Positions 1 through 64,000 of a stretch of 64,000 nucleotides of DNA are shown piece after piece (position 1 is the first letter of the stretch; every line of letters begins with the position of its first letter). This stretch comes from an uncultured Gammaproteobacteria bacterium. Its GTDB lineage: Bacteria > Patescibacteriota > Patescibacteriia > Veblenbacterales > UBA10138. A program made the translations under genes and the position numbers. The stretch is taken from NCBI GenBank assembly GCA_964348825.1, contig CAYGDX010000002.1, positions 195,013-259,012 on the forward strand, read 5' to 3'. The notes below the pieces were generated by a model. The model was not told where the DNA came from. It was given only the letters and a program-made list of their open reading frames with translations, and did no database searches.

Positions 1-268
1 AAACGGTTTCTGATTTAAGCCCGCCAATGGTAATTTCATGATACCGGCTGGGTGGATTGCTAGATGACACATAATAACCATAACTTTCGGTTGAACCATA
101 ATCAATCCGGCCGTCGGCCTCGGTATTAGTTAGCCAACTAATTTTAGCTAGTTCTTTGTCTTGGGTAACCGAAACATCACTAATCACTGGGCCTTCGGCC
201 AAAGTGGTGAAAGGTAAAATTGCCAATCCACCGATGATTAAAGATAAAAAAATATTTTTGAGGTTCAT
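1..268 (-). CDS. Partial CDS (N-terminal part; gene runs off the window start). Secreted protein with a signal peptide, MNLKNIFLSLIIGGLAILPFTTLAEG, followed by a beta-rich fibronectin-III/PAP-N-like segment.
   Basis: Reverse-complement translation from ATG (complement of 266-268) is open to the window edge. The six-frame track misses it because it has no stop inside the window. The N-terminus is hydrophobic. Confidence 0.4.
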   Translation of the reverse strand, partial: MNLKNIFLSLIIGGLAILPFTTLAEGPVISDVSVTQDKELAKISWLTNTEADGRIDYGSTESYGYYVSSSNPPSRYHEITIGGLKSETV

Positions 269-404
269 AAGTGATGTAATTAATTCCCAAATCCCAAGAT
301 CCAATTCCCAAAACTCTTATTTTAATCTTTTACTCTTACTAACACTACCCTTCCATCCAACTACTATTTATGCTAACATATTTCAGTAATCAAAGGAATT
401 CTAA

Positions 405-1469
405 ATGACTATGAAAATTCTAGGACTTGAAACATCATGTGATGAAACTTCGGTAGCGATTTTGGAATTAACCCCTAAGCGCCTTAATTTGCTGGGGCAA
501 AATACCGCCTCACAAATTAAATTGCATGCTAAATGGGGTGGCGTGGTACCAGAACTCGCAGCCCGTATGCACGCCGAGAATATTATTCCACTGCTTGATA
601 ATTTATTTAAAGAAACAAAAACCAAACCAGCTGATTTAGATTTGATTGCCGTAACAGCCGGCCCCGGGCTTATAACCGCTCTGCAAGTTGGTGTAGTCAC
701 CGCCAAAACGCTAGCAGTTACCTTCCAAAAACCATTAATTGGTGTTAATCATATTGCTGGACACCTAGTTAGCCCGTTTTTAACTACTCCCTACTCCCTA
801 CTTACTGCCACCTCAACTTATCCTGCAATTTCACTGGTCGTTTCTGGTGGACATACTGAACTTTATTTAATAAAAAATATTCATCATCACAAACTACTGG
901 GAAAAACTTTAGACGATGCGGCGGGTGAAGCGTTTGATAAAGTAGCTAAAATGCTTAAACTGCCTTACCCCGGTGGACCGCAAGTTTCTAAATTAGCTAA
1001 GGATGGTAATCCACTAGCTTTTAATTTTCCACGACCAATGTTAAAAAATAATGATTTTAATTTTAGTTTTTCCGGACTCAAAACTGCTGTACTTTACACT
1101 CTACAAAAATATAAGCCATCTACTATTAGCTATTTGCTAAAAGCCAATCTCTGTGCTTCTTTCCAACAAGCTGTGATAGATGTTCTAATTATTAAAACAT
1201 TAAAAGCCGCCGAAAAGTACAAAGCTAAAACTATAATGATTAGTGGAGGTGTTTCGGCCAATCAACAACTTCGTGACCAAATGACCCAAAAAATACAAAA
1301 ACTACACCCCACACCCTATACGCTATACCCTCAACTCCAATTCACCGGCGACAATGCGGCGATGATTGCCTTGGCAGGCGGATTAGAAGCACAAAAACAC
1401 GGCTTAGCGCGCTATAAAAAAACTTGGACTAAACTTCAAGCCCAAGCTAATTGGGAATTGTGGAATTAG
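405..1469 (+). CDS. tsaD: tRNA N6-adenosine threonylcarbamoyltransferase TsaD (Kae1/YgjD family)
   Basis: N-terminus ILGLETSCDETSVAI and motif GVNHIAGH. Length 354 aa, typical of TsaD. Confidence 0.9.
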   Translation: MTMKILGLETSCDETSVAILELTPKRLNLLGQNTASQIKLHAKWGGVVPELAARMHAENIIPLLDNLFKETKTKPADLDLIAVTAGPGLITALQVGVVTAKTLAVTFQKPLIGVNHIAGHLVSPFLTTPYSLLTATSTYPAISLVVSGGHTELYLIKNIHHHKLLGKTLDDAAGEAFDKVAKMLKLPYPGGPQVSKLAKDGNPLAFNFPRPMLKNNDFNFSFSGLKTAVLYTLQKYKPSTISYLLKANLCASFQQAVIDVLIIKTLKAAEKYKAKTIMISGGVSANQQLRDQMTQKIQKLHPTPYTLYPQLQFTGDNAAMIALAGGLEAQKHGLARYKKTWTKLQAQANWELWN

Positions 1470-1470
1470 T

Positions 1471-1506
1471 TTTAGAATTTAGAAGCTAGAAGTTAGAATT
1501 TAGAAT
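1471..1506. repeat. Heptamer-based tandem repeat tract (TTAGAAT family) in the tsaD-tsaE spacer
   Basis: gttttagaatttagaagctagaagttagaatttagaat. Confidence 0.7.
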
Positions 1507-1941
1507 ATGAAAAAAAAAATTACCACATCTACGTCTGCTCAAACTAAAAATCTTGGTCTTAAAATTGCCCGCACTTTAAAAGGTGGCGAGGTAATTTTAT
1601 TACACGGTGATTTGGGTAGTGGTAAAACTACTTTTGCCAAGGGCTTGGCTAAGGCTTTGGGTATAAAACAAACTATCACCAGTCCGACTTTTGTACTGAT
1701 GAAAGTTTATTCAACTAAACATAAAACTATCAAATGTTTTGTGCACGTTGATTGTTATCGCCTACCGGGTAAAGATTTATTATCGATTGGACTAAATGAT
1801 TATCTGGGAAAAACTGATACAGTAGTCGCCATTGAATGGGCTGAAAAATTACCAAAACTTCCCAATAAAATAGAAAGTATAGAATTATTTTTTAAACACA
1901 ATAAAGAACTAAACGGGAGAATAATTAATTTAAAAAACTAA
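1507..1941 (+). CDS. tsaE: tRNA threonylcarbamoyladenosine biosynthesis protein TsaE (P-loop ATPase)
   Basis: Walker A GDLGSGKTTFAKG. Length 144 aa. Immediately downstream of tsaD. Confidence 0.8.
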   Translation: MKKKITTSTSAQTKNLGLKIARTLKGGEVILLHGDLGSGKTTFAKGLAKALGIKQTITSPTFVLMKVYSTKHKTIKCFVHVDCYRLPGKDLLSIGLNDYLGKTDTVVAIEWAEKLPKLPNKIESIELFFKHNKELNGRIINLKN

Positions 1942-2086
1942 AACACCCTTCGACAAGCTCAGGGTGTTTTTTATAATTAATTGACTGTGCTATTCGTAGC
2001 TCGCACTAATAAACAGTGTATGTTATTTAGTAGCCCATCCTTCGCTAAAGCTACGGAGGGCATTCTTCGCTCTAGCGAGCGAAGAA

Positions 2087-2163
2087 TGGTGGGCGGCGAT
2101 GGATTCGAACCATCGGCCTCTTCATTATCAGTGAAGTGCTCTAACCGGGCTGAGCTAGCCGCC
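2087..2163 (-). tRNA. tRNA-Ile (anticodon GAU), 77 nt including an encoded CCA
   Basis: Reverse complement reads GGGCGGCTAGCTCAGCCCGGTTAGAGCACTTCACTGATAATGAAGAGGCCGATGGTTCGAATCCATCGCCGCCCACCA. The T-loop is GGTTCGAATCC and the anticodon loop is CTGATAA. Confidence 0.85.
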
Positions 2164-2371
2164 CTTAATTTTATACTGTTAATAAACTTATAACCAAATA
2201 ATCATTATGGAACGACAGTGCTGCCTGCCCCGATGACCATCGGGGAGCTAGCCGTCCCAATAACAACTAAACTAGATTATTAAACGCCTGAATATATTAA
2301 CAAAATATGTTTAGTAAGGCAAGAGTATATCAAATACTAGAATGCAAAGCAAAAATTGCCTTAATATACTA

Positions 2372-3469
2372 CTAAAGATCTAAAAGCACGGCCGCAATCC
2401 AAGGAAAGGCCACCGTAACATCACTTTGAATAATCTGATAGTAACTTTCAGTGGAAAGTTTATCCCAAGTAATTTTTTCCTTACCCCCCGCGCCAGAATA
2501 CGAACCGTAAGACATTGGCGAAGAGCCAATTTCAATAAACCCAGCCCAATCTCTAACTTTTGCTAATTTCAAATCATGTTTCAAAGATGGTACCACACAA
2601 ATCGGAAAATCAGCCGAAATGCCACCACCAAGTTGCAAAAAAGCAATTGGCGCAAGTTTGCTTTCTTTCATATACCAATCATACATCAAATGGAAATATT
2701 CCAATCCTGTTTTCATAATATTTCCATCTAACTTAACATCACCCTTTTTCTTATGTGGTCCATCATAAACATAACTAGAAAAAATATTACCCATTGTAGA
2801 ATCCTCAAAGCCTGGCACTATAATTGGGATATTTTTTTCAAAAGCCGCCAGCGTCCAACAATCAGCTGGATTAGCCTTAGAATCAGGCTTAATCAATTTT
2901 TCTTTAAACAGTCGGCGAAAATATTCATGTGGAAAATATCTTTCTTTCTTACTTTCCGCTTGCTGCCACATCTTTAATAAATGTGGTTCCATAATACGCA
3001 CGCTTTCGTCTTCTGGTAAAAATGTATCGGTAATTCGCCTGAGCCCCGCGTCCCTAAGTTCTGCTTCTTGTTTAGGAGTAAGCTCAGTATAACGAGGAAT
3101 GTAGGCATAGTGCGAATGAGCTACATAGCGGTAATACGATTCTTCGTGATTAGCGCCGGTGGCTGAAACTAAATGTACTTTGTTTTTGCGAATGAGTTCC
3201 GCCAGCATTACCCCAACTTGAAAAGAGCTTAGGGCGCCCGCTAAAGTTACAATTAATTTTCCTCCACTTTTTAGATGATTTTTTAACCACAAAGCCGCTT
3301 GCATAGTTGAGCCACCATTGCAATGCATCAGCGTTCTTTCGGCAAACTTACTAATCGGTGCCGGACTTTTTTTTATATTCTCACTCAAAGCACCGGCCGC
3401 TTTATTACCTTCAGATATAATGAATTTTCTTAACCCAGGCGAAAGTTTATTTAGTCTATTTTTTGACAT
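2372..3469 (-). CDS. Deoxyhypusine synthase family protein (DHS-like, NAD-dependent)
   Basis: 365 aa with the layout and motifs of deoxyhypusine/homospermidine synthase-like proteins: GGSTMQAALW and LQLGGGISADFPICVVP. Confidence 0.7.
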   Translation of the reverse strand: MSKNRLNKLSPGLRKFIISEGNKAAGALSENIKKSPAPISKFAERTLMHCNGGSTMQAALWLKNHLKSGGKLIVTLAGALSSFQVGVMLAELIRKNKVHLVSATGANHEESYYRYVAHSHYAYIPRYTELTPKQEAELRDAGLRRITDTFLPEDESVRIMEPHLLKMWQQAESKKERYFPHEYFRRLFKEKLIKPDSKANPADCWTLAAFEKNIPIIVPGFEDSTMGNIFSSYVYDGPHKKKGDVKLDGNIMKTGLEYFHLMYDWYMKESKLAPIAFLQLGGGISADFPICVVPSLKHDLKLAKVRDWAGFIEIGSSPMSYGSYSGAGGKEKITWDKLSTESYYQIIQSDVTVAFPWIAAVLLDL

Positions 3470-3518
3470 ATGATTATAATATAAAAATTTTCTTAATTCT
3501 TTATTGGTTATTCTGAAA

Positions 3519-4763
3519 CTAGTAATCCTTTAATTTCCTCATACCAAAATTATCCTTAATTCTTTCTAAGGCCTTGGCTTCAATTTGCCGAATACGTTCC
3601 CGAGTCACACCAAACTCCTGTCCTACTTCTTCCAGTGTATGTGAAACACCATCTTGCAAACCAAAACGCATTTCTAAAATTTTCTGTTCTCGAGGTGTTA
3701 AATCAGCTACAATTTCACGCACATGATCACGCAAAAGTTGCATAGCGGCCACACGATCAGGTGCCACAGTTTTTATATCTTCAATAAAATCCCCCAAAGT
3801 TGAATCATCGTCACTACTTTCATCGCCGACTGAAGTTTCCAAAGATACAGTTTCCTGAGAAATTTTAATAATGTGATGAATTTTTTCCACTGGCTCACCC
3901 ATTTCAGCCGCGATTTCTTCAGGCAGTGGCTCACGTCCTAAATCTTGAATCAATTGACGCTCAACTTGTTGAAAACGATTAATTGTTTCCACCATATGCA
4001 CCGGAATACGAATGGTACGCGATTGATCAGCTAGTGCTCGAGTAATGGCTTGGCGAATCCACCAAGTGGCGTAGGTTGAAAATTTATAACCTTTACGATA
4101 ATCAAATTTTTCCACAGCGCGAAACATACCAATATTACCTTCTTGAATTAAATCAAGCAGTGATAATGATTTACCGGTAAATTTTTTAGCAATTGAAACC
4201 ACTAAACGTAAATTGGATTCAATTAAACGCCGCTTGGCCTCGGCATCGCCGCGTTCTTTGCGCTTGGCTAAATTAATTTCATCTTCAGTAGATAAGAGTG
4301 GTACTTTACCAATCTCCCGTAAATACATTTGAATAGAATCAGCCGAAATTTCAGAAAGATCGTAAGGTTTTTTATCGGCACTTAAACCAGCGCGCTGGAG
4401 TAACTCCCCTTTTTTCTCAGCCATATCTAAAATTCCACCTTCAGTTTCGAGCACTTGCACACTTTGCTTTTCCAAATCATCTAAAAATTCATCATACAAA
4501 TCAAGATATTCTTCAACTTCAGGAAAAACACCCAGTACTTCTGGCTCAGTTATAAAACCACGCGAGCGTCCCCGTTGAATCATTTTTTTTATTTCTAAAA
4601 CATCCGGCAAAGTAAATTTAACCGTAGCGCGAGGTTTAGGCGCGACATAGCTTTTCTTTATTTTTTTTGCCTTGGCTGATTTTTTAATTGATTTCACAAC
4701 CCGTTTTTTTAACGGTTGATGTTTTTTTATTTTTTTTACAATGCGCCTTAATTTCTTGGGCAT
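3519..4763 (-). CDS. rpoD: RNA polymerase sigma-70 factor with a Lys-rich N-terminal extension
   Basis: Region 2 motif [27 protein letters not shown] and region 4.2 [23 protein letters not shown]. Confidence 0.85.
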
Positions 4764-4857
4764 AAAAAACTCCCAACTAAATAATCAGCCCCAACTTTTT
4801 CAAATTGTAAACCATAATTTTATGGCTACAAAATTGATAAGCTAAGGATGAATTTAA

Positions 4858-6639
4858 TTATAATAATGAAACTTGACGACTAATTTCGGCGAAACGGCTT
4901 AATAATTCATTAAGCTCTGCATTGTTGCCGATTTTTTCAGCGCTGGCTATGCCAGCACTTAAACGCCGGAGTTCCAGCGCAAAATAATGTTGTTTAAGTG
5001 AACGAGCGGCCGCGGAAAGCTCGGCTTCTAGCACCACATCTTCTAATTCACCCCACTCATCTTCCGTTTGCAAAAAAATACTTTCCAGATTGTTAAGTAA
5101 TTCCGCTCGATTTATTAACTCAGATTTCAACTCATCTAAATCCAACCGATGTCTTTCATTATAAAATAAAGTAAACAAAGTGTAAAGCTCTTGCTGGGTA
5201 GGGGCTATCATTTCCGGGGTAACAGTGTTAAAAGCTTCATTACCCGCTTTTAAACTATAACTTTTTAAAATCAAACCTAAAAAACGTTTTGACAATATTT
5301 CATGCTTATCGGCAATAGGTTGTAACGCACCAACTGACTGATTACCTGATGCATTTTGATTTGTTGTAGTATTTAAACCTGCAAAACGCTCGCGTAAACT
5401 ACGTTCATCAATTTCCAGTTCGCTAGCGATTTTTTTTAAATAATAATCACGTTCCACTGGATCAGGTAATTTAGCAATAGCGATAAGTAATCGCCTAGCG
5501 GCCTCTTTCTTGCCTTCACGTGTGCTCCCGTCAACTTGCGTGAGCACTGTGGCCATTACATAGTCACCAATTGGCACAGCTTCGGCCACCGCCTTTTGAT
5601 ATGCGGCTGGATCTTTTTTGGCACATTCATCGGGATCTTTACCAAATGGTAATTTAATTATTTTTACCTCAAGTTCAGCTTGGAGAGCTAAATCAATACC
5701 ACGGTCAGCTGCACTTTGACCAGCGAGATCAGCATCAAAGGCCAATCTAATATCATTGGTATAACGTTTCAATAAAGTAATTTGATCACGAGTCAGCGCG
5801 GTGCCAGAAGTAGCGGCGACATTTTTTACGCCTGCTTGCCACGACCCAACTACATCCATATAACCCTCCACTAAAACTAGGAAGCCTGCTTCTTTAATAA
5901 ACTCTTTAGCTCGGTCTAAATTATAAAGAATTAAACTTTTATTATAAATTAATCCTTGTGGTGAATTTATATACTTGGCTTCTTTTGCGTCAGCTTGTAA
6001 AGTACGACCACCAAAACCCACTACGCGCCCCTGCGAATCATTAATTGGAAATATTAACCGATCACGAAACCTATCATAAGCACCCGGCCCACGATTACTT
6101 TTTAAAGCTAACCCTGCGGCAATGATTTCTTCTAAACTAAAACTTAGTTTTCTTAAAAAATTTATTAACTTATCCCATTCAACTGGAGCATACCCAACGC
6201 TGAATGTAGCCAAACTTTCGTCGTTAATTTGCCGAGCTTTAATATACTCTTGAGCTTTGACACTTGATGATTTTTTTAATTCTTGTTGATAAAATTCACT
6301 AGCTAAATTTAAAATTTTAAATAATTTCAAACGTTGATTGGTTTCAGCTGGGCTATGCCGTACAATTTCCACACCAGCCTTACGCGCTAAAATTTCTAAT
6401 GCTTCTGGAAAATCGACTTTTTCAATTTTTTGAATAAAAGAAAAAATATCCCCACCTTCTGAACAACCAAAACAGTGCCAAATCTGCTTGCCCTTATGTA
6501 CCATAAACGAGGGTGATTTTTCACCATGAAACGGGCACAAACCTTTCCAGTTCGCGCCGGATTGCTTGAGGCGCACAAATTCACCTATTACATCCACTAC
6601 ATCAAGCCGCGCTTTAATTTGCTCTACTTCATTGGCCAT
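4858..6639 (-). CDS. dnaG: DNA primase DnaG
   Basis: Zinc ribbon CPFHGEKSPSFMV...CFGC and Toprim EGYMDV. 593 aa. The dnaG-rpoD order is the classical one. Confidence 0.9.
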   Translation of the reverse strand: MANEVEQIKARLDVVDVIGEFVRLKQSGANWKGLCPFHGEKSPSFMVHKGKQIWHCFGCSEGGDIFSFIQKIEKVDFPEALEILARKAGVEIVRHSPAETNQRLKLFKILNLASEFYQQELKKSSSVKAQEYIKARQINDESLATFSVGYAPVEWDKLINFLRKLSFSLEEIIAAGLALKSNRGPGAYDRFRDRLIFPINDSQGRVVGFGGRTLQADAKEAKYINSPQGLIYNKSLILYNLDRAKEFIKEAGFLVLVEGYMDVVGSWQAGVKNVAATSGTALTRDQITLLKRYTNDIRLAFDADLAGQSAADRGIDLALQAELEVKIIKLPFGKDPDECAKKDPAAYQKAVAEAVPIGDYVMATVLTQVDGSTREGKKEAARRLLIAIAKLPDPVERDYYLKKIASELEIDERSLRERFAGLNTTTNQNASGNQSVGALQPIADKHEILSKRFLGLILKSYSLKAGNEAFNTVTPEMIAPTQQELYTLFTLFYNERHRLDLDELKSELINRAELLNNLESIFLQTEDEWGELEDVVLEAELSAAARSLKQHYFALELRRLSAGIASAEKIGNNAELNELLSRFAEISRQVSLL

Positions 6640-6679
6640 ATTGACAGTTTATACCACTTATGCTAATATAATTATATCA

Positions 6680-7126
6680 TTACGAAGAAGACCCTGGTGT
6701 GGTTCCGTCCACATTGGGGGCTTTTTCTTTTTGCTTAATAGCTATAACTTCAATCTCCACTTCACAACCTTCTTTAACAGTTTTAGAAATTTCAACGAAC
6801 GTGCTTACTGGTTTCGCGGTTTCAAAATATTTATTCCGTACCGCTGAAATTTCTTTAAATTTACTAACATCAGTTACAAAAATAGTGGCCTTAACCACAT
6901 CATTAATTGAAGCTCCGCCCTCCTTTAAAATTTTTTCTATATTTTGAAAAATAAATTCGGTTTGCGAAGTAAAAGCACCGGGTGACACCGCTTGACCACT
7001 ACTATCCATGGCAATTTGTCCGGTAATAAAAATCATTTCCGAATCACCTAAGCCAACTTTAATGCCATGCGAGTAGGCTCCCATGGCAGGCGTAAAATCG
7101 GGTGGATTTAAATATTGTTTATTCAT
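6680..7126 (-). CDS. ridA: RidA/YjgF family reactive-intermediate deaminase
   Basis: 148 aa with YjgF-like pattern PAMGAYSHGIKVG...IFVTD...EVEIEVIA. Confidence 0.75.
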   Translation of the reverse strand: MNKQYLNPPDFTPAMGAYSHGIKVGLGDSEMIFITGQIAMDSSGQAVSPGAFTSQTEFIFQNIEKILKEGGASINDVVKATIFVTDVSKFKEISAVRNKYFETAKPVSTFVEISKTVKEGCEVEIEVIAIKQKEKAPNVDGTTPGSSS

Positions 7127-7150
7127 AATAGAAATAATTTAAAATGTTAT

Positions 7151-7768
7151 CTACTCAATAATAATAACTTCACCATCTCTAATTTCTTTATATGGAATAT
7201 TATTTTCTTTGCAATACGCAATTTCTTTTTCAATATCCGCCGATTCAGGATGATTGGAATCCCAATGTGGCATAAAACGAAAATCGACAAATCCTAATCC
7301 ATCCCATAAAATTTCCTTTTGTTCTTCATATGGAGTATCAAGCGGGTCGACTATATCCATACCTTTTAGACTTGACGCTAGAACACAACCAGCGGCGCTA
7401 TAACCAGCGTAAAGAAAATTACTATCATTACGAAGTTCTTTTAGAATTTCATCAAGCCCGCTTAATTTCATCGCTTGGCGCAGAACAAACACATTACCTC
7501 CGCTGATAAAAATTGCGCCAAGTTCATTAAGTTTATTTTTAAGTTCATTCTGCTTTCCGAAATAATCTTGCAAGTTTAAAAGCTCCACTTCAAGACCGAG
7601 TTTACAAAGCGAACCCATATCATTTTCGTTACGCTTAACCCGCCTCTCTGGGTCAGCGCCGGTAAAATCTCGTGCGTTCGGAATATAGCCGATTTTCCCC
7701 TTCGGAACGAGCTTTTTCAACTTTTCCGTCTCGTTTCCAATTTCGTAAGATGATAGATAATATTTCAT
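7151..7768 (-). CDS. Peptidase S51 family protein (dipeptidase E / cyanophycinase-like)
   Basis: 205 aa, pattern GAIFISGGNVFVL...AGYSAAG typical of the S51 family. Confidence 0.6.
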   Translation of the reverse strand: MKYYLSSYEIGNETEKLKKLVPKGKIGYIPNARDFTGADPERRVKRNENDMGSLCKLGLEVELLNLQDYFGKQNELKNKLNELGAIFISGGNVFVLRQAMKLSGLDEILKELRNDSNFLYAGYSAAGCVLASSLKGMDIVDPLDTPYEEQKEILWDGLGFVDFRFMPHWDSNHPESADIEKEIAYCKENNIPYKEIRDGEVIIIE

Positions 7769-7778
7769 AATTTTATTC

Positions 7779-7834
7779 TAGCGGTGTACTCGGGCTCAGT
7801 ACCAAGGGTACGAGACACCGTAAGGGTTGTTTGG
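7779..7834. repeat. Diverged partial copy of the cassette-array repeat (3' portion); left boundary of the tRNA-Ser island
   Basis: tagcggtgtactcgggctcagtaccaagggtacgagacaccgtaagggttgtttgg aligns with tggcggtgtactcgggttaggtaccaaaatactagaggtattgtaaggggttt of the full repeats. Confidence 0.55.
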
Positions 7835-7887
7835 AAGAAATTTATAGACTAAACCGAGACATGTGGATTACTGGTCCAAATTTTAGA

Positions 7888-8487
7888 TTAATCCTTTTTA
7901 AGGGTCAGCACTCCACCCGTTATATCACTCAGCAAAAAGCTGGCATATTTTTCCAAAACAGGAACAGTGAGAGGAATTTCGATCTCGGGCTGATTAAAAG
8001 CAATTAGCGTTTTAAAATTCTTTTTGGCAATTTTTTCCTTAGTTACGCAGGTATCGATGTTTCCGGACAGAATTATTTTTTCAATAGTGAGAGAAATATC
8101 AAGAATTACTTCGCTAAACACTTCCATATTTTTTATTAAAACCACTCGTTCTTGTAGATCCGGGAGAATCTTAACTGCCTCAAGGAACAGAGCCTCATCT
8201 CCACTTTTTAGAATAATGGCTTGAGCGTTCAAGGATTTTTCTAACTCGGAAATAGAATCAACAAAGGCAACATCTGAATGGTCGTTACCGATTTGCTCAA
8301 GAAAATTTTCCCGTGCCATGGGGTAGGCTGTAAGAAACAGGATTTTAGAACCTGACAAAAAGAGATTCGCAATAAGTACTATAGATAAATGCGATCCGCC
8401 CATATGTTCGCCATATGTGATGAGGCAAGGGAGATTGCTTTCCGAGATTATGTATGATTCATTGTTTAATACCAACTTTCCTAACAT
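7888..8487 (-). CDS. Hypothetical protein; first cassette of the tRNA-Ser array
   Basis: 199-aa ORF bounded on both sides by array repeats. No recognisable motif. Confidence 0.4.
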   Translation of the reverse strand: MLGKLVLNNESYIISESNLPCLITYGEHMGGSHLSIVLIANLFLSGSKILFLTAYPMARENFLEQIGNDHSDVAFVDSISELEKSLNAQAIILKSGDEALFLEAVKILPDLQERVVLIKNMEVFSEVILDISLTIEKIILSGNIDTCVTKEKIAKKNFKTLIAFNQPEIEIPLTVPVLEKYASFLLSDITGGVLTLKKD

Positions 8488-8561
8488 GTTTATATTTTAG
8501 CTTAAATAAAAACTTTAGGATAATCATGGCTCGAGTCACCCTATTACCCTAAGTAAATAGG

Positions 8562-8744
8562 TCGACTCCGATAAAAAGTTGTCGTGGCGGGGTGTACGAT
8601 ATTCGAACTAAGTGGGTCGCCTATCTTTCATAAGTAAGTAGGTCACCCCTTTTACTCAGGAATATGGGTTCACTCCGATAATAAAATGTGCTGGCGGTGT
8701 ACTCGGGTTAGGTACCAAAATACTAGAGGTATTGTAAGGGGTTT
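8562..8744. repeat. Cassette-array repeat, full copy (~183 bp). Contains two sub-repeats, each ending in TGGCGG(G)TGTAC, which resembles the tRNA-Ser 3' end.
   Basis: Identical to 9961-10143 apart from about 2 substitutions. tcgtggcggggtgtacgatATTCGAACtaagtggg mimics the tRNA-Ser 3' end tggcggagaggggagATTCGAACtccc. Confidence 0.85.
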
Positions 8745-8812
8745 TAGGGGTTTAGTCTATGCGACTATTTAAGGTGCTTGAGTCAGCTTGTATTTTATAA
8801 ACCTCGCCGTTT

Positions 8813-9307
8813 TTAATATTTTACTAAACTCTTTTTCATTTCTATTGTATTGGGATGATTTTTAGATTTAGTATGGTTTATTTTCACCTTTTTGTATCCT
8901 CTTCGTTTATAAAATTCAAAAGCCCCGAAACTGGAAGGAACTTTTACTGTTTTATGCCCTTTCTTTTTTGCCAACTCTTCAACTTTATCCATTAATTTTG
9001 AGCCAACACCTTTTCTATGAATTTTAGGGTTCACGAAAACTGTATACACAGTGTCTCCTTTTAAACTAGCTGTACCAATAACTTTTCCTTTTTCAGTGAC
9101 AACATAAATTGTTCTATTTTTCGAATTAGAAATAATCAATGCTGGTGTGAAAAAATTACACAGACTTATAATGACTTTTTTGGAATATTCTTTAATATTC
9201 ACTTCCTTAAGACATTTTCTAATTATATTAGAAACACTTTTAGCATCCTCTTTTTTAAATTTTCTAATACGCATACAAATAAAATTATCGAGATACAATT
9301 TTGACAA
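8813..9307 (-). CDS. GNAT family N-acetyltransferase (cassette 2)
   Basis: Acetyl-CoA motif RKGVGSKLMDKVEELAKKKG. The likely true start is the internal MRIRKF. Confidence 0.7.
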   Translation of the reverse strand: MSKLYLDNFICMRIRKFKKEDAKSVSNIIRKCLKEVNIKEYSKKVIISLCNFFTPALIISNSKNRTIYVVTEKGKVIGTASLKGDTVYTVFVNPKIHRKGVGSKLMDKVEELAKKKGHKTVKVPSSFGAFEFYKRRGYKKVKINHTKSKNHPNTIEMKKSLVKY

Positions 9308-9315
9308 TCATAATT

Positions 9316-9385
9316 AGGCACTCGGGTCTACCGATTATAAGTATTCTTGGTGGTGTATTTTGACTAGACATTAGAATCCTAAGGG
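9316..9385. repeat. Diverged short copy of the cassette-array repeat
   Basis: aggcactcgggtctaccgattataagtattcttggtggtgtattttgactagacattagaatcctaagggg shares the cactcggg...taagggg ends with the full repeats. Confidence 0.4.
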
Positions 9386-9432
9386 GTATATAAAGAAGAT
9401 AACCAATCTAGTTATTTGCTATAAGTAGCTCA

Positions 9433-9909
9433 TTATCGTGATTCAATAATTTTCAAATCCTTGTTAAATCGGTGATATGTAAAAAATAATTCTCCATCTT
9501 TGGAATTTATTATGAGTTTAATGTGGCGTTTTAAATCTGGATAGAGTTTAGGGTCATCAAGGGCTTGATCAATATCTAACCACACTGGGATACCCTCTCT
9601 TGATTTTTTAATTGAACCACTAAAATTATCTGCTACAAAAATATATACTTGGTAAACTTTTGATTTATATTCATGATAATGCGTAGCGATAATTCGTAAC
9701 GAAGCATCTTTTACTAAAAACCCAGTCTCTTCTAATGTTTCACGAAAAGCTGCCTCTTTAGATGTTTCGTTTTTTTCCTGTTTGCCTCCTGGCAACATGT
9801 ACCAGCCAGGAAATTCAGAGAGAGTATCGCTACGTTTAATCAAAAGAATTTGTCCACCCTTAATAAGTAGCATGTTAGTTGTCGGAGAATAGATGATCTT
9901 TGAATCCAC
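9433..9909 (-). CDS. NUDIX hydrolase (cassette 3)
   Basis: Nudix box GGKQEKNETSKEAAFRETLEETG. Confidence 0.75.
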   Translation of the reverse strand: MDSKIIYSPTTNMLLIKGGQILLIKRSDTLSEFPGWYMLPGGKQEKNETSKEAAFRETLEETGFLVKDASLRIIATHYHEYKSKVYQVYIFVADNFSGSIKKSREGIPVWLDIDQALDDPKLYPDLKRHIKLIINSKDGELFFTYHRFNKDLKIIESR

Positions 9910-9960
9910 ACATTTAAGTTTAAACCTTACTCAATAAAGAGCAAGGTTTAGGTATTCGGC

Positions 9961-10143
9961 TCGACTCCGATAAAAAGTTGTCATGGCGGGGTGTACGATA
10001 TTCGAACTAAGTGGGTCGCCTATCTTTCATAAGTAAGTAGGTCACCCCTTTTACTCAGGAATATGGGTTCACTCCGATAATAAAATGTGCTGGCGGTGTA
10101 CTCGGGTTAGGTACCAAAATACTAAAGGTATTGTAAGGGGTTT
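9961..10143. repeat. Cassette-array repeat, full copy (~183 bp)
   Basis: Near-identical to 8562-8744. Confidence 0.85.
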
Positions 10144-10177
10144 CGGTGGATCAGGTAATACATAAGCCATGATAATA

Positions 10178-10921
10178 TTATCCCAGGGTATTGATATAGT
10201 GAACAAAACCCTTGAGTAGATTGTCGTACTTTTTTATAATCTGCGGATTGTAACTGTTCAACTTAATTTCGTTAAGCGTTGCGGCTACTTGTGTCTCCAT
10301 TTCTCCTTCTGCACGGGATATGAGATTCGAATATGAGAACGCGCCTCTCGCCCCCTTATCTTTCTGCAGAAGATCAAGTAATTGTGCAATCTTTTTTATA
10401 TAGTAATCATCTTCTGCAACAACACCTTCTTGGTGGAGCCGAGCACGTCTCTCCATTTCAGGGAGTTCGTCAAGAAGCGCTTCGTGGTAGGTTGGCAGTG
10501 TTTGCCGAAAATCAGTGGGTACAAACTTTTTTCCAGCAACATGCTTCCAATTAGGTAAATCAAGGATGTGCGACTTCGGACTCTGTACTGTTGCGAGAAA
10601 ACTTTTAATTTGTCCACCGCTGAGTTCACTTTTATAGAGTACACGAAATCCGAATTTTTTGATCTCAGGAACTTTACCGATTAGATACATTCTAATTTCT
10701 TGCTCCAGTTCAAAGGACACCATATCGTCGACAATAGCGATTGAGTCTATATCGCCTGTTTCAAAATGAAAATCATCGCGCAGAATCGATCCCCAGAGAT
10801 AGACAGCCTCTATACCTTGTAACCGAAAGTCTTTATACACTTCCCGTAAGATAGTTTCCGCTTTTTGTAAAATTGTTTCTCTTGTCTCCATGTTATCTGA
10901 TTTTGATACTTTAAAATTCAT
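10178..10921 (-). CDS. Nucleotidyltransferase-domain protein (ANT/Lnu/KNTase-like; cassette 4)
   Basis: GS...D.D nucleotidyltransferase signature in YLWGSILRDDFHFETGDIDSIAIVDD. 247 aa. Confidence 0.6.
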   Translation of the reverse strand: MNFKVSKSDNMETRETILQKAETILREVYKDFRLQGIEAVYLWGSILRDDFHFETGDIDSIAIVDDMVSFELEQEIRMYLIGKVPEIKKFGFRVLYKSELSGGQIKSFLATVQSPKSHILDLPNWKHVAGKKFVPTDFRQTLPTYHEALLDELPEMERRARLHQEGVVAEDDYYIKKIAQLLDLLQKDKGARGAFSYSNLISRAEGEMETQVAATLNEIKLNSYNPQIIKKYDNLLKGFVHYINTLG

Positions 10922-10940
10922 TCGTAGTGTAAGATATTTA

Positions 10941-11030
10941 AACTAAGTGGGTCGCCTATCTTTCATAAGTAAGTAGGTCACCCCTTTTACTCAGGAATAT
11001 GAGTTCACTCCGATAATAAAATGTGCTGGC
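10941..11030. repeat. Cassette-array repeat, 3' part only, fused directly to the 3' end of tRNA-Ser
   Basis: aactaagtgggtcgcctatctttcataagtaagtaggtcaccccttttactcaggaatatgagttcactccgataataaaatgtgcTGGCGG runs straight into the tRNA CCA end. Confidence 0.8.
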
Positions 11031-11114
11031 GGAGAGGGGGAGATTCGAACTCCCGATACCTTGCGGTATGCCGCCTTTCCAAGGCGGTGCACTAGGCCAC
11101 TATGCGACCTCTCC
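11027..11114 (-). tRNA. tRNA-Ser (anticodon GGA), 88 nt with a long variable arm and an encoded CCA
   Basis: Reverse complement reads GGAGAGGTCGCATAGTGGCC...CGCCTTGGAAAGGCGG...GGGAGTTCGAATCTCCCCTCTCCGCCA. Anticodon loop is TTGGAAA. Confidence 0.85.
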
Positions 11115-11227
11115 AAAAACTTTAAACTTAACAATATTAGCGTTGTTACGGTAACATATTATAAGTAAAAAATAAAGACCTGTGATTACTTGCATAACCC
11201 AGGCCTAAAAACATTTAGCTTATTTCA

Positions 11228-11560
11228 TTATTTTTTATTAAATACTAATACCTCCTGCAAACAACTATCTATCTGATAAGTATGTTCACCGGTAAACACA
11301 AAATGTTTGTTTTGATTTTTAATACGTACACCGCTAACAGTCTGATTCAGACTAAGCCTCAACTTCTCATTATGTAAATCAGATAATGATTTAATAGGGA
11401 TTTCTACTTTGCAACTATGTTTAAATATCAATACAGATACTCCAGAAGTAACTCCAGTTAAATCTGAGATTAATTTTTTTAATTCAATCTCCGTCAGTTC
11501 TGGTACACCTGATTTAGGAAATTTTGATAAATAACTTTTTTTATGTTTTTTCATAACCAA
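11228..11560 (-). CDS. Hypothetical protein (110 aa)
   Basis: ORF only; AT-rich. Confidence 0.35.
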   Translation of the reverse strand: MVMKKHKKSYLSKFPKSGVPELTEIELKKLISDLTGVTSGVSVLIFKHSCKVEIPIKSLSDLHNEKLRLSLNQTVSGVRIKNQNKHFVFTGEHTYQIDSCLQEVLVFNKK

Positions 11561-11566
11561 TTCCCT

Positions 11567-11893
11567 TTATTTGTTTTTGTTGTGATGTTTTTTTGCCATA
11601 CGGGCAATTTGTTCAAGTACCCAAGGCCCGGTCGCAGAAACACGAAAAGTATTATCTAACTCTTCCAATTTAATAAATTTGGTCATTTCCTTACTGACAC
11701 CAACATCTAAATATGTTTGTACTGTATCTTCAACCGCCCACTCCCAACTTGTTTTTAAAATTTCATCCTGATAAACCAGTATGTGATACAACCCACTTTC
11801 TGTATCTCGACGAAATGAATGTAGAGTATTTCCCAACAAACTTTTTATTTGGGTATGAGCTAACTGAAAATGTTGCTCTTCAATATATTGCAT
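11567..11893 (-). CDS. Hypothetical protein (108 aa)
   Basis: ORF only; tightly spaced with its neighbours. Confidence 0.35.
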   Translation of the reverse strand: MQYIEEQHFQLAHTQIKSLLGNTLHSFRRDTESGLYHILVYQDEILKTSWEWAVEDTVQTYLDVGVSKEMTKFIKLEELDNTFRVSATGPWVLEQIARMAKKHHNKNK

Positions 11894-11928
11894 TATTATC
11901 CTTTTTTCATTTTTTGTTTCTTAAACGA

Positions 11929-12303
11929 TTAATTATTTTTGTTATTTAAATTAAAGACGATATTTTCCACGGCGGAAGATAAACTATCCAACTCGTTTGA
12001 ATAAATCTTAGTAAAGTTATCGCCATTACCATTGGAAATTACTTTTACCTTAACGTTAGATTTACGCGAAATTCTTCTACATAGTTTAAAATGCTCCGGA
12101 CTTATTAATAAATAAAAATAAGTTTCGTTGTGTAGTTTTTTCTTTTTACTATCTGGATCCTTTATCTTTATTACTCGTTCACCACGTTTTAATTTGAAAC
12201 CAATTTTACATTTTTTTAATGCATCTTTAATCTCAAAATAAGTTTTTTTATTATAATCATCGCGTGGGAAACTACGACCGTCTAATACTTTGTCAGTATG
12301 CAA
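11929..12303 (-). CDS. Hypothetical protein (124 aa)
   Basis: ORF only. Confidence 0.35.
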   Translation of the reverse strand: MHTDKVLDGRSFPRDDYNKKTYFEIKDALKKCKIGFKLKRGERVIKIKDPDSKKKKLHNETYFYLLISPEHFKLCRRISRKSNVKVKVISNGNGDNFTKIYSNELDSLSSAVENIVFNLNNKNN

Positions 12304-12426
12304 TTTATTTTTCCCTTACTATTGGCTTGTTAAATAATTGTTTTGATTGCTTTAGCAATCACCCGCCGAAGAGGTGGGTAAAATCTAAAGATTTTATTTT
12401 AATTTGTAATTCATTTTACTACAAAA

Positions 12427-12455
12427 AACAAACCGCGTCAAGCAGTTTGTTTTTT
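12427..12455 (+). terminator. Rho-independent terminator-like hairpin followed by a T-run
   Basis: aacaaaccgcgtcaagcagtttgtttttt. Confidence 0.4.
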
Positions 12456-12504
12456 GGAAGGACTTTTATTACCCCGCCTAACCTCCCCTTTTAGGGGAGA
12501 AAAT

Positions 12505-14898
12505 TTAACGTTTCATTTTCTTCTCTTGTTTCGCTAAGCGCACCGTAGTAGCAAGCACGGTATCAGGATTTAGAGAAATAGAATCAATTCCCTCACGCAT
12601 TAAAAATTCAGCGAAATCAGGAAAATCAGAAGGCGCTTGGCCACAAATACCTATTTTTCGCTTAGTGGCTTTGCAAGTCCGAATAACCTGCCGAATTAAA
12701 GTTTTAACTGCTTCATTTCTTTCATTATAAACATGGCTCACTAATTCTGAATCACGATCCACCCCCAAAGTTAATTGCGTTAAATCGTTAGAACCAATTG
12801 AAAAACCATCAAAAATTTTAGCAAATTCGCTAGCTAAAATCACATTCGATGGAATTTCACACATCACATAAACTTCCAAACCATTTTTACCACGCTTCAA
12901 ACCTTCACTAGCCATAATCGCGAGCACTTTTTTACCTTCTTCAATAGTGCGACAGAAGGGCACCATAATTTTTAAATTAGTCAGGCCCAACTCTTCGCGC
13001 ACTTTTTTAAGCGCCTGGCATTCCAGCCGAAAAGCTGGTTCGTATTTTGGATCATAATAACGCGAAGCCCCACGCCAACCAATCATTGGATTTCTTTCGG
13101 TTGGTTCAAACGCCGCACCACCTACTAAATTGGCATACTCATTAGAACGAAAATCAGATAATCGTACAATTACATCTTTAGGATAAAAGGCCGCCGCAAT
13201 TTGCGCTACGCCGTGTGATAACTTATCAATAAAGTATTCTGTTTTATTTTTATAGCCAATTGTTAATTTATCAATTTGCGCTATGGCTTGTTTATCTTTT
13301 AATTTAGCATAATTAATTAAAGCTAGCGGATGCGCTTTAATTTGATCATTGATTACAAACTCTTCACGCGCCAAGCCCACACCGTCATTGGGTAAGAAAG
13401 AAAAATTAAAGGCCTGATGTGGTTCACCCACATTCATCATAATTTTTACTTTAGGTTTTTTAAGATTTTTAAAACTATGTTTGGTTACTTCGAATGGTAG
13501 CAATCCTTGATAAACATTCCCCACCTCACCCTCGGCGCAGGAAACTGTAACATCTATATTATTTTTTATAATTTTACTGCCACTAGCCGTACCAACTACA
13601 CAAGGAATTCCGAGTTCACGAGAAACAATGGCGGCGTGACAAGTGCGCCCACCTTCATCGGTCACAATGGCGGCCGCTTGTTTCATAACTGGCTCCCAAT
13701 CGGGATCAGTCATTTTAGTTACGAGCACACTCCCCGGCTTAAAATTACTAATTTCCTTAACATTTTTTATCACCATCACTTTACCCTGACCAATTTTACC
13801 GCCCACCGCTGTACCACTGACCAAAATCTTACCAGCTTTTTTTAATGTATAATTTTCCACTTGCGTAGTATTTTTTCTGGCTTGTACAGTTTCGGGTCGC
13901 GCCTGCACAATCCACAACTCACCGGTTACGCCATCCTTAGCCCATTCAATATCCATTGGACGTTTGTAGTGCTCTTCAATTACCACACCCCACTTAGCTA
14001 AAAACAAAACTTCTTTATCAGAAATACTATATTGCTCGCGTTCTGATTGCAAAACTGTTTCATTTTTGGTTGAATTTGTTCCGGTACTATAAATTAATTT
14101 TTTTTCTTTAGTACCAAGTTGTTGTTTGATAATAGAAGCATAACCTTGCTTTAAAGTTGGTTTGAAAACCATAAATTCATCGGGCGTTACCACACCCTTC
14201 ACCACATATTCACCTAAACCATATGCACTATTGATAATTACTACATCGCGAAAGCCAGATTCAGTATCAATCGTAAACATTACACCTGATGAACCTTTGT
14301 CGGACCGCACCATTTTCTGTACACCGATTGATAAACCAATTTTAAAATGATCAAAATGTTTATCTACCCGATAAGAAATTGCCCGATCAGTAAAAAGTGA
14401 AGCAATACATTCACGGCTGGCCTTAAGTAAAGCCGTTTCGCCCTTGATATTTAAATAAGTTTCTTGTTGGCCAGCAAATGAAGCATCGGGCAAATCCTCG
14501 GCCGTGGCAGATGAACGTACCGCCACGTCAACTTCCGCTACTTTAAATTCGGCGCATAATTTTTTATAATTTTTTAATATTTCTTGTGTTAAATCAGCTG
14601 GAAATTCAGCTTGCAAAATTACTTCGCGCACCGCTTTGCCACGAGCCGCTAAACCTTTTAAATCATTAGTATTAAGCCCTCGTAAAATCTGTTTAATTTT
14701 TTTATCAGTGCCGGTAGCTTTCAAAAAATAGTGGTAAGCTTGGGCAGTGACGGCAAAACCATTCGGCACTTTCACGCCTTTTTTGGTTAAACGTTGATAC
14801 ATTTCGCCTAAGGAAGCATTCTTGCCACCTACAAGAGGTACGTCCTTGATACCAAGTTGATTAAAAGGGATAACGAATTTTTTATTGGGCATAATCAC
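12505..14898 (-). CDS. ppsA: Phosphoenolpyruvate synthase (pyruvate, water dikinase)
   Basis: 797 aa. N-terminal ATP-grasp region, mobile His domain GGRTCHAAIVSRELGIPCVVG, and a C-terminal PEP-utilising TIM barrel. Confidence 0.85.
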   Translation of the reverse strand: MIMPNKKFVIPFNQLGIKDVPLVGGKNASLGEMYQRLTKKGVKVPNGFAVTAQAYHYFLKATGTDKKIKQILRGLNTNDLKGLAARGKAVREVILQAEFPADLTQEILKNYKKLCAEFKVAEVDVAVRSSATAEDLPDASFAGQQETYLNIKGETALLKASRECIASLFTDRAISYRVDKHFDHFKIGLSIGVQKMVRSDKGSSGVMFTIDTESGFRDVVIINSAYGLGEYVVKGVVTPDEFMVFKPTLKQGYASIIKQQLGTKEKKLIYSTGTNSTKNETVLQSEREQYSISDKEVLFLAKWGVVIEEHYKRPMDIEWAKDGVTGELWIVQARPETVQARKNTTQVENYTLKKAGKILVSGTAVGGKIGQGKVMVIKNVKEISNFKPGSVLVTKMTDPDWEPVMKQAAAIVTDEGGRTCHAAIVSRELGIPCVVGTASGSKIIKNNIDVTVSCAEGEVGNVYQGLLPFEVTKHSFKNLKKPKVKIMMNVGEPHQAFNFSFLPNDGVGLAREEFVINDQIKAHPLALINYAKLKDKQAIAQIDKLTIGYKNKTEYFIDKLSHGVAQIAAAFYPKDVIVRLSDFRSNEYANLVGGAAFEPTERNPMIGWRGASRYYDPKYEPAFRLECQALKKVREELGLTNLKIMVPFCRTIEEGKKVLAIMASEGLKRGKNGLEVYVMCEIPSNVILASEFAKIFDGFSIGSNDLTQLTLGVDRDSELVSHVYNERNEAVKTLIRQVIRTCKATKRKIGICGQAPSDFPDFAEFLMREGIDSISLNPDTVLATTVRLAKQEKKMKR

Positions 14899-15014
14899 TA
14901 ATAATTTAAAAATAAAAAATCAAAATGCAAAATGATAATTAAAGCTTGGCTTTCACCCCGCTTAGCGGGATAGTTGTTAAAACAACTAAAATGTAAAATT
15001 ATTCAGTAGAACCG

Positions 15015-15175
15015 TGCCGCCCTGTCGTAGGGCTTGTACAGAGCGGAAGTCAAACGAGCTTTAGGTCAGGCCGTGTTTGTGGTCGTTTAGCATAGGCCTG
15101 ACCAACTCGTTTGACGAGCACTGTTCAAATATGGAGACCGAGGCGGCGATTTTGTGTTACTTTATAAAAAGTAAC
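15015..15175 (+). repeat. Structured GC-rich dispersed repeat, copy 1 (orientation A): ~140-nt long-hairpin core plus a terminal palindrome gttactttataaaaagtaac
   Basis: Copies also at 34621-34780, 39138-39297 (reverse) and 54951-55113 (reverse). Inner stem is gaagtcaaacgagc / gctcgtttgac. Confidence 0.8.
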
Positions 15176-15199
15176 AAAATAAAAAATAATTATAAATTT

Positions 15200-15484
15200 T
15201 TATATTTTTATTTTCTCCAAAACCCACTTCACTCCCGGCAGTTCAAACTCTTCTCCTTGCCAAACCGCTACTAAGCCCCGCAAAGAAAATAAAAAACTAA
15301 TCACCCACCCTACCAAGGGTAATAGCAACATTACAATCAAGCCACCCCCAAGAACCACCAAACCTTGCCGAGTATGAAATTTTACAAATTCACTATCGCG
15401 TTTAAATAAAAATGGAATAAAAACCGCGAGCCAAAGATAGGCCAAAGCAGACCAGAGTTTTTCATTATCGGATATTTTGTGCAT
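15200..15484 (-). CDS. Small membrane protein (about 3 TM helices)
   Basis: 94 aa with hydrophobic stretches LWSALAYLWLAVFIPFLF and GLVVLGGGLIVMLLLPLVGWVISFLF. Confidence 0.5.
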   Translation of the reverse strand: MHKISDNEKLWSALAYLWLAVFIPFLFKRDSEFVKFHTRQGLVVLGGGLIVMLLLPLVGWVISFLFSLRGLVAVWQGEEFELPGVKWVLEKIKI

Positions 15485-15549
15485 AATAATATTATTCCTT
15501 AAACTTATACGCCTCCATAACCCTAAATTTAAATATTTAAAAAAATTTT

Positions 15550-15600
15550 AGATTTTAGTTATTGGAATTTATTTCGGATTTCGGATTTAGAGTTTCGTAT
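15550..15600. repeat. Heptamer repeat tract (TCGGATT family)
   Basis: agattttagttattggaatttatttcggatttcggatttag. Confidence 0.7.
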
Positions 15601-16091
15601 TTTTGAGAGATTGCTTCGTCGTTCGCCTTACTCACTCCTCGCAATGACATTACACTATTATTCTTTCCAAATACTCCCGCTGATTTAAAAAACCACACTG
15701 TAATTATACTTACCACCGAAGCAAGTAACGCGCTAAGAATTGGTTCAGTTATTAAATTAAAGGCCAACCACACATACCAAAAACGAATTAGTGACCAAAT
15801 GGCCGAAACAAATCCTGCTCCAGCCCCCACGAGCGCGGCTACGAGCATTAACTCGCGCCAATTTAATTTAGCTATCACACCAAGCTTCCAACCCACATAA
15901 CAAGCCATCGCGATTTGTAAAAATAAAACTATCGGTGCGGCTACACTTAAATAACTCAACTGTAACCAAAAACTAATCAAAAACAAAAATGATAAAACTG
16001 CCGACAAAATCACAAAGGGTCGCGCCGCCGCTTCAATGTAAAACCGCACGGTTTGATCAAAAATCAAAATTGGTTGATTAGTATAAGCCAC
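15555..16091 (-). CDS. Membrane protein (multi-TM). Its C-terminal tail is encoded by a heptamer-repeat tract plus a 45-nt conserved motif.
   Basis: 178 aa. C-terminus ...ETLNPKSEINSNN is read from the ggatttcggattt repeats. Confidence 0.5.
   Translation of the reverse strand: MAYTNQPILIFDQTVRFYIEAAARPFVILSAVLSFLFLISFWLQLSYLSVAAPIVLFLQIAMACYVGWKLGVIAKLNWRELMLVAALVGAGAGFVSAIWSLIRFWYVWLAFNLITEPILSALLASVVSIITVWFFKSAGVFGKNNSVMSLRGVSKANDEAISQKYETLNPKSEINSNN
15605..15649. repeat. 45-nt conserved motif gagagattgcttcgtcgttcgccttactcactcctcgcaatgaca; second copy at 59309-59353
   Basis: 41/45 identity with 59309-59353. Both copies immediately follow a heptamer tract. Confidence 0.7.
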
Positions 16092-16183
16092 TACTTAATT
16101 ATAGATTAAAATTAACCCAAAAACAAACTGCTTTGCGTTAAACAAAGCAGTTGTTAGTTGTCAGTTATTTGTTGTCGGCTAAA

Positions 16184-17935
<1,752 letters not shown>

Positions 17936-17943
17936 TTTTTAAA

Positions 17944-18240
17944 CTATTCAACAATCGCAATAACATCTGACAATTGTAGTGTTCCAAACTCCTCTTCATC
18001 TAACTTAAACTCATCTAATGCGTATTTTTTAAATAAAATCTTGTTACCAACTGCTACTTCCATCGGAGCACGGGTGCCATTATCTAAAAGTTTGCCCGGA
18101 CCAACTGCTATCACCTCACCAGTTTCTTGCTTTTCTTTATCGACTGTATCAGGTAATACAATACCGCTCTTCGTAACTTTATCTTCCTTTGAAACTTTGA
18201 CCACCAAGTGATCACCCAAAGGTTTGAGTTTTAAGTTCAT
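17944..18240 (-). CDS. groS: Co-chaperonin GroES
   Basis: 98 aa, MNLKLKPLGDHLVVKV...GIVLPD... Confidence 0.9.
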   Translation of the reverse strand: MNLKLKPLGDHLVVKVSKEDKVTKSGIVLPDTVDKEKQETGEVIAVGPGKLLDNGTRAPMEVAVGNKILFKKYALDEFKLDEEEFGTLQLSDVIAIVE

Positions 18241-18265
18241 AATATATTTGCTTAATGATTAACAA

Positions 18266-18292
18266 TTAGCACTCTATATTATAGAGTGCTAA
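18266..18292. promoter_or_regulatory. CIRCE operator (HrcA binding site) upstream of groES-groEL
   Basis: ttagcactc-tatattata-gagtgctaa is a perfect match to the TTAGCACTC-N9-GAGTGCTAA consensus. Confidence 0.85.
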
Positions 18293-18320
18293 CAGTATTT
18301 TAGCAAGTGGGGAGAGGTTG

Positions 18321-19919
18321 TCAAGAGATATTGATCTTTGTATCTGACTCTAAGTTTACTAGAGCTAAAATTAACCAAAATAACATAAACATACTAGGGA
18401 TTGTCCACCAGTAGTGGTCAAACATAGCCGTTATTATTATAGCCACCAGCCAATAGCTACTAGTTACTTGCGTATTACTAAAAGTGACGAAGATCCAATG
18501 GCGAAGAACCAACGACCTAATACCTATCCACAACAACCAAATAAATATAATCAACCCCACAATCCCCAACTCGGTAAAGACTAATAAAAACATATTATGT
18601 ACTGGTTGATAAAAACGCGGGGAAAGATTAGGTTGAATTTTTTGTAACTCCACTGTGTAATTATCCATACCTGTGCCACGCCACCACACGCGCGCTAAAA
18701 TACTTTGACTATCTTTTACGCTTCCCACTCGCTCTTCAACCGATTGTTGCTCCAAACGACCACCACCAAAAATTCTGGTTTGTACGAGTGGATAATAAAC
18801 TGCGGATAGAATAATAAATACTGATGTTGTAATGATAAGTACATTACGCCATCTACTGCTGTCATTCCCGCGCCATTCGGCCTCGAGCTCATGGCCGAGA
18901 GGAAGGCGGGAATCCAGAAACAAAAATGAATCAGCTTTTTGAGTTTCTATTTGTTTCTGGATCCCGGATCCTCGTCCGGGATGACACCTGCTTTGCCACC
19001 ACCAAATTATTAAACTCACACCTAAAGCCAACCACGCCCCACGGGAAAAAGTAAAAAATAAACCAGCAAGTTGAATTATATACAGTGAGAATAAAATTAT
19101 TTTTTTTAAATTCGAATATCGAAATTCGAAATTCGAAAATTTTTGGTCATTGGGATTTATTTCGGATTTCGGATTTCGGATTTCGGATTTTTCTATGAAA
19201 TATAACCATATCGTTGCTAAACATGTAACCACTAGCAATCCCCCCAGCACATTGGGGTGCACTTGCCCACCATAAGCTCGTAACCAATTTTCACCACCTG
19301 ATAAAATAACTGAAGTGCCAGCTTGGGTTAATGAATGCGCCGCTACACCCAACCATTTATTCGCAAAAGTTGATTGGGTAAAAAATTGTACAATTCCCCA
19401 TAATGCTTGAATTGCTCCCGCCAGCGTGAGTGACCAAAAGATACCTAACAACTTTGGTTTAATAGTTTTAATTAACAACCACAATAAACCGCCTTCTAAT
19501 AATCTTGCATTCCACACCGCGGCCAGCACTTTGTCGCTTGACCAAATAATAGATAAAAATGATAAACACAGTAAAACTAAATAAATAATTTTGAAATTTG
19601 AGATTTGGGAATTATTTAGGATTTCGGATTTCGGATTTCGGATTTTTAAATCCTTAATCTCCCGCCAAATCATCGGCCACGACACTATTATCAATAATAA
19701 AAATATTATATCCCAACTATACAATGAGATCCTTCCATATTCCCAAATTCTCTCGACTCCGCTCGGGACCTGCGGCCGCCAAATATGTAGATCGCGAACA
19801 ATCCACCTCGTTTGCCAAGGGAGGAGAAAAATGAATAGATAAAATAACCAAACTAGTATTTTAAGCCAAGTTAATGTCATAACTATATTATGTGCTAGTG
19901 AGTCATATTTTACAAACAA
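18321..19919 (-). CDS. O-antigen ligase/polymerase-like polytopic membrane protein (Wzy_C-like), carrying three in-frame repeat insertions
   Basis: Many TM helices and FTFSRGAWLALGVSLIIWWW in a periplasmic loop. Two EIRNPKSEI segments are encoded by TCGGATT tracts. One GC-rich palindromic insert lies at 18860-18985. Confidence 0.5.
   Translation of the reverse strand: MFVKYDSLAHNIVMTLTWLKILVWLFYLFIFLLPWQTRWIVRDLHIWRPQVPSGVERIWEYGRISLYSWDIIFLLLIIVSWPMIWREIKDLKIRNPKSEILNNSQISNFKIIYLVLLCLSFLSIIWSSDKVLAAVWNARLLEGGLLWLLIKTIKPKLLGIFWSLTLAGAIQALWGIVQFFTQSTFANKWLGVAAHSLTQAGTSVILSGGENWLRAYGGQVHPNVLGGLLVVTCLATIWLYFIEKSEIRNPKSEINPNDQKFSNFEFRYSNLKKIILFSLYIIQLAGLFFTFSRGAWLALGVSLIIWWWQSRCHPGRGSGIQKQIETQKADSFLFLDSRLPLGHELEAEWRGNDSSRWRNVLIITTSVFIILSAVYYPLVQTRIFGGGRLEQQSVEERVGSVKDSQSILARVWWRGTGMDNYTVELQKIQPNLSPRFYQPVHNMFLLVFTELGIVGLIIFIWLLWIGIRSLVLRHWIFVTFSNTQVTSSYWLVAIIITAMFDHYWWTIPSMFMLFWLILALVNLESDTKINIS
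19101..19190. repeat. Heptamer-repeat element forming a long imperfect palindrome (cgaaattcgaaattcgaaa ... tttcggatttcggatttcgg). It lies inside the CDS in-frame.
   Basis: Sequence seen directly; translates to FEIRNPKSEINPNDQKFSNFEFRYSN. Confidence 0.7.
19592..19652. repeat. Heptamer-repeat tract (TCGGATT x3-4) inside the CDS in-frame
   Basis: ttatttaggatttcggatttcggatttcggatttttaaatcc translates to KDLKIRNPKSEILNNSQIS. Confidence 0.7.
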
Positions 19920-19981
19920 AACCGCTCTAAATTAGAGCGGTTTTTTGTATACAATACAAAATTCTACTTATTGCTTACTAA

Positions 19982-22876
19982 CTACAAAACCTTCCTCAAC
20001 CACTGCCCGGTATAACTGCATTTCACTTTGGCTACTTCGCGTGGTGTGCCGCAAGCTACAATCTCGCCACCCTTATCGCCGCCTTCTGGTCCAAGGTCAA
20101 TAATCCAATCGGCACATTTTATAACATCTAAATTATGTTCAATCACCAGCACAGTATTCCCCCGCTCCACCAGTTCATTGAGAACCTGGAGTAGCCGCTT
20201 TACATCTTCAAAATGAAGTCCAGTCGTTGGTTCATCTAAAATATAAAGTGTGCGACCAGTGGAGCGACGTGAAAGTTCAGTCGCTAATTTTATTCTTTGT
20301 GCTTCACCACCCGAAAGTGTAGTAGCACTTTGACCTAAATGAATGTAACCTAAGCCCACCTCACAAAGCACTTTTAATTTATCGCGCACTTGCGGCACAT
20401 TTTCAAAAAATGTGGCGGCCTCTTCAGCTGTCATTTGCAAAACATCAGAAATATTTTTTCCCTTATAATGAATTTCCAGCGCTTGACTATTGTAACGCTT
20501 ACCATGACACTCTTCACATTCTACATAAACGTCAGGCAAGAAATGCATTTCAATCCGCACCAAACCATCACCTTCGCAGGCCTCACAACGCCCACCTTTT
20601 ACATTGAATGAAAATTTACCCGGATCATAGCCGCGAATTTTGGCTTCGGGTAACTGCGAAAATAAATCACGAATTGGTGTGAATACGCCAGTGTAAGTAG
20701 CAGGGTTTGAGCGTGGCGTGCGACCAATAGGACTTTGGTCAATATCTATTACTTTATCAATATGCTCTAATCCCTTTATTTGCTTATGCTTACCCGGCAA
20801 TTCTTTAGCATTATAAAAATGTTGGGCCAATGCTTTCGCTAAAATTTCAGTCATTAAAGTAGATTTGCCCGAGCCCGAAACACCAGTAATACAAACTAGC
20901 TTCCCTAAAGGAATTTCTACTTTAATATTTTTTAAATTAAATTCTGAAGCGCCTTCAATTATTAATTGTTTGCCATTGCCAGTATGAAATTTACTGGGTG
21001 CGGCAATTTGCAAACGCTTAGATAAATATTGACCAGTTAATGATTTTTTATCACGCGCTACTTCTTGCGGCGTGCCTTGCGCTACTACTTCACCACCGTG
21101 TTTACCCGCCCCTGGTCCAATATCAATCAATTGATCAGCCGCCATCATTGTTTCTTCGTCATGCTCCACTACTAATACTGTATTTCCTAAATCACGCAAA
21201 CGTTTAAGCGTGGCGATTAATTTATCATTATCGCGTTGGTGTAAACCAATTGATGGTTCATCTAAAATATAAATCACACCCACCAAGCTTGAACCAATTT
21301 GAGTAGCCAGTCGTATGCGCTGAGCTTCACCGCCCGAAAGTGTGGCGGCCGCGCGATCCAAAGTTAAGTATTCCAAACCCACATCAGCCAAAAAAAGTAG
21401 GCGCGCTTTTATTTCTTTAATTACCTGACGCACAATTTTTAATGCTCGTTCGCTTAATTTATTTTCTAAAATATTAAAAAACTCCACGGCAACACTCACC
21501 GACATTTTAGCCACATCAGAAATACTTTTATCTAAGAGTGTTACCCCAAGCACTTCGGGCTTCAAACGCTTACCATTGCACTCTGGGCAAGGCCACACGC
21601 GCATATAACGCTCAATTTCACTGCGCATATAGTCGGATTCGGTTTCTTTATAACGGCGCATTAAATTCGGAATCACGCCTTCAAAAGTAGTAAAAAACTC
21701 ACGCACTTTACCGCCCATGCTACTCCCCGCATTCACATTATAATTTTGCTCGCCCGTACCATAAAAAACAATTTTCAAATCTTCGCGTGATAATTTACTC
21801 ACTGGCTCAAGTAAAGAAAATTTATGTTCCCGCGCCACCGCTTCTAAAATTCGATAGTACCAAGTTTGATTAGCGGAAGTGCGCGACCACGGCCGAACTG
21901 CCCCTTCAGCAATTGATAATCTTTTGTTGGGAATTACTAAATCAGGATCGACTTCTAATTTAGTACCAAGGCCGGTGCAAGTGGAACACGCGCCATGCGG
22001 TGAATTAAAAGAAAAACTACGCGGCTCAATTGAGGGCAAATCAAGCGAACAATGTGGACAAGCCAAATGTTCACTAAATAATAATTCATTATTATTGCTT
22101 GATGACTTAACACGCACAATGCCGTCACCCAAATCTAAAGCCGTTACTAAAGAATCATGTAGTCGTGTAATATCATCTTTATCGGTTGATACAATTACTT
22201 TATCTACTGTAACTTCAATGGTGTGGCGTTTTTGTTTATCTATTTTTTTATCTTCTACTTCATCCATACCCATATCATAACCATCAAATCGTAATTGGGT
22301 GTAACCAGCTTTTTTAAGCTCAGCTAAAATACCGCGGTGCTCACCTTTTTGATCGCGCACTACTGGCGCAAGTAAAATAAGCTCTGTGCCAAGTGGCGAA
22401 GTTTGCAAGCGTTTAACAATTTGATCCACTGATTGCTTAGCTACTTCACGACCACACTTGGGACAATGCGGCACACCTACCCGCGCAAAAAGTAAACGTA
22501 AATAATCATAAATTTCGGTAACTGTACCAACCGTGGAGCGAGGATTATGTGAAGTGGAACGTTGATCAATGGAAATAGCTGGGCTTAACCCATCAATTTG
22601 ATCAACATCGGGCTTATCCATTAAACCTAAAAATTGCCGCGCATAAGAAGATAGTGATTCAATATACCGACGTTGACCTTCGGCATAAATCGTATCAAAA
22701 GCCAGTGAAGATTTACCCGAGCCAGAGAGGCCAGTAAGCACCACCAACTTATTGCGTGGAATATCAAGCGAAATATTTTTCAAATTATGCACCCGTGCGC
22801 CACGAATGGTAATAAAATCAACTCGCGATACGGCACGAGCTGATGACTGAATATTTTTTGAAGAATTTTTTGACAT
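19982..22876 (-). CDS. uvrA: Excinuclease ABC subunit A (UvrA)
   Basis: Two ABC modules ([14 protein letters not shown] and [10 protein letters not shown]) with LSGGEAQRI signature motifs and zinc-finger cysteines. The start is most likely the internal MSKNSSK (22876); the track ORF is over-extended to 22945. Confidence 0.9.
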
Positions 22877-23042
22877 AAAAATTAACAAATATTGGTGAAT
22901 GCGCAAAAGTGGGTTCATTATATACCATCTGTCAAGTATGGTCAAGGGATAAAATAAAAAACCCTACAAGCTTAGCTTAAGGGTTATAAAAATACAATTA
23001 ACTCTATGTAAAAAATTGATTAGTCGATACAAAGTCGCTTAA

Positions 23043-23300
23043 CTATACAATACTAATCCCTAATTGAATTAGCTCATTGCGTAACAAAACTTCATTAGAA
23101 AAAGAAGTTGTTATATCAACTTCAAATTGACTTTCAAAACCCTGTTTTTTTAATACTGTAACCCAACCATTCGGTGGATTTAATTTTGTTACTTCAGCCA
23201 GTGCGACTCTCACAGCGCTAGCCACAGACTCTATTGTTGTAGCCTCTTTCAATAAAGGATACGCCGATTTTATTATATCAACTGTGATACTAATTTTCAT
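23043..23300 (-). CDS. Small hypothetical protein (about 85 aa)
   Basis: ORF divergent from uvrC. Start chosen at the internal MKISITV. Confidence 0.3.
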   Translation of the reverse strand: MKISITVDIIKSAYPLLKEATTIESVASAVRVALAEVTKLNPPNGWVTVLKKQGFESQFEVDITTSFSNEVLLRNELIQLGISIV

Positions 23301-23425
23301 AAAAGTGCCTTTTATATGTTTGTTTAATTTTTTGATTCTTTGATTCAATGATTGTATTTTAATTATAACAATGTTAATACTAAATATAGTTATTGTCAAT
23401 TATCTAATGTAAATTTAAGCTTTTT

Positions 23426-25177
23426 ATGAAAACTATACATTATCAAATTAAACAATTGCCAAACCAATCAGGTATTTATCAATTCTTTGGTGCCAACAAT
23501 AAACTACTATATGTTGGTAAGGCTAAAAATCTTAAAAATCGCGTGCGGTCGTATTTCCAAAAACCAACTGCACTTAGTCCGGCTAAAAAAATAATGGTCG
23601 AAGCTATCCACCATTTGCAAATCACGCCCACTCAAAATGAAACCGAAGCATTGCTACTCGAAGGTAATTTAATTAAACAACATCAACCACCCTACAATGT
23701 GGTTTTGAAAGACGACAAAAGTTGGCTATATTTTGCGATTGATTTTCGCACTGAATTTCCTAGTGTTAATTTAGTTAGAAAAACTGGGGTACGTGGTATT
23801 AAATATTTCGGTCCATATCCGCAAGCCAACAGTGCGCGCTCGGCCTTTTATTGGCTCAAAAAAACTTTGGGTTTAAAAACCTGTACCAACCCGGCTGACA
23901 AACCTTGCTTTGCCGCGCGACTCGGGCGCTGTTTAGGTCACGGTGAAAAAATAGAACGCATTTTTTACTTACAACAAATTAAATTACTAGAAAAAATTCT
24001 ACACGGCGAAACTAAAGAGGTAATGATAAATTTAGAACAACAAATGAAATCAGCTAGCAAAAAACAACAATTTGAACGCGCGGCACGACTCCGTAATCAA
24101 TTAAAAGCGCTGGCGCAATTCAGTGTAAAACAAAATGTTTTGAAAGCAACTAAAGAATCATTTGATATTTTTAATCTGGCTGTATCACTAAATTCAGCCG
24201 CTATTTGTCGCCTACCTGTACGTAGCGGGGTTATGCTCGATAGTGAACGTTTTCTACTCGAAAAATCTACTTCATTATCCGAAGCAGAAATCATGCAAGA
24301 ATTTTTAGAACACTACTACCCGCAAGTTACCACTAAACCAAAAATCGCTTATGTGCCGATAACATTATCAGAAAATAAAATTAACGGAGTGAATATAAAA
24401 ATACCAGAACGTGGGGCTAAAAAACAATTACTAAAACTAGCTCAAAACGCCGCACAATTACACTTGGATCAAAGCGCGGCTTCTTGGGAAAGAAAAAATG
24501 TCCGCACTAAAAATGGTTTAACAGAACTCGCCAAAATACTTAATTTGTCAAAATTACCCGAAAGAACAGAAGGGTATGATATTTCTAATATCCAAGGCAC
24601 TCTGCCAGTTGGCGCAATGGTGGTTTTAATAAATGGCGAACCCGCGCCCAAAGAATATCGCAAATTTAAAATTGTGGGTTTTAAAGAGCCCAATGATTTT
24701 GCGATGCTGGCGCAAATGCTAACTCGGCGCTTTAGTGGTAAACACGATTGGCCCGAGCCCGATTTAATAATGTTAGATGGCGGATTGCCCCAACTTTCAG
24801 TAGTTAAAAAAGAGTTGGATAAAAATAATATCAAAATCCCACTGGTCGCTTTAGCCAAACAAGAAGAAATTTTATATTCACCCAATATTGCCACGCCAAT
24901 TAAACTAAATAGAACTTCACCGGCCTTACAATTACTACAAACACTGCGTGATGAAGCCCACCGTTTCGGCATTACTTTTTATAGATCACGTCATCGTAAA
25001 CAAAATTTAAAATCGGCTTGGGATGAACTGCCCGGCATCGGCCCAAAACTCAAAAAACGATTAAAAACTAAATTTGGTAGTATTAAAAATCTACGCGGAG
25101 CTGATTTATCTGAATTGACTAGCGTTGTTGGCACAAAAAAAGCAACCCGATTAAAAGAAATCATCATACACTTATAA
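23426..25177 (+). CDS. uvrC: Excinuclease ABC subunit C (UvrC)
   Basis: GIY-YIG N-terminus GIYQFFGANNKLLYVGKAKNLKNRVRSYF, UvrBC motif and C-terminal HhH. 583 aa. Confidence 0.9.
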   Translation: MKTIHYQIKQLPNQSGIYQFFGANNKLLYVGKAKNLKNRVRSYFQKPTALSPAKKIMVEAIHHLQITPTQNETEALLLEGNLIKQHQPPYNVVLKDDKSWLYFAIDFRTEFPSVNLVRKTGVRGIKYFGPYPQANSARSAFYWLKKTLGLKTCTNPADKPCFAARLGRCLGHGEKIERIFYLQQIKLLEKILHGETKEVMINLEQQMKSASKKQQFERAARLRNQLKALAQFSVKQNVLKATKESFDIFNLAVSLNSAAICRLPVRSGVMLDSERFLLEKSTSLSEAEIMQEFLEHYYPQVTTKPKIAYVPITLSENKINGVNIKIPERGAKKQLLKLAQNAAQLHLDQSAASWERKNVRTKNGLTELAKILNLSKLPERTEGYDISNIQGTLPVGAMVVLINGEPAPKEYRKFKIVGFKEPNDFAMLAQMLTRRFSGKHDWPEPDLIMLDGGLPQLSVVKKELDKNNIKIPLVALAKQEEILYSPNIATPIKLNRTSPALQLLQTLRDEAHRFGITFYRSRHRKQNLKSAWDELPGIGPKLKKRLKTKFGSIKNLRGADLSELTSVVGTKKATRLKEIIIHL

Positions 25178-25331
25178 GATACAGCTTATTACTGTTAATT
25201 TTTCTACTTACTACCTGCCACCAACTACTAGCTAATCCAACATTGACAACTCCCCATTTATAATGGTAAAAATACTAAAAGATTTTTTCAAAAAATAAAA
25301 ACTATTTCACTTTAACAACCAAAAGGACTTT

Positions 25332-25949
25332 ATGTTTACTAACTTTATTAGTTATTTGTCGTCTCTATTGCGCTTTAACGTTGATATTGAAACAGTGTTA
25401 TCAATGCTAAACTCTGCTCAAGCGACCTTACAATACAAAGATTGTTATATTTCAGTTTTGCCAAAACGAGTGGCTGAATTAAAAAGCAACAAAATGATAT
25501 TTGTATATTACTATATAAAAAACACTGAGTATTGCCTGACGGCCATAAAGGATACGGCAACTCGTTTAGAAATTAAAAAGGAATTACGATTGGCGTCTTA
25601 CAGTAAGAAAAGGGGTACTTATTGGTTTGTAAAGTTTGGTGATTTTATTCAAGCATCACCGCACCCCTGTAATAACAAAAATAGTTTATTGTTAGAGCTA
25701 AAAACTCAAACATTAACTATTTATAAGCATCTTAGCCAAAATGAAAGAGATCACGTCAACAGTGTGGTCTTTATTCCCCAAAATTTAATTGGACTAGTAA
25801 ATAGAAAAGATAAGCAATTAATTGATATCAAAGTGGTATCAGAAAGTTATTTTTACGCCTTATTCCACAGCTCATTACCGGGCGGTCAGTATATGCTGGA
25901 CGAAAAAATAGGTTATCATATGCATGAAATCAAGAAATTACTCAACTAA
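25332..25949 (+). CDS. Hypothetical protein (205 aa)
   Basis: ORF only; AT-rich with no motif. Confidence 0.35.
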   Translation: MFTNFISYLSSLLRFNVDIETVLSMLNSAQATLQYKDCYISVLPKRVAELKSNKMIFVYYYIKNTEYCLTAIKDTATRLEIKKELRLASYSKKRGTYWFVKFGDFIQASPHPCNNKNSLLLELKTQTLTIYKHLSQNERDHVNSVVFIPQNLIGLVNRKDKQLIDIKVVSESYFYALFHSSLPGGQYMLDEKIGYHMHEIKKLLN

Positions 25950-25977
25950 TAAACAATCAAAAAGGATAAAAACAAAC

Positions 25978-26559
25978 ATGGAACAATTTATTTCTATTAG
26001 GGCTTACTGTGAAAAACATAATATTAGTATTCAACTGGTCAAAGAGATTGTTAAAAGGGTGCCAGGTAGTTATAAAACTGAATACAAAAACTTTATTATT
26101 GCGGGGCCAAATTGCGAAAATGTATTATCACCTAACACATTTGAGCAAATAATCATTCCTACTACTAAGTACCGAATACTATTATTCAATGCCCCACCGG
26201 AAACTTCAGAAATCAACAACTGTTCTTGCGGCGAAACTCACGAAATAAGTGATACAATGATCTGGGGAAAGCTACTCGAACGAGGTTTATGTGAAGATGA
26301 TTCTGAAAAATGGCGCGGACAAGAAACTATTGTAATTTTTATTTTCAACTCTATACCGGAACAAGAATCAATAATTGATTTCGAAAACGTGGAAAATTAC
26401 CCTCTTTATACCGCTGGACCAATTACATTTTTTCATCTTACAGCCGAACAATCCATAAACTTCCGGCTGCACGAAGAAATTAAAGCTAAACTCAAAAAAA
26501 ATCAAGAAGTTCGAGTGTCGTTCAACCCGATAACTCATTTTCGGGTTATCATTCGATAA
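25978..26559 (+). CDS. Hypothetical protein (about 193 aa from the internal Met MEQFISIR)
   Basis: ORF only; Cys pair CSCGETHE. Confidence 0.35.
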   Translation: MEQFISIRAYCEKHNISIQLVKEIVKRVPGSYKTEYKNFIIAGPNCENVLSPNTFEQIIIPTTKYRILLFNAPPETSEINNCSCGETHEISDTMIWGKLLERGLCEDDSEKWRGQETIVIFIFNSIPEQESIIDFENVENYPLYTAGPITFFHLTAEQSINFRLHEEIKAKLKKNQEVRVSFNPITHFRVIIR

Positions 26560-26702
26560 CTAATAAACAAATCTTTTCCAATCCCACCCCAAATAATCAG
26601 GTGTGGGATTTTTTATTTTCCAAAATCCTCAAAAAATAAACTTATGATAAAATGTAACGATCGTTACATTTTATAACAATAGTAAAATACGTCACAATAG
26701 TG

Positions 26703-28838
26703 TTAAAAATAATCTTTTCCACTATCTGCCGACACATTTACAAACATTTCTTCGGGTAATTCACTTAAAAATCGCGACGGCACAACTTGTGATGTTTTAC
26801 CAAAAATTGTCCGCATACTTGCATAAGAACAATAAACATTCTCACGCGCGCGAGTAAGCGCCACATACACCAAACGCCTTTCTTCTTCTAATTCTTTTGG
26901 ATCACTAAGCGATGAGTTGTGCGGGAATAAACCTTCTTCCATTCCCACCACAAAAACGGTTTGAAATTCCAAACCTTTGGCGGCGTGTACCGTCATTAGA
27001 GTTACACCATTTTTTTTATCATCGGAGTTATCTAAATCCTGCCACAAAGAAATATCGGTTAAAAATTTAGTCAGCGCTTCTTTACCCTTCCCTTGCGCCC
27101 GCGCCTGCGACACACTTTTTAATTCGGAAATATTCTCGAGTCGCCTTTCGCCTACACTGGTACCATCATCTAATTCCCCGGTTAACCCACTATTTTTTGC
27201 CACCTCATCAATCAATTCCGCCACAGTTAATTCTGGTAATAATTTTTCCCACTTAGCAAACAAATCCACAAAACCAAGCAATCCTTTTTGCCTAGCGGGC
27301 GCTAAATTCAAACTTTCATCACGAGCCGCTTGGAGTAAAGAAATATTATTTATTTTAGCGCGATTCAAAACCGCTTCCACTGTGGTAAGCCCAACGCCAC
27401 GGGTTACACTCAAAATCGCTCGTTCAAAACTTATACTATCGCTTGGATTTTGCAAAAACCGTAGCCAAGCCAACATATCTTTTACCTCACGTCGTTCATA
27501 AAATTTTATTCCACCCACTAATTGATATGGCAACCCCGCTCTTAAACACGCTTCTTCCAGCGCCCGACTTTGCACATTAGTGCGATACAACACTGCAAAA
27601 TTATTTAAAGCCGCGCGTTCACCTTGCCATTTTTTAATTTTCATATAATCCGGTAAAAATTCTCGCACTTGAATTTTATCTTCATATTCCACCAAAGTTT
27701 CCACGGCTGGTAAAAACTCAACTTTTCGGATTTTGGATTTCGCTCGCCCGCCGATGAGGTGGGGATTTCGGATTTCCGTCAGCTTTATTATTTCCTCCAC
27801 TACAAATCTCGCCTCCGCAGTTTCGTCTTCAACTTGTATAATTTTAATTGGCTCACCCTCGTTATTATTAGTCCATAAAGTTTTGTCAGCTTTAATAGTT
27901 GCCCCCTTCATTATAGTATTACCAGCCGCTACAATAATTTTAGTGGAGCGATAATTTTGTTCTAATTTTATTACTTGCGCTTCCGGATAATCTTCTTTAA
28001 ATCGTAAAATGTTAGCTGAATTCGCCCCGCGCCAACCATAAATTGATTGCCAATCATCACCCACTACACATAAATTATGATGGTTAGTAGCAAGTAAACT
28101 AGTCCAAATATATTGCGCTTGATTTACATCTTGATACTCATCAACCAATAAATATTTAAAATTAGTTTGATATTTTTTAAGCACTTCTGGATTTTCTTGC
28201 CACACTCGCACCATCTGACCAATTAAATCATCAAAATCAAAGGCCTTATTTTTTACCAGCAACGCCTGATAACGTTCATAAATACGCGCTACATTTTCGG
28301 TAAAAAAATCATCCGCTACATCACGGGCATAATCCTGAGGCGACATTAAATCTGATTTAGCCCGCGAAATTGCATTTAAAATTGCGCCCGGTTGAATTTG
28401 TTTGATACTTAAACCAATTTCCCGTAAAGCCTCTTTAACTAATGATTTTTGATCGCCTTCATCATAAATTGTAAAATGTGGCGGATAATTTAAATATTTA
28501 GCTTCTTGCCTTAAGAAACGACAACTGACCGCGTGAAAAGTGCCGACTAATGGGCCATTTTTATCAATTGGTTTACCAAGTAGTGCACCAACTCGCGACT
28601 TCATTTCTTGTGCCGCTTTGTTGGTAAAAGTAACTGCTAAAATTTGACGGGGTTCAACTTTTTCATGCGCTATTAAATAAGCCAAACGATGAACCAAGGT
28701 TTTGGTTTTACCGCTACCCGCGCCAGCCAACACTAAAAGTGGGCCGCGGGTCGCAACTACAGCCTCGGCTTGGGGTAGGTTTAAATTGCTTAGTAATTTA
28801 TCTTTATTAATCATCGTGTTAACTATTATGTTTGACAA
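26703..28838 (-). CDS. pcrA: ATP-dependent DNA helicase, PcrA/UvrD family (SF1), with an in-frame repeat-derived insertion
   Basis: Motif I AGAGSGKTKTLVHR, motif II DEYQD, and motifs III-VI are present. The insertion TEIRNPHLIGGRAKSKIRK is encoded by 27718-27790. Confidence 0.85.
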   Translation of the reverse strand: MSNIIVNTMINKDKLLSNLNLPQAEAVVATRGPLLVLAGAGSGKTKTLVHRLAYLIAHEKVEPRQILAVTFTNKAAQEMKSRVGALLGKPIDKNGPLVGTFHAVSCRFLRQEAKYLNYPPHFTIYDEGDQKSLVKEALREIGLSIKQIQPGAILNAISRAKSDLMSPQDYARDVADDFFTENVARIYERYQALLVKNKAFDFDDLIGQMVRVWQENPEVLKKYQTNFKYLLVDEYQDVNQAQYIWTSLLATNHHNLCVVGDDWQSIYGWRGANSANILRFKEDYPEAQVIKLEQNYRSTKIIVAAGNTIMKGATIKADKTLWTNNNEGEPIKIIQVEDETAEARFVVEEIIKLTEIRNPHLIGGRAKSKIRKVEFLPAVETLVEYEDKIQVREFLPDYMKIKKWQGERAALNNFAVLYRTNVQSRALEEACLRAGLPYQLVGGIKFYERREVKDMLAWLRFLQNPSDSISFERAILSVTRGVGLTTVEAVLNRAKINNISLLQAARDESLNLAPARQKGLLGFVDLFAKWEKLLPELTVAELIDEVAKNSGLTGELDDGTSVGERRLENISELKSVSQARAQGKGKEALTKFLTDISLWQDLDNSDDKKNGVTLMTVHAAKGLEFQTVFVVGMEEGLFPHNSSLSDPKELEEERRLVYVALTRARENVYCSYASMRTIFGKTSQVVPSRFLSELPEEMFVNVSADSGKDYF
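27718..27790. repeat. Composite heptamer-repeat element with a GC-rich core, inside pcrA in-frame
   Basis: ttttcggattttggatttcgctcgcccgccgatgaggtggggatttcggatttccg. Confidence 0.7.
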
Positions 28839-28944
28839 AGAAACTACCTCGTGCTATGATATAAACATTAATTTTCCTCACCAATAAAATTTAATAGGAA
28901 TTTAATTAACCGTAGTAAATAATTGCTAATCTATTTTACCTGAT

Positions 28945-29163
28945 ATGAGTCGATATCTCCAAATCGCACAGCTAGTTATTTCAATTTTATTGATTGTAGC
29001 TATCCTCCTTCAAAACCGCGGCGCTGGCTTGGGCGGAATTTTTGGTGGTGAAGGTAATGTGTATCGCACCAAACGTGGTGCTGAAAAAATGATTTTTACT
29101 GCTACTATTGTTTTAGCTATCGCCTTTTTTGGCTTAGCCATTTGGAATTTACTGGCGGCTTAA
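28945..29163 (+). CDS. secG: Preprotein translocase subunit SecG
   Basis: 72 aa, two TM helices, LLQNRGAGLGGIFGG motif. Confidence 0.7.
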   Translation: MSRYLQIAQLVISILLIVAILLQNRGAGLGGIFGGEGNVYRTKRGAEKMIFTATIVLAIAFFGLAIWNLLAA

Positions 29164-29248
29164 CCCCGTTAGTTAGATAAATAACTTTAAACGATCAACT
29201 TGCGTTATTCGCCAGCTGATTGGTTAATTTGGTATTATTATCAATTTC

Positions 29249-31042
29249 GTGACATATTTTACTCCACCACGCTTACGTTTCGGTGAATTTTTACAACGGC
29301 TACTCGCCCGTTTATATGGTACGCGTGATTGGAAAATTGAAACTGTTTTAAAACAAGCTGGCCAGAATTTATCTGTTAGTCCACGCCAATTTCGTTTACT
29401 GCCAAGAATTTTAACCCGCTTAGAAAAGCGCACGGCTTTATTTTTAGTTTTAATTGTTCTTTTGACCGGCGGTTTGTGGACTACGCGCTGGTACAATAAT
29501 CATACTTTTGTTTTACCAGAAGTAGGTGGCACCTTAAACGAGGGGTTGATTGGTTTCCCGCGCACTACTAACCCGCTACTAGCCCAAAATCAAAGCGAAC
29601 AAGATTTAGCTCGTTTACTTTATCGGAGTTTATTTCATCACACTGCCGCAGGTGAAATTGCCACTGATTTAGTAGATAAATGGGAAGTTGATCGCAGTGG
29701 TAAAAAATACCAAATCACCTTAAAATCAAATTTATTTTGGCAAGATGGTAAGCCAATAACTAGTCGTGATGTAGTTTTTACCTTTAATTCCCTGCTTGAT
29801 AAAAATTTAAATAGCCCACTAGGTAGTGGCTTCAAAAATGTTAAAGCAATAGTAATAAATGATAAAACTTTCACCATTTCCTTACCTGATTCTTATGCTG
29901 GCCTCATTCATAACTTAACTTTTGGTATTTTGCCCGAACATATTTGGCAAAGTATTTCCATTAACGATTGGTTAAAACAAACTGCTAATTTAACCCCCAT
30001 CGGAAGTACGCTCTGGCAAATTAAAGAATGGAAAAGAAATCAACAAAACCAAATCGTAGCTGTTAGTTTAGCACCTTTTACTAACCAAAATGATACGCCT
30101 TATTTAACCGATTTCAATTTGCGTTTTTTTGAAAATAACACCGAAGCTTTAGGCGCGCTTAAACAAGGATTAATTAATGCTTTGGCTGGTTTAAATTTAA
30201 ATCAAACTCAAACTATCAGTCGTTCACAATACAACCTACACCAATTACAACTACCTCAGTACACCGCTTTATTTTTTAATACTGATCAAGCCCCCTTAAA
30301 TGATAAAAATATCCGCCAAGCTCTTAATTTGTTAATAAATAAAAATGATTTAATTGCTACAGCTTTAAATAATCAAGTTACGCTAGCTAACGGACCTTTA
30401 ACTAATTCTGCTGTAAAAATAAATAATTCAACTACCAAATTACCTGATTTAGCTTACATAGAGAAATTATTAACCACCTCTGGCTTTACCAAAAAAGAAG
30501 ATACCTGGCAAAATAAAAACGGGTCCTTAACTTTAACTATTACCGCGCTTGATCAAGCCCACTTCCGCGCCACGGCTGAATATCTTAAAACTGTCTGGGA
30601 AAAATTTGGCGTAAAAACTGAATTAAAATTTGTCTCGGCTGATGATTTATCAACCAATATAATTCCTAATCGTTCTTACACCGCCTTGCTTGCCACTGAA
30701 ATTATTGGTTTAGATAACGACCTGCTAGCCTTTTGGCATTCTTCACAAAGCTCACGAGGCGCAAATTTATCAAATTTTAAATACCGCGATTTAGACATAC
30801 TACTTGAAAATCTTCGCTTTGAACAAAATTCTGAAAAAATAAAGGAGCTACAACAAAAATTAACAAATATTTTGTTAACCGAAGCACCGGCGATATTTTT
30901 ATACCAACAGTATTATAACTACGTTATGACCAAGGATATTAAAGGGGTAAATTCAACTATTATCAATCAACCTTCCGATCGTTTAAATACTTCAGCCAAT
31001 TGGTACACCAAAACCAAACACGTTTTTAAGTTAAATAAATAA
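29249..31042 (+). CDS. ABC transporter substrate-binding protein, family 5 (peptide/nickel type), N-terminally membrane-anchored
   Basis: 597 aa. TM segment ALFLVLIVLLTGGLW followed by the SBP_bac_5-like architecture. Confidence 0.65.
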   Translation: MTYFTPPRLRFGEFLQRLLARLYGTRDWKIETVLKQAGQNLSVSPRQFRLLPRILTRLEKRTALFLVLIVLLTGGLWTTRWYNNHTFVLPEVGGTLNEGLIGFPRTTNPLLAQNQSEQDLARLLYRSLFHHTAAGEIATDLVDKWEVDRSGKKYQITLKSNLFWQDGKPITSRDVVFTFNSLLDKNLNSPLGSGFKNVKAIVINDKTFTISLPDSYAGLIHNLTFGILPEHIWQSISINDWLKQTANLTPIGSTLWQIKEWKRNQQNQIVAVSLAPFTNQNDTPYLTDFNLRFFENNTEALGALKQGLINALAGLNLNQTQTISRSQYNLHQLQLPQYTALFFNTDQAPLNDKNIRQALNLLINKNDLIATALNNQVTLANGPLTNSAVKINNSTTKLPDLAYIEKLLTTSGFTKKEDTWQNKNGSLTLTITALDQAHFRATAEYLKTVWEKFGVKTELKFVSADDLSTNIIPNRSYTALLATEIIGLDNDLLAFWHSSQSSRGANLSNFKYRDLDILLENLRFEQNSEKIKELQQKLTNILLTEAPAIFLYQQYYNYVMTKDIKGVNSTIINQPSDRLNTSANWYTKTKHVFKLNK

Positions 31043-31168
31043 AATAATTTTGGGCGTGTGGGTGAAAAGTTAACTAGTGTAACTTTTCACGGGCAACAAA
31101 AAGTTGCCCGGGCCGACACGAGCCACAGTTTTTTAATCGAGGCCAAAGCCGAGATGTTTAATAATTTT

Positions 31169-31255
31169 GGGCGAGTGGCGGAACTGGCATACGCGCTAGC
31201 TTCAGGTGCTAGTGCCCGCAAGGGATTGAGGGTTCAACTCCCTCCTCGCCCACCA
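31169..31255 (+). tRNA. tRNA-Leu (anticodon CAG), 87 nt with a long variable arm and an encoded CCA
   Basis: GGGCGAGTGGCGGAACTGGCATACGCGCTAGCTTCAGGTGCTAGTGCCCGCAAGGGATTGAGGGTTCAACTCCCTCCTCGCCCACCA. Close to the canonical bacterial tRNA-Leu(CAG). Confidence 0.85.
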
Positions 31256-31524
31256 AGACAAAGGTTCGCTTGTCCGCCGCAGCTCTCGCCGTCGCGTAGC
31301 CGCTATGGCGGAGCACGGTTAGCGAAGGCGGAAGTCCCTCCTTCGGCACCACTTAAAAGACGACGGGTTCAACCTGCGCCCCGTAGATCTGCTTCAGCAG
31401 ATTCTACTGGGGTCCCTCCTCGCCCAAATAAAAAATTTAAAATCACTAAAACGCTTAAACACTAAAACATTTTTTATTTTAATGTTCTAGTGATCTAATA
31501 TTCTAAATATAAAACTACTAACTA

Positions 31525-33414
31525 ATGACTAACAACTCAATTATGACTCCAATTAAAAACTATCAACCTCGAACTAATTCCCGCCCCGCCCCACGTGGTC
31601 GTTTTTGGGGCGCACGGCCTAAAAAACCAATCGTAACAAACGAAGCGCTTAAACCTTATTTACCAACTACCAACACTTCTAACCGACCAACCAACACTCC
31701 AATCCGTCCAATCGCTACACCTATCCGAACTGCACCTGCTTCTTCCGAACACAAACTAAAAATTATCCCCTTAGGTGGTCAAGAAGAAGTCGGTCGCAAT
31801 ATGACAGTATTTGAATACGATGGCGACATTGTAGTTTTAGATATGGGACTACAATTTCCGGAAGAAGATATGCCGGGCATTGATTATATTATTCCCGATA
31901 CACGTTATCTTAAAGGTAAAGAGCGACAAATCAAAGGCATATTACTTTCACACGGTCACTTGGATCACATTGGCGCCTTACCTCACATTATGCCTCAACT
32001 GGGTTGGCCCACAGTTTATGCTAGTAAAATGACACTAGCTTTAGTACGACGCCGACTTGAGGAATCAAACTTACAAAACTATTTAAAGGCCTATGAAATT
32101 AAATCATCTCAAGAGCGACTAACTTTAGGTAAATTTAAAATAAATTTCTTTGACGTGACTCACAGTATTATGGACGCCTTAGGTGTAATTATTCAAACAC
32201 CGGTAGTGAATGTTATTCACCCCGGCGATTGGCGCTACGATTTAAACCCAGTTACAGGTAAGCCAACTGATTTTTCTGCTCTAGCCCAGTGGAATACCAA
32301 AACTGTTCCATCAGTTTTAATGATGGAAAGTTTGGGTTCAACCAAAGAGGGTTCACAAATTCCCGAGTTAGAAGTATTCCGCAATATCAAACAATTAGTG
32401 GAAAAAGCACCGGGTCGTATTATCATTGCTACTTTCTCTTCAATGGTGGAACGAGTAAGCTGGATAATAAATGTGGCGGAAACTTTGGGTAAAAAAGTGG
32501 CGCTCGACGGTTACTCCATGAAAACGACTATCGAAATCGCCAAAAAAGTTGGTTATATAAAATTCAAACCTACAACCTTGATTGATATTAAACGCGCCCA
32601 CGATTACCCCGATAATAAAGTGGTGATTGTTTGTACTGGAGCTCAAGGTGAAGATCGTGCCGTATTAATGCGGATTGCGAATGGCGAACACCGCTCTATT
32701 AAAATTAAAAAAACTGACACTATTATTTTCTCCTCTTCGGTAATTCCAGGTAATGAACGCTCCATTCAGCGACTTAAGGATTCTTTGTATCGCCAATGTG
32801 ATAATGTAATTCACAAAGAGCTTATGGGTGTGCATGGTGGCGGTCACGCTTTGATTGAAGATATTAAATTATTAATTCGACAAGTCAGGCCACACTACTT
32901 TTTACCAATTTATGCCAACCATTATTTACTGAAAGAAGGCGCTAAAGTAGCCATGTCAATCGGCTTTCCACCACAAAATATTTTTATTTTAGATAATGGC
33001 AGTGTTGCTGAAGTAACAGCCAGCGGGCTGAAAGTATTAGATCAAAAAATTCCGATTGAATATGTTTTTGTTGATGGTTTAGGCGTTGGCGATGTTTCTC
33101 ATGTCGTACTCCGTGATCGACAAATGCTAGCGGCCGATGGTATGGTAGTAATAGTGGTCACAGTTGACGCGAGGAATGGTCAACTCATCGGTAGTCCAGA
33201 TATTATTTCCCGCGGTTTTGTGTATATGAAAGATAATAAAAAAATGATTGAAGAAACCCGTAACAAAATAAAACAACTAGTCAAAAATCAAAACCCAGCC
33301 GTAGCTACTGATGAAAATTATATTAAAGATAAAATCCGGAACGAAATCGGTCAATTTTTGTTTACCAAACTAGAACGGAGACCTATGATTTTACCGGTTG
33401 TGATTGAAGTGTAA
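31525..33414 (+). CDS. rnj: Ribonuclease J (metallo-beta-lactamase / beta-CASP) with an ~80-aa Pro/Thr-rich N-terminal extension
   Basis: HGHLDHIG motif, beta-CASP region, and C-terminal domain. 629 aa. Confidence 0.85.
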   Translation: MTNNSIMTPIKNYQPRTNSRPAPRGRFWGARPKKPIVTNEALKPYLPTTNTSNRPTNTPIRPIATPIRTAPASSEHKLKIIPLGGQEEVGRNMTVFEYDGDIVVLDMGLQFPEEDMPGIDYIIPDTRYLKGKERQIKGILLSHGHLDHIGALPHIMPQLGWPTVYASKMTLALVRRRLEESNLQNYLKAYEIKSSQERLTLGKFKINFFDVTHSIMDALGVIIQTPVVNVIHPGDWRYDLNPVTGKPTDFSALAQWNTKTVPSVLMMESLGSTKEGSQIPELEVFRNIKQLVEKAPGRIIIATFSSMVERVSWIINVAETLGKKVALDGYSMKTTIEIAKKVGYIKFKPTTLIDIKRAHDYPDNKVVIVCTGAQGEDRAVLMRIANGEHRSIKIKKTDTIIFSSSVIPGNERSIQRLKDSLYRQCDNVIHKELMGVHGGGHALIEDIKLLIRQVRPHYFLPIYANHYLLKEGAKVAMSIGFPPQNIFILDNGSVAEVTASGLKVLDQKIPIEYVFVDGLGVGDVSHVVLRDRQMLAADGMVVIVVTVDARNGQLIGSPDIISRGFVYMKDNKKMIEETRNKIKQLVKNQNPAVATDENYIKDKIRNEIGQFLFTKLERRPMILPVVIEV

Positions 33415-33493
33415 AGAATTTAGAATATAGAAGTTAGAATCTAGAATTAGTACTATACTTATCTAACTTCAAAATTCTAGCTTCTAGATTCGG
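33413..33493. repeat. Heptamer-based (TTAGAAT family) long imperfect palindrome in the rnj-trpS spacer
   Basis: agaatttagaatatagaagttagaatctagaattag ... ctaacttcaaaattctagcttctagattc. Confidence 0.6.
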
Positions 33494-33569
33494 AACAATA
33501 TAAATTGCGCTCCACTTTTAATTTTTAATTAACCACTTAGAACTACCTACACTATTAACCATCCAAACT

Positions 33570-34562
33570 ATGTTACCTACCAACAAAATCATCTTCTCAG
33601 GTATTCAACCTTCTGGTGAAATTCACTTTGGTAATTACTTGGGCGCGCTAAAAAATTGGGTACTACTCCAAGAACAAAATACCTGCTTTTTTGGAATTGT
33701 AGATTTGCATGCTATTACCGTACCTTATGAAACCAAAGATCTACCTACTAAGGTATTTGATTTAGCGGTAAATTATTTAGCGGCTGGGCTTGATCCTGAA
33801 AAATGTGTAATTTTTGTACAATCACAAGTGCCAGAACACACTGAACTGGCTTGGCTATTAAACACCATTACTCCTTTAGGCGAACTAGAAAGAATGACAC
33901 AATTCAAAGATAAATCCGATCAACATAAAAATTCAATTAACGCCGGCTTGTTAAATTATCCAGTGCTTATGGCGGCGGATATTTTGCTTTATCATGCAGA
34001 ATCAGTGCCGGTGGGTGAAGATCAAACCCAACACGTGGAACTCACCCGTGTAATTGCTCGCAAATTCAATAGCATGCATGGTGAATATTTCCGTGAACCA
34101 AAAGTTTGGGCTGGCGCAGTGCCAAAAGTTATGTCATTACTTGATCCCACTAAAAAAATGTCTAAGTCGCTTGGCGCTGGGCACTATATTGCGCTAGATG
34201 ATTCTCCAGAAATTATTCGCAAAAAAATTGCTCGCGCTGTAACTGATAGTGGTAGCGCTACCGACCGTGAAATCTCTGGTGGACGTAACTTACTCCAACT
34301 TTTTAAAGTTTTATCCGATGATAAGGCATTAAAACAAGAACTGCACGAGGCCTACAACAATGGTGAATTAAAATACAGTGAATTTAAACCACTCTTAGCA
34401 GAAACAATTATTAAAATATTAGAACCAATTCAATCTAAGCGCGCTGAACTAACGGCCAAACCAAAGGAAGTAAAAAAAATTTTACAAGATGGTCGCGATC
34501 GCGCCCGCCTCATCGCCCAAAAGACATTACAAGATGTGAAAGAGAGAATGGGGTTGTTGTAA
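33570..34562 (+). CDS. trpS: Tryptophan--tRNA ligase
   Basis: HIGH-class motif in IFSGIQPSGEIHFGNYLGA, plus KMSKS. 330 aa. Confidence 0.9.
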   Translation: MLPTNKIIFSGIQPSGEIHFGNYLGALKNWVLLQEQNTCFFGIVDLHAITVPYETKDLPTKVFDLAVNYLAAGLDPEKCVIFVQSQVPEHTELAWLLNTITPLGELERMTQFKDKSDQHKNSINAGLLNYPVLMAADILLYHAESVPVGEDQTQHVELTRVIARKFNSMHGEYFREPKVWAGAVPKVMSLLDPTKKMSKSLGAGHYIALDDSPEIIRKKIARAVTDSGSATDREISGGRNLLQLFKVLSDDKALKQELHEAYNNGELKYSEFKPLLAETIIKILEPIQSKRAELTAKPKEVKKILQDGRDRARLIAQKTLQDVKERMGLL

Positions 34563-34587
34563 AAACTTTTATTAATTTAAACTTTTT

Positions 34588-34613
34588 AAAAAGCGACAAA
34601 ATTGTCGCTTTTT
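34588..34613 (+). terminator. Rho-independent terminator of trpS
   Basis: aaaaagcgacaaaattgtcgcttttt. Confidence 0.7.
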
Positions 34614-34620
34614 AAATTAC

Positions 34621-34780
34621 TGCCGCCCTGTCGTAGGGTTTGTACAGAGCGGAAGTCAAACGAGCTTTAGGTTCGGGCGTGCTGTGGTAGTTGTGCATAG
34701 CCCGAATCAGCTCGTTTGACGAGCACTGTTCAAACCCGGAGACCGAGGCGGCGATTTTATGTTACTTTATAAAAAGTAAC
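34621..34780 (+). repeat. Structured GC-rich dispersed repeat, copy 2 (orientation A)
   Basis: tgccgccctgtcgtagggtttgtacagagcggaagtcaaacgagc...gttactttataaaaagtaac. Shows a compensatory stem change relative to copy 1: ttcgggc/gcccgaa here against tcaggcc/ggcctga there. Confidence 0.8.
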
Positions 34781-34862
34781 ACGATTGATATTGACAAAAC
34801 CGCCAAAAATAATAAAATTAAACAAACACACACCATCAAAAAACAAAGATTGGAATTTAACA

Positions 34863-35648
34863 ATGAAATACATTATCTTAATAATTCTACTAATTACCCC
34901 AACTTACGCCCAAAATCAAATCGACACCTTACTTAAAAACACATTAGTAATAATTGACGCCGGGCATGGTGGCAAAGATCCTGGTGCAAGCACAACCTAC
35001 AACGGAAACATTATTTGGGAAGATGAATATGCTTATGACATTGGGCTTAAACTAAAAAATCAAATAGAAGCTTGTGGCGGTAAAGCGCTAATGACAGTAA
35101 TTGATATTAATCAACCCGCCTTCCATACTAATCAAGAAATATTACCATTAACTTATGGTGAAATTTTTGCTTTTGATAGTAGTTTAGTAACCGCTGATAG
35201 CACTGGTCTACAAAAACGTTGTCAATTTGGTAATTTACAACTTAAAAAATTTCCAAAAACGACTATTGTTTGGATATCAATTCACTTAGATATCGCAGCC
35301 GACTCTGCCACTCAAGGCGTTATGATAATTGCGCCCGATACTAATTCTTTATTAGCTAAAAACTTTCGCGATGTTTTTGCAAAAAATAATTTACTCCGCG
35401 ATAGTTGCTCGCTAGTAAAAAATAAAGACCGACCTTGCCGTATAAGAAACCTGCATGTTTTACGTACTAACAATAAAATTAAAGATCGTATTTTTTTAGA
35501 ATTAGGAAATATGCTAAATAAATATGATTTAAGTTTAATTATTAGTGAACAAGGTAGAAATAATTATGTTCATCATTTAATGAACGGATTACAAAACTTT
35601 TTAATCACCAAACAATTTTTAACCAAACTAAAAAGCGGTTCGGAATAA
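34863..35648 (+). CDS. N-acetylmuramoyl-L-alanine amidase (Amidase_3 family), secreted
   Basis: Signal peptide MKYIILIILLITPTYA and Zn-site motif IIDAGHGGKDPGA. Start at the internal Met (34863). Confidence 0.7.
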   Translation: MKYIILIILLITPTYAQNQIDTLLKNTLVIIDAGHGGKDPGASTTYNGNIIWEDEYAYDIGLKLKNQIEACGGKALMTVIDINQPAFHTNQEILPLTYGEIFAFDSSLVTADSTGLQKRCQFGNLQLKKFPKTTIVWISIHLDIAADSATQGVMIIAPDTNSLLAKNFRDVFAKNNLLRDSCSLVKNKDRPCRIRNLHVLRTNNKIKDRIFLELGNMLNKYDLSLIISEQGRNNYVHHLMNGLQNFLITKQFLTKLKSGSE

Positions 35649-35668
35649 TTCCCAACCGCTTTATTTTT

Positions 35669-36466
35669 TTACAAACTAACTTTTTGTAATTTAACTTTTC
35701 TCCTTAACCACTTCTCCGCAATCATTTGGGTTTGTTCATTTAAGTCAGTTACATAAAATTCACTCTCACCCATTTCTAAATCATCTACTTTGATATTTTT
35801 TAATAAAGCGCTAGCAGTTTCTTCAGCTGGATCAATTAAAATAGCCCGCTTTGGTAAACGCGGAATAATAATTTTTTTAAGTAATGGATAATGTGTGCAA
35901 GCCAACACCAAAGCATCCACTTGATGCTGTTTAAACGGTTGTAAATAGGTTTTTACAATTCGTTTAGTTTCTGATTTGTCTAACCAATTTTCTTCAACGA
36001 GTGGTACTAAAAGTGGTGCAGAACGAGCAATCACTTCAAAATCACCTTGTTCTTTTAATAATTTTTGATAAATACCACTATTCACGAGTGCCCTAGTTCC
36101 CATAATACCCACTTGATAGTTCCTAGTTCCTAGCCACTGGTTCTTAGTTTTTTTAGAAACAGTTGTAATCGCCTGAACAGTTGGCGTTATTACATCAAAC
36201 ACTTTAATTTTTGGAAATTCTTTTTTAATTGCTTCTATTCCAACCGCTGAAACAGTATTGCAAGCCACCACAATTATTTTTGCACCCTTTTCTACTAAAA
36301 ATCGGGCCGCTTCCACGCCATAACGAGATACTACCTCAGCTGATTTATTACCATACGGCGTACGCGCAGTATCACCTAAATAAATAAGTTTAGCACCAGG
36401 TAATTTTTTCTGCACTTCTTTAAGTACAGTGAGCCCGCCTACTCCAGAATCAAATAAGCCAATCAT
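35669..36466 (-). CDS. murI: Glutamate racemase
   Basis: MIGLFDSGVGGLTVLKEV, two catalytic Cys regions (VACNT and LACTHYP). 265 aa. Confidence 0.85.
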   Translation of the reverse strand: MIGLFDSGVGGLTVLKEVQKKLPGAKLIYLGDTARTPYGNKSAEVVSRYGVEAARFLVEKGAKIIVVACNTVSAVGIEAIKKEFPKIKVFDVITPTVQAITTVSKKTKNQWLGTRNYQVGIMGTRALVNSGIYQKLLKEQGDFEVIARSAPLLVPLVEENWLDKSETKRIVKTYLQPFKQHQVDALVLACTHYPLLKKIIIPRLPKRAILIDPAEETASALLKNIKVDDLEMGESEFYVTDLNEQTQMIAEKWLRRKVKLQKVSL

Positions 36467-36602
36467 ACCCAGTATATCAACTTCACTACGCCAAATTAAA
36501 GCGTAGATTAGTTGCGTAGTTAATGATTAAATTACAAATTTTATAAAATAACATAGTTAAGTACTAATTTGGCAAAAGTTTAAGTGAAGTTGTATATCTG
36601 GG

Positions 36603-37931
36603 TCATATTTTGGATTTAATAAAATCTAATAATTCCTTTTGTTTAATTTGCAACATCGTTTGATCTTTAGCTTCCACTGTTATACGAAGTAATGGTTCAG
36701 TATTTGAGGGTCGCACATTGCACCACCAATCTGGATAACTCACAGTAACCCCATCCAACTCATCAATGGCGCCATCTTTATAATATTCTTTAATTTCAGT
36801 CAAAATTTCAGCTTGGTTTTTTACTTCTAAATTTACCTCTGGTGCTTTAGTATAAGGCGAATATTCTTTAACTAATTCTGACAGTGGTTTATCAGCGCGC
36901 GATAACATTTCTAAAACTAATAAGGCCGCAATCATACCTGAATCAGCACTATAATTATCACGGAATGAATAATGTGCCGAAATTTCCCCACCCATTATCG
37001 CACCTTGATGGAGTAGTGCCTGACTAACATTTACATAACCAACCGCGGTTCTAATTGGTTTACCACCCCACTTGGTTATAAATTCTGGCACAGCCCGTGA
37101 GCAAATTAAATTATAAGCAATGGCCGCGCCTGGCTCACGATGTAAAAATTCATTAGCGAGTAGTAAAAGTGTAACATCAGCCGGTACAAATCTACCTGTT
37201 TCATCAATAAAAAACACTCGATCAGTATCACCATCAAACATAATTCCAATATCAGCCTCTGATTCACGCACGGTTTGACTAATTTTATCAGCCGCATTGG
37301 GCGCTAAGGGATTAGACGGTCGATTGGGAAAAGAACCATCTAATTCAAACCAGAGTGGTTGATGTTTAAAAGGAAAATTTTCAAACAATAATGGGATAGC
37401 TTTTCCGGCCATACCATTGCCGGCATCCACTACTACTTTAAGTGGTTTTAAAATTTTAACATCTACAAACGATCGAACATGTTTTAAATAATCCGGCCAA
37501 ATATCAAACTTTGATACTTGCCCTAAATTATTCATAACTGGTAATTCAGCTTTTACTAAATCACGTAATTCTCGCCCGCGTACCCACTGCGTATGGCGAC
37601 GCATTACTTTAAAACCATTATACTCCGGCGGATTATGTGAAGCTGTTACCATAATACCAGCTAGATAATCAAATTTCCCCACTGCAAAATAAACTGCATC
37701 AATTGGTACTAAATCTATGTCGTGTACATTAACACCGCCCTTACACAAACCTAAAATTAAGGCCTGATGTAAAACCGGCGATGATAAACGCATATCTCTA
37801 CCTACTACCACCGTTCCTTCACCAACTAATTGTCCTATGGCGCGACCAACTGCTTCAGCCGCTTCGGCATTTAATTCACTGGGATAAATGCCGCGAATAT
37901 CATAGGCCTTAAAAATACTATCTGAATACAT
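36603..37931 (-). CDS. Phosphomannomutase/phosphoglucomutase (alpha-D-phosphohexomutase)
   Basis: Active site TASHNPPEYNGFK and metal-binding DGDTDR. Start at the internal MYSDSIFKAYDIRG. Confidence 0.8.
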   Translation of the reverse strand: MYSDSIFKAYDIRGIYPSELNAEAAEAVGRAIGQLVGEGTVVVGRDMRLSSPVLHQALILGLCKGGVNVHDIDLVPIDAVYFAVGKFDYLAGIMVTASHNPPEYNGFKVMRRHTQWVRGRELRDLVKAELPVMNNLGQVSKFDIWPDYLKHVRSFVDVKILKPLKVVVDAGNGMAGKAIPLLFENFPFKHQPLWFELDGSFPNRPSNPLAPNAADKISQTVRESEADIGIMFDGDTDRVFFIDETGRFVPADVTLLLLANEFLHREPGAAIAYNLICSRAVPEFITKWGGKPIRTAVGYVNVSQALLHQGAIMGGEISAHYSFRDNYSADSGMIAALLVLEMLSRADKPLSELVKEYSPYTKAPEVNLEVKNQAEILTEIKEYYKDGAIDELDGVTVSYPDWWCNVRPSNTEPLLRITVEAKDQTMLQIKQKELLDFIKSKI

Positions 37932-37935
37932 AAAA

Positions 37936-39057
37936 TTAAAATGATTGAATGGTTCGCTTTTGTACTCGCACCAAAGCGCCCCAAGCAGCCAGTGTGCCGA
38001 ACAATCCAAGCAACCAACCTAAAAATGGGATGGTAACTAGTAACGAATAAATTACAATACCAAAACTAACGGTAGCAAGTTGCGACCATTTTTTAATTTT
38101 GGTAAAATTTTTATTATCTTTTAAATAAATCCCGAGTGTGGCTCCAGCTAAAGCTGTACTTAATAACAATCCAATAAAATATACAGCGGTTAAAATTAAA
38201 GCCAACGGCCAACCAATAATGGTAATTAATAAAACAATAATCACTATCGGTACAACTACCGCAAAGGCCGCCCCCCAACCTAAACTCGGCCAAAATTTAG
38301 TTAAAACCTCTTGACTTACTTCTGATAATTTATGAGGTAACAATTTTACCAGCACTAAACCAACCACTAAAGCACTAAACAAACCAATTAATTTATTCCA
38401 CCACCAACCTAGTGCATTTGACTTATCAACCAATGGTTTGTGAATTAAATTAGCCGATACACTAGCCTGCTCTGATATCTGCGCGGGCCTCACTGCTTCA
38501 TAAATAAATTGATTCTGAAGTACCGCCTTGTCATTAATTTTTAAACTTCCTCTTTTTTCAATTGCTAAATTGGTCTGCCCAAAAACTGAACCGTTTATTA
38601 TCGCCCGCTCCGCTCTACCATTTACACTGCCAACCACCTTACCATTTAAATAAAAACTACTTGCTATAAAATTAATATGGCCTTTAATTTCATTTTTATC
38701 ACTTAACATCAAACTACCAGCGGCTATCGAAACATTTTTACCAATCGTACCAAATAAATCTACTTGTTCACCAAACACACGTACATTACCTAAAACTTCC
38801 CCATTAATTTTTACAGTGCCCCCAATTGCCAACACATCACCCTTCACTTGACCGTTAACAACAACTTGACCACCAATTACTACCACATCACCCTCCACCG
38901 TGCCATTAATTTCCACCGTACTTCCCACTCGATACAAATTACCCGTCACAGTTTCACCCACACCCACGTAAACACTAGCCAAATCGCCAGCTAAAACCGG
39001 AGTTGAATTAAATAATAATACAGCAGCCAAAAACAAAAAAATTACCTTAAATTTCAT
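37936..39057 (-). CDS. Bactofilin-like (beta-helical repeat) protein fused to a C-terminal multi-TM domain
   Basis: N-terminal signal/TM, then repeated G.V.G(D/N)V.I.G motifs typical of bactofilin/CcmA beta-helices, then 4 TM helices. Confidence 0.5.
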   Translation of the reverse strand: MKFKVIFLFLAAVLLFNSTPVLAGDLASVYVGVGETVTGNLYRVGSTVEINGTVEGDVVVIGGQVVVNGQVKGDVLAIGGTVKINGEVLGNVRVFGEQVDLFGTIGKNVSIAAGSLMLSDKNEIKGHINFIASSFYLNGKVVGSVNGRAERAIINGSVFGQTNLAIEKRGSLKINDKAVLQNQFIYEAVRPAQISEQASVSANLIHKPLVDKSNALGWWWNKLIGLFSALVVGLVLVKLLPHKLSEVSQEVLTKFWPSLGWGAAFAVVVPIVIIVLLITIIGWPLALILTAVYFIGLLLSTALAGATLGIYLKDNKNFTKIKKWSQLATVSFGIVIYSLLVTIPFLGWLLGLFGTLAAWGALVRVQKRTIQSF

Positions 39058-39137
39058 AAATTAATGTTATATTTAATGATTAATCAGCCATTATATTATA
39101 ACGGCTGAAGGGGAAAATAACAAATATTTCCTTACCG

Positions 39138-39297
39138 CTTCTCTAGAGAAGTGGTGCAAGAATCGCCGCCTCGGTCTCCGTATTTAAACAGTGCTCGTCA
39201 AACGAGCTGGCTCGGCCTATGCACAGCGGCCACAAACACGGCCTCGCCGGACGCTCGTTTGCCTTGCGCTCTGTACAAATACTACGACAGGACGGCA
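39138..39297 (-). repeat. Structured GC-rich dispersed repeat, copy 3 (reverse orientation), with a terminal palindrome cttctctagagaag
   Basis: Reverse complement aligns with copies 1 and 2 across the long-hairpin core. Confidence 0.75.
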
Positions 39298-39300
39298 AAA

Positions 39301-39335
39301 CTTTCGGATTTCGATATTCGGATTTAGGATTTGAG
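39301..39335. repeat. Heptamer tract (TCGGATT family) adjacent to repeat copy 3
   Basis: ctttcggatttcgatattcggatttaggatttgag. Confidence 0.6.
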
Positions 39336-40241
39336 TAATTTAATCCACTTAACCACTACCTTCACCAACTCCCCCTCCTTGCCATCAAACCCATGATTGG
39401 CTCCAGTAATTAATTGACCAGTAAAAAATTCAGTCGGAATTTGATTTTTAAAAATCTGCAAAATTTTAGCTGGTGGAAGATCGGCATATTGATCTTTCTC
39501 GCCAATTAATACTAACGTTGGTTTATTTAATTTTTTGACCCAAGTGAATTTACATTTTGATTGATAATAGGGAAACATATCTTCTACGCTATTTGAAGTA
39601 GCAATACTTAAAAATCTTTGGGCTGACCATAAAATACCTTTAAATAAATTCAAAGGTAACAATTCATCACCACGTTTTTGTGTGACCATTTTTTTAGCCA
39701 AATTTAAAGTACTTTGGTATTTCTGACCTAAAACTTTTTTAAATCCTGGTACATCACTAAGCGGCCCGAGTAATCCAACCCCAACAATCCCCTTACCGCC
39801 AGTAGTTTGTATATAATAAGCCACCTTGTTAGCGCCCGTGCTGTGACCACACAAAATAATTTTTTTATAACCCTGACCTTGCAAAAACCTTATACCGGCC
39901 TCAATATCAAAAATACAATCGGTAAATTTTTCATAAGCCGTACCGCCTAACTCACGCTGTTCTTTTTTAAGACCCTTTCTTAATCTCACCGCCACACCTG
40001 AACCACGATGCTCTAGTATTGCAAGCGACAATCCTTGTTTAATAAATTCTTCGGCCAACTTTTTTACCTTACTTGCCCGTGGCATAATGGAAAAAGAAAG
40101 CGCTCCCAACCACAAAACTACCGTACGACTTTTCCCCTGCGGTTCAAATAACATCCCACCTAAATTTAACTTATCGCGAGTTAATACTGAAAAAAGGTTA
40201 GTTTGCATAAACATCTTCTTAATTTTAACAAAAAATATCAA
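39324..40241 (-). CDS. Alpha/beta hydrolase fold protein
   Basis: Nucleophile elbow CGHSTGAN (GxSxG). 305 aa. Confidence 0.6.
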   Translation of the reverse strand: MIFFVKIKKMFMQTNLFSVLTRDKLNLGGMLFEPQGKSRTVVLWLGALSFSIMPRASKVKKLAEEFIKQGLSLAILEHRGSGVAVRLRKGLKKEQRELGGTAYEKFTDCIFDIEAGIRFLQGQGYKKIILCGHSTGANKVAYYIQTTGGKGIVGVGLLGPLSDVPGFKKVLGQKYQSTLNLAKKMVTQKRGDELLPLNLFKGILWSAQRFLSIATSNSVEDMFPYYQSKCKFTWVKKLNKPTLVLIGEKDQYADLPPAKILQIFKNQIPTEFFTGQLITGANHGFDGKEGELVKVVVKWIKLLKS

Positions 40242-40290
40242 AAAATAAAAATCCCCTGATTGTTGTTACAATCAGGGGTAAATAGCTTGT

Positions 40291-40500
40291 TTAGCTCACC
40301 GCTTTGGCGGCTTTACTAATTGCCTCTTCACGTGTATCAGCCGAACCTATATATTTGCCATCTTTAATAATATCAAAACCGCCATTACCGGAGGTATCAA
40401 ATGATATTAAACGCATAATAGGGTCGTCTGGCTTACGCTGCACCTCTGCTTCACTCTTACCATCACTTGATGTAATGGTGGCAATAGTTTTGTTGGCCAT
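40291..40500 (-). CDS. Small hypothetical protein (69 aa) downstream of operator site 1
   Basis: ORF only. The palindromic operator lies 70 bp upstream. Confidence 0.4.
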   Translation of the reverse strand: MANKTIATITSSDGKSEAEVQRKPDDPIMRLISFDTSGNGGFDIIKDGKYIGSADTREEAISKAAKAVS

Positions 40501-40567
40501 AATAGACCTTTCTATGTTTCACTCTACAGCTCCACTGTAGTCTGGGGTGATTTGTCACCTGTTTATT

Positions 40568-40595
40568 TGTATCAACGTATTAACACATTGATACA
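40568..40595. promoter_or_regulatory. 28-bp palindromic operator-like site 1 (TGTATCAACGTATTAACACATTGATACA); candidate YerC/TrpR-family binding site
   Basis: Near-perfect dyad with a GTTAAC centre. Near-identical copy at 47261-47287 and related copy at 47649-47677. Confidence 0.55.
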
Positions 40596-41450
40596 ATTTT
40601 GCAATTGATCCACAATTGGTATTTTATTAGAAGATAAATTTATTATTCCCCTAGGTAAATCCTGTGGATAAAGTACGCGATTATTAATATTCCCAATCTC
40701 TTTCCAAAGTAATATGGTTTGCTCTAAACACATTACCGAAAATTTAACTTGTTTATTTTCCGGAATTGAAGCCCATTTAACTGGATTACCAAATGGTAAA
40801 ATATACGGCACGCCGATATTACCACTTCCAACCAACTGGCGTCCGGAAAATGGCACACCTGGATAAAAATCACGCTCACACACCTCATCAATAACTTCAT
40901 CAAAAACAAAAAGACTCTTAACCTCTACACCCCTACCCTGCAATCTCTCAACCCCCTCCTTAATAGCTATTGATGTACAAATTGTTGGCACTTGAATACC
41001 CGACCCACCAAACATATCAACCACCTCGATCATTTGCTGACCACTGAATACCACATCATCAACTAACACGATGCGATTCAAATTAAAATTAGCCAATAAA
41101 TCAAGTTGCTCTTTTATGTTGGTAGCACCAGCACGACTGCCCAAACCCACATCCAAACCTTTCTCATCAACTAACCGTGTTATATTTAATTGATGTTTGG
41201 TTTTGTAATATACTCGATCAAGCGAAACTGGTGTGAGGTTAGTTTTCTCAACCAGAGATTTAATCCCCACAAAATTTATCTCTGGCATAAATCTAAAATC
41301 TGGAAATATCCGCTTCACAAATATCGAAAAGTTAAGACGGAGTTCTGCAAAAAAATCTTCTGTTGGTAACGTAAAATTTTTTTGCTTCGCCCACTCAGCT
41401 AATAACGCCTCAATATCACCTGAAACAATATAACATTTATCCTTACGCAT
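40572..41450 (-). CDS. Phosphoribosyltransferase-like protein (PRPP-binding motif)
   Basis: RIVLVDDVVFSGQQM resembles the PRTase type I PRPP-binding loop. 292 aa. Confidence 0.5.
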   Translation of the reverse strand: MRKDKCYIVSGDIEALLAEWAKQKNFTLPTEDFFAELRLNFSIFVKRIFPDFRFMPEINFVGIKSLVEKTNLTPVSLDRVYYKTKHQLNITRLVDEKGLDVGLGSRAGATNIKEQLDLLANFNLNRIVLVDDVVFSGQQMIEVVDMFGGSGIQVPTICTSIAIKEGVERLQGRGVEVKSLFVFDEVIDEVCERDFYPGVPFSGRQLVGSGNIGVPYILPFGNPVKWASIPENKQVKFSVMCLEQTILLWKEIGNINNRVLYPQDLPRGIINLSSNKIPIVDQLQNCINVLIR

Positions 41451-42276
41451 TGTAATTCTCCTCTGTTATTTTTTTAATCAACTCAATCACACCAGCCGTC
41501 CGTTTTTCTTTGGCTATAAACTGACAGCAAGCTTTAAAATCGGAGCTAGCATTCGCGACGCCACAATGAATGATCTTTTTGTCACCTAGATAATCGGACA
41601 TGCTATTTCCTATCATATAAATGACATTACTATCCACCGTAAATTGCTCCGTAGCTATACTTTTTTCTGTTAGCCTGTGGTGAATTATGCAGATTCCATA
41701 TAAAATATTTTTATCAATATTCCATTGGCATTCTACGCCATTCTCTACACCAATCTCCAATAGAATATTCACTACTTCATCCAAACTTCTAGTAGTGGTT
41801 TGCCATTTATTATCCACTCGTTCACGAACATAACATGAAAAGCTTCGTAATCGCAGCGAATTAATTAATATTGACACTTGTGGTAATACTTCAACAGCTG
41901 AATACGAAGGGAGTTTGTTTGCTATAGTATTAACACTTCCTGTAACAACTAGATACTTGTTGTCATCCATTAGCCTCTCCACCACTTTCTTACGAAATGT
42001 AAAGAAATATTCTGCCTCCTTGATGGTATAAAATGGCTCACAAGCGATATTGGCTAATATTACGCCACCCTTCTCAGCTATAATTGGACCTTTCATTCCC
42101 CATAATTCAGCTTGATGCTGTAAGGTCATTAATGATGAGTCAGAATTGAGACCTATCTCATACCCTCTAGTTTGCGCTCTTGCAACAGCGGCTTTTAATA
42201 CTGAATGACTTACTGTCAATTTATAATTTTTATCCGTCAATGTTTCATCAACATCGATTAAAATAATTTTTCTCAT
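41443..42276 (-). CDS. HAD superfamily hydrolase (phosphatase)
   Basis: Motif I ILIDVDETLTD, motif IV MIGNSMSDY. Confidence 0.65.
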   Translation of the reverse strand: MRKIILIDVDETLTDKNYKLTVSHSVLKAAVARAQTRGYEIGLNSDSSLMTLQHQAELWGMKGPIIAEKGGVILANIACEPFYTIKEAEYFFTFRKKVVERLMDDNKYLVVTGSVNTIANKLPSYSAVEVLPQVSILINSLRLRSFSCYVRERVDNKWQTTTRSLDEVVNILLEIGVENGVECQWNIDKNILYGICIIHHRLTEKSIATEQFTVDSNVIYMIGNSMSDYLGDKKIIHCGVANASSDFKACCQFIAKEKRTAGVIELIKKITEENYNA

Positions 42277-42285
42277 GCTTGTTCC

Positions 42286-43227
42286 TTATGATATAGCTCT
42301 TGTTAGAGCAATGGTGGCCTGTTGACCGTAAATAATTGCCTGCTGTATATCTGTATTACGACGGACATACGCAGAAAGAATTAATTGTAAAGCTTTGCCT
42401 AATTCAAGCATTTGCTCTATGTTATAGCGTTTACACCCCAATACCTTAGGTAGAGTGTTTAATGCAAAATTACTCAACATTTCAACGCCTTCACTAGAAT
42501 TAGGTAAATGATAAATATCACGTGCAGATACAATGAACTGCCCAATACTAATTGCGGTATGCCCTAAATAAGTATTCTGCCGCCAGGGGTCAATATAAGT
42601 AATTCCATCAGCCTTAAGAAATATGTTATCCGGCGTAAAATCCAATAGAAATAATGCCACATAATCGCTGGGTACTTCTACTATTGGATCATTAATTAGG
42701 TCAAAAAAATTTGCTGGTAATATTCCAGAAATCTCTTTGGCAAATGACCGAATATAATTTATTGTTTCTGTAATAGACTTTTTGCCATATTGACCACCAA
42801 AATCGTACCTAACAGTTAGCGTAGTAAGTTTCTCCACAGAGCTTTGTAAAAGATTAAAACACTCAATACTTGATTGACTTGCTATCTTAAAACAAGGTTC
42901 TAAATAACGCATAACTAATACTGTTAAGCCATCTACTATTTTCACCGCATAATCATTCGGAATTAAAATACTCGCACCTATTTTTTTGATTCCAGCATAA
43001 CCAACTATATTGTCCTTCAAATGATTCAAATCCGGAGGATTAGTTTCTGAAAGATAAAATTTTGCTACAAATTCTACTCCGTCTGATACTCGCTGCAATT
43101 TAATAATAGAGGCATTAGTGTGCCCTCCATTAATATCGGCTACATAACGTAATCCTAATTGCCATTCGAGTTGAGCAATAAAGTCATGGAATATTCTAAG
43201 CTTTTTTTTTCGATTGTTAAAATTCAT
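42286..43227 (-). CDS. Protein-kinase-like fold phosphotransferase (APH/choline-kinase-like)
   Basis: Catalytic-loop-like LLDFTPDNIFL and YIDPW (Brenner / DxxxxN ... IDxE-type). Confidence 0.45.
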   Translation of the reverse strand: MNFNNRKKKLRIFHDFIAQLEWQLGLRYVADINGGHTNASIIKLQRVSDGVEFVAKFYLSETNPPDLNHLKDNIVGYAGIKKIGASILIPNDYAVKIVDGLTVLVMRYLEPCFKIASQSSIECFNLLQSSVEKLTTLTVRYDFGGQYGKKSITETINYIRSFAKEISGILPANFFDLINDPIVEVPSDYVALFLLDFTPDNIFLKADGITYIDPWRQNTYLGHTAISIGQFIVSARDIYHLPNSSEGVEMLSNFALNTLPKVLGCKRYNIEQMLELGKALQLILSAYVRRNTDIQQAIIYGQQATIALTRAIS

Positions 43228-43270
43228 TTTTTCTCTTTCAAAAATATGTTTTTATTTTCGGGTTTATAAA

Positions 43271-43304
43271 GATAACCCCTTCCCAAACTTGAGAAGGGGT
43301 TATC
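43271..43304 (-). terminator. Terminator-like hairpin downstream of the HAD gene at 43349-44128
   Basis: gataaccccttcccaaacttgagaaggggttatc followed by a T-rich run on the minus strand. Confidence 0.5.
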
Positions 43305-43348
43305 TTAAAAAAATATTAAAACAACCCTTTCTCAAGTTCATTAAAAAA

Positions 43349-44128
43349 CTATAAATTATTTTTATCAATATATTGTAAAATTTCTACCACGCCTTGGGTG
43401 TACAATTTTTTAGCAACATATATAGCCTTATTTTTCAATTTTTTCTCTGCATTACCAACTGCAAAAAATGCATCTACTACTCGCTGTGTTGACAAATCTG
43501 CTGAATCGTCACCGATCATAAATAACTTCGTCTTAGAAAAATATTTCTTACGAAGAATTGTTAGTGCTCTGCCTTTATCCATCAACCGCGGACTGATCAA
43601 AACATTTGAGAATATTGGTGATACCTGAACATTATATTTAAATTTCGAATCTCTTTTGAGTAATCGCTTTAACCTTATAGCTGCTTTATAATCTCTTTTG
43701 CCATATGTAAAGACATGAATACTGGCAGTCCATTTACGATATTTATTAATAGCCCAAACCAAAGGTATTGATTTAAATTTATCGAAAGGATAATTTACTG
43801 TATCCACTAATTTTATAACCGCGCCATTCTGAACTGCTAAATTATTTAATCTATCAACTATTTGTTCGCGAATAACTCGACTTTTAACCAGAAAGAATTG
43901 TTTATTTTGAAAAAAATAAACTACGCCACCCTCACCAATTATTGGCCCATTAATACCAAGTAATTTGCTGATTAATTTTAAATCCCGTTCCGACCGATTA
44001 GAATTCAAACCAAATAAATATCCCTTTTTTGAAAGTTTTCTAATATACTTTTGTACCAACCTCGAGTTCATTGTATAATCGGGCTTTAATAGTGTTCCAT
44101 CTATATCAAAAAATAAAAGGGTTTTCAT
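43349..44128 (-). CDS. HAD superfamily hydrolase (HAD-IIB-like phosphatase)
   Basis: Motif I LLFFDIDGTLLKPD, motif IV MIGDDSADL. Confidence 0.65.
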   Translation of the reverse strand: MKTLLFFDIDGTLLKPDYTMNSRLVQKYIRKLSKKGYLFGLNSNRSERDLKLISKLLGINGPIIGEGGVVYFFQNKQFFLVKSRVIREQIVDRLNNLAVQNGAVIKLVDTVNYPFDKFKSIPLVWAINKYRKWTASIHVFTYGKRDYKAAIRLKRLLKRDSKFKYNVQVSPIFSNVLISPRLMDKGRALTILRKKYFSKTKLFMIGDDSADLSTQRVVDAFFAVGNAEKKLKNKAIYVAKKLYTQGVVEILQYIDKNNL

Positions 44129-44676
44129 ATATTTTTAATTTTAGCAATCTGTTTAATAACTATTGCTACTGCTTCTTGAGCTGTTTTAGCAGATATTATT
44201 TTTATTTTTTTTCTATCATCTAGGTATTGGTTAGCTAGTTTTTCGCTCCATCCACCACTATTTTGTAACACAACTATTGGAATACTGGCTTGATATGCTA
44301 TGGCGATTTCTGTGAGTGTGCCTGAACCACCATTAAGTGCAATAATTGCATCACAACTCAAAATCAAAGCTAATTCTCGACCACCACCTCTTTCCAAACC
44401 GCTAGCTATTACCACATCCACGTTATTTTTCTCAAAAATATCCAACCCCTTACCATAGGTCACACCAACAGTTAAACCTCCAGCTTTTTTAGCTCCACGA
44501 CAAGCCGCTGTTGACAATGAATCATAGTCTTTCTCAGCGCCAAACATTAAAGTAGCACCATTTTTCGCAATCCAATAACCAACCTCTTCAGCCGCTTTTT
44601 GCAACTGTTTAGTATATTTAAGATCGGCACTGGAGCCCATAACACCAATTTGTATTTTTCTAAAATTCTTATTCAT
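44125..44676 (-). CDS. LOG-family / TIGR00725-like protein (SLOG fold; nucleotide 5'-monophosphate nucleosidase-like)
   Basis: IGVMGSS, then GG...G in RGAKKAGGLTVGV, then ALNGGSGTLTEI, matching LOG motifs GGGxGxMG and PGGxGTxEE. Confidence 0.6.
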   Translation of the reverse strand: MNKNFRKIQIGVMGSSADLKYTKQLQKAAEEVGYWIAKNGATLMFGAEKDYDSLSTAACRGAKKAGGLTVGVTYGKGLDIFEKNNVDVVIASGLERGGGRELALILSCDAIIALNGGSGTLTEIAIAYQASIPIVVLQNSGGWSEKLANQYLDDRKKIKIISAKTAQEAVAIVIKQIAKIKNI

Positions 44677-44744
44677 ATAATAAAAAATAATAATTAAAAT
44701 TCTTCCTTATACCAAATAATGAAGGTTCACGAACTAGTATAAAG

Positions 44745-44772
44745 ATGGGAGAAAATAATTAATCTCTCCCAT
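44745..44772 (-). terminator. Hairpin between the two sub-operons of the cluster
   Basis: atgggagaaaataattaatctctcccat. Confidence 0.35.
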
Positions 44773-44798
44773 GTTAAATATTTAATTTTCTACTTCTT

Positions 44799-45767
44799 TT
44801 AATTATTTAATTTTAATCCTTGTATCATGCGTTCACGGTCATATAAATCCGCCGTTTGTTCCCGAGGAAACAAATATGGATTTACTCCCATAAGCCATAC
44901 TGAATCAGATTCGGCCTTAAGCATTAATGGGTTATGTCGAGGAGATACAATAGCCGTACTATTACCCGTCACAAAGTAACGAACCAACGGATCAATTAAC
45001 CTTACTGGTCTCGTAGTATATTGAGCCAAAACTTCGCCCGTAAATTGAAATCGTTCAGTATCAATCCTAAATTCTGATTCCGAAACAATTATAGTTTTTT
45101 CCTCCTTAGCCAAATCTGCTAAGATTAACAATCCTTCTGCGCCTTTTAAACTAGCCATTTGAACTTGAGAAGGTGTTATACTTTTACTAACTTCCATTTT
45201 CAAAACGTTTAATAGCTGAGTGGCACTGGTTGTTAATGATAATGTTTGAGATGTTCCTTCGCTTATTTTATTAATTACTGATTTGCTGACCGCTACCGCA
45301 AACACCGTATAGCCAACTTGATAAATTGGCAGTGAGTATTTAAGTGCCAACTGTGCCACAAATGGCGGTATCAGCATATTATGAAATGCTTCAATGCCAT
45401 TTTCAAGTAACACATTTGCCGCTTCTTCCTGCACCGTAATGCAGAACGGCTCACCACTTAGTGTTACTCCGCCAAAAAAGGAAAATCGTTCGTCATCTCT
45501 CATATGACTATAGAGAAATTGATCAAAATCGTGAGATTGTGGATTTGCTCTAAAGATATAAAATTCAGGTCGATTAATTGACCCATTCGGATGCGGTAGA
45601 GCTAAACTATTACCACTGCGAAATGGCCATTTTTTTAAACCAATCTCTTTTCCATAATAAATCCGTAGATCTCCATGGTTATCACCAACTCTACTTGGTA
45701 AATCAGATGATTTTTCCACCAAAGTTAAAGATGTGTTTCCAGAAATTATTTGTTTCATACAAACCAC
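44799..45767 (-). CDS. Hypothetical protein (322 aa)
   Basis: ORF in an operon-like arrangement; no motif recognised. Confidence 0.4.
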   Translation of the reverse strand: MVCMKQIISGNTSLTLVEKSSDLPSRVGDNHGDLRIYYGKEIGLKKWPFRSGNSLALPHPNGSINRPEFYIFRANPQSHDFDQFLYSHMRDDERFSFFGGVTLSGEPFCITVQEEAANVLLENGIEAFHNMLIPPFVAQLALKYSLPIYQVGYTVFAVAVSKSVINKISEGTSQTLSLTTSATQLLNVLKMEVSKSITPSQVQMASLKGAEGLLILADLAKEEKTIIVSESEFRIDTERFQFTGEVLAQYTTRPVRLIDPLVRYFVTGNSTAIVSPRHNPLMLKAESDSVWLMGVNPYLFPREQTADLYDRERMIQGLKLNN

Positions 45768-45813
45768 CTATTCTATTTTTGATTGATTGTTATTTATTTT
45801 TAATTTTCTACAA

Positions 45814-46551
45814 CTACCAACGGGCGCCTATTTTACTAGGCGGTGTTGTTTTTATGTGACGTTTGACAGTGTATTCTAGTTCCATAATCCTAGCATGTGG
45901 TACCAGAACGCGATAAACTTTCCAGAATTTTTTTTTAATCTGGCTAGACAAACTATCAAACGTCGGCTCATAGTGTATAAATTCTGTTATTTCATGATTA
46001 GGTCTTGCCGGCCGTTTTCGAAAGCAGTCAGTAAACACATCACTACCAACTTCAATCTTTTGTGAGTCAAAGTCCACTGTTAAAAAAATTGAAGAATAAA
46101 TACCACGATGATCTCTAAAACCAGCCCATTTTTCTTTTTTTTCTGCTTCCGGTGGTTTCATAAAACGATCATCTGGCGATTGAAGTAGATTTTTATAAAT
46201 AGTAATTTTATTGCCGAAGTATTCATCACTACCTGCTTCAGACCACACCACCTGCACATTAAAAAATTCCTTACTAGCAATATTTTTCTTTACCCCCAAA
46301 GAAACTACTATCTCATTTATTTTTTTCTCAAACAATTTTGGCAATGTTGCATCTAATTTAGATTCCGCCAAAAAACAAAGCACTGGAATCATTATATTAG
46401 CGTACATTTTATTATTTATTACCGGCGAAAAATAATACTGGACTATTCTACGACCAATTTTGAAGCAAATAATCATGCCGATTGCCGATCCAGTTGCATA
46501 AGCAGTATTTTCATAGCATCTCCTAAGAGTATCTCTATATCGTTTTTTCAT
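45814..46551 (-). CDS. Hypothetical protein (245 aa)
   Basis: ORF only. Confidence 0.4.
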   Translation of the reverse strand: MKKRYRDTLRRCYENTAYATGSAIGMIICFKIGRRIVQYYFSPVINNKMYANIMIPVLCFLAESKLDATLPKLFEKKINEIVVSLGVKKNIASKEFFNVQVVWSEAGSDEYFGNKITIYKNLLQSPDDRFMKPPEAEKKEKWAGFRDHRGIYSSIFLTVDFDSQKIEVGSDVFTDCFRKRPARPNHEITEFIHYEPTFDSLSSQIKKKFWKVYRVLVPHARIMELEYTVKRHIKTTPPSKIGARW

Positions 46552-46599
46552 AACGACTCCTATTTTATTAATTAATAACTTTTATAAGGATATACATTT

Positions 46600-47046
46600 C
46601 TATTCTGATGGTATTTTTACATGTTTTATATTCCAACCATATGTTTCACGTCGATAAATTTTTTTACCAAACTTAGTTAACTTCCAATTATTACTCCATA
46701 TCTGAGGCATAAGGTCACATGCCATACAATTCTCACATATTTCAATTACCTTTTTTTTAAAATCAATTGAAATAGATTGGTCATATAAAAGTTCTTTACA
46801 TTCAATATGAAAAGGACAATTATATTTTTCATTCCATGAAGCTATAATTCGACGGTACACGAGCTCCCCGTTATAAATTTCTTGCTCAAATTTATTAATT
46901 TGATCCTCCAAAGATTCAACGGTCAAATCATTTTTCGTTGCTAGAAACTCAATTATTGGCTGAGTCAATAAATACCCACTACTCCAAATAGCTACTTGAA
47001 TAATACAGCCGTCAAGCCTCCGGTAAGTTATACAACCTTGGGTCAT
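46600..47046 (-). CDS. Hypothetical Cys-rich protein (148 aa), possibly metal-binding
   Basis: Cys clusters CPFHIEC and CENCMAC. Confidence 0.4.
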   Translation of the reverse strand: MTQGCITYRRLDGCIIQVAIWSSGYLLTQPIIEFLATKNDLTVESLEDQINKFEQEIYNGELVYRRIIASWNEKYNCPFHIECKELLYDQSISIDFKKKVIEICENCMACDLMPQIWSNNWKLTKFGKKIYRRETYGWNIKHVKIPSE

Positions 47047-47122
47047 AGTGTTTGCCTTTCATGAAATTCTACAGTGTTCATAATTTTATCTTTCCTTTTT
47101 TAATTATTTAATTGTAAATGAA

Positions 47123-47149
47123 CAACCCCTCTCACTTTGAGAGGGGTTG
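47123..47149. other. Stable hairpin caacccctctcactttgagaggggttg in the leader between operator site 2 and the first cluster gene
   Basis: Seen directly. Related to the hairpin at 43271-43304. Confidence 0.5.
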
Positions 47150-47260
47150 GGAATGGTGTTTAATAAAATTACACAGCACTCCTCACCGCTTCAAGCGAGA
47201 GTTAAAAACTAAATTGTGATGATGATTAATTAATAAACTCATAAAATTGTTATTTTTCTT

Positions 47261-47287
47261 TGTATCAACGTGTTAACACATTGATAC
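47261..47287. promoter_or_regulatory. Palindromic operator-like site 2 (TGTATCAACGTGTTAACACATTGATAC)
   Basis: Differs from site 1 at one position; GTGTTAACAC core. Confidence 0.55.
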
Positions 47288-47320
47288 TGTTATAAAAATG
47301 ATTAAAATTAACTAATTAAA

Positions 47321-47620
47321 TTACTTTAGTAGCCCAAGTCGCGCGAGGACTAACTTGTATCCACCCATTCCCTGATTCAACCATTGGGCTACACGAGCTA
47401 CAGTAGTAGTGCTCATACCTAATTCTTTAGCAATTTCTCGGTAATCGCGGTCACGCGCCAGCATTTTTACAGCTTGAAAGCGATCTGACATATCTACCAA
47501 TTCATCAGGTGTGCACAAATCACGCATAAAACGCTTAATTTCGTCTTTGGTCTTCAATTTAAGCATAGCGGTAAATAATTCATCCGCCGCCGCACTATTC
47601 CACTTTTTAGCTTTTTTCAT
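47321..47620 (-). CDS. yerC: YerC/YecD family TrpR-like DNA-binding protein
   Basis: 99 aa. ...ELFTAMLKLKTKDEIKRFMRDLCTPDELVDMSDRFQAVKMLARDRDYREIAKELGMSTTTVARV... closely follows the YerC/YecD family pattern. Confidence 0.8.
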   Translation of the reverse strand: MKKAKKWNSAAADELFTAMLKLKTKDEIKRFMRDLCTPDELVDMSDRFQAVKMLARDRDYREIAKELGMSTTTVARVAQWLNQGMGGYKLVLARLGLLK

Positions 47621-47648
47621 ACAATTACAAATAAATCATTAAAATACT

Positions 47649-47677
47649 CTGTATCACTGTGTTAACACACTAACACA
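47649..47677. promoter_or_regulatory. Operator-like site 3 (CTGTATCACTGTGTTAACACACTAACACA) in the divergent yerC / glyA promoter region
   Basis: Left arm TGTATCA and core GTGTTAACAC are conserved; the right arm is diverged. Confidence 0.45.
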
Positions 47678-47782
47678 AGTTATTTTAACTGTCAAACTAT
47701 TACCTGTGGATAACTCAATTTATCCTTAAAAACACCACTAAAATGGACAAAACTACTAAAACACGCTAATATAAAAACACTT

Positions 47783-49066
47783 ATGCTAAAGCAATTTGAC
47801 CCACAATTAAAATCGTTAATTAATTCCGAACTCACCCGCCAACGTGAGGGTTTGGAAATGATTCCGAGTGAAAATTTTACCTCACTCGCTGTGATGGAAG
47901 CGCTTGGCTCAATCCTCACTAATAAATATTCTGAAGGTTATCCAGGTAAACGTTATTATGGGGGTAATCAATTTATTGATGAAGTAGAAAATTTAGCGCG
48001 CGACCGAGCTAAAGAACTCTTTGGCGTGGAGCACGTCAATGTTCAACCCTACTCTGGCTCACCAGCCAATATGGCAGTTTATTTTGCTTTACTTAATCCG
48101 GGTGACACTGTACTCGGGTTAGAACTAGCTCAAGGCGGGCATTTAACTCATGGCTATAAATTAAATTTTTCCGGCAAATACTATAGGGCAGTAAGTTATG
48201 GTGTTGATCCACAAACCCATTTACTAAATTATGATAGTATTCGCGAAATCGCACAACGCGAAAAACCAAAAATGATTATTTGTGGAGCCACGGCTTACCC
48301 GCGGCAAATTGATTTCGCTGCTTTCCGAAAAATCGCCGATGAAGTACAAGCTTATTTATTAGCCGACATTTCTCATATTTCTGGTTTAATAATTGCGGGT
48401 GCACACCCTTCACCTATTCCCTACGCTGACGTAGTAACCACCACTACTCACAAAACTTTACGCGGCCCACGTGGGGCGATGATTTTAGTACCTAAAGTTA
48501 TTGATCGTTTTCATGATCTTTATCACCCAACTTCCAAACGCAACTTAGCTGAATTAATTGATGCGGCAATTATCCCCGGGCTTCAAGGTGGTCCACATAA
48601 TCACCAAACCGCCGCTATTGCCGTAGCTATCAAAGAAGCATCTGCACCAGAATTTAAAAATTACGGCGCTCAAATTGTAAAAAATGCAAAAAGCTTAGCT
48701 GAATCACTAACTCAAAATGGCGCCAAACTTATTACTGGTGGTACCGATAATCATTTAATTTTAATGGACGTTTCGCCATTTAATTTATCTGGCAAACAAG
48801 CTGAAATTTTGCTGGATAGTATTGGTATTACTGTAAATAAAAATTTAATTCCTTATGATGCACGCCCACCGCTTGACCCATCGGGTATTCGTTTTGGCAC
48901 ACCAGCCCTTACCACTCGTGGATTTACCGAAAACGATATGACACAAATTGGTGAAATAATTAGTAGCATACTTAAAAATCCTGAATCAACTGATGTTAAA
49001 AATAAAGCTAAGCAAAAAATAAAAGAACTAACTGAATTACATCCACTTTATCCGGAATTAGTTTAA
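47783..49066 (+). CDS. glyA: Serine hydroxymethyltransferase
   Basis: PLP site TTTTHKTLRGPRG. 427 aa. Confidence 0.9.
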   Translation: MLKQFDPQLKSLINSELTRQREGLEMIPSENFTSLAVMEALGSILTNKYSEGYPGKRYYGGNQFIDEVENLARDRAKELFGVEHVNVQPYSGSPANMAVYFALLNPGDTVLGLELAQGGHLTHGYKLNFSGKYYRAVSYGVDPQTHLLNYDSIREIAQREKPKMIICGATAYPRQIDFAAFRKIADEVQAYLLADISHISGLIIAGAHPSPIPYADVVTTTTHKTLRGPRGAMILVPKVIDRFHDLYHPTSKRNLAELIDAAIIPGLQGGPHNHQTAAIAVAIKEASAPEFKNYGAQIVKNAKSLAESLTQNGAKLITGGTDNHLILMDVSPFNLSGKQAEILLDSIGITVNKNLIPYDARPPLDPSGIRFGTPALTTRGFTENDMTQIGEIISSILKNPESTDVKNKAKQKIKELTELHPLYPELV

Positions 49067-49072
49067 TAAATC

Positions 49073-49912
49073 ATGGCAATTTTAATCAACGGCCGGGCTT
49101 TGGCTGATACTCTACTACTAGAATTAAAAAATAAAATTAAAGAGCTATCATTTACTCCTACTTTAGGAGTTATTTTGATTGGTGATGACGAGGCCTCACA
49201 TTTATATGTAAACTTAAAAATCAAAGCAGCCGAAGAAGTTGGTATTAAAGTTGATAAGAAAATATTACCTAAAACTATAAGCGAAAATGAAGTGTTACAA
49301 ATTATTAATGACTTTAATTGTCGGATAGATATTAATGGTATTTTAATTCAATTACCACTACCTGATCCATTTGATGAAAATAAAATTATCAATGCCATGT
49401 CACCCGCCAAAGACGCTGATGGTTTTCATCCAACTAACTTAAAGTTACTAACTGAGAATAAACCCTACTTAATTCCCGGGCTCGTTGAAGGTATTATTAA
49501 ATTAATTGAACAACCCCAATTATCACTCCAAAATAAAACTGCTGTGCTGCTGGTAAATAGTGAAATTTTTGCGAATCCACTTAAAAAAATACTAAGTGAG
49601 CAAGGAATAATTTCTCAAGTCATTAATCAACCAAATTCTATTATTCTAAAAACAGCTGATATTATTGTATCAGCGCTTGGTCAACCTAATATAATAAAAA
49701 GTGATGACATAAAAGATGGCGCAATTGTAATAGATGTCGGCACAACTAAAGTTAATGGGCGTCTACAAGGCGATGTTGATGCTGATAGTTTAAATAATAG
49801 AAATATTTATTTAACACCAGTGCCGGGTGGAGTTGGGCCAATGACTGTGGCGATGCTACTTTGGAATGTTTATAATTTAACTGTTATCCAACATAAAATT
49901 ACCAATAAATAA
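49073..49912 (+). CDS. folD: Bifunctional methylenetetrahydrofolate dehydrogenase/cyclohydrolase
   Basis: 279 aa, FolD architecture. Immediately downstream of glyA. Confidence 0.85.
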   Translation: MAILINGRALADTLLLELKNKIKELSFTPTLGVILIGDDEASHLYVNLKIKAAEEVGIKVDKKILPKTISENEVLQIINDFNCRIDINGILIQLPLPDPFDENKIINAMSPAKDADGFHPTNLKLLTENKPYLIPGLVEGIIKLIEQPQLSLQNKTAVLLVNSEIFANPLKKILSEQGIISQVINQPNSIILKTADIIVSALGQPNIIKSDDIKDGAIVIDVGTTKVNGRLQGDVDADSLNNRNIYLTPVPGGVGPMTVAMLLWNVYNLTVIQHKITNK

Positions 49913-49925
49913 TAATTTATTTTCT

Positions 49926-49984
49926 CTGTGCCAATGTGTTAACCTAAGTACTACTAAGAGTACTGGGCACAGCACATTGGCACA
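49926..49984. terminator. Long hairpin between convergent folD and the riboflavin kinase gene; likely a bidirectional terminator
   Basis: ctgtgccaatgtg ... cacattggcaca stems with an internal agtact..agtact sub-palindrome. Contains the GTGTTAAC core. Confidence 0.5.
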
Positions 49985-49997
49985 ATAAACAAAAATA

Positions 49998-50369
49998 TCA
50001 CAAACCCAATATAATTTTGGTTTGTTTAATATCTTGCTCAATTTGTTTTTTTATATCTTCCAAATTAGTTGTGCGTATCACGTCGCGTAATTTTTGCACC
50101 ATTTCCACTTGTAAATTCTGTCCATATAGATCATCTGAAAAATCGAGTAAATAAACTTCTTGGCGTGGCTCGCCAGAAGCTTCTTGTTCTACACCAGATA
50201 CCAAAACTCCAGCATATTTTGTGTCGCCTAAAAAAACCCAAACTGCATAAATGCCAGTTTGGGCACGAAAGCTATCCTCAATTAATTTCAAATTAGCCGT
50301 AGGATAACCAATTTGTCTGCCCTCACCCTTACCCCGTATCACTCGGCCAGTTATTATTTCCTTAATCAT
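49998..50369 (-). CDS. Riboflavin kinase domain protein (monofunctional, no FAD synthetase domain)
   Basis: GRVIRGKGEGRQIGYPTANL ... pattern of the RibF C-terminal kinase domain. 123 aa. Confidence 0.65.
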   Translation of the reverse strand: MIKEIITGRVIRGKGEGRQIGYPTANLKLIEDSFRAQTGIYAVWVFLGDTKYAGVLVSGVEQEASGEPRQEVYLLDFSDDLYGQNLQVEMVQKLRDVIRTTNLEDIKKQIEQDIKQTKIILGL

Positions 50370-50994
50370 GGCGGCGCAAACTTAAATCATATTGAATATC
50401 TTCCAACTTTCGCAAATGTTGTTTAGCTTGATCAAATTTACTGCGCAAACTTCCAGTTAAATTCATAGCCGCAAGTTCCCCCACTGTTGCAGTTGCCACT
50501 TCTACTAAAATTTTGATTGTTTTTTTATCACCACCTGTCGCTTGCTTCACCGCATAACGTGCTAATTCTCCTAACAAATCAGAAATCGCTCCTAAATAAA
50601 CATCAGTTGGAATTTTATACCCCGTAACTGGCACGATTTTTTTAGTTTCTAAATAACTCACAAATAATTTAGCTTCCACATATTCTTCTAGCGCTGCTCG
50701 CCAACTGCCCAAGTATTCTATTTCCTCCACTTTTTTTAACACTGCCTTGCCATTTGTAAAAAATCCTTCTGATTTTTTAAGTAAAGTATTGGCTTCCACT
50801 AAATTATCGCGTTGCGCCGCAAAAATTGCCTGTTTAGCTAAAGCTTGAGCTTGATTGGCAAAATCAGATAATTGCCGCCTACCCGCCGCCGCTTTTTGAT
50901 AGGCCTTACCTAAATCATTTAAAAATTTTGTATTATTCATATGGTTAATATCACCAAGATACCACACTAACAACAAATTGCCAAATAAACTCAA
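50362..50994 (-). CDS. Hypothetical all-helical protein (translin-family-like?)
   Basis: 210-aa ORF overlapping the kinase gene by 8 nt; weak resemblance only. Confidence 0.35.
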   Translation of the reverse strand: MSLFGNLLLVWYLGDINHMNNTKFLNDLGKAYQKAAAGRRQLSDFANQAQALAKQAIFAAQRDNLVEANTLLKKSEGFFTNGKAVLKKVEEIEYLGSWRAALEEYVEAKLFVSYLETKKIVPVTGYKIPTDVYLGAISDLLGELARYAVKQATGGDKKTIKILVEVATATVGELAAMNLTGSLRSKFDQAKQHLRKLEDIQYDLSLRRHD

Positions 50995-51060
50995 AAAGAG
51001 GTATAATAAGATTGTTAAGTCAAAAGTAAAAACTTAAAACTATAAATAAAAAATTTTGAC

Positions 51061-51095
51061 TTTTGAATTTAGGATTTTGATATTCGGATTTAAAT
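51061..51095. repeat. Heptamer tract (GGATTT/TCGGATT family)
   Basis: ttttgaatttaggattttgatattcggatttaaat. Confidence 0.5.
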
Positions 51096-51098
51096 TTT

Positions 51099-51608
51099 AT
51101 GCCTCTCAACCTCAACCTCAATCCCCAAGCTGATACTGGCCAAGTAGAATTGCGCTGGAATTTTGCTGAACCACGCGCGCCTGAACGTGGGCAAGTGTGG
51201 TGGATTTTAATGAGTTTAGTCGGCGTAGGTTTAATTATTTATGCCGTTTTAACAGCCAGCTTTTTATTTGCCTTAATTATTGTACTTGGCGCCGCCATTT
51301 TAGTGCAAGAATCTCGTCGCCCACGGCGGCGGCTGGATTGCAAAATTACCAATACTGGTGTAGCAGTTGGAAAAAAATTCTGGAAATGGTCTGAACTACA
51401 TGAATTTTTTATTGTTTACCGCCCACCGGAAGTATCTAATTTATATATTGTACCAAATGCCCTGCACGATCCACGGGTAAAAGTGCCACTTGAAAAAACC
51501 AACCCGTTAAAAGTACGTGATATTTTAATTAAATATTTAAAAGAAAATTTGGAACGCGAAGATATTCCTACTTCCGAAGCCATTTCTAAACTACTAAAAC
51601 TACAGTAA
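51099..51608 (+). CDS. Hypothetical membrane protein (2 TM helices)
   Basis: 169 aa, hydrophobic VWWILMSLVGVGLIIYAVLTASFLFALIIVLGAAIL. Confidence 0.45.
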   Translation: MPLNLNLNPQADTGQVELRWNFAEPRAPERGQVWWILMSLVGVGLIIYAVLTASFLFALIIVLGAAILVQESRRPRRRLDCKITNTGVAVGKKFWKWSELHEFFIVYRPPEVSNLYIVPNALHDPRVKVPLEKTNPLKVRDILIKYLKENLEREDIPTSEAISKLLKLQ

Positions 51609-51687
51609 TGGACTTGCCAAATATAATAATATGGCGTATATTAATCTAGCCAACTTTGACTAGATTTTAAATTATTAAAATAGTTTT

Positions 51688-51738
51688 GACCTTTGACCTT
51701 TGACCTTTGACTTTTGACTTTTGACTTTTGACTTATTT
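51688..51738. repeat. Tandem heptamer array (TTGACCT x3, TTGACTT x3) immediately upstream of tRNA-Arg
   Basis: gacctttgacctttgacctttgacttttgacttttgacttttgacttattttg. Each unit contains the -35-like TTGAC. Confidence 0.8.
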
Positions 51739-51740
51739 TG

Positions 51741-51815
51741 GCCCCTGTCGTTTAATGGATAGGACGCAGGATTGCGGATCCTGCAATTGAGGTTCGATTC
51801 CTCACGGGGGCACCA
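51741..51815 (+). tRNA. tRNA-Arg (anticodon reads GCG; G37), 75 nt with an encoded CCA
   Basis: GCCCCTGTCGTTTAATGGATAGGACGCAGGATTGCGGATCCTGCAATTGAGGTTCGATTCCTCACGGGGGCACCA. Anticodon stem CAGGA/TCCTG, loop TTGCGGA. Confidence 0.75.
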
Positions 51816-51916
51816 CTAAAATTTTACTTGCTATGACAACCATATTGTTTGAATAAACATAAAAATAAAACAGCGAGACGCTCACTGTTTTATTTTTATA
51901 AAAGAATCATTAATAT

Positions 51917-52516
51917 ATGGAATTAAAAATTATTTTCGGTACAATTGCAGCAGCCCTTGCCCTATTCAGTTCATATTTATATATTCGAGATATTTTTCGA
52001 GGAAATACAAAACCCCACATGTACACTTGGCTTATTTGGTCCATTGTCACAACCATAGCTTTCTTTGGACAATGGGTTTCTGGTGGAGGCCCAGGGTCTT
52101 GGGCAACAGGAGTAGCTGCCATTGTAACTATTGGAACATTTTTCCTTTCCCTAAAAAGTAAATATGGCACTAAAGATATTACGAATTTCGATAAAATTTG
52201 CTTAGTGCTTGCAATTCTTTCAATTCTCCCTTGGTTGCTCACCAAAAGTGTCTTATGGTCAGTTCTACTTGCAACATTTATTGACCTTATTGCATTCTTT
52301 CCAACTATGCGTAAAACTTGGTCCTCTCCAAAAAGCGAATCATTGGGATCTATGTATGTGGATGCTGTGAAGCACGCACTATCTACATTTTCTATGGGCA
52401 CATATTCCTTAGTTACATTAATATACCCCCTCTCTGTTCTAGCAACAAAATTTATAATAATTGGAGAGATAATTTTTTTGAATAAATTTAAATCAGATAA
52501 TAGTAGTTCAATATGA
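51917..52516 (+). CDS. Hypothetical polytopic membrane protein (about 6 TM helices)
   Basis: 199 aa. Preferred over the overlapping antisense ORF 51910-52401 because of consistent hydrophobic helices. Confidence 0.45.
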   Translation: MELKIIFGTIAAALALFSSYLYIRDIFRGNTKPHMYTWLIWSIVTTIAFFGQWVSGGGPGSWATGVAAIVTIGTFFLSLKSKYGTKDITNFDKICLVLAILSILPWLLTKSVLWSVLLATFIDLIAFFPTMRKTWSSPKSESLGSMYVDAVKHALSTFSMGTYSLVTLIYPLSVLATKFIIIGEIIFLNKFKSDNSSSI

Positions 52517-52797
52517 AAAAAGCGTCTATTTTTATAATTGTAATTATTTTTTTGATACTTGGCGGATTGGTATTATATGGATATTTAAGTGGATATCTAG
52601 TTGGTTTTAATAATGGACGATTAGTTGTCCGTTATTATTTTTGCTCCGATGTTTGCCCGAAAAATGACCGGCAAAATTATGGTAGTTGGGTTGAAGCATA
52701 TTTTGGAGTACGTAGTAAAGAAAGTTGTGAAAAAATTGGTGGCCGTTCTATGATTGATCCGGCTTGGGGTGGTTTTATCGGTTGCGCTCCTAAATAA
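52513..52797 (+). CDS. Small membrane-anchored or secreted Cys-containing protein (94 aa)
   Basis: N-terminal TM/signal IFIIVIIFLILGGLVLYGY. Overlaps the upstream stop by 4 nt. Confidence 0.35.
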   Translation: MKKASIFIIVIIFLILGGLVLYGYLSGYLVGFNNGRLVVRYYFCSDVCPKNDRQNYGSWVEAYFGVRSKESCEKIGGRSMIDPAWGGFIGCAPK

Positions 52798-52885
52798 TTA
52801 AAATTTATAATTCTTATACATTACCCATTTTATACCAATCCATTTTGGACTGGTATTTTGTTTTAGAAAAAGAGATAATAAATAT

Positions 52886-54940
52886 ATGCTACATATCTCC
52901 GACAAACTTACCGCGATTACCGGCCTTGGCCTTCAAACCGCCAAACGACTAAATAAACTTGGCCTTATTACGATTCAAGATTTACTACTTCATTTTCCTG
53001 CCCGCTATGAAGATTTTTCTAAAACCATACCAATTGCACAAGTAAAACTAGGCGAACAAATTACTATTCAAGGTAAAATTCAAACCATTATCGCGCGCAC
53101 CAGCCGTACCCGACGCTTAACTATCACTGAAGCACTTATTTCTGATGCTTCTGGTAGCGTAAAGGCAGTTTGGTTTAATCAACCATACCTTACGCAATCA
53201 TTAGCCAGTGGACAAGAAATAATGCTAGCTGGAAAAATCACAGCTTCTAACTATGGTTGGCAAATTGAACAACCCAACTGGGAATTAGTTACTAAACAAA
53301 CCAATATCCACACCGGCCGTCTAGTGCCTTTTTACCCTTTAACCGCGGGGCTTACGCATTATTTTTTTCGCAAAATTATCGGACGAATTATAAATTTAGT
53401 TGATCAAATACCTGATTTAGTACCGCCTGAAATTAGACAAAATTTAAAAATACCACCACTTAGCATCGCTATAAAAAATTTACATTTCCCAACTAATCAA
53501 ACTGATTTAATTACAGCCCGCCGGCGTGTCGCCTTTGATGAACTATATTTCTTAAGTTTGGCTTCACGACTGGCACACTCACAAACCAATAACCTTAAAG
53601 CACCAACTATACCATTTTCCACCGCCACCCAAAAAATAGTGAGTGAACTACCTTGGCCACTTACACCTGATCAAAAAAAATCGGCTTGGGAAATTATTCA
53701 AGATTTAAATAAAGATAAACCAATGCACCGCTTACTCCAAGGCGAAGTGGGTAGTGGTAAAACTATTGTGGCTGGCCTTGCGGCTTTCAACGTGATTCAA
53801 GCTAACTTGCAAGTAGTAATTCTAGCCCCAACTGAAATACTAGCAGTACAACATTTTCACACTTTAACCAATTTGTTTGCCAATTGGCCAATAAAGTGTG
53901 CCTTGCTAACACGTGGTCATAAAACCACTAATTTTGAAACCAAATCAACCAAACTAAAAATACTTAATCAATTAAAAAATGGGGAAATAAATATTATTAT
54001 TGGCACACATGCACTACTATCCGACAAAATTAATTTTAATAAACTGGGCTTGGTGGTAATTGATGAGCAACACCGTTTTGGGGTGGTACAAAGGCAGTGG
54101 TTAACTAAAGATACTAATATTACACCTCATCTTTTATCACTCTCCGCCACACCAATTCCACGCTCACTGGCCCTAACAATTTTTGGTGATCTTAATATTT
54201 CAATAATAAAACAAATGCCTACTGGACGGCAACCAATTTCTACTTTAATTGTACCACCCCAAAAACGCAGTGGAGCATATAATTTTATTCGACAAGAAAT
54301 TAAGCTTGGTCACCGCGCTTTTATTATTTGTCCACTGGTAGAAGAATCGGATGCTTTAGGTGTACGTGCCGTAACAAGTGAGTATGAAAAATTATCACGT
54401 CAAATTTTTCCTGATATAAAAATTGGTTTACTCCATGGCCGCTTAAAAGCTAAAGCCAAAACCGAAATTATGGCTGAATTTAAAAATGGTACCAAACCAA
54501 TTTTAATCAGTACTTCAGTAGTGGAAGTGGGAGTAGATGTACCCGAGGCCACCATTATGATGATTGAGGGTGCTGAACGATTTGGTATTGCCCAACTCCA
54601 TCAATTTCGTGGCCGAGTAGGTAGATCTAATTTAAAAAGCTATTGCTTATTATTTACTGATACTCAATCAGAACATTCTCTAAAACGTTTACAAGCACTT
54701 ACTAAATATCAAAACGGTTTTGATTTAGCCGAATTTGATTTAAAAAAACGTGGGCCAGGTAATTTGCTAGGCGAAATGCAGTCGGGCTGGGGTAAATTAA
54801 AATTCGCTGAACTGGTAGATTTAAAACTTTTAGATACTGTGCGGAGTGCTACTACTTTAACACTTGGTTTGAATTCCACCCTCACCCGCTGGCCAGAATT
54901 AAAAAATAAAATTGGGGAATTTAATTTTCATCCGGAATAA
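52886..54940 (+). CDS. recG: ATP-dependent DNA helicase RecG
   Basis: N-terminal wedge/OB region, helicase motif I GEVGSGKT, DEQH box in VIDEQHRFG, and C-terminal helicase domain. 684 aa. Confidence 0.85.
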   Translation: MLHISDKLTAITGLGLQTAKRLNKLGLITIQDLLLHFPARYEDFSKTIPIAQVKLGEQITIQGKIQTIIARTSRTRRLTITEALISDASGSVKAVWFNQPYLTQSLASGQEIMLAGKITASNYGWQIEQPNWELVTKQTNIHTGRLVPFYPLTAGLTHYFFRKIIGRIINLVDQIPDLVPPEIRQNLKIPPLSIAIKNLHFPTNQTDLITARRRVAFDELYFLSLASRLAHSQTNNLKAPTIPFSTATQKIVSELPWPLTPDQKKSAWEIIQDLNKDKPMHRLLQGEVGSGKTIVAGLAAFNVIQANLQVVILAPTEILAVQHFHTLTNLFANWPIKCALLTRGHKTTNFETKSTKLKILNQLKNGEINIIIGTHALLSDKINFNKLGLVVIDEQHRFGVVQRQWLTKDTNITPHLLSLSATPIPRSLALTIFGDLNISIIKQMPTGRQPISTLIVPPQKRSGAYNFIRQEIKLGHRAFIICPLVEESDALGVRAVTSEYEKLSRQIFPDIKIGLLHGRLKAKAKTEIMAEFKNGTKPILISTSVVEVGVDVPEATIMMIEGAERFGIAQLHQFRGRVGRSNLKSYCLLFTDTQSEHSLKRLQALTKYQNGFDLAEFDLKKRGPGNLLGEMQSGWGKLKFAELVDLKLLDTVRSATTLTLGLNSTLTRWPELKNKIGEFNFHPE

Positions 54941-54950
54941 ATTATTTTTA

Positions 54951-55113
54951 CTACTTCTCTAGAGAAGTAGCGCAAGAGTCGCCGCCTCGGTCTTCGTATT
55001 TGAACAGTGCTCGTCGGACTCGTTGGCTCGGCCTATGCACAGCGGCCACAAACACGGCCTCGCCGGACACTCGTCCGACTTCCGCTCTGTACAAATACTA
55101 CGACAGGGCGGCA
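54951..55113 (-). repeat. Structured GC-rich dispersed repeat, copy 4 (reverse orientation), with terminal palindrome ctacttctctagagaagtag
   Basis: Aligns with copy 3. Inner stem shows a compensatory change: gtcggac/gtccgac here against gtcaaac/gtttgac in copy 1. Confidence 0.75.
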
Positions 55114-55366
55114 AAACTTTCTAATGCTGTTGACAAATACTGTCAATTTGCTAAACTTTATCTTAATTAATATTGTTCCTTCTCAGCCGGAATTACAGAA
55201 GTTAATGATGTCTAAAAAAGATGTGGAGTTTTTGGTCTCCAATCTTGGCGCCTTAGACATCATCGGGGGTGATTCCGGCTGTATTTTAAAAACCAAAAGA
55301 GTATTGTAAATCAAAATCAAAAAACCAAAATAATTCACTATATTAACAATCAAAACCAAAAACAAA

Positions 55367-55648
55367 ATGCATCGTTCTAATTTACAACCAACTCCATCCA
55401 TTACAGTTGGTTACGTTCAAACAAACAAAAAACGCTCCCCAGATTTCCCTATAAAGGTTAACTCTAACGACCCGTTGGTTATAGCAAACCAACTTGATAT
55501 ACCAGGTCGTCAGGATACTCTAATTAAAGCAATAAAACATTTCCGTGCTAGTGGAATAAAATTTATGCTTAAAGAAGATAAAAATATTCTTAAGGAATTA
55601 ATAAATTATCAAATAGAGTTAAGCGAATCTGAAATTTTAAAGGAGTAA
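55367..55648 (+). CDS. Hypothetical small protein (93 aa)
   Basis: The ORF is followed by a clear intrinsic terminator at 55667-55697. Confidence 0.45.
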   Translation: MHRSNLQPTPSITVGYVQTNKKRSPDFPIKVNSNDPLVIANQLDIPGRQDTLIKAIKHFRASGIKFMLKEDKNILKELINYQIELSESEILKE

Positions 55649-55666
55649 TCATAAAAAATTCAAAAA

Positions 55667-55697
55667 GCCGACAAGTCCAATGTCGGCTCTTTTTTTT
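55667..55697 (+). terminator. Rho-independent terminator
   Basis: gccgacaagtccaatgtcggc followed by ttttttttt. Confidence 0.7.
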
Positions 55698-55710
55698 ATT
55701 TAAAATAAAT

Positions 55711-55775
55711 TTGGGGATTGGAATTTAAATATTTTGGATTTATTTAGGATTTAGATATTCGAATTTAGGATTTTA
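55711..55775. repeat. Heptamer tract (GGATTT/TCGAATT family)
   Basis: ttggggattggaatttaaatattttggatttatttaggatttagatattcgaatttaggatttt. Confidence 0.5.
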
Positions 55776-55778
55776 ACA

Positions 55779-57128
55779 CTACCTCATCCACTCCACTGCC
55801 TCAGCTAAATTATGCACCTCAACTATCATAATTCCTTTAGGCACCTTAGCGCCTTCTCCCAGTGGCGGTAGCACGGCTTCAGTAAAACCGAGACGCGCCG
55901 CTTCGTTTAAACGTTTATCTATTGCATTCACTGGCCTTACTTCTCCACCCAAACCAACTTCACCAAAAATTACTACTTGGCGTGAGATTGATTTTTTTAA
56001 ATAAGCCGAAGCCACCGCCAAACACACAGCTAAATCAAGTGCTGGTTCACGCGATTTTAATCCGCCAACCAAATTCACATACACATCACTCCAATTTAAT
56101 TTTACACCGGCTCGTTCACCTAAAACCGCGAGGAGTACTTCTAATCTTTTATAATCAAAACCTGTGGCAGAACGTTTGGGATAATTTTGCCGTGAATGGC
56201 TCACTAAAGCTTGTACTTCAAGTAGTAGTCCGCGCGAACCCTGCATTAAGCAAGTCACCACCGCGCCGGCACCCGCATGACGCTCGGCTAAAAATAAACT
56301 CGATGGATTCGCTACTTCTTGCAAACCATTTTCCTCCATCTTAAACACTCCAACTTCGTCGGTTGAACCAAAACGATTTTTCTCAGCCCGTAAAATTCGT
56401 AAAACTCCACTGCGTTCACCTTCTAAACTTAAAACTACATCTACCAAATGCTCCACCGCTTTTGGCCCAGCCGCCTCACCTGCTTTGGTAATATGACCAA
56501 TTACCATTACTGCTACTTGATTTGATTTGGCAAACTCTATTAAAGCCGATAAAACCGCTCGCACCTGCGTTGGCGAACCAGCAGTCGCTTCTGATTCTGA
56601 GTTGTGCATAGTTTGCAAAGAATCTATCACCAATAATATTGGTTTTAAATCACGTGCCGCGGAAGTTATCGCACCAATTTCAGCTTCAGCTGTAAAATGT
56701 AAATTCTTACCCACGAGTCCTAATCGTTTTAAACGATCAGATACTTGAGTCGCCGCTTCTTCGCCTGAGGCATACAAAACTGTTTGTTGTAATTTTTCAG
56801 CGAGCGCCAAAACTAAGGTTGATTTACCCGCCCCCGGTTCGCCAGTTAATAAAATCACACCGCCCGGCGTAATACCACCACCGAGCACTCTATCTAACTC
56901 ATTCAAACCAGTAGAAAGTTTTGGCGTAGCTGTCGCCGATGAATTACCTAAAGAAACCACGGTTGCTGGAGAAGTTGAATAACTGGCGGTTGAATTTTTT
57001 TGATTAGAAATGGTAATTGATTCGGTAGATATTGTACCGAATTTACCACAAGTATTACAACGCCCCGCCCATTTTGGATACTGGGCGTCGCAATTAGAGC
57101 AAGTATACACTGTAATTGATTTAGGCAT
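55779..57128 (-). CDS. radA: DNA repair protein RadA/Sms
   Basis: N-terminal zinc finger CSNCDAQYPKWAGRCNTC, Walker A GEPGAGKST, KNRFG motif, and C-terminal Lon-protease-like domain. Start at the internal MPKSITVY. Confidence 0.9.
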   Translation of the reverse strand: MPKSITVYTCSNCDAQYPKWAGRCNTCGKFGTISTESITISNQKNSTASYSTSPATVVSLGNSSATATPKLSTGLNELDRVLGGGITPGGVILLTGEPGAGKSTLVLALAEKLQQTVLYASGEEAATQVSDRLKRLGLVGKNLHFTAEAEIGAITSAARDLKPILLVIDSLQTMHNSESEATAGSPTQVRAVLSALIEFAKSNQVAVMVIGHITKAGEAAGPKAVEHLVDVVLSLEGERSGVLRILRAEKNRFGSTDEVGVFKMEENGLQEVANPSSLFLAERHAGAGAVVTCLMQGSRGLLLEVQALVSHSRQNYPKRSATGFDYKRLEVLLAVLGERAGVKLNWSDVYVNLVGGLKSREPALDLAVCLAVASAYLKKSISRQVVIFGEVGLGGEVRPVNAIDKRLNEAARLGFTEAVLPPLGEGAKVPKGIMIVEVHNLAEAVEWMR

Positions 57129-57129
57129 T

Positions 57130-58470
57130 TTAAAAACAAGTTGAGGACATCTTTGGTTTTTCAAAGTGCCATGGTTCAGAATTTAATTTACAAAAACCTT
57201 GCGCCCGCATAGCTTGAATAAGTAATTTCATACCCCTCACTTCTTCGCAAGCTGGTTTATTTTTTTTACAATTATCTTGTGATATTACTTGCGTGCCAGC
57301 GAAACCTGCCCACAAATCAACTGCTCGTCCAGTAGTATGTGGACAACTCTTTATTCCTTCTCTTAGTATACAGGTATCATGTTTACCTGTTTTAGGATTA
57401 CAACGTTGACTCCCGGGTGGATTCTGACAATTTTCTTTAATTAATTCTATTTGTTTAACTTCACTACGATAACCAGAGGCAATAATCAATTGAATATCAT
57501 CAGCCGCTAATTTGGCGGCTACTATTCTTAAATCGCTTAATAAACTTTTATCTACAGTATAAGATTTACCATTAACAATATTACGACCTTGTGCTAATAC
57601 TGGTTGCACACCAGAAAAATCAGCTATAGTAACAGTATCTGTTTCGGCTTCATCTTCTAAATTAAACTCCACTCGACGAATATCATCTATACCTTGTAGT
57701 GGTGGGAATTCAACTAATGCTGGATTTATTAAATTAAGCAAGGTATAAGAAATCAAAGCGAGCACCAAACCAATAATGGCGCTAAAAATAGCATCATTTG
57801 AATCACTAATTCTTTCCGCATTACCAGCCGCAATAATTCTTTTAAAACCACCCCAAGTAACCATCACTACAGCAATAACCGCTAACAACCCCACAAAAAA
57901 TTTAAAAAAAACACGTATATAATTGCCTAAAAATTTAGCGTCAACCGCAATCCCCTCGCCACTAGTAATTCTAAATTCTTTACCAGCAATTGTAATACTA
58001 CCTGGAATTGTTACTTGCGGTTTAAATTTTAGCCCGGTATCTGAACTAAGTGACATTTCATCCTCACCAAATGGTACACTATCATTAATTTCTCCACACA
58101 TATCATCTTGATGTAAAGTACAACTAACTTGCGAAGCTGAACAATTAGAATTAGTAATACGAATCCAATCATCAATCCCCCCGTACAAAGAAACTAAACT
58201 ATTATAATTACATTGACTAGTAGAATTAATCATTACACATGTAGAACTACCACCACCCACATTTATACTACTATAACCAGCGGCTTGAAAAGATTGCTCA
58301 CAAATACAAGAACAAGACAGCGCCAAAACTGGCTTGGCTGAAAATAAACCCAACACGAAAAATACCAAAGCTGTAATTATTATCAAACTTTGGAATTTGG
58401 TCCGCCAGTTGGCGGATGGGATTTGTGATTTTTTAGAAATTGACATATTTAAATCCGAAATCCGAAGCAC
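57130..58470 (-). CDS. Secreted Cys-rich protein, paralog 1: N-terminal signal/TM, Cys-rich ectodomain, conserved two-helix membrane hairpin, C-terminal M15 (VanY-like, LAS) peptidase domain
   Basis: Hairpin FFKFFVGLLAVIAVVMVTWGGFKRIIAAGNAERISDSNDAIFSAIIGLVLALISYTLLNLINPAL. M15 motifs SGYRS, CPHTTGRAVD and EPWHFE. The start may be the internal MSISKK (58446). Confidence 0.7.
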   Translation of the reverse strand: MLRISDLNMSISKKSQIPSANWRTKFQSLIIITALVFFVLGLFSAKPVLALSCSCICEQSFQAAGYSSINVGGGSSTCVMINSTSQCNYNSLVSLYGGIDDWIRITNSNCSASQVSCTLHQDDMCGEINDSVPFGEDEMSLSSDTGLKFKPQVTIPGSITIAGKEFRITSGEGIAVDAKFLGNYIRVFFKFFVGLLAVIAVVMVTWGGFKRIIAAGNAERISDSNDAIFSAIIGLVLALISYTLLNLINPALVEFPPLQGIDDIRRVEFNLEDEAETDTVTIADFSGVQPVLAQGRNIVNGKSYTVDKSLLSDLRIVAAKLAADDIQLIIASGYRSEVKQIELIKENCQNPPGSQRCNPKTGKHDTCILREGIKSCPHTTGRAVDLWAGFAGTQVISQDNCKKNKPACEEVRGMKLLIQAMRAQGFCKLNSEPWHFEKPKMSSTCF

Positions 58471-58513
58471 TAAATCCGAAAATTTCGTATTTCGAATTTC
58501 GATATTCGGATTT
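58449..58513. repeat. Heptamer element (AATCCGA/TCGGATT) forming an imperfect palindrome at the 5' end of the paralog-1 gene
   Basis: aaatccgaaatccgaagcactaaatccgaaaatttcgtatttcgaatttcgatattcggattttt. Confidence 0.65.
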
Positions 58514-58524
58514 TTAATAAAATA

Positions 58525-59178
58525 TTACTTACTAATCAACTGCCTCAACTCCTCCACTGTAATCACTCCCGTATGCGTTTTTGCGCCCACAATCAAAAAT
58601 GGTGTACCATCTAGCCCAACTGCCTGACCTTCATTAAAATTTTTCTGAATTAAGGCGCGCGATTTATACTCGGTTAAACAAGATTTAAATTCAACGGTAT
58701 CTAACCCCAGCTCTACGGCTAAATTATTATAAAGTACTTCTCCTAAACTATTCTGCGCGGCAAATAATTTATCATGATACTCCCAGAATTTTCCTTGTGC
58801 TCCGGCACACTGCGCCGCTTCAGCGGCGGGTAGCGATTCGGCGTGATCGGGTAAGGGAAAATCTTTCCACACTAATTTTATTTTACCTTTATTATTCTCC
58901 ACCGCAGTTTTAAGAAGTCCCGATACTTCAGCACAATACGGGCAAGAAAAATCACTAAATTCCACAATTGTAACTTCGGCTGATTTTTCGCCTCGCACTG
59001 GATCAGCGCCAAAAATAATAACATCCTGTGGTAATTTAGTACCACTTTCTGTGATTGGATTGTCAAACACTGGTGGACGAAGTAAGTGGGTATCTGAAAT
59101 TTGTTGCCAAATAGCCAAAACACTCACTAAAATGAGTGCGAATAATAACCAAAATTGTGGGGCGCGGTAGAAAGACAC
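58525..59178 (-). CDS. DsbA-like thiol:disulfide oxidoreductase (thioredoxin fold), membrane-anchored
   Basis: N-terminal TM FWLLFALILVSVLAIW and active site CPYC in FSDFSCPYCAEV. 217 aa. Confidence 0.7.
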   Translation of the reverse strand: MSFYRAPQFWLLFALILVSVLAIWQQISDTHLLRPPVFDNPITESGTKLPQDVIIFGADPVRGEKSAEVTIVEFSDFSCPYCAEVSGLLKTAVENNKGKIKLVWKDFPLPDHAESLPAAEAAQCAGAQGKFWEYHDKLFAAQNSLGEVLYNNLAVELGLDTVEFKSCLTEYKSRALIQKNFNEGQAVGLDGTPFLIVGAKTHTGVITVEELRQLISK

Positions 59179-59190
59179 GATTAAAAAAAT

Positions 59191-59303
59191 AATGACTAAT
59201 CTCTAATTTCTAATTTCTAAAATGACTAATTACTTAATAACCAAATTAGTTATTAGGATTTGGGATTTAAAATTTTTTAGAAATTAGAAATTAGTCATTA
59301 GTG
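59191..59303. repeat. Large inverted repeat (CTAATTT family): aatgactaatctctaatttctaatttctaaaatgactaat ... ttttagaaattagaaattagtcattagtg
   Basis: Arms are reverse complements of each other and flank a 45-bp spacer. Confidence 0.7.
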
Positions 59304-59308
59304 ATTTT

Positions 59309-59353
59309 GAGAAATTGCTTCGTCGCTCGCCTTACTCGCTCCTCGCAATGACA
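59309..59353. repeat. 45-nt conserved motif gagaaattgcttcgtcgctcgccttactcgctcctcgcaatgaca (second copy; see 15605-15649)
   Basis: 41/45 identity with 15605-15649. Confidence 0.7.
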
Positions 59354-59384
59354 AACTATACGCTACCCCCTACACCCTAAAACA

Positions 59385-60668
59385 TCACTTCAACTGCACA
59401 CTTCTTAACCTTCCCGATGATCCTTCTGTAAAATACAAAAATTTAGAATCGGCTGATACTTGTAAATTAAGGGCGGTTATTTCTCTGCCTGACTCATTCA
59501 CTGGTCGTGCTAAAATTGTAGTGCCGCCTGTAGCTAAATCAATCCGCCATAAAGTATCGGGTATTTGTGCCGCCAATTCTCGACTAAATCCTACCCCATC
59601 GGGTAATTCATTTGGCACGGCGCAATAAGCAAAACCAGTGACGAGTGTACATTTATCTACCCACGTCTTTAAATTAATAACTTGCTCATGTGCACCAACC
59701 CGATCGACCGAAGCATCCACTAAATAAAGTTGTGGTTTATAATCGGTTTTATCGGAAAAAGACGAATAAAGTAGACGTGTGCCATCAGGTGACCAACGCG
59801 GCTCGAACCCACGTCCATTTATATACAACCCTTTAAAATTTTCACCATTAAACCCAATGAGTAATACTTGTTGTTGAAATAAACCGCTGGGCTCACCAGT
59901 ACGTGACAGTGCCATCACTTGATTATTAGGTGCCCATTCAACATCTACTTTATCGGCATTCTCACCCATTGGTTCAATACCAGTAAGACCTCCACCATCA
60001 CTACCAATGGTTACTAACCAGCGATCCGCTGGATTATCATCTAAAAATTTTCCGGCAATTTTAGAACTATCAGGCGACCAAGAAAATTCCGTCATTTCTC
60101 GAGGCAGTGTTACTTGTTTTTTATTTACAAAATCATAAATCACGTTCGCCCCATCAGGAAATTCCAAAATAGTTTGATTACCTTGTGGCGACCAAGTAAT
60201 GTTTGATACTCCACAATAAGAATTATTAGTTAGTGTTTTATGACTGCCGCCATTGGTAATTTCATAAAATTTACAATCATTGGGATTGTAATAACGCACG
60301 CCACCGCTACTTAAATTTGGCGCTTGAGCTACACTTGGCGTAAGAGCTGGAGCGGACGTTTCTCCACCAATAGCAATGAGTGATGGTTCTAAATTTAATT
60401 CATCAATTGGCTGGTTAACACCACCTTCGTCGCCCGGTAAATTCTGATCACCATCTGGAGGAAAATTGATTGGCGTATTATTAATATTATCTCGCCCACC
60501 AGTATTATTTGGCAGTCGGCCATCTGATACATCGTTATTTCCAATTGGCAAATTTACGTCGCCAGTAGTTGGCTTCATTGCTAAATAAAAAATCCACGAC
60601 AAAATACCTACGGCCAAAATTACTAATCCAATAATAATCAATTTGCGGCGGCTAAAGTTTTCTAACAT
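59385..60668 (-). CDS. Membrane-anchored TolB-like beta-propeller protein (PD40/WD40-like repeats)
   Basis: N-terminal TM LIIIGLVILAVGILSWIFYLA. Repeated W(S/A)P(D/Q)G motifs: ITWSPQGNQ, FSWSPDSSK, VEWAPNNQ, PRWSPDGTR. Confidence 0.6.
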   Translation of the reverse strand: MLENFSRRKLIIIGLVILAVGILSWIFYLAMKPTTGDVNLPIGNNDVSDGRLPNNTGGRDNINNTPINFPPDGDQNLPGDEGGVNQPIDELNLEPSLIAIGGETSAPALTPSVAQAPNLSSGGVRYYNPNDCKFYEITNGGSHKTLTNNSYCGVSNITWSPQGNQTILEFPDGANVIYDFVNKKQVTLPREMTEFSWSPDSSKIAGKFLDDNPADRWLVTIGSDGGGLTGIEPMGENADKVDVEWAPNNQVMALSRTGEPSGLFQQQVLLIGFNGENFKGLYINGRGFEPRWSPDGTRLLYSSFSDKTDYKPQLYLVDASVDRVGAHEQVINLKTWVDKCTLVTGFAYCAVPNELPDGVGFSRELAAQIPDTLWRIDLATGGTTILARPVNESGREITALNLQVSADSKFLYFTEGSSGRLRSVQLK

Positions 60669-60773
60669 ATATTAATTATAACATATTTTAAGCTTCGCCA
60701 CTAGTGTATATAAAAACAAAAACCAAGTGTAAGGCGCACTCGGTTTTAAATGGATAAATATTAAATTATTAAT

Positions 60774-62456
60774 TTATCTATCTTTAAATCCATTTTCTCT
60801 TGTCAAATACAAGCCACAATTCAATAATTTGGTCATATTACCAGAATCGTCATATGGATTTAAAAGTTGATTTTCTGTTATATCTGCAAATTTTAAATCA
60901 TCTGGTTTGTCGCTATTACTTTGAATTATAGGTTTAACATTTTGACTACCACAAGTTGAGGCGTCAATAGCATACCAATCATCTGCCCCCTTACCTTCTA
61001 CCTCAACCTTTAACATCATACCCTTAAAACCAGTACTACAATAACTGGGTTTAAATTCTTCACCAACACCAACTCCTTGGCCACGATAACAACCACCTAT
61101 TGTATAGCTACCCTTACCTTCTACATCCAAATTTTGTCCTTTACCAGAAATTCCCGGACTAGACAGATAACAATGTGATGTACTATAAGAACCATCATTA
61201 CAAATATAACTCATAGCCACATAATTAACTTCTACCCCGCCAATCTTCCCTTGTGCTAAGAACTTCTTACATTCATACCCCGAACCTTCTTCTTTGGGGA
61301 AACAACCACCATTACCGCTCATACATTCCTGACCAACACACTGGGTGCCATTTAACACTAAATTAACACCACAAGTATCTTCAGTTGGCCTAGCTGTATT
61401 AGGAGAATAAAGTGTTGTTTGTATTGAGGCCCCATCTTTCTCCTCCCACCAACCAGCTTCATAATTTCTCTTATCTTGTTCATAAGTTGGACAAAGTGCG
61501 CCGTAAGATACTGGTTTAACTTTTTCCATTAATAATAAATTATTCTCTACTAACTTTGGATTTAATAAATTAAGTAAGGTATAAGAAATTAAAGCCAGTA
61601 CCAAACCAATTATCGCTCCAAAAATGGCGTCATTAGAATCACTAATTCTTTCCTCATTGCCAGCGGCGATTATTCTTTTAAAACCACCCCACATTACCAT
61701 TACTACTGCTGATACTGCTAACATTCCTATAAAAAATTTAGCAAATTGTTGGATATAACCTGGGAAGCCATTTTTAATAGCCGGCTGACATTTGCCTAAT
61801 TTCTGATCAGTACAAATATTTTCATCACTACTACAATCAACTGAATTACCGTTATTATCTAATTCAACACAAGCCTTGGTTGTTACGCCAGGAATACCAA
61901 TTTGTAGTGGCACCGTTGGTGCTATTGCAAAACATCGGGCTGTTTTATATGTTCCAATATCTTCACAAACTTCCAAACTCCATTCATCTTCTAATCCATT
62001 ATTTTTTAATTTATAAGCCTCACTTCTGCCCCACATACCCGAACCATTTTCACAAGGTTTTTGCAACCAACATCTTTCTTGCATCAAAATTGCCAGATTG
62101 TTTGGTTTTTGATTTTTTTCATATTCTAAATTTCTTTTTGTTTCATCAGCTGGAACTGTATTAAAACCACCTGAGGTACCAGTTACATTACCACATTGAT
62201 ATTCTACCTGAGTGGTAGATTGATTAACTTTTGAACAACAAACTTTTCCATTAACCTCTGGTAAGGCACAATTACAACTAACTTGGCTATTATTATATCC
62301 ACATTTATCAGAAAAACAAGCGCTTTGTGTGGCAGTAAAACCATCACCAATCGCCTGACAAGCACTATCATATTCAGCGGCTAAAACATTTTGTGGTAAA
62401 ACAAAAATTATAATCAAAATTATTTTAACTAAAAAAAGTGCGGCGATTTTACTCAT
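60774..62456 (-). CDS. Secreted Cys-rich protein, paralog 2 (560 aa): signal peptide, Cys-rich domain, conserved two-helix membrane hairpin, second Cys-rich domain
   Basis: Hairpin FAKFFIGMLAVSAVVMVMWGGFKRIIAAGNEERISDSNDAIFGAIIGLVLALISYTLLNLLNPKL preceded by the conserved GIPGVT...GFPGYIQ block. Confidence 0.65.
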   Translation of the reverse strand: MSKIAALFLVKIILIIIFVLPQNVLAAEYDSACQAIGDGFTATQSACFSDKCGYNNSQVSCNCALPEVNGKVCCSKVNQSTTQVEYQCGNVTGTSGGFNTVPADETKRNLEYEKNQKPNNLAILMQERCWLQKPCENGSGMWGRSEAYKLKNNGLEDEWSLEVCEDIGTYKTARCFAIAPTVPLQIGIPGVTTKACVELDNNGNSVDCSSDENICTDQKLGKCQPAIKNGFPGYIQQFAKFFIGMLAVSAVVMVMWGGFKRIIAAGNEERISDSNDAIFGAIIGLVLALISYTLLNLLNPKLVENNLLLMEKVKPVSYGALCPTYEQDKRNYEAGWWEEKDGASIQTTLYSPNTARPTEDTCGVNLVLNGTQCVGQECMSGNGGCFPKEEGSGYECKKFLAQGKIGGVEVNYVAMSYICNDGSYSTSHCYLSSPGISGKGQNLDVEGKGSYTIGGCYRGQGVGVGEEFKPSYCSTGFKGMMLKVEVEGKGADDWYAIDASTCGSQNVKPIIQSNSDKPDDLKFADITENQLLNPYDDSGNMTKLLNCGLYLTRENGFKDR

Positions 62457-62465
62457 AATAAAAAA

Positions 62466-64000
62466 TTATAAATCCAAATCTGGTTCACACGACCAACGTT
62501 GATTTAAATTCCATTCGGCCCGACAGCCCATTTTACATAAATCGTAATAACAAAAGGGGAATTCTAATCCTGCCAACTCGCCATCTACATCCTCAAAATC
62601 ACCACAATCATTTGGAGCGGTAAAAGTTTTGTCACCAAAAGTACCACCCTGACAAACAGTATTTTTAAGTGTATTTGACATATAAACACACCTATCATCA
62701 TCTGACAATAGTCCGCCACTTGTACTAGCAACTGCTAATGCGGCGCTACCTGCAACCGTACCTCCATACCCAAGAGGAAAACTAACTACCAAAGCTGGTA
62801 TTATACCTATACCACCAGAAGCGACAGTTATTATAGCGGTGCTTAAACCCACACCTAAAATTGTTACTGCCGTACCAAAATTACTGGTTTCCATCCATAA
62901 ACACTGACCATTTTTGTCACTATAATTAGCGCAAGCTGAAGTAAAAATGTCATGACTATCACTAGCACTACCATGTATACCCTTAACATTGTCATCAGTT
63001 ATATTAGCGCAAGCTGCCCATGAGTTGGTACATTTATATTCAACATTGCCCGCACTATAATTAACTGGGTAACATCCAGCACCTTCGGGAAATCCTAAGG
63101 TCGGTGAGCAACTTGCCCCCTTACAACTTTTACCATCAAAATTATTCCATTCGCCGCAAGAAATATGTTTACTTGGATCATTTGGTAATGGGTCAGGACA
63201 CCAATCACCCAAACTTTGCGTTCTTACTCTATCTATTTGCACACCTGAATTTTCAATTAATTTTGGATTTATTAAATTAAGTAAAGTATAAGAAATTAAA
63301 GCGAGTACTAAACCAATTATAGCTCCAAAAATTGCTTCATTTGAATCACTAATTCTTTCCGCATTACCCGCCGCAATAATTCTTTTAAAACCACCCCACA
63401 TTACCATTACTACTGCTGATACTGCTAACATTCCTATAAAAAACTTAGCGAATTTTTGTATGTAACCTGGAAAACCGTCATTAATGGCTGATTTGCAAGT
63501 ACCTAATTGTTTATTAACACAGTCCTCATCTGTGTTACAAGACTCTGCCTTACCACTATAATTATATTGCGAACAAACTTTTTCAGTTACTCCGGGGATG
63601 CCAATTTGCAAAGCAATTGGTTGTGTGGCAATCAGGCATCTCCTAGTTTCTACCCCACCTTCTCCACCCAATGGCTTACAATCTGGAGAATCTTCTTTAC
63701 TAGCCCATTTACCCCTTTGATCATTTTCACAAGCTGTTTGTGTCCAACATTTATCAAATTGTAAAAGAGATGGATCAATAGCTTCGGGATCAGAATTTCC
63801 ACAACTATTATCAGCAAAATATTGACATTTTTTTTCCCATGCATCTTCCCTAATTTTACCCCTTGCATTCTGGTTATCACACTCACTCTTTGTTATATTC
63901 TCCTGACAAGCAGGTGCAGTAAATAAACGATCATCAAAACACCTACACGATCCTGCCCAAGTAGTATTCACAATTAAAAAATTTAATAAAACAAAAACTA
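62466..64000 (-). CDS. Secreted Cys-rich protein, paralog 3; partial, with the 5' end beyond the window
   Basis: Same hairpin FAKFFIGMLAVSAVVMVMWGGFKRIIAAGNAERISDSNEAIFGAIIGLVLALISYTLLNLINPKL. The reading frame stays open to the window edge and encodes a signal-peptide-like VFVLLNFLIVNTTWAG upstream of the GTG at 63971. Confidence 0.6.
   Translation of the reverse strand, partial: VFVLLNFLIVNTTWAGSCRCFDDRLFTAPACQENITKSECDNQNARGKIREDAWEKKCQYFADNSCGNSDPEAIDPSLLQFDKCWTQTACENDQRGKWASKEDSPDCKPLGGEGGVETRRCLIATQPIALQIGIPGVTEKVCSQYNYSGKAESCNTDEDCVNKQLGTCKSAINDGFPGYIQKFAKFFIGMLAVSAVVMVMWGGFKRIIAAGNAERISDSNEAIFGAIIGLVLALISYTLLNLINPKLIENSGVQIDRVRTQSLGDWCPDPLPNDPSKHISCGEWNNFDGKSCKGASCSPTLGFPEGAGCYPVNYSAGNVEYKCTNSWAACANITDDNVKGIHGSASDSHDIFTSACANYSDKNGQCLWMETSNFGTAVTILGVGLSTAIITVASGGIGIIPALVVSFPLGYGGTVAGSAALAVASTSGGLLSDDDRCVYMSNTLKNTVCQGGTFGDKTFTAPNDCGDFEDVDGELAGLEFPFCYYDLCKMGCRAEWNLNQRWSCEPDLDL

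Follow-up and report, generated by a model that had tools for sequence, protein, structure and literature searches.

Gene content of the locus

The stretch of DNA analyzed here (the window, 64,000 nucleotides) comes from the genome of an ultra-small Patescibacteria (CPR) bacterium, probably of class ABY1. Examination of its open reading frames (ORFs) confirmed five minus-strand genes at positions 57130 to 64000, which encode P1, a DsbA-like protein, a PD40 protein, P2, and P3, and the remaining genes of the window are housekeeping genes. P1 (57130 to 58446, minus strand) has 438 amino acids (aa) from the ATG at 58446 used in the public gene call, and its ORF reaches a GTG at 58470 (446 aa). 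It consists, in order, of a signal peptide, a variable Cys-containing N-ectodomain, a pilin-like hairpin, a linker, and an M15/VanY-type zinc peptidase. The N-terminal leader of P1 (aa 1 to 44; 58315 to 58446, minus strand) is hydrophobic at aa 16 to 49, with its end (KPVLA/LSCSC) read from the sequence. The P1 hairpin (aa 170 to 245; 57712 to 57939, minus strand) has the loop WGGFKRIIAAGN at 57820 to 57855, and its two helices (aa 170 to 205 and 210 to 240) have a pLDDT of ~95 in the AF2 model.

P2 (60774 to 62456, minus strand; 560 aa) was delineated by its ORF, a PF18895 match, and an AF2 model, and comprises a signal peptide (aa 1 to 26), a Cys-rich N-ectodomain (aa 27 to 229), the hairpin (aa 230 to 304; 61545 to 61769), and a Cys-rich, beta-rich C-ectodomain (aa 305 to 560), with no fold match found in the PDB for its ectodomains. 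P3 (62466 to 64000, minus strand) runs off the window; on the source contig its ATG lies at 64052, 52 nt beyond the window end, giving a full length of 528 aa. The P3 hairpin, with coordinates taken from the sequence, is at 63252 to 63476 (minus strand), and an additional Gly-rich hydrophobic stretch occurs at aa 392 to 433 (62754 to 62879).

Paralogy of P1, P2, and P3

A sequence-only reading of the window had described three signal-peptide-bearing paralogs with Cys-rich ectodomains and a shared hairpin, and all of these are present (438/446, 560, and 528 aa). Each paralog starts with a hydrophobic leader with an AXA-like site (VLA, VLA, and TWA, respectively), followed by two hydrophobic helices. 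All 74 cysteines of P1 to P3 are located in the ectodomains and none in the hairpin, and their numbers on the N- and C-terminal sides of the hairpin are even throughout (8 and 8 in P1, 16 and 12 in P2, and 14 and 16 in P3). The hairpin loop WGGFKRIIAAGNAERISDSND, previously described as basic, is charged but net neutral, with three basic and three acidic residues.

The hairpin core, 76 aa without gaps, is 79 to 91% identical between paralogs, which by sequence comparison is far above chance. P1 aligns with P2 and with P3 at 60 to 74% identity over 91 to 120 aa (E values of 1e-35 to 4e-36), and P2 and P3 share 50% identity across 245 aa (E value of 4e-69). Contrary to the earlier statement, the ectodomains are not completely different, since P2 and P3 have ~110 aa in common before the hairpin as well as a C-terminal framework of 11 cysteines that is invariant across 19 relatives.

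The constant hairpin and divergent ectodomains, a copy number of hairpin paralogs of one to three among related loci, and speculation in the literature that pilin arrays aid adaptation to different hosts would all suit a surface-variation cassette, in which variable ectodomains on a constant anchor are swapped by gene conversion, an alternative raised in the sequence-only reading. Such a cassette is nevertheless very improbable here. The paralogs are old, with synonymous divergence (dS) of 0.5 to 1.1 in the hairpin and saturated in the flanks, which indicates no recent conversion, and the hairpin dN/dS of 0.1 to 0.2 between paralogs reflects strong purifying selection. In addition, P1 and P2 have orthologues elsewhere with invariant cysteine frameworks (35 to 44% identity over 78% of the length for P2), and neither silent cassettes nor direct repeats were observed.

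The T4SS gene cluster beyond the window edge

Just beyond the window edge, the source contig encodes a VirB4 ATPase, a TrsD/TraC-like protein, PrgI (VirB3-like), and a polytopic 1091-aa protein, which indicates that the locus is the pilin array of a Patescibacteria type IV secretion system (T4SS). A type IV secretion ATPase past the edge had been envisaged earlier, and a VirB4 homologue was found ~1.6 kb upstream of P3; it matches the solved VirB4 structure 4ag5 (7e-49) and also TrwK. The gene order starts with the polytopic 1091-aa protein, an 819-aa soluble protein, PrgI, the TrsD/TraC-like protein, and VirB4, continues with a 189-aa TM-anchored protein, a 144-aa TM protein, P3, P2, the PD40 propeller, DsbA, and P1, and ends with RadA and, just past it on the opposite strand, RecG. 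From its architecture and position, the 1091-aa protein is a candidate extended VirB6, and the position of the 189-aa protein makes it a possible VirB8 analogue. The 86 kb covered yielded no VirD4, no relaxase, and no VirB6 with sequence support, and no small stand-alone pilin was found in the ~82 kb around the cluster.

RadA (55779 to 57128, minus strand; identified by Pfam) has a start that abuts or overlaps the P1 stop codon, and its position downstream of P1 is kept in related loci L002 to L006, L011, and L012. It is given here only as context, as a conserved downstream neighbor.

The locus had initially been regarded as not belonging to a described system. That view does not hold, since Patescibacteria T4SSs with arrays of VirB2-like pilins were published in 2023 to 2025 (Wang et al. 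2023, PMC10633639; Quinonero-Coronel et al. 2025, PMC12102498), as was the linkage of the T4SS to radA and recG in class ABY1 (PMC12102498), which is also seen here. Consistent with these systems, VirB4, the TrsD/TraC-like protein, and PrgI adjoin an array of PF18895 genes, some pilin-domain genes are separated by non-pilin genes, and neither a relaxase nor a coupling protein is nearby. Pilins are essential in a Saccharibacterium. The described arrays are sequence divergent (mean identity of 25%, maximum of 54%), and a review characterizes Southlakia pilins as "structurally conserved, but sequence-divergent." In contrast, the hairpins of this locus are nearly identical and lie inside proteins of 438 to 560 aa with two Cys-rich ectodomains, one of which is catalytic, and a PD40-DsbA pair is situated within the array. 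No mention of such fusions, of DsbA, or of PD40 was found in PMC10633639, PMC12102498, and the supplementary files searched.

The hairpin belongs to a T4SS pilin family

The T4SS_pilin family PF18895 was matched by all three paralogs, with 28.9 bits for P1 (aa 185 to 248 in the 446-aa numbering), 25.9 bits for P2, and 25.4 bits for P3, the latter two being slightly below the cutoff of 26.6. An NCBIfam model for pilin-like conjugal-transfer proteins was matched below its cutoff. The earlier proposal that the hairpin is pilin-like is thus upheld, and the TcpC-like alternative raised with it received no support. Used as the sole query, the P2 hairpin retrieved 9,535 representative proteins at an E value of ≤1e-3. 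Of 120 of these proteins that were scanned, 117 match PF18895 and 19 also match PF04956 (TrbC/VirB2), with a best E value of 1e-14. P1 to P3 themselves have no PF04956 match in the Pfam scan, hhalign against an Agrobacterium-type VirB2 gave a nonsignificant probability of 2.8%, and the profile search for solved pilins found none. A structure search returned nonspecific helical-hairpin matches, with an archaeal conjugative pilin first appearing at rank 46. The hairpin is linked to VirB2 only transitively, by way of family members with matches to both Pfam models.

Like the VirB2/TrbC/TraA pilins and PrgF of pCF10, P1 to P3 combine a leader with two long hydrophobic helices that are connected by a short, charged loop, and their genes lie in a T4SS cluster. 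Unlike the characterized mature VirB2 homologues, which are all small two-helix proteins, they carry 126 to 204 aa ahead of the hairpin and 193 to 261 aa behind it.

The M15 peptidase of P1 and other hairpin fusions

The peptidase domain of P1 (aa 280 to 438; 57133 to 57609, minus strand) contains the motifs SGYRS (57463 to 57477), CPHTTGRAVD (57316 to 57345), and EPWH (57166 to 57177), all on the minus strand. Residues H370, D377, E424, and H427, comprising the ligands of the zinc and the catalytic Glu, show ≥90% conservation in 62 fusion sequences. PF02557 (VanY) was matched with 25.3 bits, and profile matches to the PDB entries of VanY, LdcB, VanX, and Ply500 were joined by a Foldseek probability of 1.0 to the same structures, so that motifs, conserved ligands, profile, and fold all agree with the original M15/VanY assignment. 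The domain shares the SxxR..Q, H-x6-D, and E-x-x-H motifs and the fold of these LAS metallopeptidases (MEROPS M15), but differs from them by a Cys-rich insert (NCQNPPGS.TCNPK...TC...SCPH) that has six conserved cysteines and by the fusion to a pilin hairpin. Its closest relatives by score are the carboxypeptidases VanY and LdcB, whereas its identity is highest to the endolysins Ply500 and LysB4 (25% versus 16 to 21%), a difference that does not decide its specificity. VanY and LdcB carboxypeptidases trim stem peptides and do not breach the wall.

The hairpin::M15 fusion has more than 80 homologues, and the hairpin is also fused to M23, 3D, C39-like, glucosaminidase, and NlpC/P60 domains and, in 6 of 120 scanned hairpin proteins, to an SLT domain, with one SLT fusion inspected in its gene context. 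Hairpin-hydrolase fusions are thus widespread, and the hydrolase domain is interchangeable among these seven types.

Like the VirB1/PrgK/TraG-type hydrolases, P1 is a wall hydrolase that is anchored in the membrane and whose gene lies in a T4SS cluster, and its relatives with SLT, NlpC/P60, or M23 domains resemble monoderm VirB1 proteins. PrgK is the enzyme that actively degrades the wall in the pCF10 system, and conjugation requires it. However, the M15/VanY domain of P1 is absent from the survey's VirB1 profiles, and it is anchored through a pilin-type hairpin that follows an ectodomain, not through a single N-terminal helix.

A conserved PD40-DsbA-hairpin::hydrolase module

The membrane-anchored DsbA-like thiol:disulfide oxidoreductase (58525 to 59178, minus strand) has an N-terminal TM segment, a CPYC motif (58933 to 58944), and a GTP cis-Pro loop (58600 to 58608), and the DsbA assignment made earlier is confirmed by matches to Thioredoxin_4 (2.7e-31) and DSBA (5.8e-18). 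In all related loci examined, its gene is found directly upstream of that for the hairpin::hydrolase fusion, and in this sense of adjacency it is a "dedicated" DsbA, as had been suggested. The window showed no DsbB or VKOR partner. The membrane-anchored PD40 protein (59385 to 60668, minus strand) has a TM segment (aa 5 to 34), a Gly/Asn/Pro-rich spacer of ~80 aa, and a beta-propeller, an architecture that makes it a candidate wall-spanning partner. It had been called TolB-like; generic PD40 repeats are present (two repeats, 4.2e-9), with weak TolB matches in the PDB, but the TolB model reached only 23 bits against a cutoff of 343.

The F-plasmid proteins TrbB and TraF are likewise thioredoxin-fold proteins encoded inside a T4SS cluster, and TrbB has disulfide isomerase activity and is believed to stabilize T4SS assembly (PMC11315126). 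In contrast, the protein described here belongs to a monoderm, is anchored in the membrane at its N terminus, and is an oxidase of the DsbA type with a CPYC motif; it is tightly coupled to the gene of one Cys-rich putative substrate.

In all eight related loci long enough to show it, the PD40 gene is upstream of the DsbA gene and the complete PD40-DsbA-hairpin::hydrolase module is present, with the hydrolase replaced by NlpC/P60 in L013 and an extra M23 fusion in L006. VirB4 is ≤10 kb from the module in five of the seven loci with long flanks. In L012 and L003, the PD40-DsbA-hairpin::M15-RadA module occurs with no VirB4 within the available sequence, which indicates that it can be detached from the T4SS cluster. 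A pattern scan revealed a terminator-like stem-loop (11 pairs and a T run; 60719 to 60747, minus strand) between P2 and the PD40 gene, which fits PD40-DsbA-P1-RadA as a separable module, as in L012.

These detached modules, the carboxypeptidases among the best M15 matches, and the housekeeping character of the rest of the window would be consistent with P1 being an ordinary membrane-anchored LdcB/VanY-like carboxypeptidase trimming stem peptides during growth, with P2 and P3 as unrelated surface proteins, the hairpin as a mere anchor, and the proximity to the T4SS as accidental synteny in small genomes. This is unlikely, because the anchor is not generic: its PF18895 family has more than 9,500 representatives and overlaps TrbC/VirB2, and in the published survey, 1,135 assemblies have pilin genes of this kind close to virB4. 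Moreover, the hairpins have stayed nearly identical under purifying selection while the ectodomains of the three paralogs diverged, the same hairpin carries many lytic domains, among them SLT, the classical domain of VirB1, and VirB4 is adjacent in most loci.

Possible role of the hairpin proteins in the T4SS

The most probable interpretation (probability of about 0.6) is that the region represents that part of a chromosomal T4SS, akin to monoderm (MPF-FATA) conjugation machines, which lies distally and faces the envelope. In this view, the hairpin serves to dock the ectodomains on the T4SS, and the "missing" VirB1 function is provided by the hydrolase fused to it. Polymerization or docking of the hairpin on the T4SS is inferred from its family membership and gene linkage. 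P1 to P3 would be exported by Sec and inserted such that the loop is cytoplasmic and the two ectodomains are exposed on the outside, where the coencoded membrane-anchored DsbA would oxidize their many cysteines. The near-identical hairpins would provide a common handle for the VirB4/VirB3/VirB6-like core, which may recruit, or extract and stack, P1 to P3 at the channel, so that the ectodomains would end up outside on a short wall-crossing stalk or pilus. The M15 peptidase of P1 would then open the peptidoglycan locally, as its M23, NlpC/P60, SLT, glucosaminidase, or 3D counterparts may do in other lineages, and P2 and P3 may serve as binding or adhesion modules. In surveys, the VirB1/PrgK function is mostly missing from Patescibacteria T4SS clusters; the hydrolase of the hairpin fusion could fill this role, and the wall cut may be that of the cell itself or of a host bacterium.

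In solved conjugative pili, both pilin termini are outside and the loop lines the lumen (bioRxiv 10.64898/2025.12.18.695078), and domains on both termini are thus geometrically compatible with display. However, fitting ectodomains of 130 to 260 aa at the two ends of each subunit into a homopolymeric pilus would be difficult, and the stem-peptide-trimming activity of the nearest M15 relatives by score also argues against the docking model, as do the nonsignificant VirB2 comparison, the lack of solved pilins among the profile matches, the PF18895 scores of P2 and P3 slightly below the cutoff, the detached modules in L012 and L003, and the lack of VirD4, a relaxase, and a sequence-supported VirB6 in the 86 kb covered.

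The hydrolase, possibly together with P2 and P3, may instead reach the host bacterium by way of the T4SS or mounted on it and cut the host wall at the contact site for nutrient or DNA uptake, acting as an effector or at the tip rather than in remodeling the cell's own wall. The epibiotic lifestyle, the finding that T4SS and pilins are essential in a cultivated relative, and the outward-facing pilin termini are consistent with such use, the top identity to phage endolysins and the RadA/RecG linkage would suit wall attack and DNA uptake, respectively, and the swapping of the hydrolase type between lineages (M15, M23, NlpC/P60, and SLT) would be anticipated if the domain follows the chemistry of the host wall. 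This offensive use is considered somewhat unlikely, since it assumes release or polymerization, phage lysin families in PHROGs were not matched, there is no evident immunity gene, and the conserved PD40 and DsbA partners would be equally suited to assembly in the envelope of the producer itself.

In the literature on Patescibacteria T4SSs that was searched, no description was found of hairpins inside large two-ectodomain proteins, of widespread hairpin-hydrolase fusions with interchangeable domains, or of the conserved PD40-DsbA-hairpin::hydrolase module. The T4SS itself was already known; what appears to be new is a set of Cys-rich pilin-hairpin proteins, one of them fused to a hydrolase, that travels with its own DsbA and propeller.

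Organization of the locus and relationships among the paralogs

Five ORFs on the minus strand, first noticed in the sequence-only reading, were confirmed in the locus: P1 (57130-58470; 438 aa in the public gene call, which starts from the ATG at 58446), a DsbA-like gene (58525-59178), a gene encoding a PD40 protein (59385-60668), P2 (60774-62456; 560 aa), and P3, which extends from 62466 past the window end and encodes 528 aa on the source contig, a public metagenomic contig to which the window is identical, with its ATG 52 nt beyond position 64000. The paralogs P1, P2, and P3 are 438 to 560 aa long. In each, a hydrophobic leader that ends in an AXA-type site precedes a hairpin of two hydrophobic helices; ectodomains of 126 to 261 aa flank this hairpin on both sides. 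Together they contain 74 cysteines, all outside the hairpin, with 8 plus 8, 16 plus 12, and 14 plus 16 on the two sides in P1, P2, and P3, respectively. This distribution, with even numbers on each side, argues that both flanking domains would be extracytoplasmic and disulfide bonded, with the short loop between the helices in the cytoplasm.

The ungapped 76-aa core of the hairpin shows 79% to 91% identity among the three paralogs. P2 and P3 are 50% identical across 245 aa (E value of 4e-69), and P1 has only the hairpin and short flanks in common with them (60% to 74% identity over 91 to 120 aa). The earlier claim that the ectodomains are unrelated between paralogs is refuted for P2 and P3, which belong to one family. 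Across 19 sequences, the family has in common a CW...C motif and an ARCF...LQIGIPG box, and its C-terminal domain contains 11 invariant cysteines. Orthologues of P2, with identities of 35% to 44%, occur in Veblenbacteria-type and other genomes. The P2 ectodomains gave no significant match in a PDB fold search, the AlphaFold2 (AF2) model of the P1 N-terminal ectodomain was of low confidence, and a PHROGs search of P1 to P3, the PD40 protein, and the upstream proteins returned no matches.

Strong purifying selection acts on the hairpin (dN/dS of 0.1 to 0.2; dS of 0.5 to 1.1 between paralogs), and the flanks are saturated. These values indicate that the paralogs are old and that the conservation of the hairpin does not stem from recent gene conversion, which is ruled out by the hairpin dS. 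A constant hairpin with divergent ectodomains might suggest a surface-variation cassette; with paralogs of this age and orthologues of P2 in other genomes, this explanation is very improbable.

Two further features were observed in the paralogs. P3 has an extra Gly/Ala-rich hydrophobic stretch in its C-terminal ectodomain (aa 392 to 433; window 62754-62879), shared by few relatives and long enough for one or two more membrane helices, which, if inserted, would give P3 a different C-terminal topology. An 'LQ[IV]xIPG' box, invariant or nearly so in the family, lies 20 to 45 aa ahead of the first hairpin helix and outside the Pfam model (58000-58011 in P1, 61881-61898 in P2, and 63585-63602 in P3); one possibility is that it is a processing site.

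The M15 peptidase domain of P1

The C-terminal 160 aa of P1 (aa 280 to 438) matched PF02557 (VanY) marginally, at 25.3 bits against a cutoff of 25, and scored 23.4 bits with PF01427 (cutoff, 27). As a single sequence, P1 retrieved only Ply500 from the PDB, again marginally. A profile of the 62-sequence family matched VanY, LdcB, and VanX at E values of 4e-4 to 7e-4, and Ply500 was also matched. In the 62 fusion proteins, conservation reaches at least 90% for the catalytic E424, for the three zinc ligands (H370, D377, and H427), and for the SGYRS..Q motif, in which R327 is the position of the substrate-binding Arg and Q332 is likewise conserved; the zinc and catalytic motifs align with SEHQLGLAVD and EPWH of VanY. 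The AF2 model of the domain has a pLDDT above 95, and Foldseek matched it with a probability of 1.0 to 5hnm, 1r44, 2vo9, 4jid, 6akv, and the Hedgehog N-domain. The P1 subfamily is distinguished by a Cys-rich insert, in which six cysteines are conserved. By motifs, profile, and predicted fold, the P1 C terminus is therefore a bona fide M15/LAS domain and a predicted peptidase, as the sequence-only reading had recognized. Match scores point to carboxypeptidases and percent identities to endolysins, and the bond specificity may correspond to either.

Assignment of the hairpin

PF18895 (T4SS_pilin, 'Type IV secretion system pilin') has a gathering score of 26.6 bits. P1 exceeds it with 28.9 bits, and P2 and P3 fall slightly below it with 25.9 and 25.4 bits (E values of about 1e-5). 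Orthologues of P2 and P3 clear the cutoff, namely, the P3-like protein of the related locus L002 (30.0 bits) and a protein of L006 (31.7 bits). All three hairpins also match NF045849 (pilin-like conjugal transfer) of NCBIfam, under the model cutoff. With the P2 hairpin as the sole query, 9,535 cluster representatives were retrieved at E values of ≤1e-3; PF18895 was found in 117 of 120 such proteins scanned, 19 of which also matched PF04956 (TrbC/VirB2), with a best E value of 1e-14. Direct comparisons were negative or uninformative: P1 to P3 had no PF04956 match at E values of ≤1, an hhalign comparison of the hairpin profile with four Agrobacterium-type VirB2/TrbC sequences was not significant (probability of 2.8%), the profile recovered no solved pilin from the PDB, and structural matches were only nonspecific helical hairpins. 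The hairpin is therefore assigned to PF18895. The VirB2 resemblance proposed earlier holds in that all three paralogs match PF18895, and the hairpin is VirB2-like by its architecture, its gene context, and a sequence link that is transitive only, through the 19 of 120 family members matching both Pfam models, rather than an established homologue of VirB2.

P1 to P3 resemble conjugative pilins of the VirB2/TrbC type in having a leader, two transmembrane (TM) helices, and a short charged loop. However, conjugative pilins are small and consist essentially of the hairpin alone, whereas P1 to P3 are far longer. No small stand-alone pilin was found within the approximately 82 kb examined around the cluster, where the only marginal match to the hairpin HMM, at 28930-29163, is SecG and not a pilin; the small, unannotated-looking ORF concerned (28945-29163, +) is SecG-like, with the motif LLQNRGAGLGGIFGG. 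Concatemers were also seen among the matches to the P2 hairpin: P0131 (820 aa) contains eight PF18895 stretches and matches TrbC/VirB2 at 1.5e-13, and several other retrieved proteins have three to six hairpins. P1 to P3 broaden the possible form of VirB2-like proteins, which matters for automated annotation; NCBI product names for such proteins are 'pilin' or 'D-alanyl-D-alanine carboxypeptidase family protein'.

A type IV secretion cluster beyond the window edge

An ATPase of a type IV secretion system (T4SS) had been suggested to lie beyond the window edge, and one was found on the source contig: a VirB4 ATPase (L001:6520-8388) that matches PDB 4ag5 at 7e-49 and TrwK at 2e-4. Going upstream from P3, the genes in the same orientation encode a 144-aa TM protein, a 189-aa TM-anchored protein, VirB4, a TraC/TrsD-like protein, PrgI (VirB3-like), a 23S-rRNA-IVP protein, an 819-aa soluble protein, and a 1091-aa protein. 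The VirB4, PrgI, and TraC-like genes lie 1.6 to 5 kb upstream, and a similar arrangement is present in the related loci L002, L005, L006, and L011. PrgI and the TraC-like protein were assigned from precomputed matches to PF12666 and PF26593, respectively; rescanning of the latter (225 aa) gave only a weak match to TraC_F_IV (E value of 0.0026). The 189-aa protein has no PDB or Pfam match, so that 'VirB8-like' refers solely to where it lies and to its architecture. Neither the 819-aa nor the 1091-aa protein matched any family; the latter, at the head of the cluster (L015:6719-9994), has about six or seven TM segments within its N-terminal 340 aa, followed by a large hydrophilic tail, and is by architecture only a candidate extended VirB6. 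Its tail contains a HERSH (HExxH-like) motif.

By its gene content, the cluster is the T4SS that Wang et al. (2023; PMC10633639) described for Patescibacteria and that Quinonero-Coronel et al. (2025; PMC12102498) surveyed, and the earlier suggestion of an undescribed system is for that reason incorrect. In these surveys, the T4SS comprises VirB4, TrsD, and PrgI, a relaxase is usually absent, and VirB1 is mostly missing. No VirD4 coupling protein or relaxase was found in the 64-kb window plus 22 kb upstream, an absence typical of Patescibacteria T4SSs (PMC12102498). In class ABY1, the T4SS adjoins radA, recG, and comF (PMC12102498), and the window matches this class in its linkage to radA and recG; this neighborhood could hint at a link to DNA uptake.

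Next to the cluster, on its upstream side, L015:1-4662 covers the last 1553 aa of another giant disulfide-rich protein (2486 aa), which is probably exposed at the surface; it has 71 cysteines and matches no Pfam family. The 23S-rRNA-IVP (four-helix-bundle) gene within the cluster is intact (L001:4642-5004), VirB4 is followed, just beyond the window end, by two short remnants of this family (L001:8475-8576 and 8714-8830), and a 71-aa remnant lies between the PD40 and DsbA genes of L011 (L011:9082-9297).

The DsbA-like and PD40 proteins and the conserved hydrolase module

The DsbA assignment made earlier is borne out by matches to Thioredoxin_4 (109 bits) and DSBA (66 bits), a CPYC motif at aa 79 to 82, and a cis-Pro loop (GTP) at aa 191 to 193. 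No DsbB or VKOR partner was found in the window. Of the TolB-like propeller proposed earlier, the propeller repeats stand, as generic PD40 repeats (36.6 bits; cutoff, 20.9), and the TolB identity does not, since the equivalog TIGR02800 scores 23 bits against a cutoff of 343; tol and pal genes are absent from the gene context.

The hairpin is fused to VanY in more than 80 proteins and elsewhere to M23, 3D, C39-like, glucosaminidase, or NlpC/P60 domains; SLT occurs in 6 of the 120 scanned proteins, and Amidase_5 is also found. As judged from sequence, hairpin-hydrolase fusions are a class. A search for related loci with a 6-sequence alignment gave 5 loci. A module of PD40, DsbA, and hairpin::hydrolase genes is present in all eight loci that are long enough (the window, L002, L003, L005, L006, L011, L012, and L013), with NlpC/P60 in place of M15 in L013 and an added M23 fusion in L006. 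VirB4 lies within 10 kb in five of the seven loci with long flanks, and L011 reproduces the entire gene order of the window locus. The syntenic L002 locus (CAYVOI010000001.1, 876 kb) has a T4SS region fully collinear with Patescibacteria loci, and its record label, Gammaproteobacteria, is probably a mislabel.

Agrobacterium VirB1 as a phmmer query retrieved no hairpin::SLT fusion, and one such fusion was located by motif. This 497-aa protein of another lineage has three pilin hairpins and SLT and is followed by a beta-propeller gene (L016:1281-3947), which suggests that the hydrolase-propeller pairing may extend beyond the ABY1-type module. The pair lies beside yidC, rnpA, rpmH, and dnaA; the rnpA-dnaA region is the usual T4SS site in most classes (PMC12102498).

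Published Patescibacteria T4SS pilin arrays have a mean identity of 25% (PMC12102498), in contrast to the nearly identical window hairpins (79% to 91%). Within the Patescibacteria T4SS literature searched, to which this statement is limited, the fusion class, the PD40-DsbA module, the absence of a small pilin, and the near-identical hairpins are undescribed, and the text supplements of PMC12102498 contain no VanY, DsbA, or PD40 entries. What appears new beyond the known T4SS is a lineage-wide set of pilin-like proteins that are multidomain, rich in disulfides, and, by prediction, partly catalytic, accompanied by a propeller and a dedicated DsbA.

Possible roles of the paralogs in the T4SS

P1 to P3 would be exported by Sec and adopt an N-out/C-out topology, with the ectodomains oxidized by the co-encoded DsbA, for which TrbB of the F plasmid is a precedent as a T4SS-encoded thioredoxin-fold protein (PMC11315126). 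The common hairpin would recruit the three proteins to the VirB4/VirB3/VirB6-like core, the ectodomains would be displayed outside, and the fused hydrolase would open peptidoglycan, like VirB1 and PrgK. P1 might instead be a housekeeping carboxypeptidase on a generic anchor, and its match scores do lean toward carboxypeptidases; set beside a hairpin of the PF18895 family, the many kinds of hydrolase domain fused to it, and VirB4 nearby in five of seven loci, this alternative is improbable.

In solved conjugative pili, the lumen is lined by the loop and both termini are outside (bioRxiv 10.64898/2025.12.18.695078), so that terminal domains are in principle compatible with a filament. Full occupancy, with domains of 130 to 260 aa on every subunit, seems sterically unlikely, and a minor-subunit, base, or tip role, or docking without polymerization, is more plausible than a fully occupied filament. 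The boldest form of the T4SS reading, to which we would give roughly one chance in five, takes the VirB2-type hairpin as a polymerizable carrier: VirB4 would extract P1 to P3 from the membrane and build them into or onto a short T4SS stalk or pilus, on which the hydrolase and disulfide-locked binding domains would act as an enzyme-bearing 'drill' passing through the producer's wall and attacking that of the host. If true, these would be the first conjugative-type pilins with catalytic domains, and the mostly absent stand-alone VirB1 in Patescibacteria T4SS clusters would be accounted for. Offensive delivery to the host wall, a subvariant of the T4SS model, is doubtful in its own right; that lineages differ in the type of hydrolase fused would agree equally with the producer's own wall and with the host wall as the target.

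In the sole Patescibacterium tested, epibiotic growth requires the T4SS, yet the function of the system is called 'completely unknown'. Enzyme-carrying pilin-type hairpins, a dedicated oxidase, and a conserved propeller partner offer handles on this function. If the hairpin-fused hydrolases are the wall-opening component, they would fill the reported VirB1 gap and point to the site of action of the machine, its own wall or that of the host. The fusions are thus a candidate and testable answer to the 'missing VirB1' and to how an essential T4SS machine of unclear function handles peptidoglycan.

Other features of the window

The remainder of the window carries housekeeping genes of a small CPR-style genome with a G+C content of about 37%, including those for TsaD, sigma-70, DnaG, PPDK, GroEL, UvrABC, UvrD, RNase J, TrpRS, SHMT, FolD, RecG, and RadA. 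No Rfam families other than tRNAs were detected in it. Relatives of the window proteins are labeled Uhrbacteria, Magasanikiibacteriota, Kerfeldbacteria, and Veblenbacteria. RadA (55779-57164) begins at the stop codon of P1 or overlaps with it, and RecG (52886-54940) is next, on the opposite strand; the order pilin::hydrolase-RadA-RecG is kept in related genomes. A putative terminator at 60719-60747, between P2 and the PD40 gene, suggests that P3-P2 and PD40-DsbA-P1-RadA may be transcribed separately. The gap between the PD40 and DsbA genes (59179-59384) contains an AT-rich 32-nt inverted repeat (59191-59222 and 59275-59306; 91% complementary) made of TAATTTC-like heptamers, and a second, imperfect palindrome spans the DsbA-P1 junction (58451-58513). 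Two genes are unusual for bacteria, namely, a deoxyhypusine-synthase-like gene at 2372-3469 (-) (PF01916; 1.8e-29) and a translin-family gene at 50362-50994 (-) (PF01997; 2.1e-20), the latter being syntenic in L011.

Follow-up and report, generated by a model that had tools for sequence, protein, structure and literature searches.

Three genes within a window of 64,000 nucleotides, the whole stretch of patescibacterial DNA that was analyzed, raise the question of why the DNA for a small membrane hairpin is closely similar in all of them. A sequence-only reading of this region had suggested two answers: concerted evolution of the hairpin segment by gene conversion, or use of this segment as a homology anchor for the shuffling of ectodomains. 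The three genes, P1, P2, and P3, and their neighbors are listed in Table 1.

Table 1. The three hairpin genes, their modules, and neighboring genes, with positions in the window.
Feature	Position	Strand	Remarks
radA	55779..57128	(−)	Conserved downstream neighbor; control for vertical descent and background dS
P1 (group C)	57130..58446	(−)	438 aa; predicted signal peptide, Cys-rich N-ectodomain, pilin hairpin, predicted C-terminal VanY/M15 (LAS) peptidase ectodomain
P1 VanY/M15 peptidoglycan-peptidase domain (predicted)	57163..57555	(−)	Pfam VanY
P1 hairpin module	57709..57909	(−)	67 codons
DsbA-like thiol:disulfide oxidoreductase	58525..59178	(−)	Pfam Thioredoxin_4 and DSBA; between the paralogs; syntenic in related loci
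PD40/beta-propeller protein	59385..60668	(−)	N-terminal TM segment; Pfam PD40; conserved locus member
P2 (group A)	60774..62456	(−)	560 aa; predicted signal peptide, Cys domain (N-distal), N-proximal domain in common with group B, hairpin, C-ectodomain of group A
P2 hairpin module	61545..61745	(−)	
P3 (group B)	62466..64000 (gene cut by window end)	(−)	Complete protein 528 aa (P0009); predicted signal peptide
P3 hairpin module	63252..63452	(−)	30.7 bits with PF18895 for the segment in isolation

The open reading frame of P1 reaches position 58470, and the start at 58446 was taken from the annotation (P0020; L001 15607-16923). The true start of P3, with its signal peptide, is located 81 nt beyond base 64000. 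Across the 201-nt module, the nucleotide identity was 81% for P1-P2, 84% for P1-P3, and 90% for P2-P3, with amino acid identities of 87%, 87%, and 94%, respectively. The shared segment is real, but the initial estimate of about 85 to 95% DNA identity in the three genes was slightly optimistic. Its positions differed by no more than about 20 nt from those of the modules in register, and a 37-mer given as identical in P2 and P3 was indeed present, exactly, at plus-strand positions 61700 and 63407. BLASTN aligned P2 and P3 with 89.6% identity over 222 nt and P1 and P3 with 85.3% over 197 nt; the longest identical stretches were 65 nt (P2-P3) and 32 nt (P1-P3). Beyond these three full-length genes, tblastn found no other copy of the module within the 64-kb window, and among the homolog matches, the 353-kb contig is represented by three module proteins only. 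A collapse of the assembly in the window was ruled out because two assemblies were concordant and the module copies differ at 10 to 19% of their sites.

The flanking DNA had been described as unrelated. This holds for P1 compared to the other two genes and for all C-terminal ectodomains, with local alignment scores at the level of noise, but not for the N-proximal part of P2 and P3. The 105 residues immediately N-terminal of the module are homologous in these two proteins, with 41% amino acid identity and a DNA identity of only about 55 to 65%.

The module itself is related to the VirB2-like pilins. The Pfam family T4SS_pilin (PF18895, gathering score of 26.6 bits) matched the whole P1 protein with 28.9 bits, while P2 (25.9 bits) and P3 (25.4 bits) were just under this threshold. 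It matched 30 of 30 related modules, one of which also weakly matched TrbC (PF04956). Kyte-Doolittle plots indicated two hydrophobic segments per module, separated by a charged “KR...ERISDSN” loop, and an AF2 model of P1 contained helices at residues 170 to 205 and 210 to 240 with a moderate pLDDT of about 62 to 71. The overall confidence of this model was low (pLDDT 55), its N-ectodomain could not be interpreted, and only the hairpin and the peptidase domain were usable. A profile search of PDB sequences for a solved-structure relative of the module gave nothing meaningful (best E value 0.23), so that the homology to VirB2 is based on Pfam and topology only. The 76-aa module alone as a protein query led to three word-sharing candidates and no matches, probably due to the short and hydrophobic query. 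All three paralogs start with a hydrophobic leader predicted to be a signal peptide, carry ectodomains of 150 to 260 aa on either side of the hairpin, and contain 16, 28, and 30 cysteine residues, none of them inside the module. From these features, the three proteins are predicted to be VirB2-like two-helix membrane hairpins with large disulfide-rich extracytoplasmic domains at both ends. A VirB2- or TrbC-like pilin has a mature size of about 70 to 130 aa and is essentially the hairpin, a size that all three proteins exceed. They are putative pilus subunits of atypical size.

Orthologs of groups A, B, and C were present in Veblen-, Kerfeld-, and Uhrbacteria and others, and the ectodomains of the different groups cannot be aligned to each other. 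As judged by this distribution across diverged CPR genomes, P1, P2, and P3 are ancient paralogs.

The neighborhood connects the three genes to a type IV secretion system (T4SS). PrgI/VirB3 (41 bits) is encoded 1.6 to 5 kb upstream of P3 together with a split VirB4, whose parts are a TraC-like N domain and P-loop_TraG (103.6 bits), and a probable VirB8-like gene is also directly upstream of the paralogs. The PrgI and split VirB4 genes sit just outside the window end. The same order of PrgI, VirB4, and pilin genes occurs in loci L002 and L004 to L007, the locus is syntenic over many CPR genomes, and the PD40 protein has the same neighbors in 35 GTDB loci. By gene content and order, P1, P2, and P3 thus appear as members of a chromosomal, monoderm-type T4SS of Patescibacteria. 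The DsbA-like protein may be the partner of the cysteine-rich ectodomains. An invertase, recombinase, or reverse transcriptase was not seen in the locus. Genes similar to 23S_rRNA_IVP/bAvd, scattered in the locus, brought a diversity-generating retroelement into consideration, which was rejected because there was neither a reverse transcriptase nor a pair of template and variable repeats.

Evaluation of the similarity between the modules needs to separate conservation of the protein from exchange of the DNA. Between the paralogs in the window, dN of the module was 0.03 to 0.09 and dS was 0.48 to 0.93, the latter with a large error on each value because a module comprises only 67 codons (standard error of pS about 0.07). 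For P2 and P3, pS was 0.36 in the module (dS 0.48) and 0.76, which is saturated, in the homologous N-proximal ectodomain, although pS of such highly diverged flanks may be inflated by misalignment. An equal synonymous divergence of hairpin and flank, which had been named as the sign of plain purifying selection, was therefore not seen, and this inequality supports a homogenization at the DNA level. At identical residues, the codons of P2 and P3 agreed with a frequency of 0.75 in the module versus 0.51 in the N-proximal flank. For all three pairs, the codon identity in the module was 0.62 to 0.75 versus 0.43 expected from codon usage (P ≤ 0.002), and that of the flank agreed with the expectation. 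The baseline for modules of different genomes with 60 to 80% amino acid identity was about 0.4. When the codons of the same proteins were redrawn from the window's own usage in 20,000 simulations, the observed nucleotide identity was reached once for P1-P2 and never for P1-P3 and P2-P3, and the 65-nt identical run of P2 and P3 was longer than the maximum of 41 nt in this null model.

The orthologous group-B modules of the window genome and of its sister genome L002 had a dS of 0.54, within the genomic background of 0.43 to 0.57, indicating that the module does not possess an intrinsically low synonymous rate. The informative sites within the window were clustered (runs test, P = 0.001), with P2 and P3 in agreement at nt 4 to 54, followed by P1 and P3 at nt 75 to 111. 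Conversion in the window is thus old and mosaic, as read from these substitution patterns, and part of the similarity of the modules results from plain purifying selection.

Related genomes contained the same pattern, in one case more clearly. In L005, the group-B and group-C modules were 96% identical (dS 0.10) over about 190 nt, a tract that has two or three mismatches, and the similarity dropped abruptly at both edges in paralogs that are otherwise unrelated; this cleanest example is known from one MAG assembly, GCA_037439965.1. A step in pS between module and flank was visible in four further genomes, L022 (0.48 and 0.76), L037 (0.39 and 0.68), L039 (0.31 and 0.47), and L040 (0.23 and 0.59). 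The nearest neighbor was from the same genome for 19 of the 30 modules, including all three modules in the window, and private module residues were common to the paralogs of one genome. Custom neighbor-joining trees with bootstrap joined the group-A and group-B modules of the window genome with the group-B module of L002 (99%), and group B of L043 with group A of L004 and L007 (92%), whatever the type of the ectodomain; monophyly of the type-A modules had 0% support. The modules of L004/L007 and L006/L012 clustered by ortholog and not by genome, which indicates that conversion is sporadic. A scan of metagenome contigs for the window-type motif WGGFKRIIAAGN[AE]ERISDSN as degenerate DNA had 0 matches. 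The synonymous step, the excess of codon identity, the same step in the four other genomes, and the L005 tract all support concerted evolution of the hairpin segment by gene conversion, as first proposed from the sequence.

The ectodomains have a different history. Between the window genome and L002, the nucleotide identity was 83 to 91% in the backbone, 80 to 89% in the modules, and 54 to 66% in the ectodomains. RadA of both genomes clustered together at 100%. The P1 peptidase domain grouped with L009/L010 at 92 to 94% and the C-ectodomain of P3 with L005/L043 at 97%, and neither grouped with L002 in any bootstrap (0%). Because the modules follow the genome and these C-ectodomains group with distant genomes, an exchange of ectodomains with a breakpoint near the module is indicated. 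Alternatively, the incongruence of the P1 and P3 ectodomains could in principle result from replacement of the whole gene, followed by conversion of the module. The N-distal domain of P2 is homologous to a group-C protein elsewhere and, on this evidence, has moved between the paralog groups. In related genomes, slot 1 of the locus is occupied by type A or by type B, and the window genome has both types. The type-B genome L043 and the type-A genomes L004/L007 were considered as carriers of one module DNA with alternative C-ectodomains but are too distant, with 72 to 75% identity of the module DNA and 68 to 75% amino acid identity of the PD40 protein. The proposal that ectodomains are shuffled with the module as a homology anchor therefore has real but indirect support on an evolutionary timescale, from the incongruent trees and the N-distal transfer; a rapid programmed switch is not supported.

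These data probably are best explained by ancient T4SS pilin-hairpin paralogs under purifying selection, with episodic gene conversion of the hairpin and replacement of ectodomains near it. Very strong purifying selection on the hairpin protein would keep the segments alike within a genome. On top of this, RecA-type interlocus gene conversion, episodic and with short tracts, may act between the directly repeated segments, which are 1.7 to 5.5 kb apart. The exchanges in the window would be mosaic, with a TM1 part common to P2 and P3 and a loop part common to P1 and P3, and would date from about the time at which the nearest sequenced relative diverged. The ectodomains would be hypervariable and escape homogenization, and divergent alleles may have taken the place of at least those at the C terminus of P1 and P3. 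With replaced ectodomains on a homogenized hairpin, each gene would be chimeric: its hairpin would be “local” and its outer domains “foreign,” and the recombination breakpoints would lie at the hairpin or close to it. Conversion may be favored, or its products fixed, if all hairpins have to be compatible with a single assembly machinery or to assemble together into one pilus-like polymer, and the outer domains may be free to diversify under selection by interaction with the host.

Should no exchange have occurred, the hairpin would simply be the part of the three old paralogs that is under the strongest constraint, and its DNA similarity would follow from protein identity and AT-biased codons. 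The very low dN of the modules agrees with this, as do the null means of 144 to 154 of 201 nt, which show that AT-rich codon usage alone yields 72 to 77% identity, and the modules of the L006 paralogs, which are 93% identical in amino acids but saturated at synonymous sites (pS 0.63). Purifying selection alone is nevertheless improbable and already largely refuted by the codon identity, pS, and codon-redraw results: every pair exceeded the codon-usage null (P ≤ 5e-5), as did the run lengths, and the step from module to homologous flank in five genomes, the low dS in L005, the private residues, and trees ordered by genome instead of ortholog group speak against it as well. A still much smaller probability has to be assigned to a recent segmental duplication or domain insertion that copied the hairpin segment into three pre-existing unrelated genes. 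It would account for a similarity limited to about 200 nt between unrelated flanks, but in all genomes examined, the hairpin occupies the same position in all group-A, group-B, and group-C orthologs, so that this architecture must be older than the divergence of these CPR lineages.

Programmed cassette recombination, with the hairpin as a dedicated high-frequency anchor that swaps ectodomains within a population as in Neisseria pilE/pilS, would agree with conserved 200-nt direct repeats beside variable ectodomain DNA, with ectodomain histories that disagree with module and genome, with the alternative types in slot 1, and with the N-distal domain exchanged between groups. Two recombination genes, radA and recG, are also syntenic neighbors of the paralogs, but this linkage is conserved housekeeping synteny. 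All three copies are full length with signal peptides, silent or partial copies do not occur in the 64-kb window, and neither an invertase nor a recombinase or reverse transcriptase was seen in the locus. A module dS of 0.5 to 0.9 within the genome dates the last exchange to the split between the window genome and L002, and two independent assemblies of the population were collinear with one base different in 11.5 kb. Such a system is therefore unlikely here.

An extension of the preferred explanation, episodic conversion of the hairpin of ancient paralogs, is more speculative and perhaps somewhat doubtful. The hairpin might be a lineage-specific “adapter” that is portable and whose DNA also serves as the recombination anchor for the capture of extracytoplasmic domains from other CPR lineages. 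An adhesin-like cysteine-rich module or a cell wall peptidase could be added to the T4SS or pilus already present by recombination at the hairpin, and gene conversion could afterward re-match the hairpin to the resident machinery. If so, this would be a modular system for surface display and host-range variation of episymbiotic bacteria.

Neisseria pilE/pilS and Anaplasma msp2 use silent donor cassettes for high-frequency programmed conversion of the variable part of a surface protein. There, as here, conserved segments provide the homology for a nonreciprocal transfer beside variable, surface-exposed segments; in the window, however, it is the conserved part that appears to be converted, all copies are expressed-type genes, and the events are rare. 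In the Trw T4SS of Bartonella, trwL (VirB2) and trwJ are reportedly amplified in tandem under diversifying selection and concerted evolution (Nystedt et al. 2008, Mol Biol Evol 25:287; reference 13 of PMC3483213). This resembles the present locus as a case of T4SS pilin paralogs of one locus with recombinational homogenization and diversification of the surface part, read as host-specific adhesion. The Trw copies arose in a diderm by recent tandem duplication of small genes as a whole, whereas the paralogs here are ancient, nontandem, and multidomain, with conversion limited to the membrane hairpin and ectodomains of unrelated folds and separate phylogenies.

Arrays of VirB2-like pilins of the Patescibacteria T4SS have been described with PF18895 among the search profiles; whole-protein identity within an array was low, on average 25%, and adaptation to hosts was suggested as their role (Quinonero-Coronel et al. 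2025, PMC12102498). The pilin array of Southlakia epibionticum is essential (Wang et al. 2023, per PMC12857230). The genes in the window share the Pfam family and the chromosomal T4SS linked to VirB4/PrgI with the arrays of PMC12102498, but the “pilins” here are multidomain proteins of 438 to 560 aa, one of them with a predicted peptidoglycan peptidase. The passages on the arrays report whole-protein divergence only; they do not describe a DNA homogenization limited to the hairpin or chimeric ectodomain histories, and “gene conversion” has 0 occurrences in the text of PMC12102498. In these sources, the T4SS of Patescibacteria is the only one reported as essential for the growth of its owner, on a host bacterium. 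In one widespread clade at least, the fold of the pilins may be a small homogenized membrane adapter inside large variable surface proteins that evolves in concert within a genome while the outer domains are exchanged among lineages. This predicts that the paralogs use a common assembly interface and that the ectodomains carry host specificity or attack the cell wall. Whole-protein identities and single-gene trees of such “pilins” should be treated with caution since they blend segments of different history.

The C-terminal domain of P1 is predicted to be a LAS/M15 (VanY-type) peptidoglycan peptidase by profile, zinc-ligand pattern, and fold. It matched Pfam VanY with 25.3 bits compared to a cutoff of 25, and the H-x6-D...H pattern (H370, D377, H427) was invariant among nine group-C proteins. 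Foldseek related the domain to those of the endolysins Ply500 (E value 7e-4) and LysB4 and to VanY and VanX. Monoderm T4SS possess the cell wall hydrolases PrgK, TcpG, and VirB1-like proteins (PMC12102498, references 73 to 76). Like these, as cited there, P1 has a membrane-anchored predicted peptidoglycan hydrolase domain in a T4SS locus, but this domain would be a VanY/M15 LAS peptidase instead of a lytic transglycosylase, CHAP domain, or muramidase, and its anchor is a pilin-type hairpin common to two nonenzymatic paralogs.

All three minus-strand paralogs, P1, P2, and P3, matched Pfam model PF18895 (T4SS_pilin), with the matches spanning the “module,” a 201-nt segment for a VirB2-like two-helix membrane hairpin, and so did 30 of 30 related modules tested. 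All three proteins have a hydrophobic leader at the N terminus and a pair of hydrophobic helices with a charged loop in between (WGGFKRIIAAGNAERISDSN). Their cysteines (16, 28, or 30, always even in number) all lie outside the module. An AF2 model of P1, with nine group C (P1-like) proteins as input alignment, placed helices at residues 170-205 and 210-240 with moderate confidence and the C-terminal domain with confidence. Matches to this domain included VanY, VanX, and the L-alanoyl-D-glutamate peptidase domains of two endolysins, Ply500 and LysB4. They agree with the VanY Pfam match in P1 and with the H-x6-D...H residues, which are invariant in the nine proteins. The C-terminal ectodomain of P3 contains an extra Gly/Ala-rich hydrophobic stretch (AVTILGVGLSTAIITVASGGIGIIPALVVSFPLGYGG...), which could be one or two more membrane segments or a glycine zipper; if it spans the membrane, the topology of the P3 C terminus changes. 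P3 as listed (GTG at 63971, 501 aa) is truncated by the window edge, with the frame open through base 64000 (63971-64000). The start of the database copy P0009 (528 aa) is 81 nt past base 64000, and the deposited protein is thus 27 codons longer at its N terminus, which includes a signal peptide.

Coordinates of the paralogs, their modules, and further features (window positions unless another genome or assembly is named)
Feature	Position	Strand	Remark
P1 ORF	57130-58470	-	ORF listing
P2 ORF	60774-62456	-	ORF listing
P3 ORF	62466 to window end	-	ORF listing
P1 module	57709-57909	-	one direct-repeat family, 67 codons in register
P2 module	61545-61745	-	same family
P3 module	63252-63452	-	same family
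P3 hydrophobic stretch	62754-62879	-	residues 392-433
Short repeats, near-palindromes	58448-58513, 59183-59307, 55711-55741		AAATCC/GGATTT type
Small membrane protein gene	L001 9505-9939		outside window
597-nt identical block	L001 4553-5149, L002 about 3954-4550		about 5 kb beyond window end
DUF6922 gene	L002 11808-12101, L006 2984-3223		79-97 aa
Three-hairpin ORF	L029 11027-12010		

The modules of P1 and P2 were 81% identical in nucleotides and 87% in amino acids (NG86 dS 0.93), those of P1 and P3 84% and 87% (dS 0.62), and those of P2 and P3 90% and 94% (dS 0.48). The similarity reported by the sequence-only reading was therefore real, albeit slightly lower than its 85-95%, and the 37-mer it cited occurs exactly in P2 and P3, at 61700 and 63407. 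Its description of the flanking ectodomain DNA as unrelated holds in general, except that P2 and P3 are homologous, with 41% amino acid identity, over the 105 aa directly preceding the module.

The drop in synonymous divergence is limited to the module. In P2-P3, the only window pair with a homologous flank, pS was 0.36 in the module versus 0.76 (saturated) in the adjacent ectodomain, and codon identity was 0.75 versus 0.51. Among residues shared by paralogs, the modules had a codon identity of 0.62 to 0.75 versus 0.43 expected from the codon usage of the window (P ≤ 0.002), while that of the flanks equaled the expectation. Re-coding simulations of the same proteins never reached the 181/201 identities or the 65-nt identical run of P2-P3. 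An intrinsic synonymous constraint on the module was ruled out by two controls: modules compared between genomes at 60-80% amino acid identity had a baseline codon identity of about 0.4, and the orthologous B module in L002, a sister genome, differed from that of P3 by a dS of 0.54, the same as RadA (0.48), VirB4 (0.44), and PrgI (0.57). Because of these differences and controls, the equal divergence of hairpin and flank that plain purifying selection would predict does not apply.

The modules are mosaics: informative sites at nt 4-54 join P2 with P3 and those at nt 75-111 join P1 with P3 (runs test, P = 0.001), which indicates more than one exchange. These exchanges were not recent, since the dS of 0.5 to 0.9 between modules within the genome is similar to or above the genomic dS between W, the genome carrying the window, and L002. 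Tract edges are visible in the Veblenbacteria MAG L005, where a stretch of about 190 nt shows 96% identity (dS 0.10) between the B and C modules and the similarity stops abruptly at both edges, next to unrelated ectodomains. Modules also cluster within genomes, with the nearest nucleotide neighbor in the same genome for 19 of 30 modules from genomes with at least two copies, and module pS was below flank pS in 4 of 4 further genomes whose paralogs have homologous N-ectodomains. In the sister genomes L006 and L012, modules pair by ortholog, indicating that conversion is episodic.

Homologs sorted into three ortholog groups, A (P2-like), B (P3-like), and C (P1-like, with VanY), and the paralogs themselves are ancient. 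One ORF in another CPR MAG, L029, encodes three tandem T4SS_pilin hairpins with 37-48% amino acid identity, a fused multi-pilin architecture.

The locus is a chromosomal, monoderm-type T4SS of Patescibacteria, as described by Quinonero-Coronel et al. 2025 (PMC12102498). L001, a second assembly of the same genome with 1 mismatch to the window in 11.5 kb, continues past the window end. Toward P3, it encodes two large proteins without Pfam matches, a 23S_rRNA_IVP protein, PrgI/VirB3, a split VirB4 (TraC-like N domain and P-loop ATPase), and two small membrane proteins. The order VirB4, two small genes, slot 1 (A or B), PD40 propeller, DsbA, slot 2 (C), and radA was conserved in a comparison covering L002, L004-L007, and 35 GTDB species representatives (including Veblen-, Uhr-, Falkow-, and Komeilibacteria). 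In the window, the PD40 and DsbA genes lie between the paralogs. W is the only one of the genomes compared with both a B and an A gene in slot 1. In genomes without a group A gene, a DUF6922 gene was observed between slot 1 and PD40, the place of P2 in W.

Ectodomain phylogenies are incongruent with those of the backbone and the modules. Between W and L002, amino acid identity was 98% for VirB4, 94% for RadA, and 89% for PD40, with a backbone of 83-91% nucleotide identity; the B and C ectodomains were only 54-66% identical, with modules as islands of 80-89%. Neighbor-joining bootstraps joined W with L002 in the RadA (100%) and group C module (99%) trees but never (0%) in those of the P1 peptidase ectodomain and the P3 C-ectodomain. 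The former joined W with L009 (92%) and with L009 and L010 (94%), the latter with L005 and L043 (97%). Slot-1 modules grouped independently of A/B type (W_A+W_B+L2_B, 99%; L43_B+L4_A+L7_A, 92%). Moreover, the N-distal Cys domain of P2 is homologous to the N terminus of a Kerfeldbacteria MAG group C protein (E 7e-14). Because of these conflicts and the exchanged domain, each gene is a chimera of a lineage-specific hairpin and outer domains from a wider pool, generated either by recombination whose breakpoint lay in the hairpin or by import of a whole gene with subsequent hairpin conversion.

Such conversion may proceed by RecA-type non-reciprocal exchange between direct repeats 1.7 to 5.5 kb apart, which the perfect 32- to 65-nt runs still present could initiate. 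A programmed cassette switch, with the hairpin as anchor for exchanging ectodomains, is not supported: the window contains no further module copies besides those of P1, P2, and P3, the divergence of the modules within the genome is high, and both assemblies are nearly identical. On evolutionary timescales, this most novel of the readings may still apply. Converted hairpins may be favored by the need of every paralog to dock to one shared VirB3/VirB4/VirB6 machinery or to co-polymerize. Both ectodomains probably face outward, judging from the signal peptide, the pair of TM helices, the cysteines, and the DsbA encoded nearby. Selection by host interaction may drive their diversification, and P1 would provide the apparatus with a cell-wall peptidase activity.

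One of the nearest precedents is the Bartonella Trw locus, for which Nystedt reportedly described in 2008 concerted evolution plus diversifying selection among trwL/trwJ copies. The other is the VirB2-like arrays near virB4 in Patescibacteria, described in a paper that makes no mention of gene conversion (Quinonero-Coronel et al. 2025, PMC12102498). New are conversion that affects only the membrane hairpin within large multi-domain pilin fusions, its recurrence in several CPR classes, and the demonstrably chimeric histories of modules and ectodomains.

The small membrane protein encoded just upstream of P3 is only 33% identical to its L002 counterpart and its neighbor (189 aa, probably VirB8-like) 93%, indicating that the hypervariable zone starts one gene before P3. 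Farther upstream, a 597-nt block containing the end of an 819-aa gene, the gene for the 23S_rRNA_IVP four-helix bundle, and the start of prgI is 100% identical in W and L002, in a neighboring backbone of only 83-91% identity (genomic dS about 0.5). Three additional IVP-like genes are inserted in the L002 locus, and none is present in the 64-kb window. The block and the extra copies suggest that the IVP gene may have been recently transferred or is mobile. The spacers on either side of dsbA and downstream of radA contain short repeats and near-palindromes, whose 31- to 32-nt arms reach 91% complementarity. These elements could act as terminators or as a common regulatory motif.
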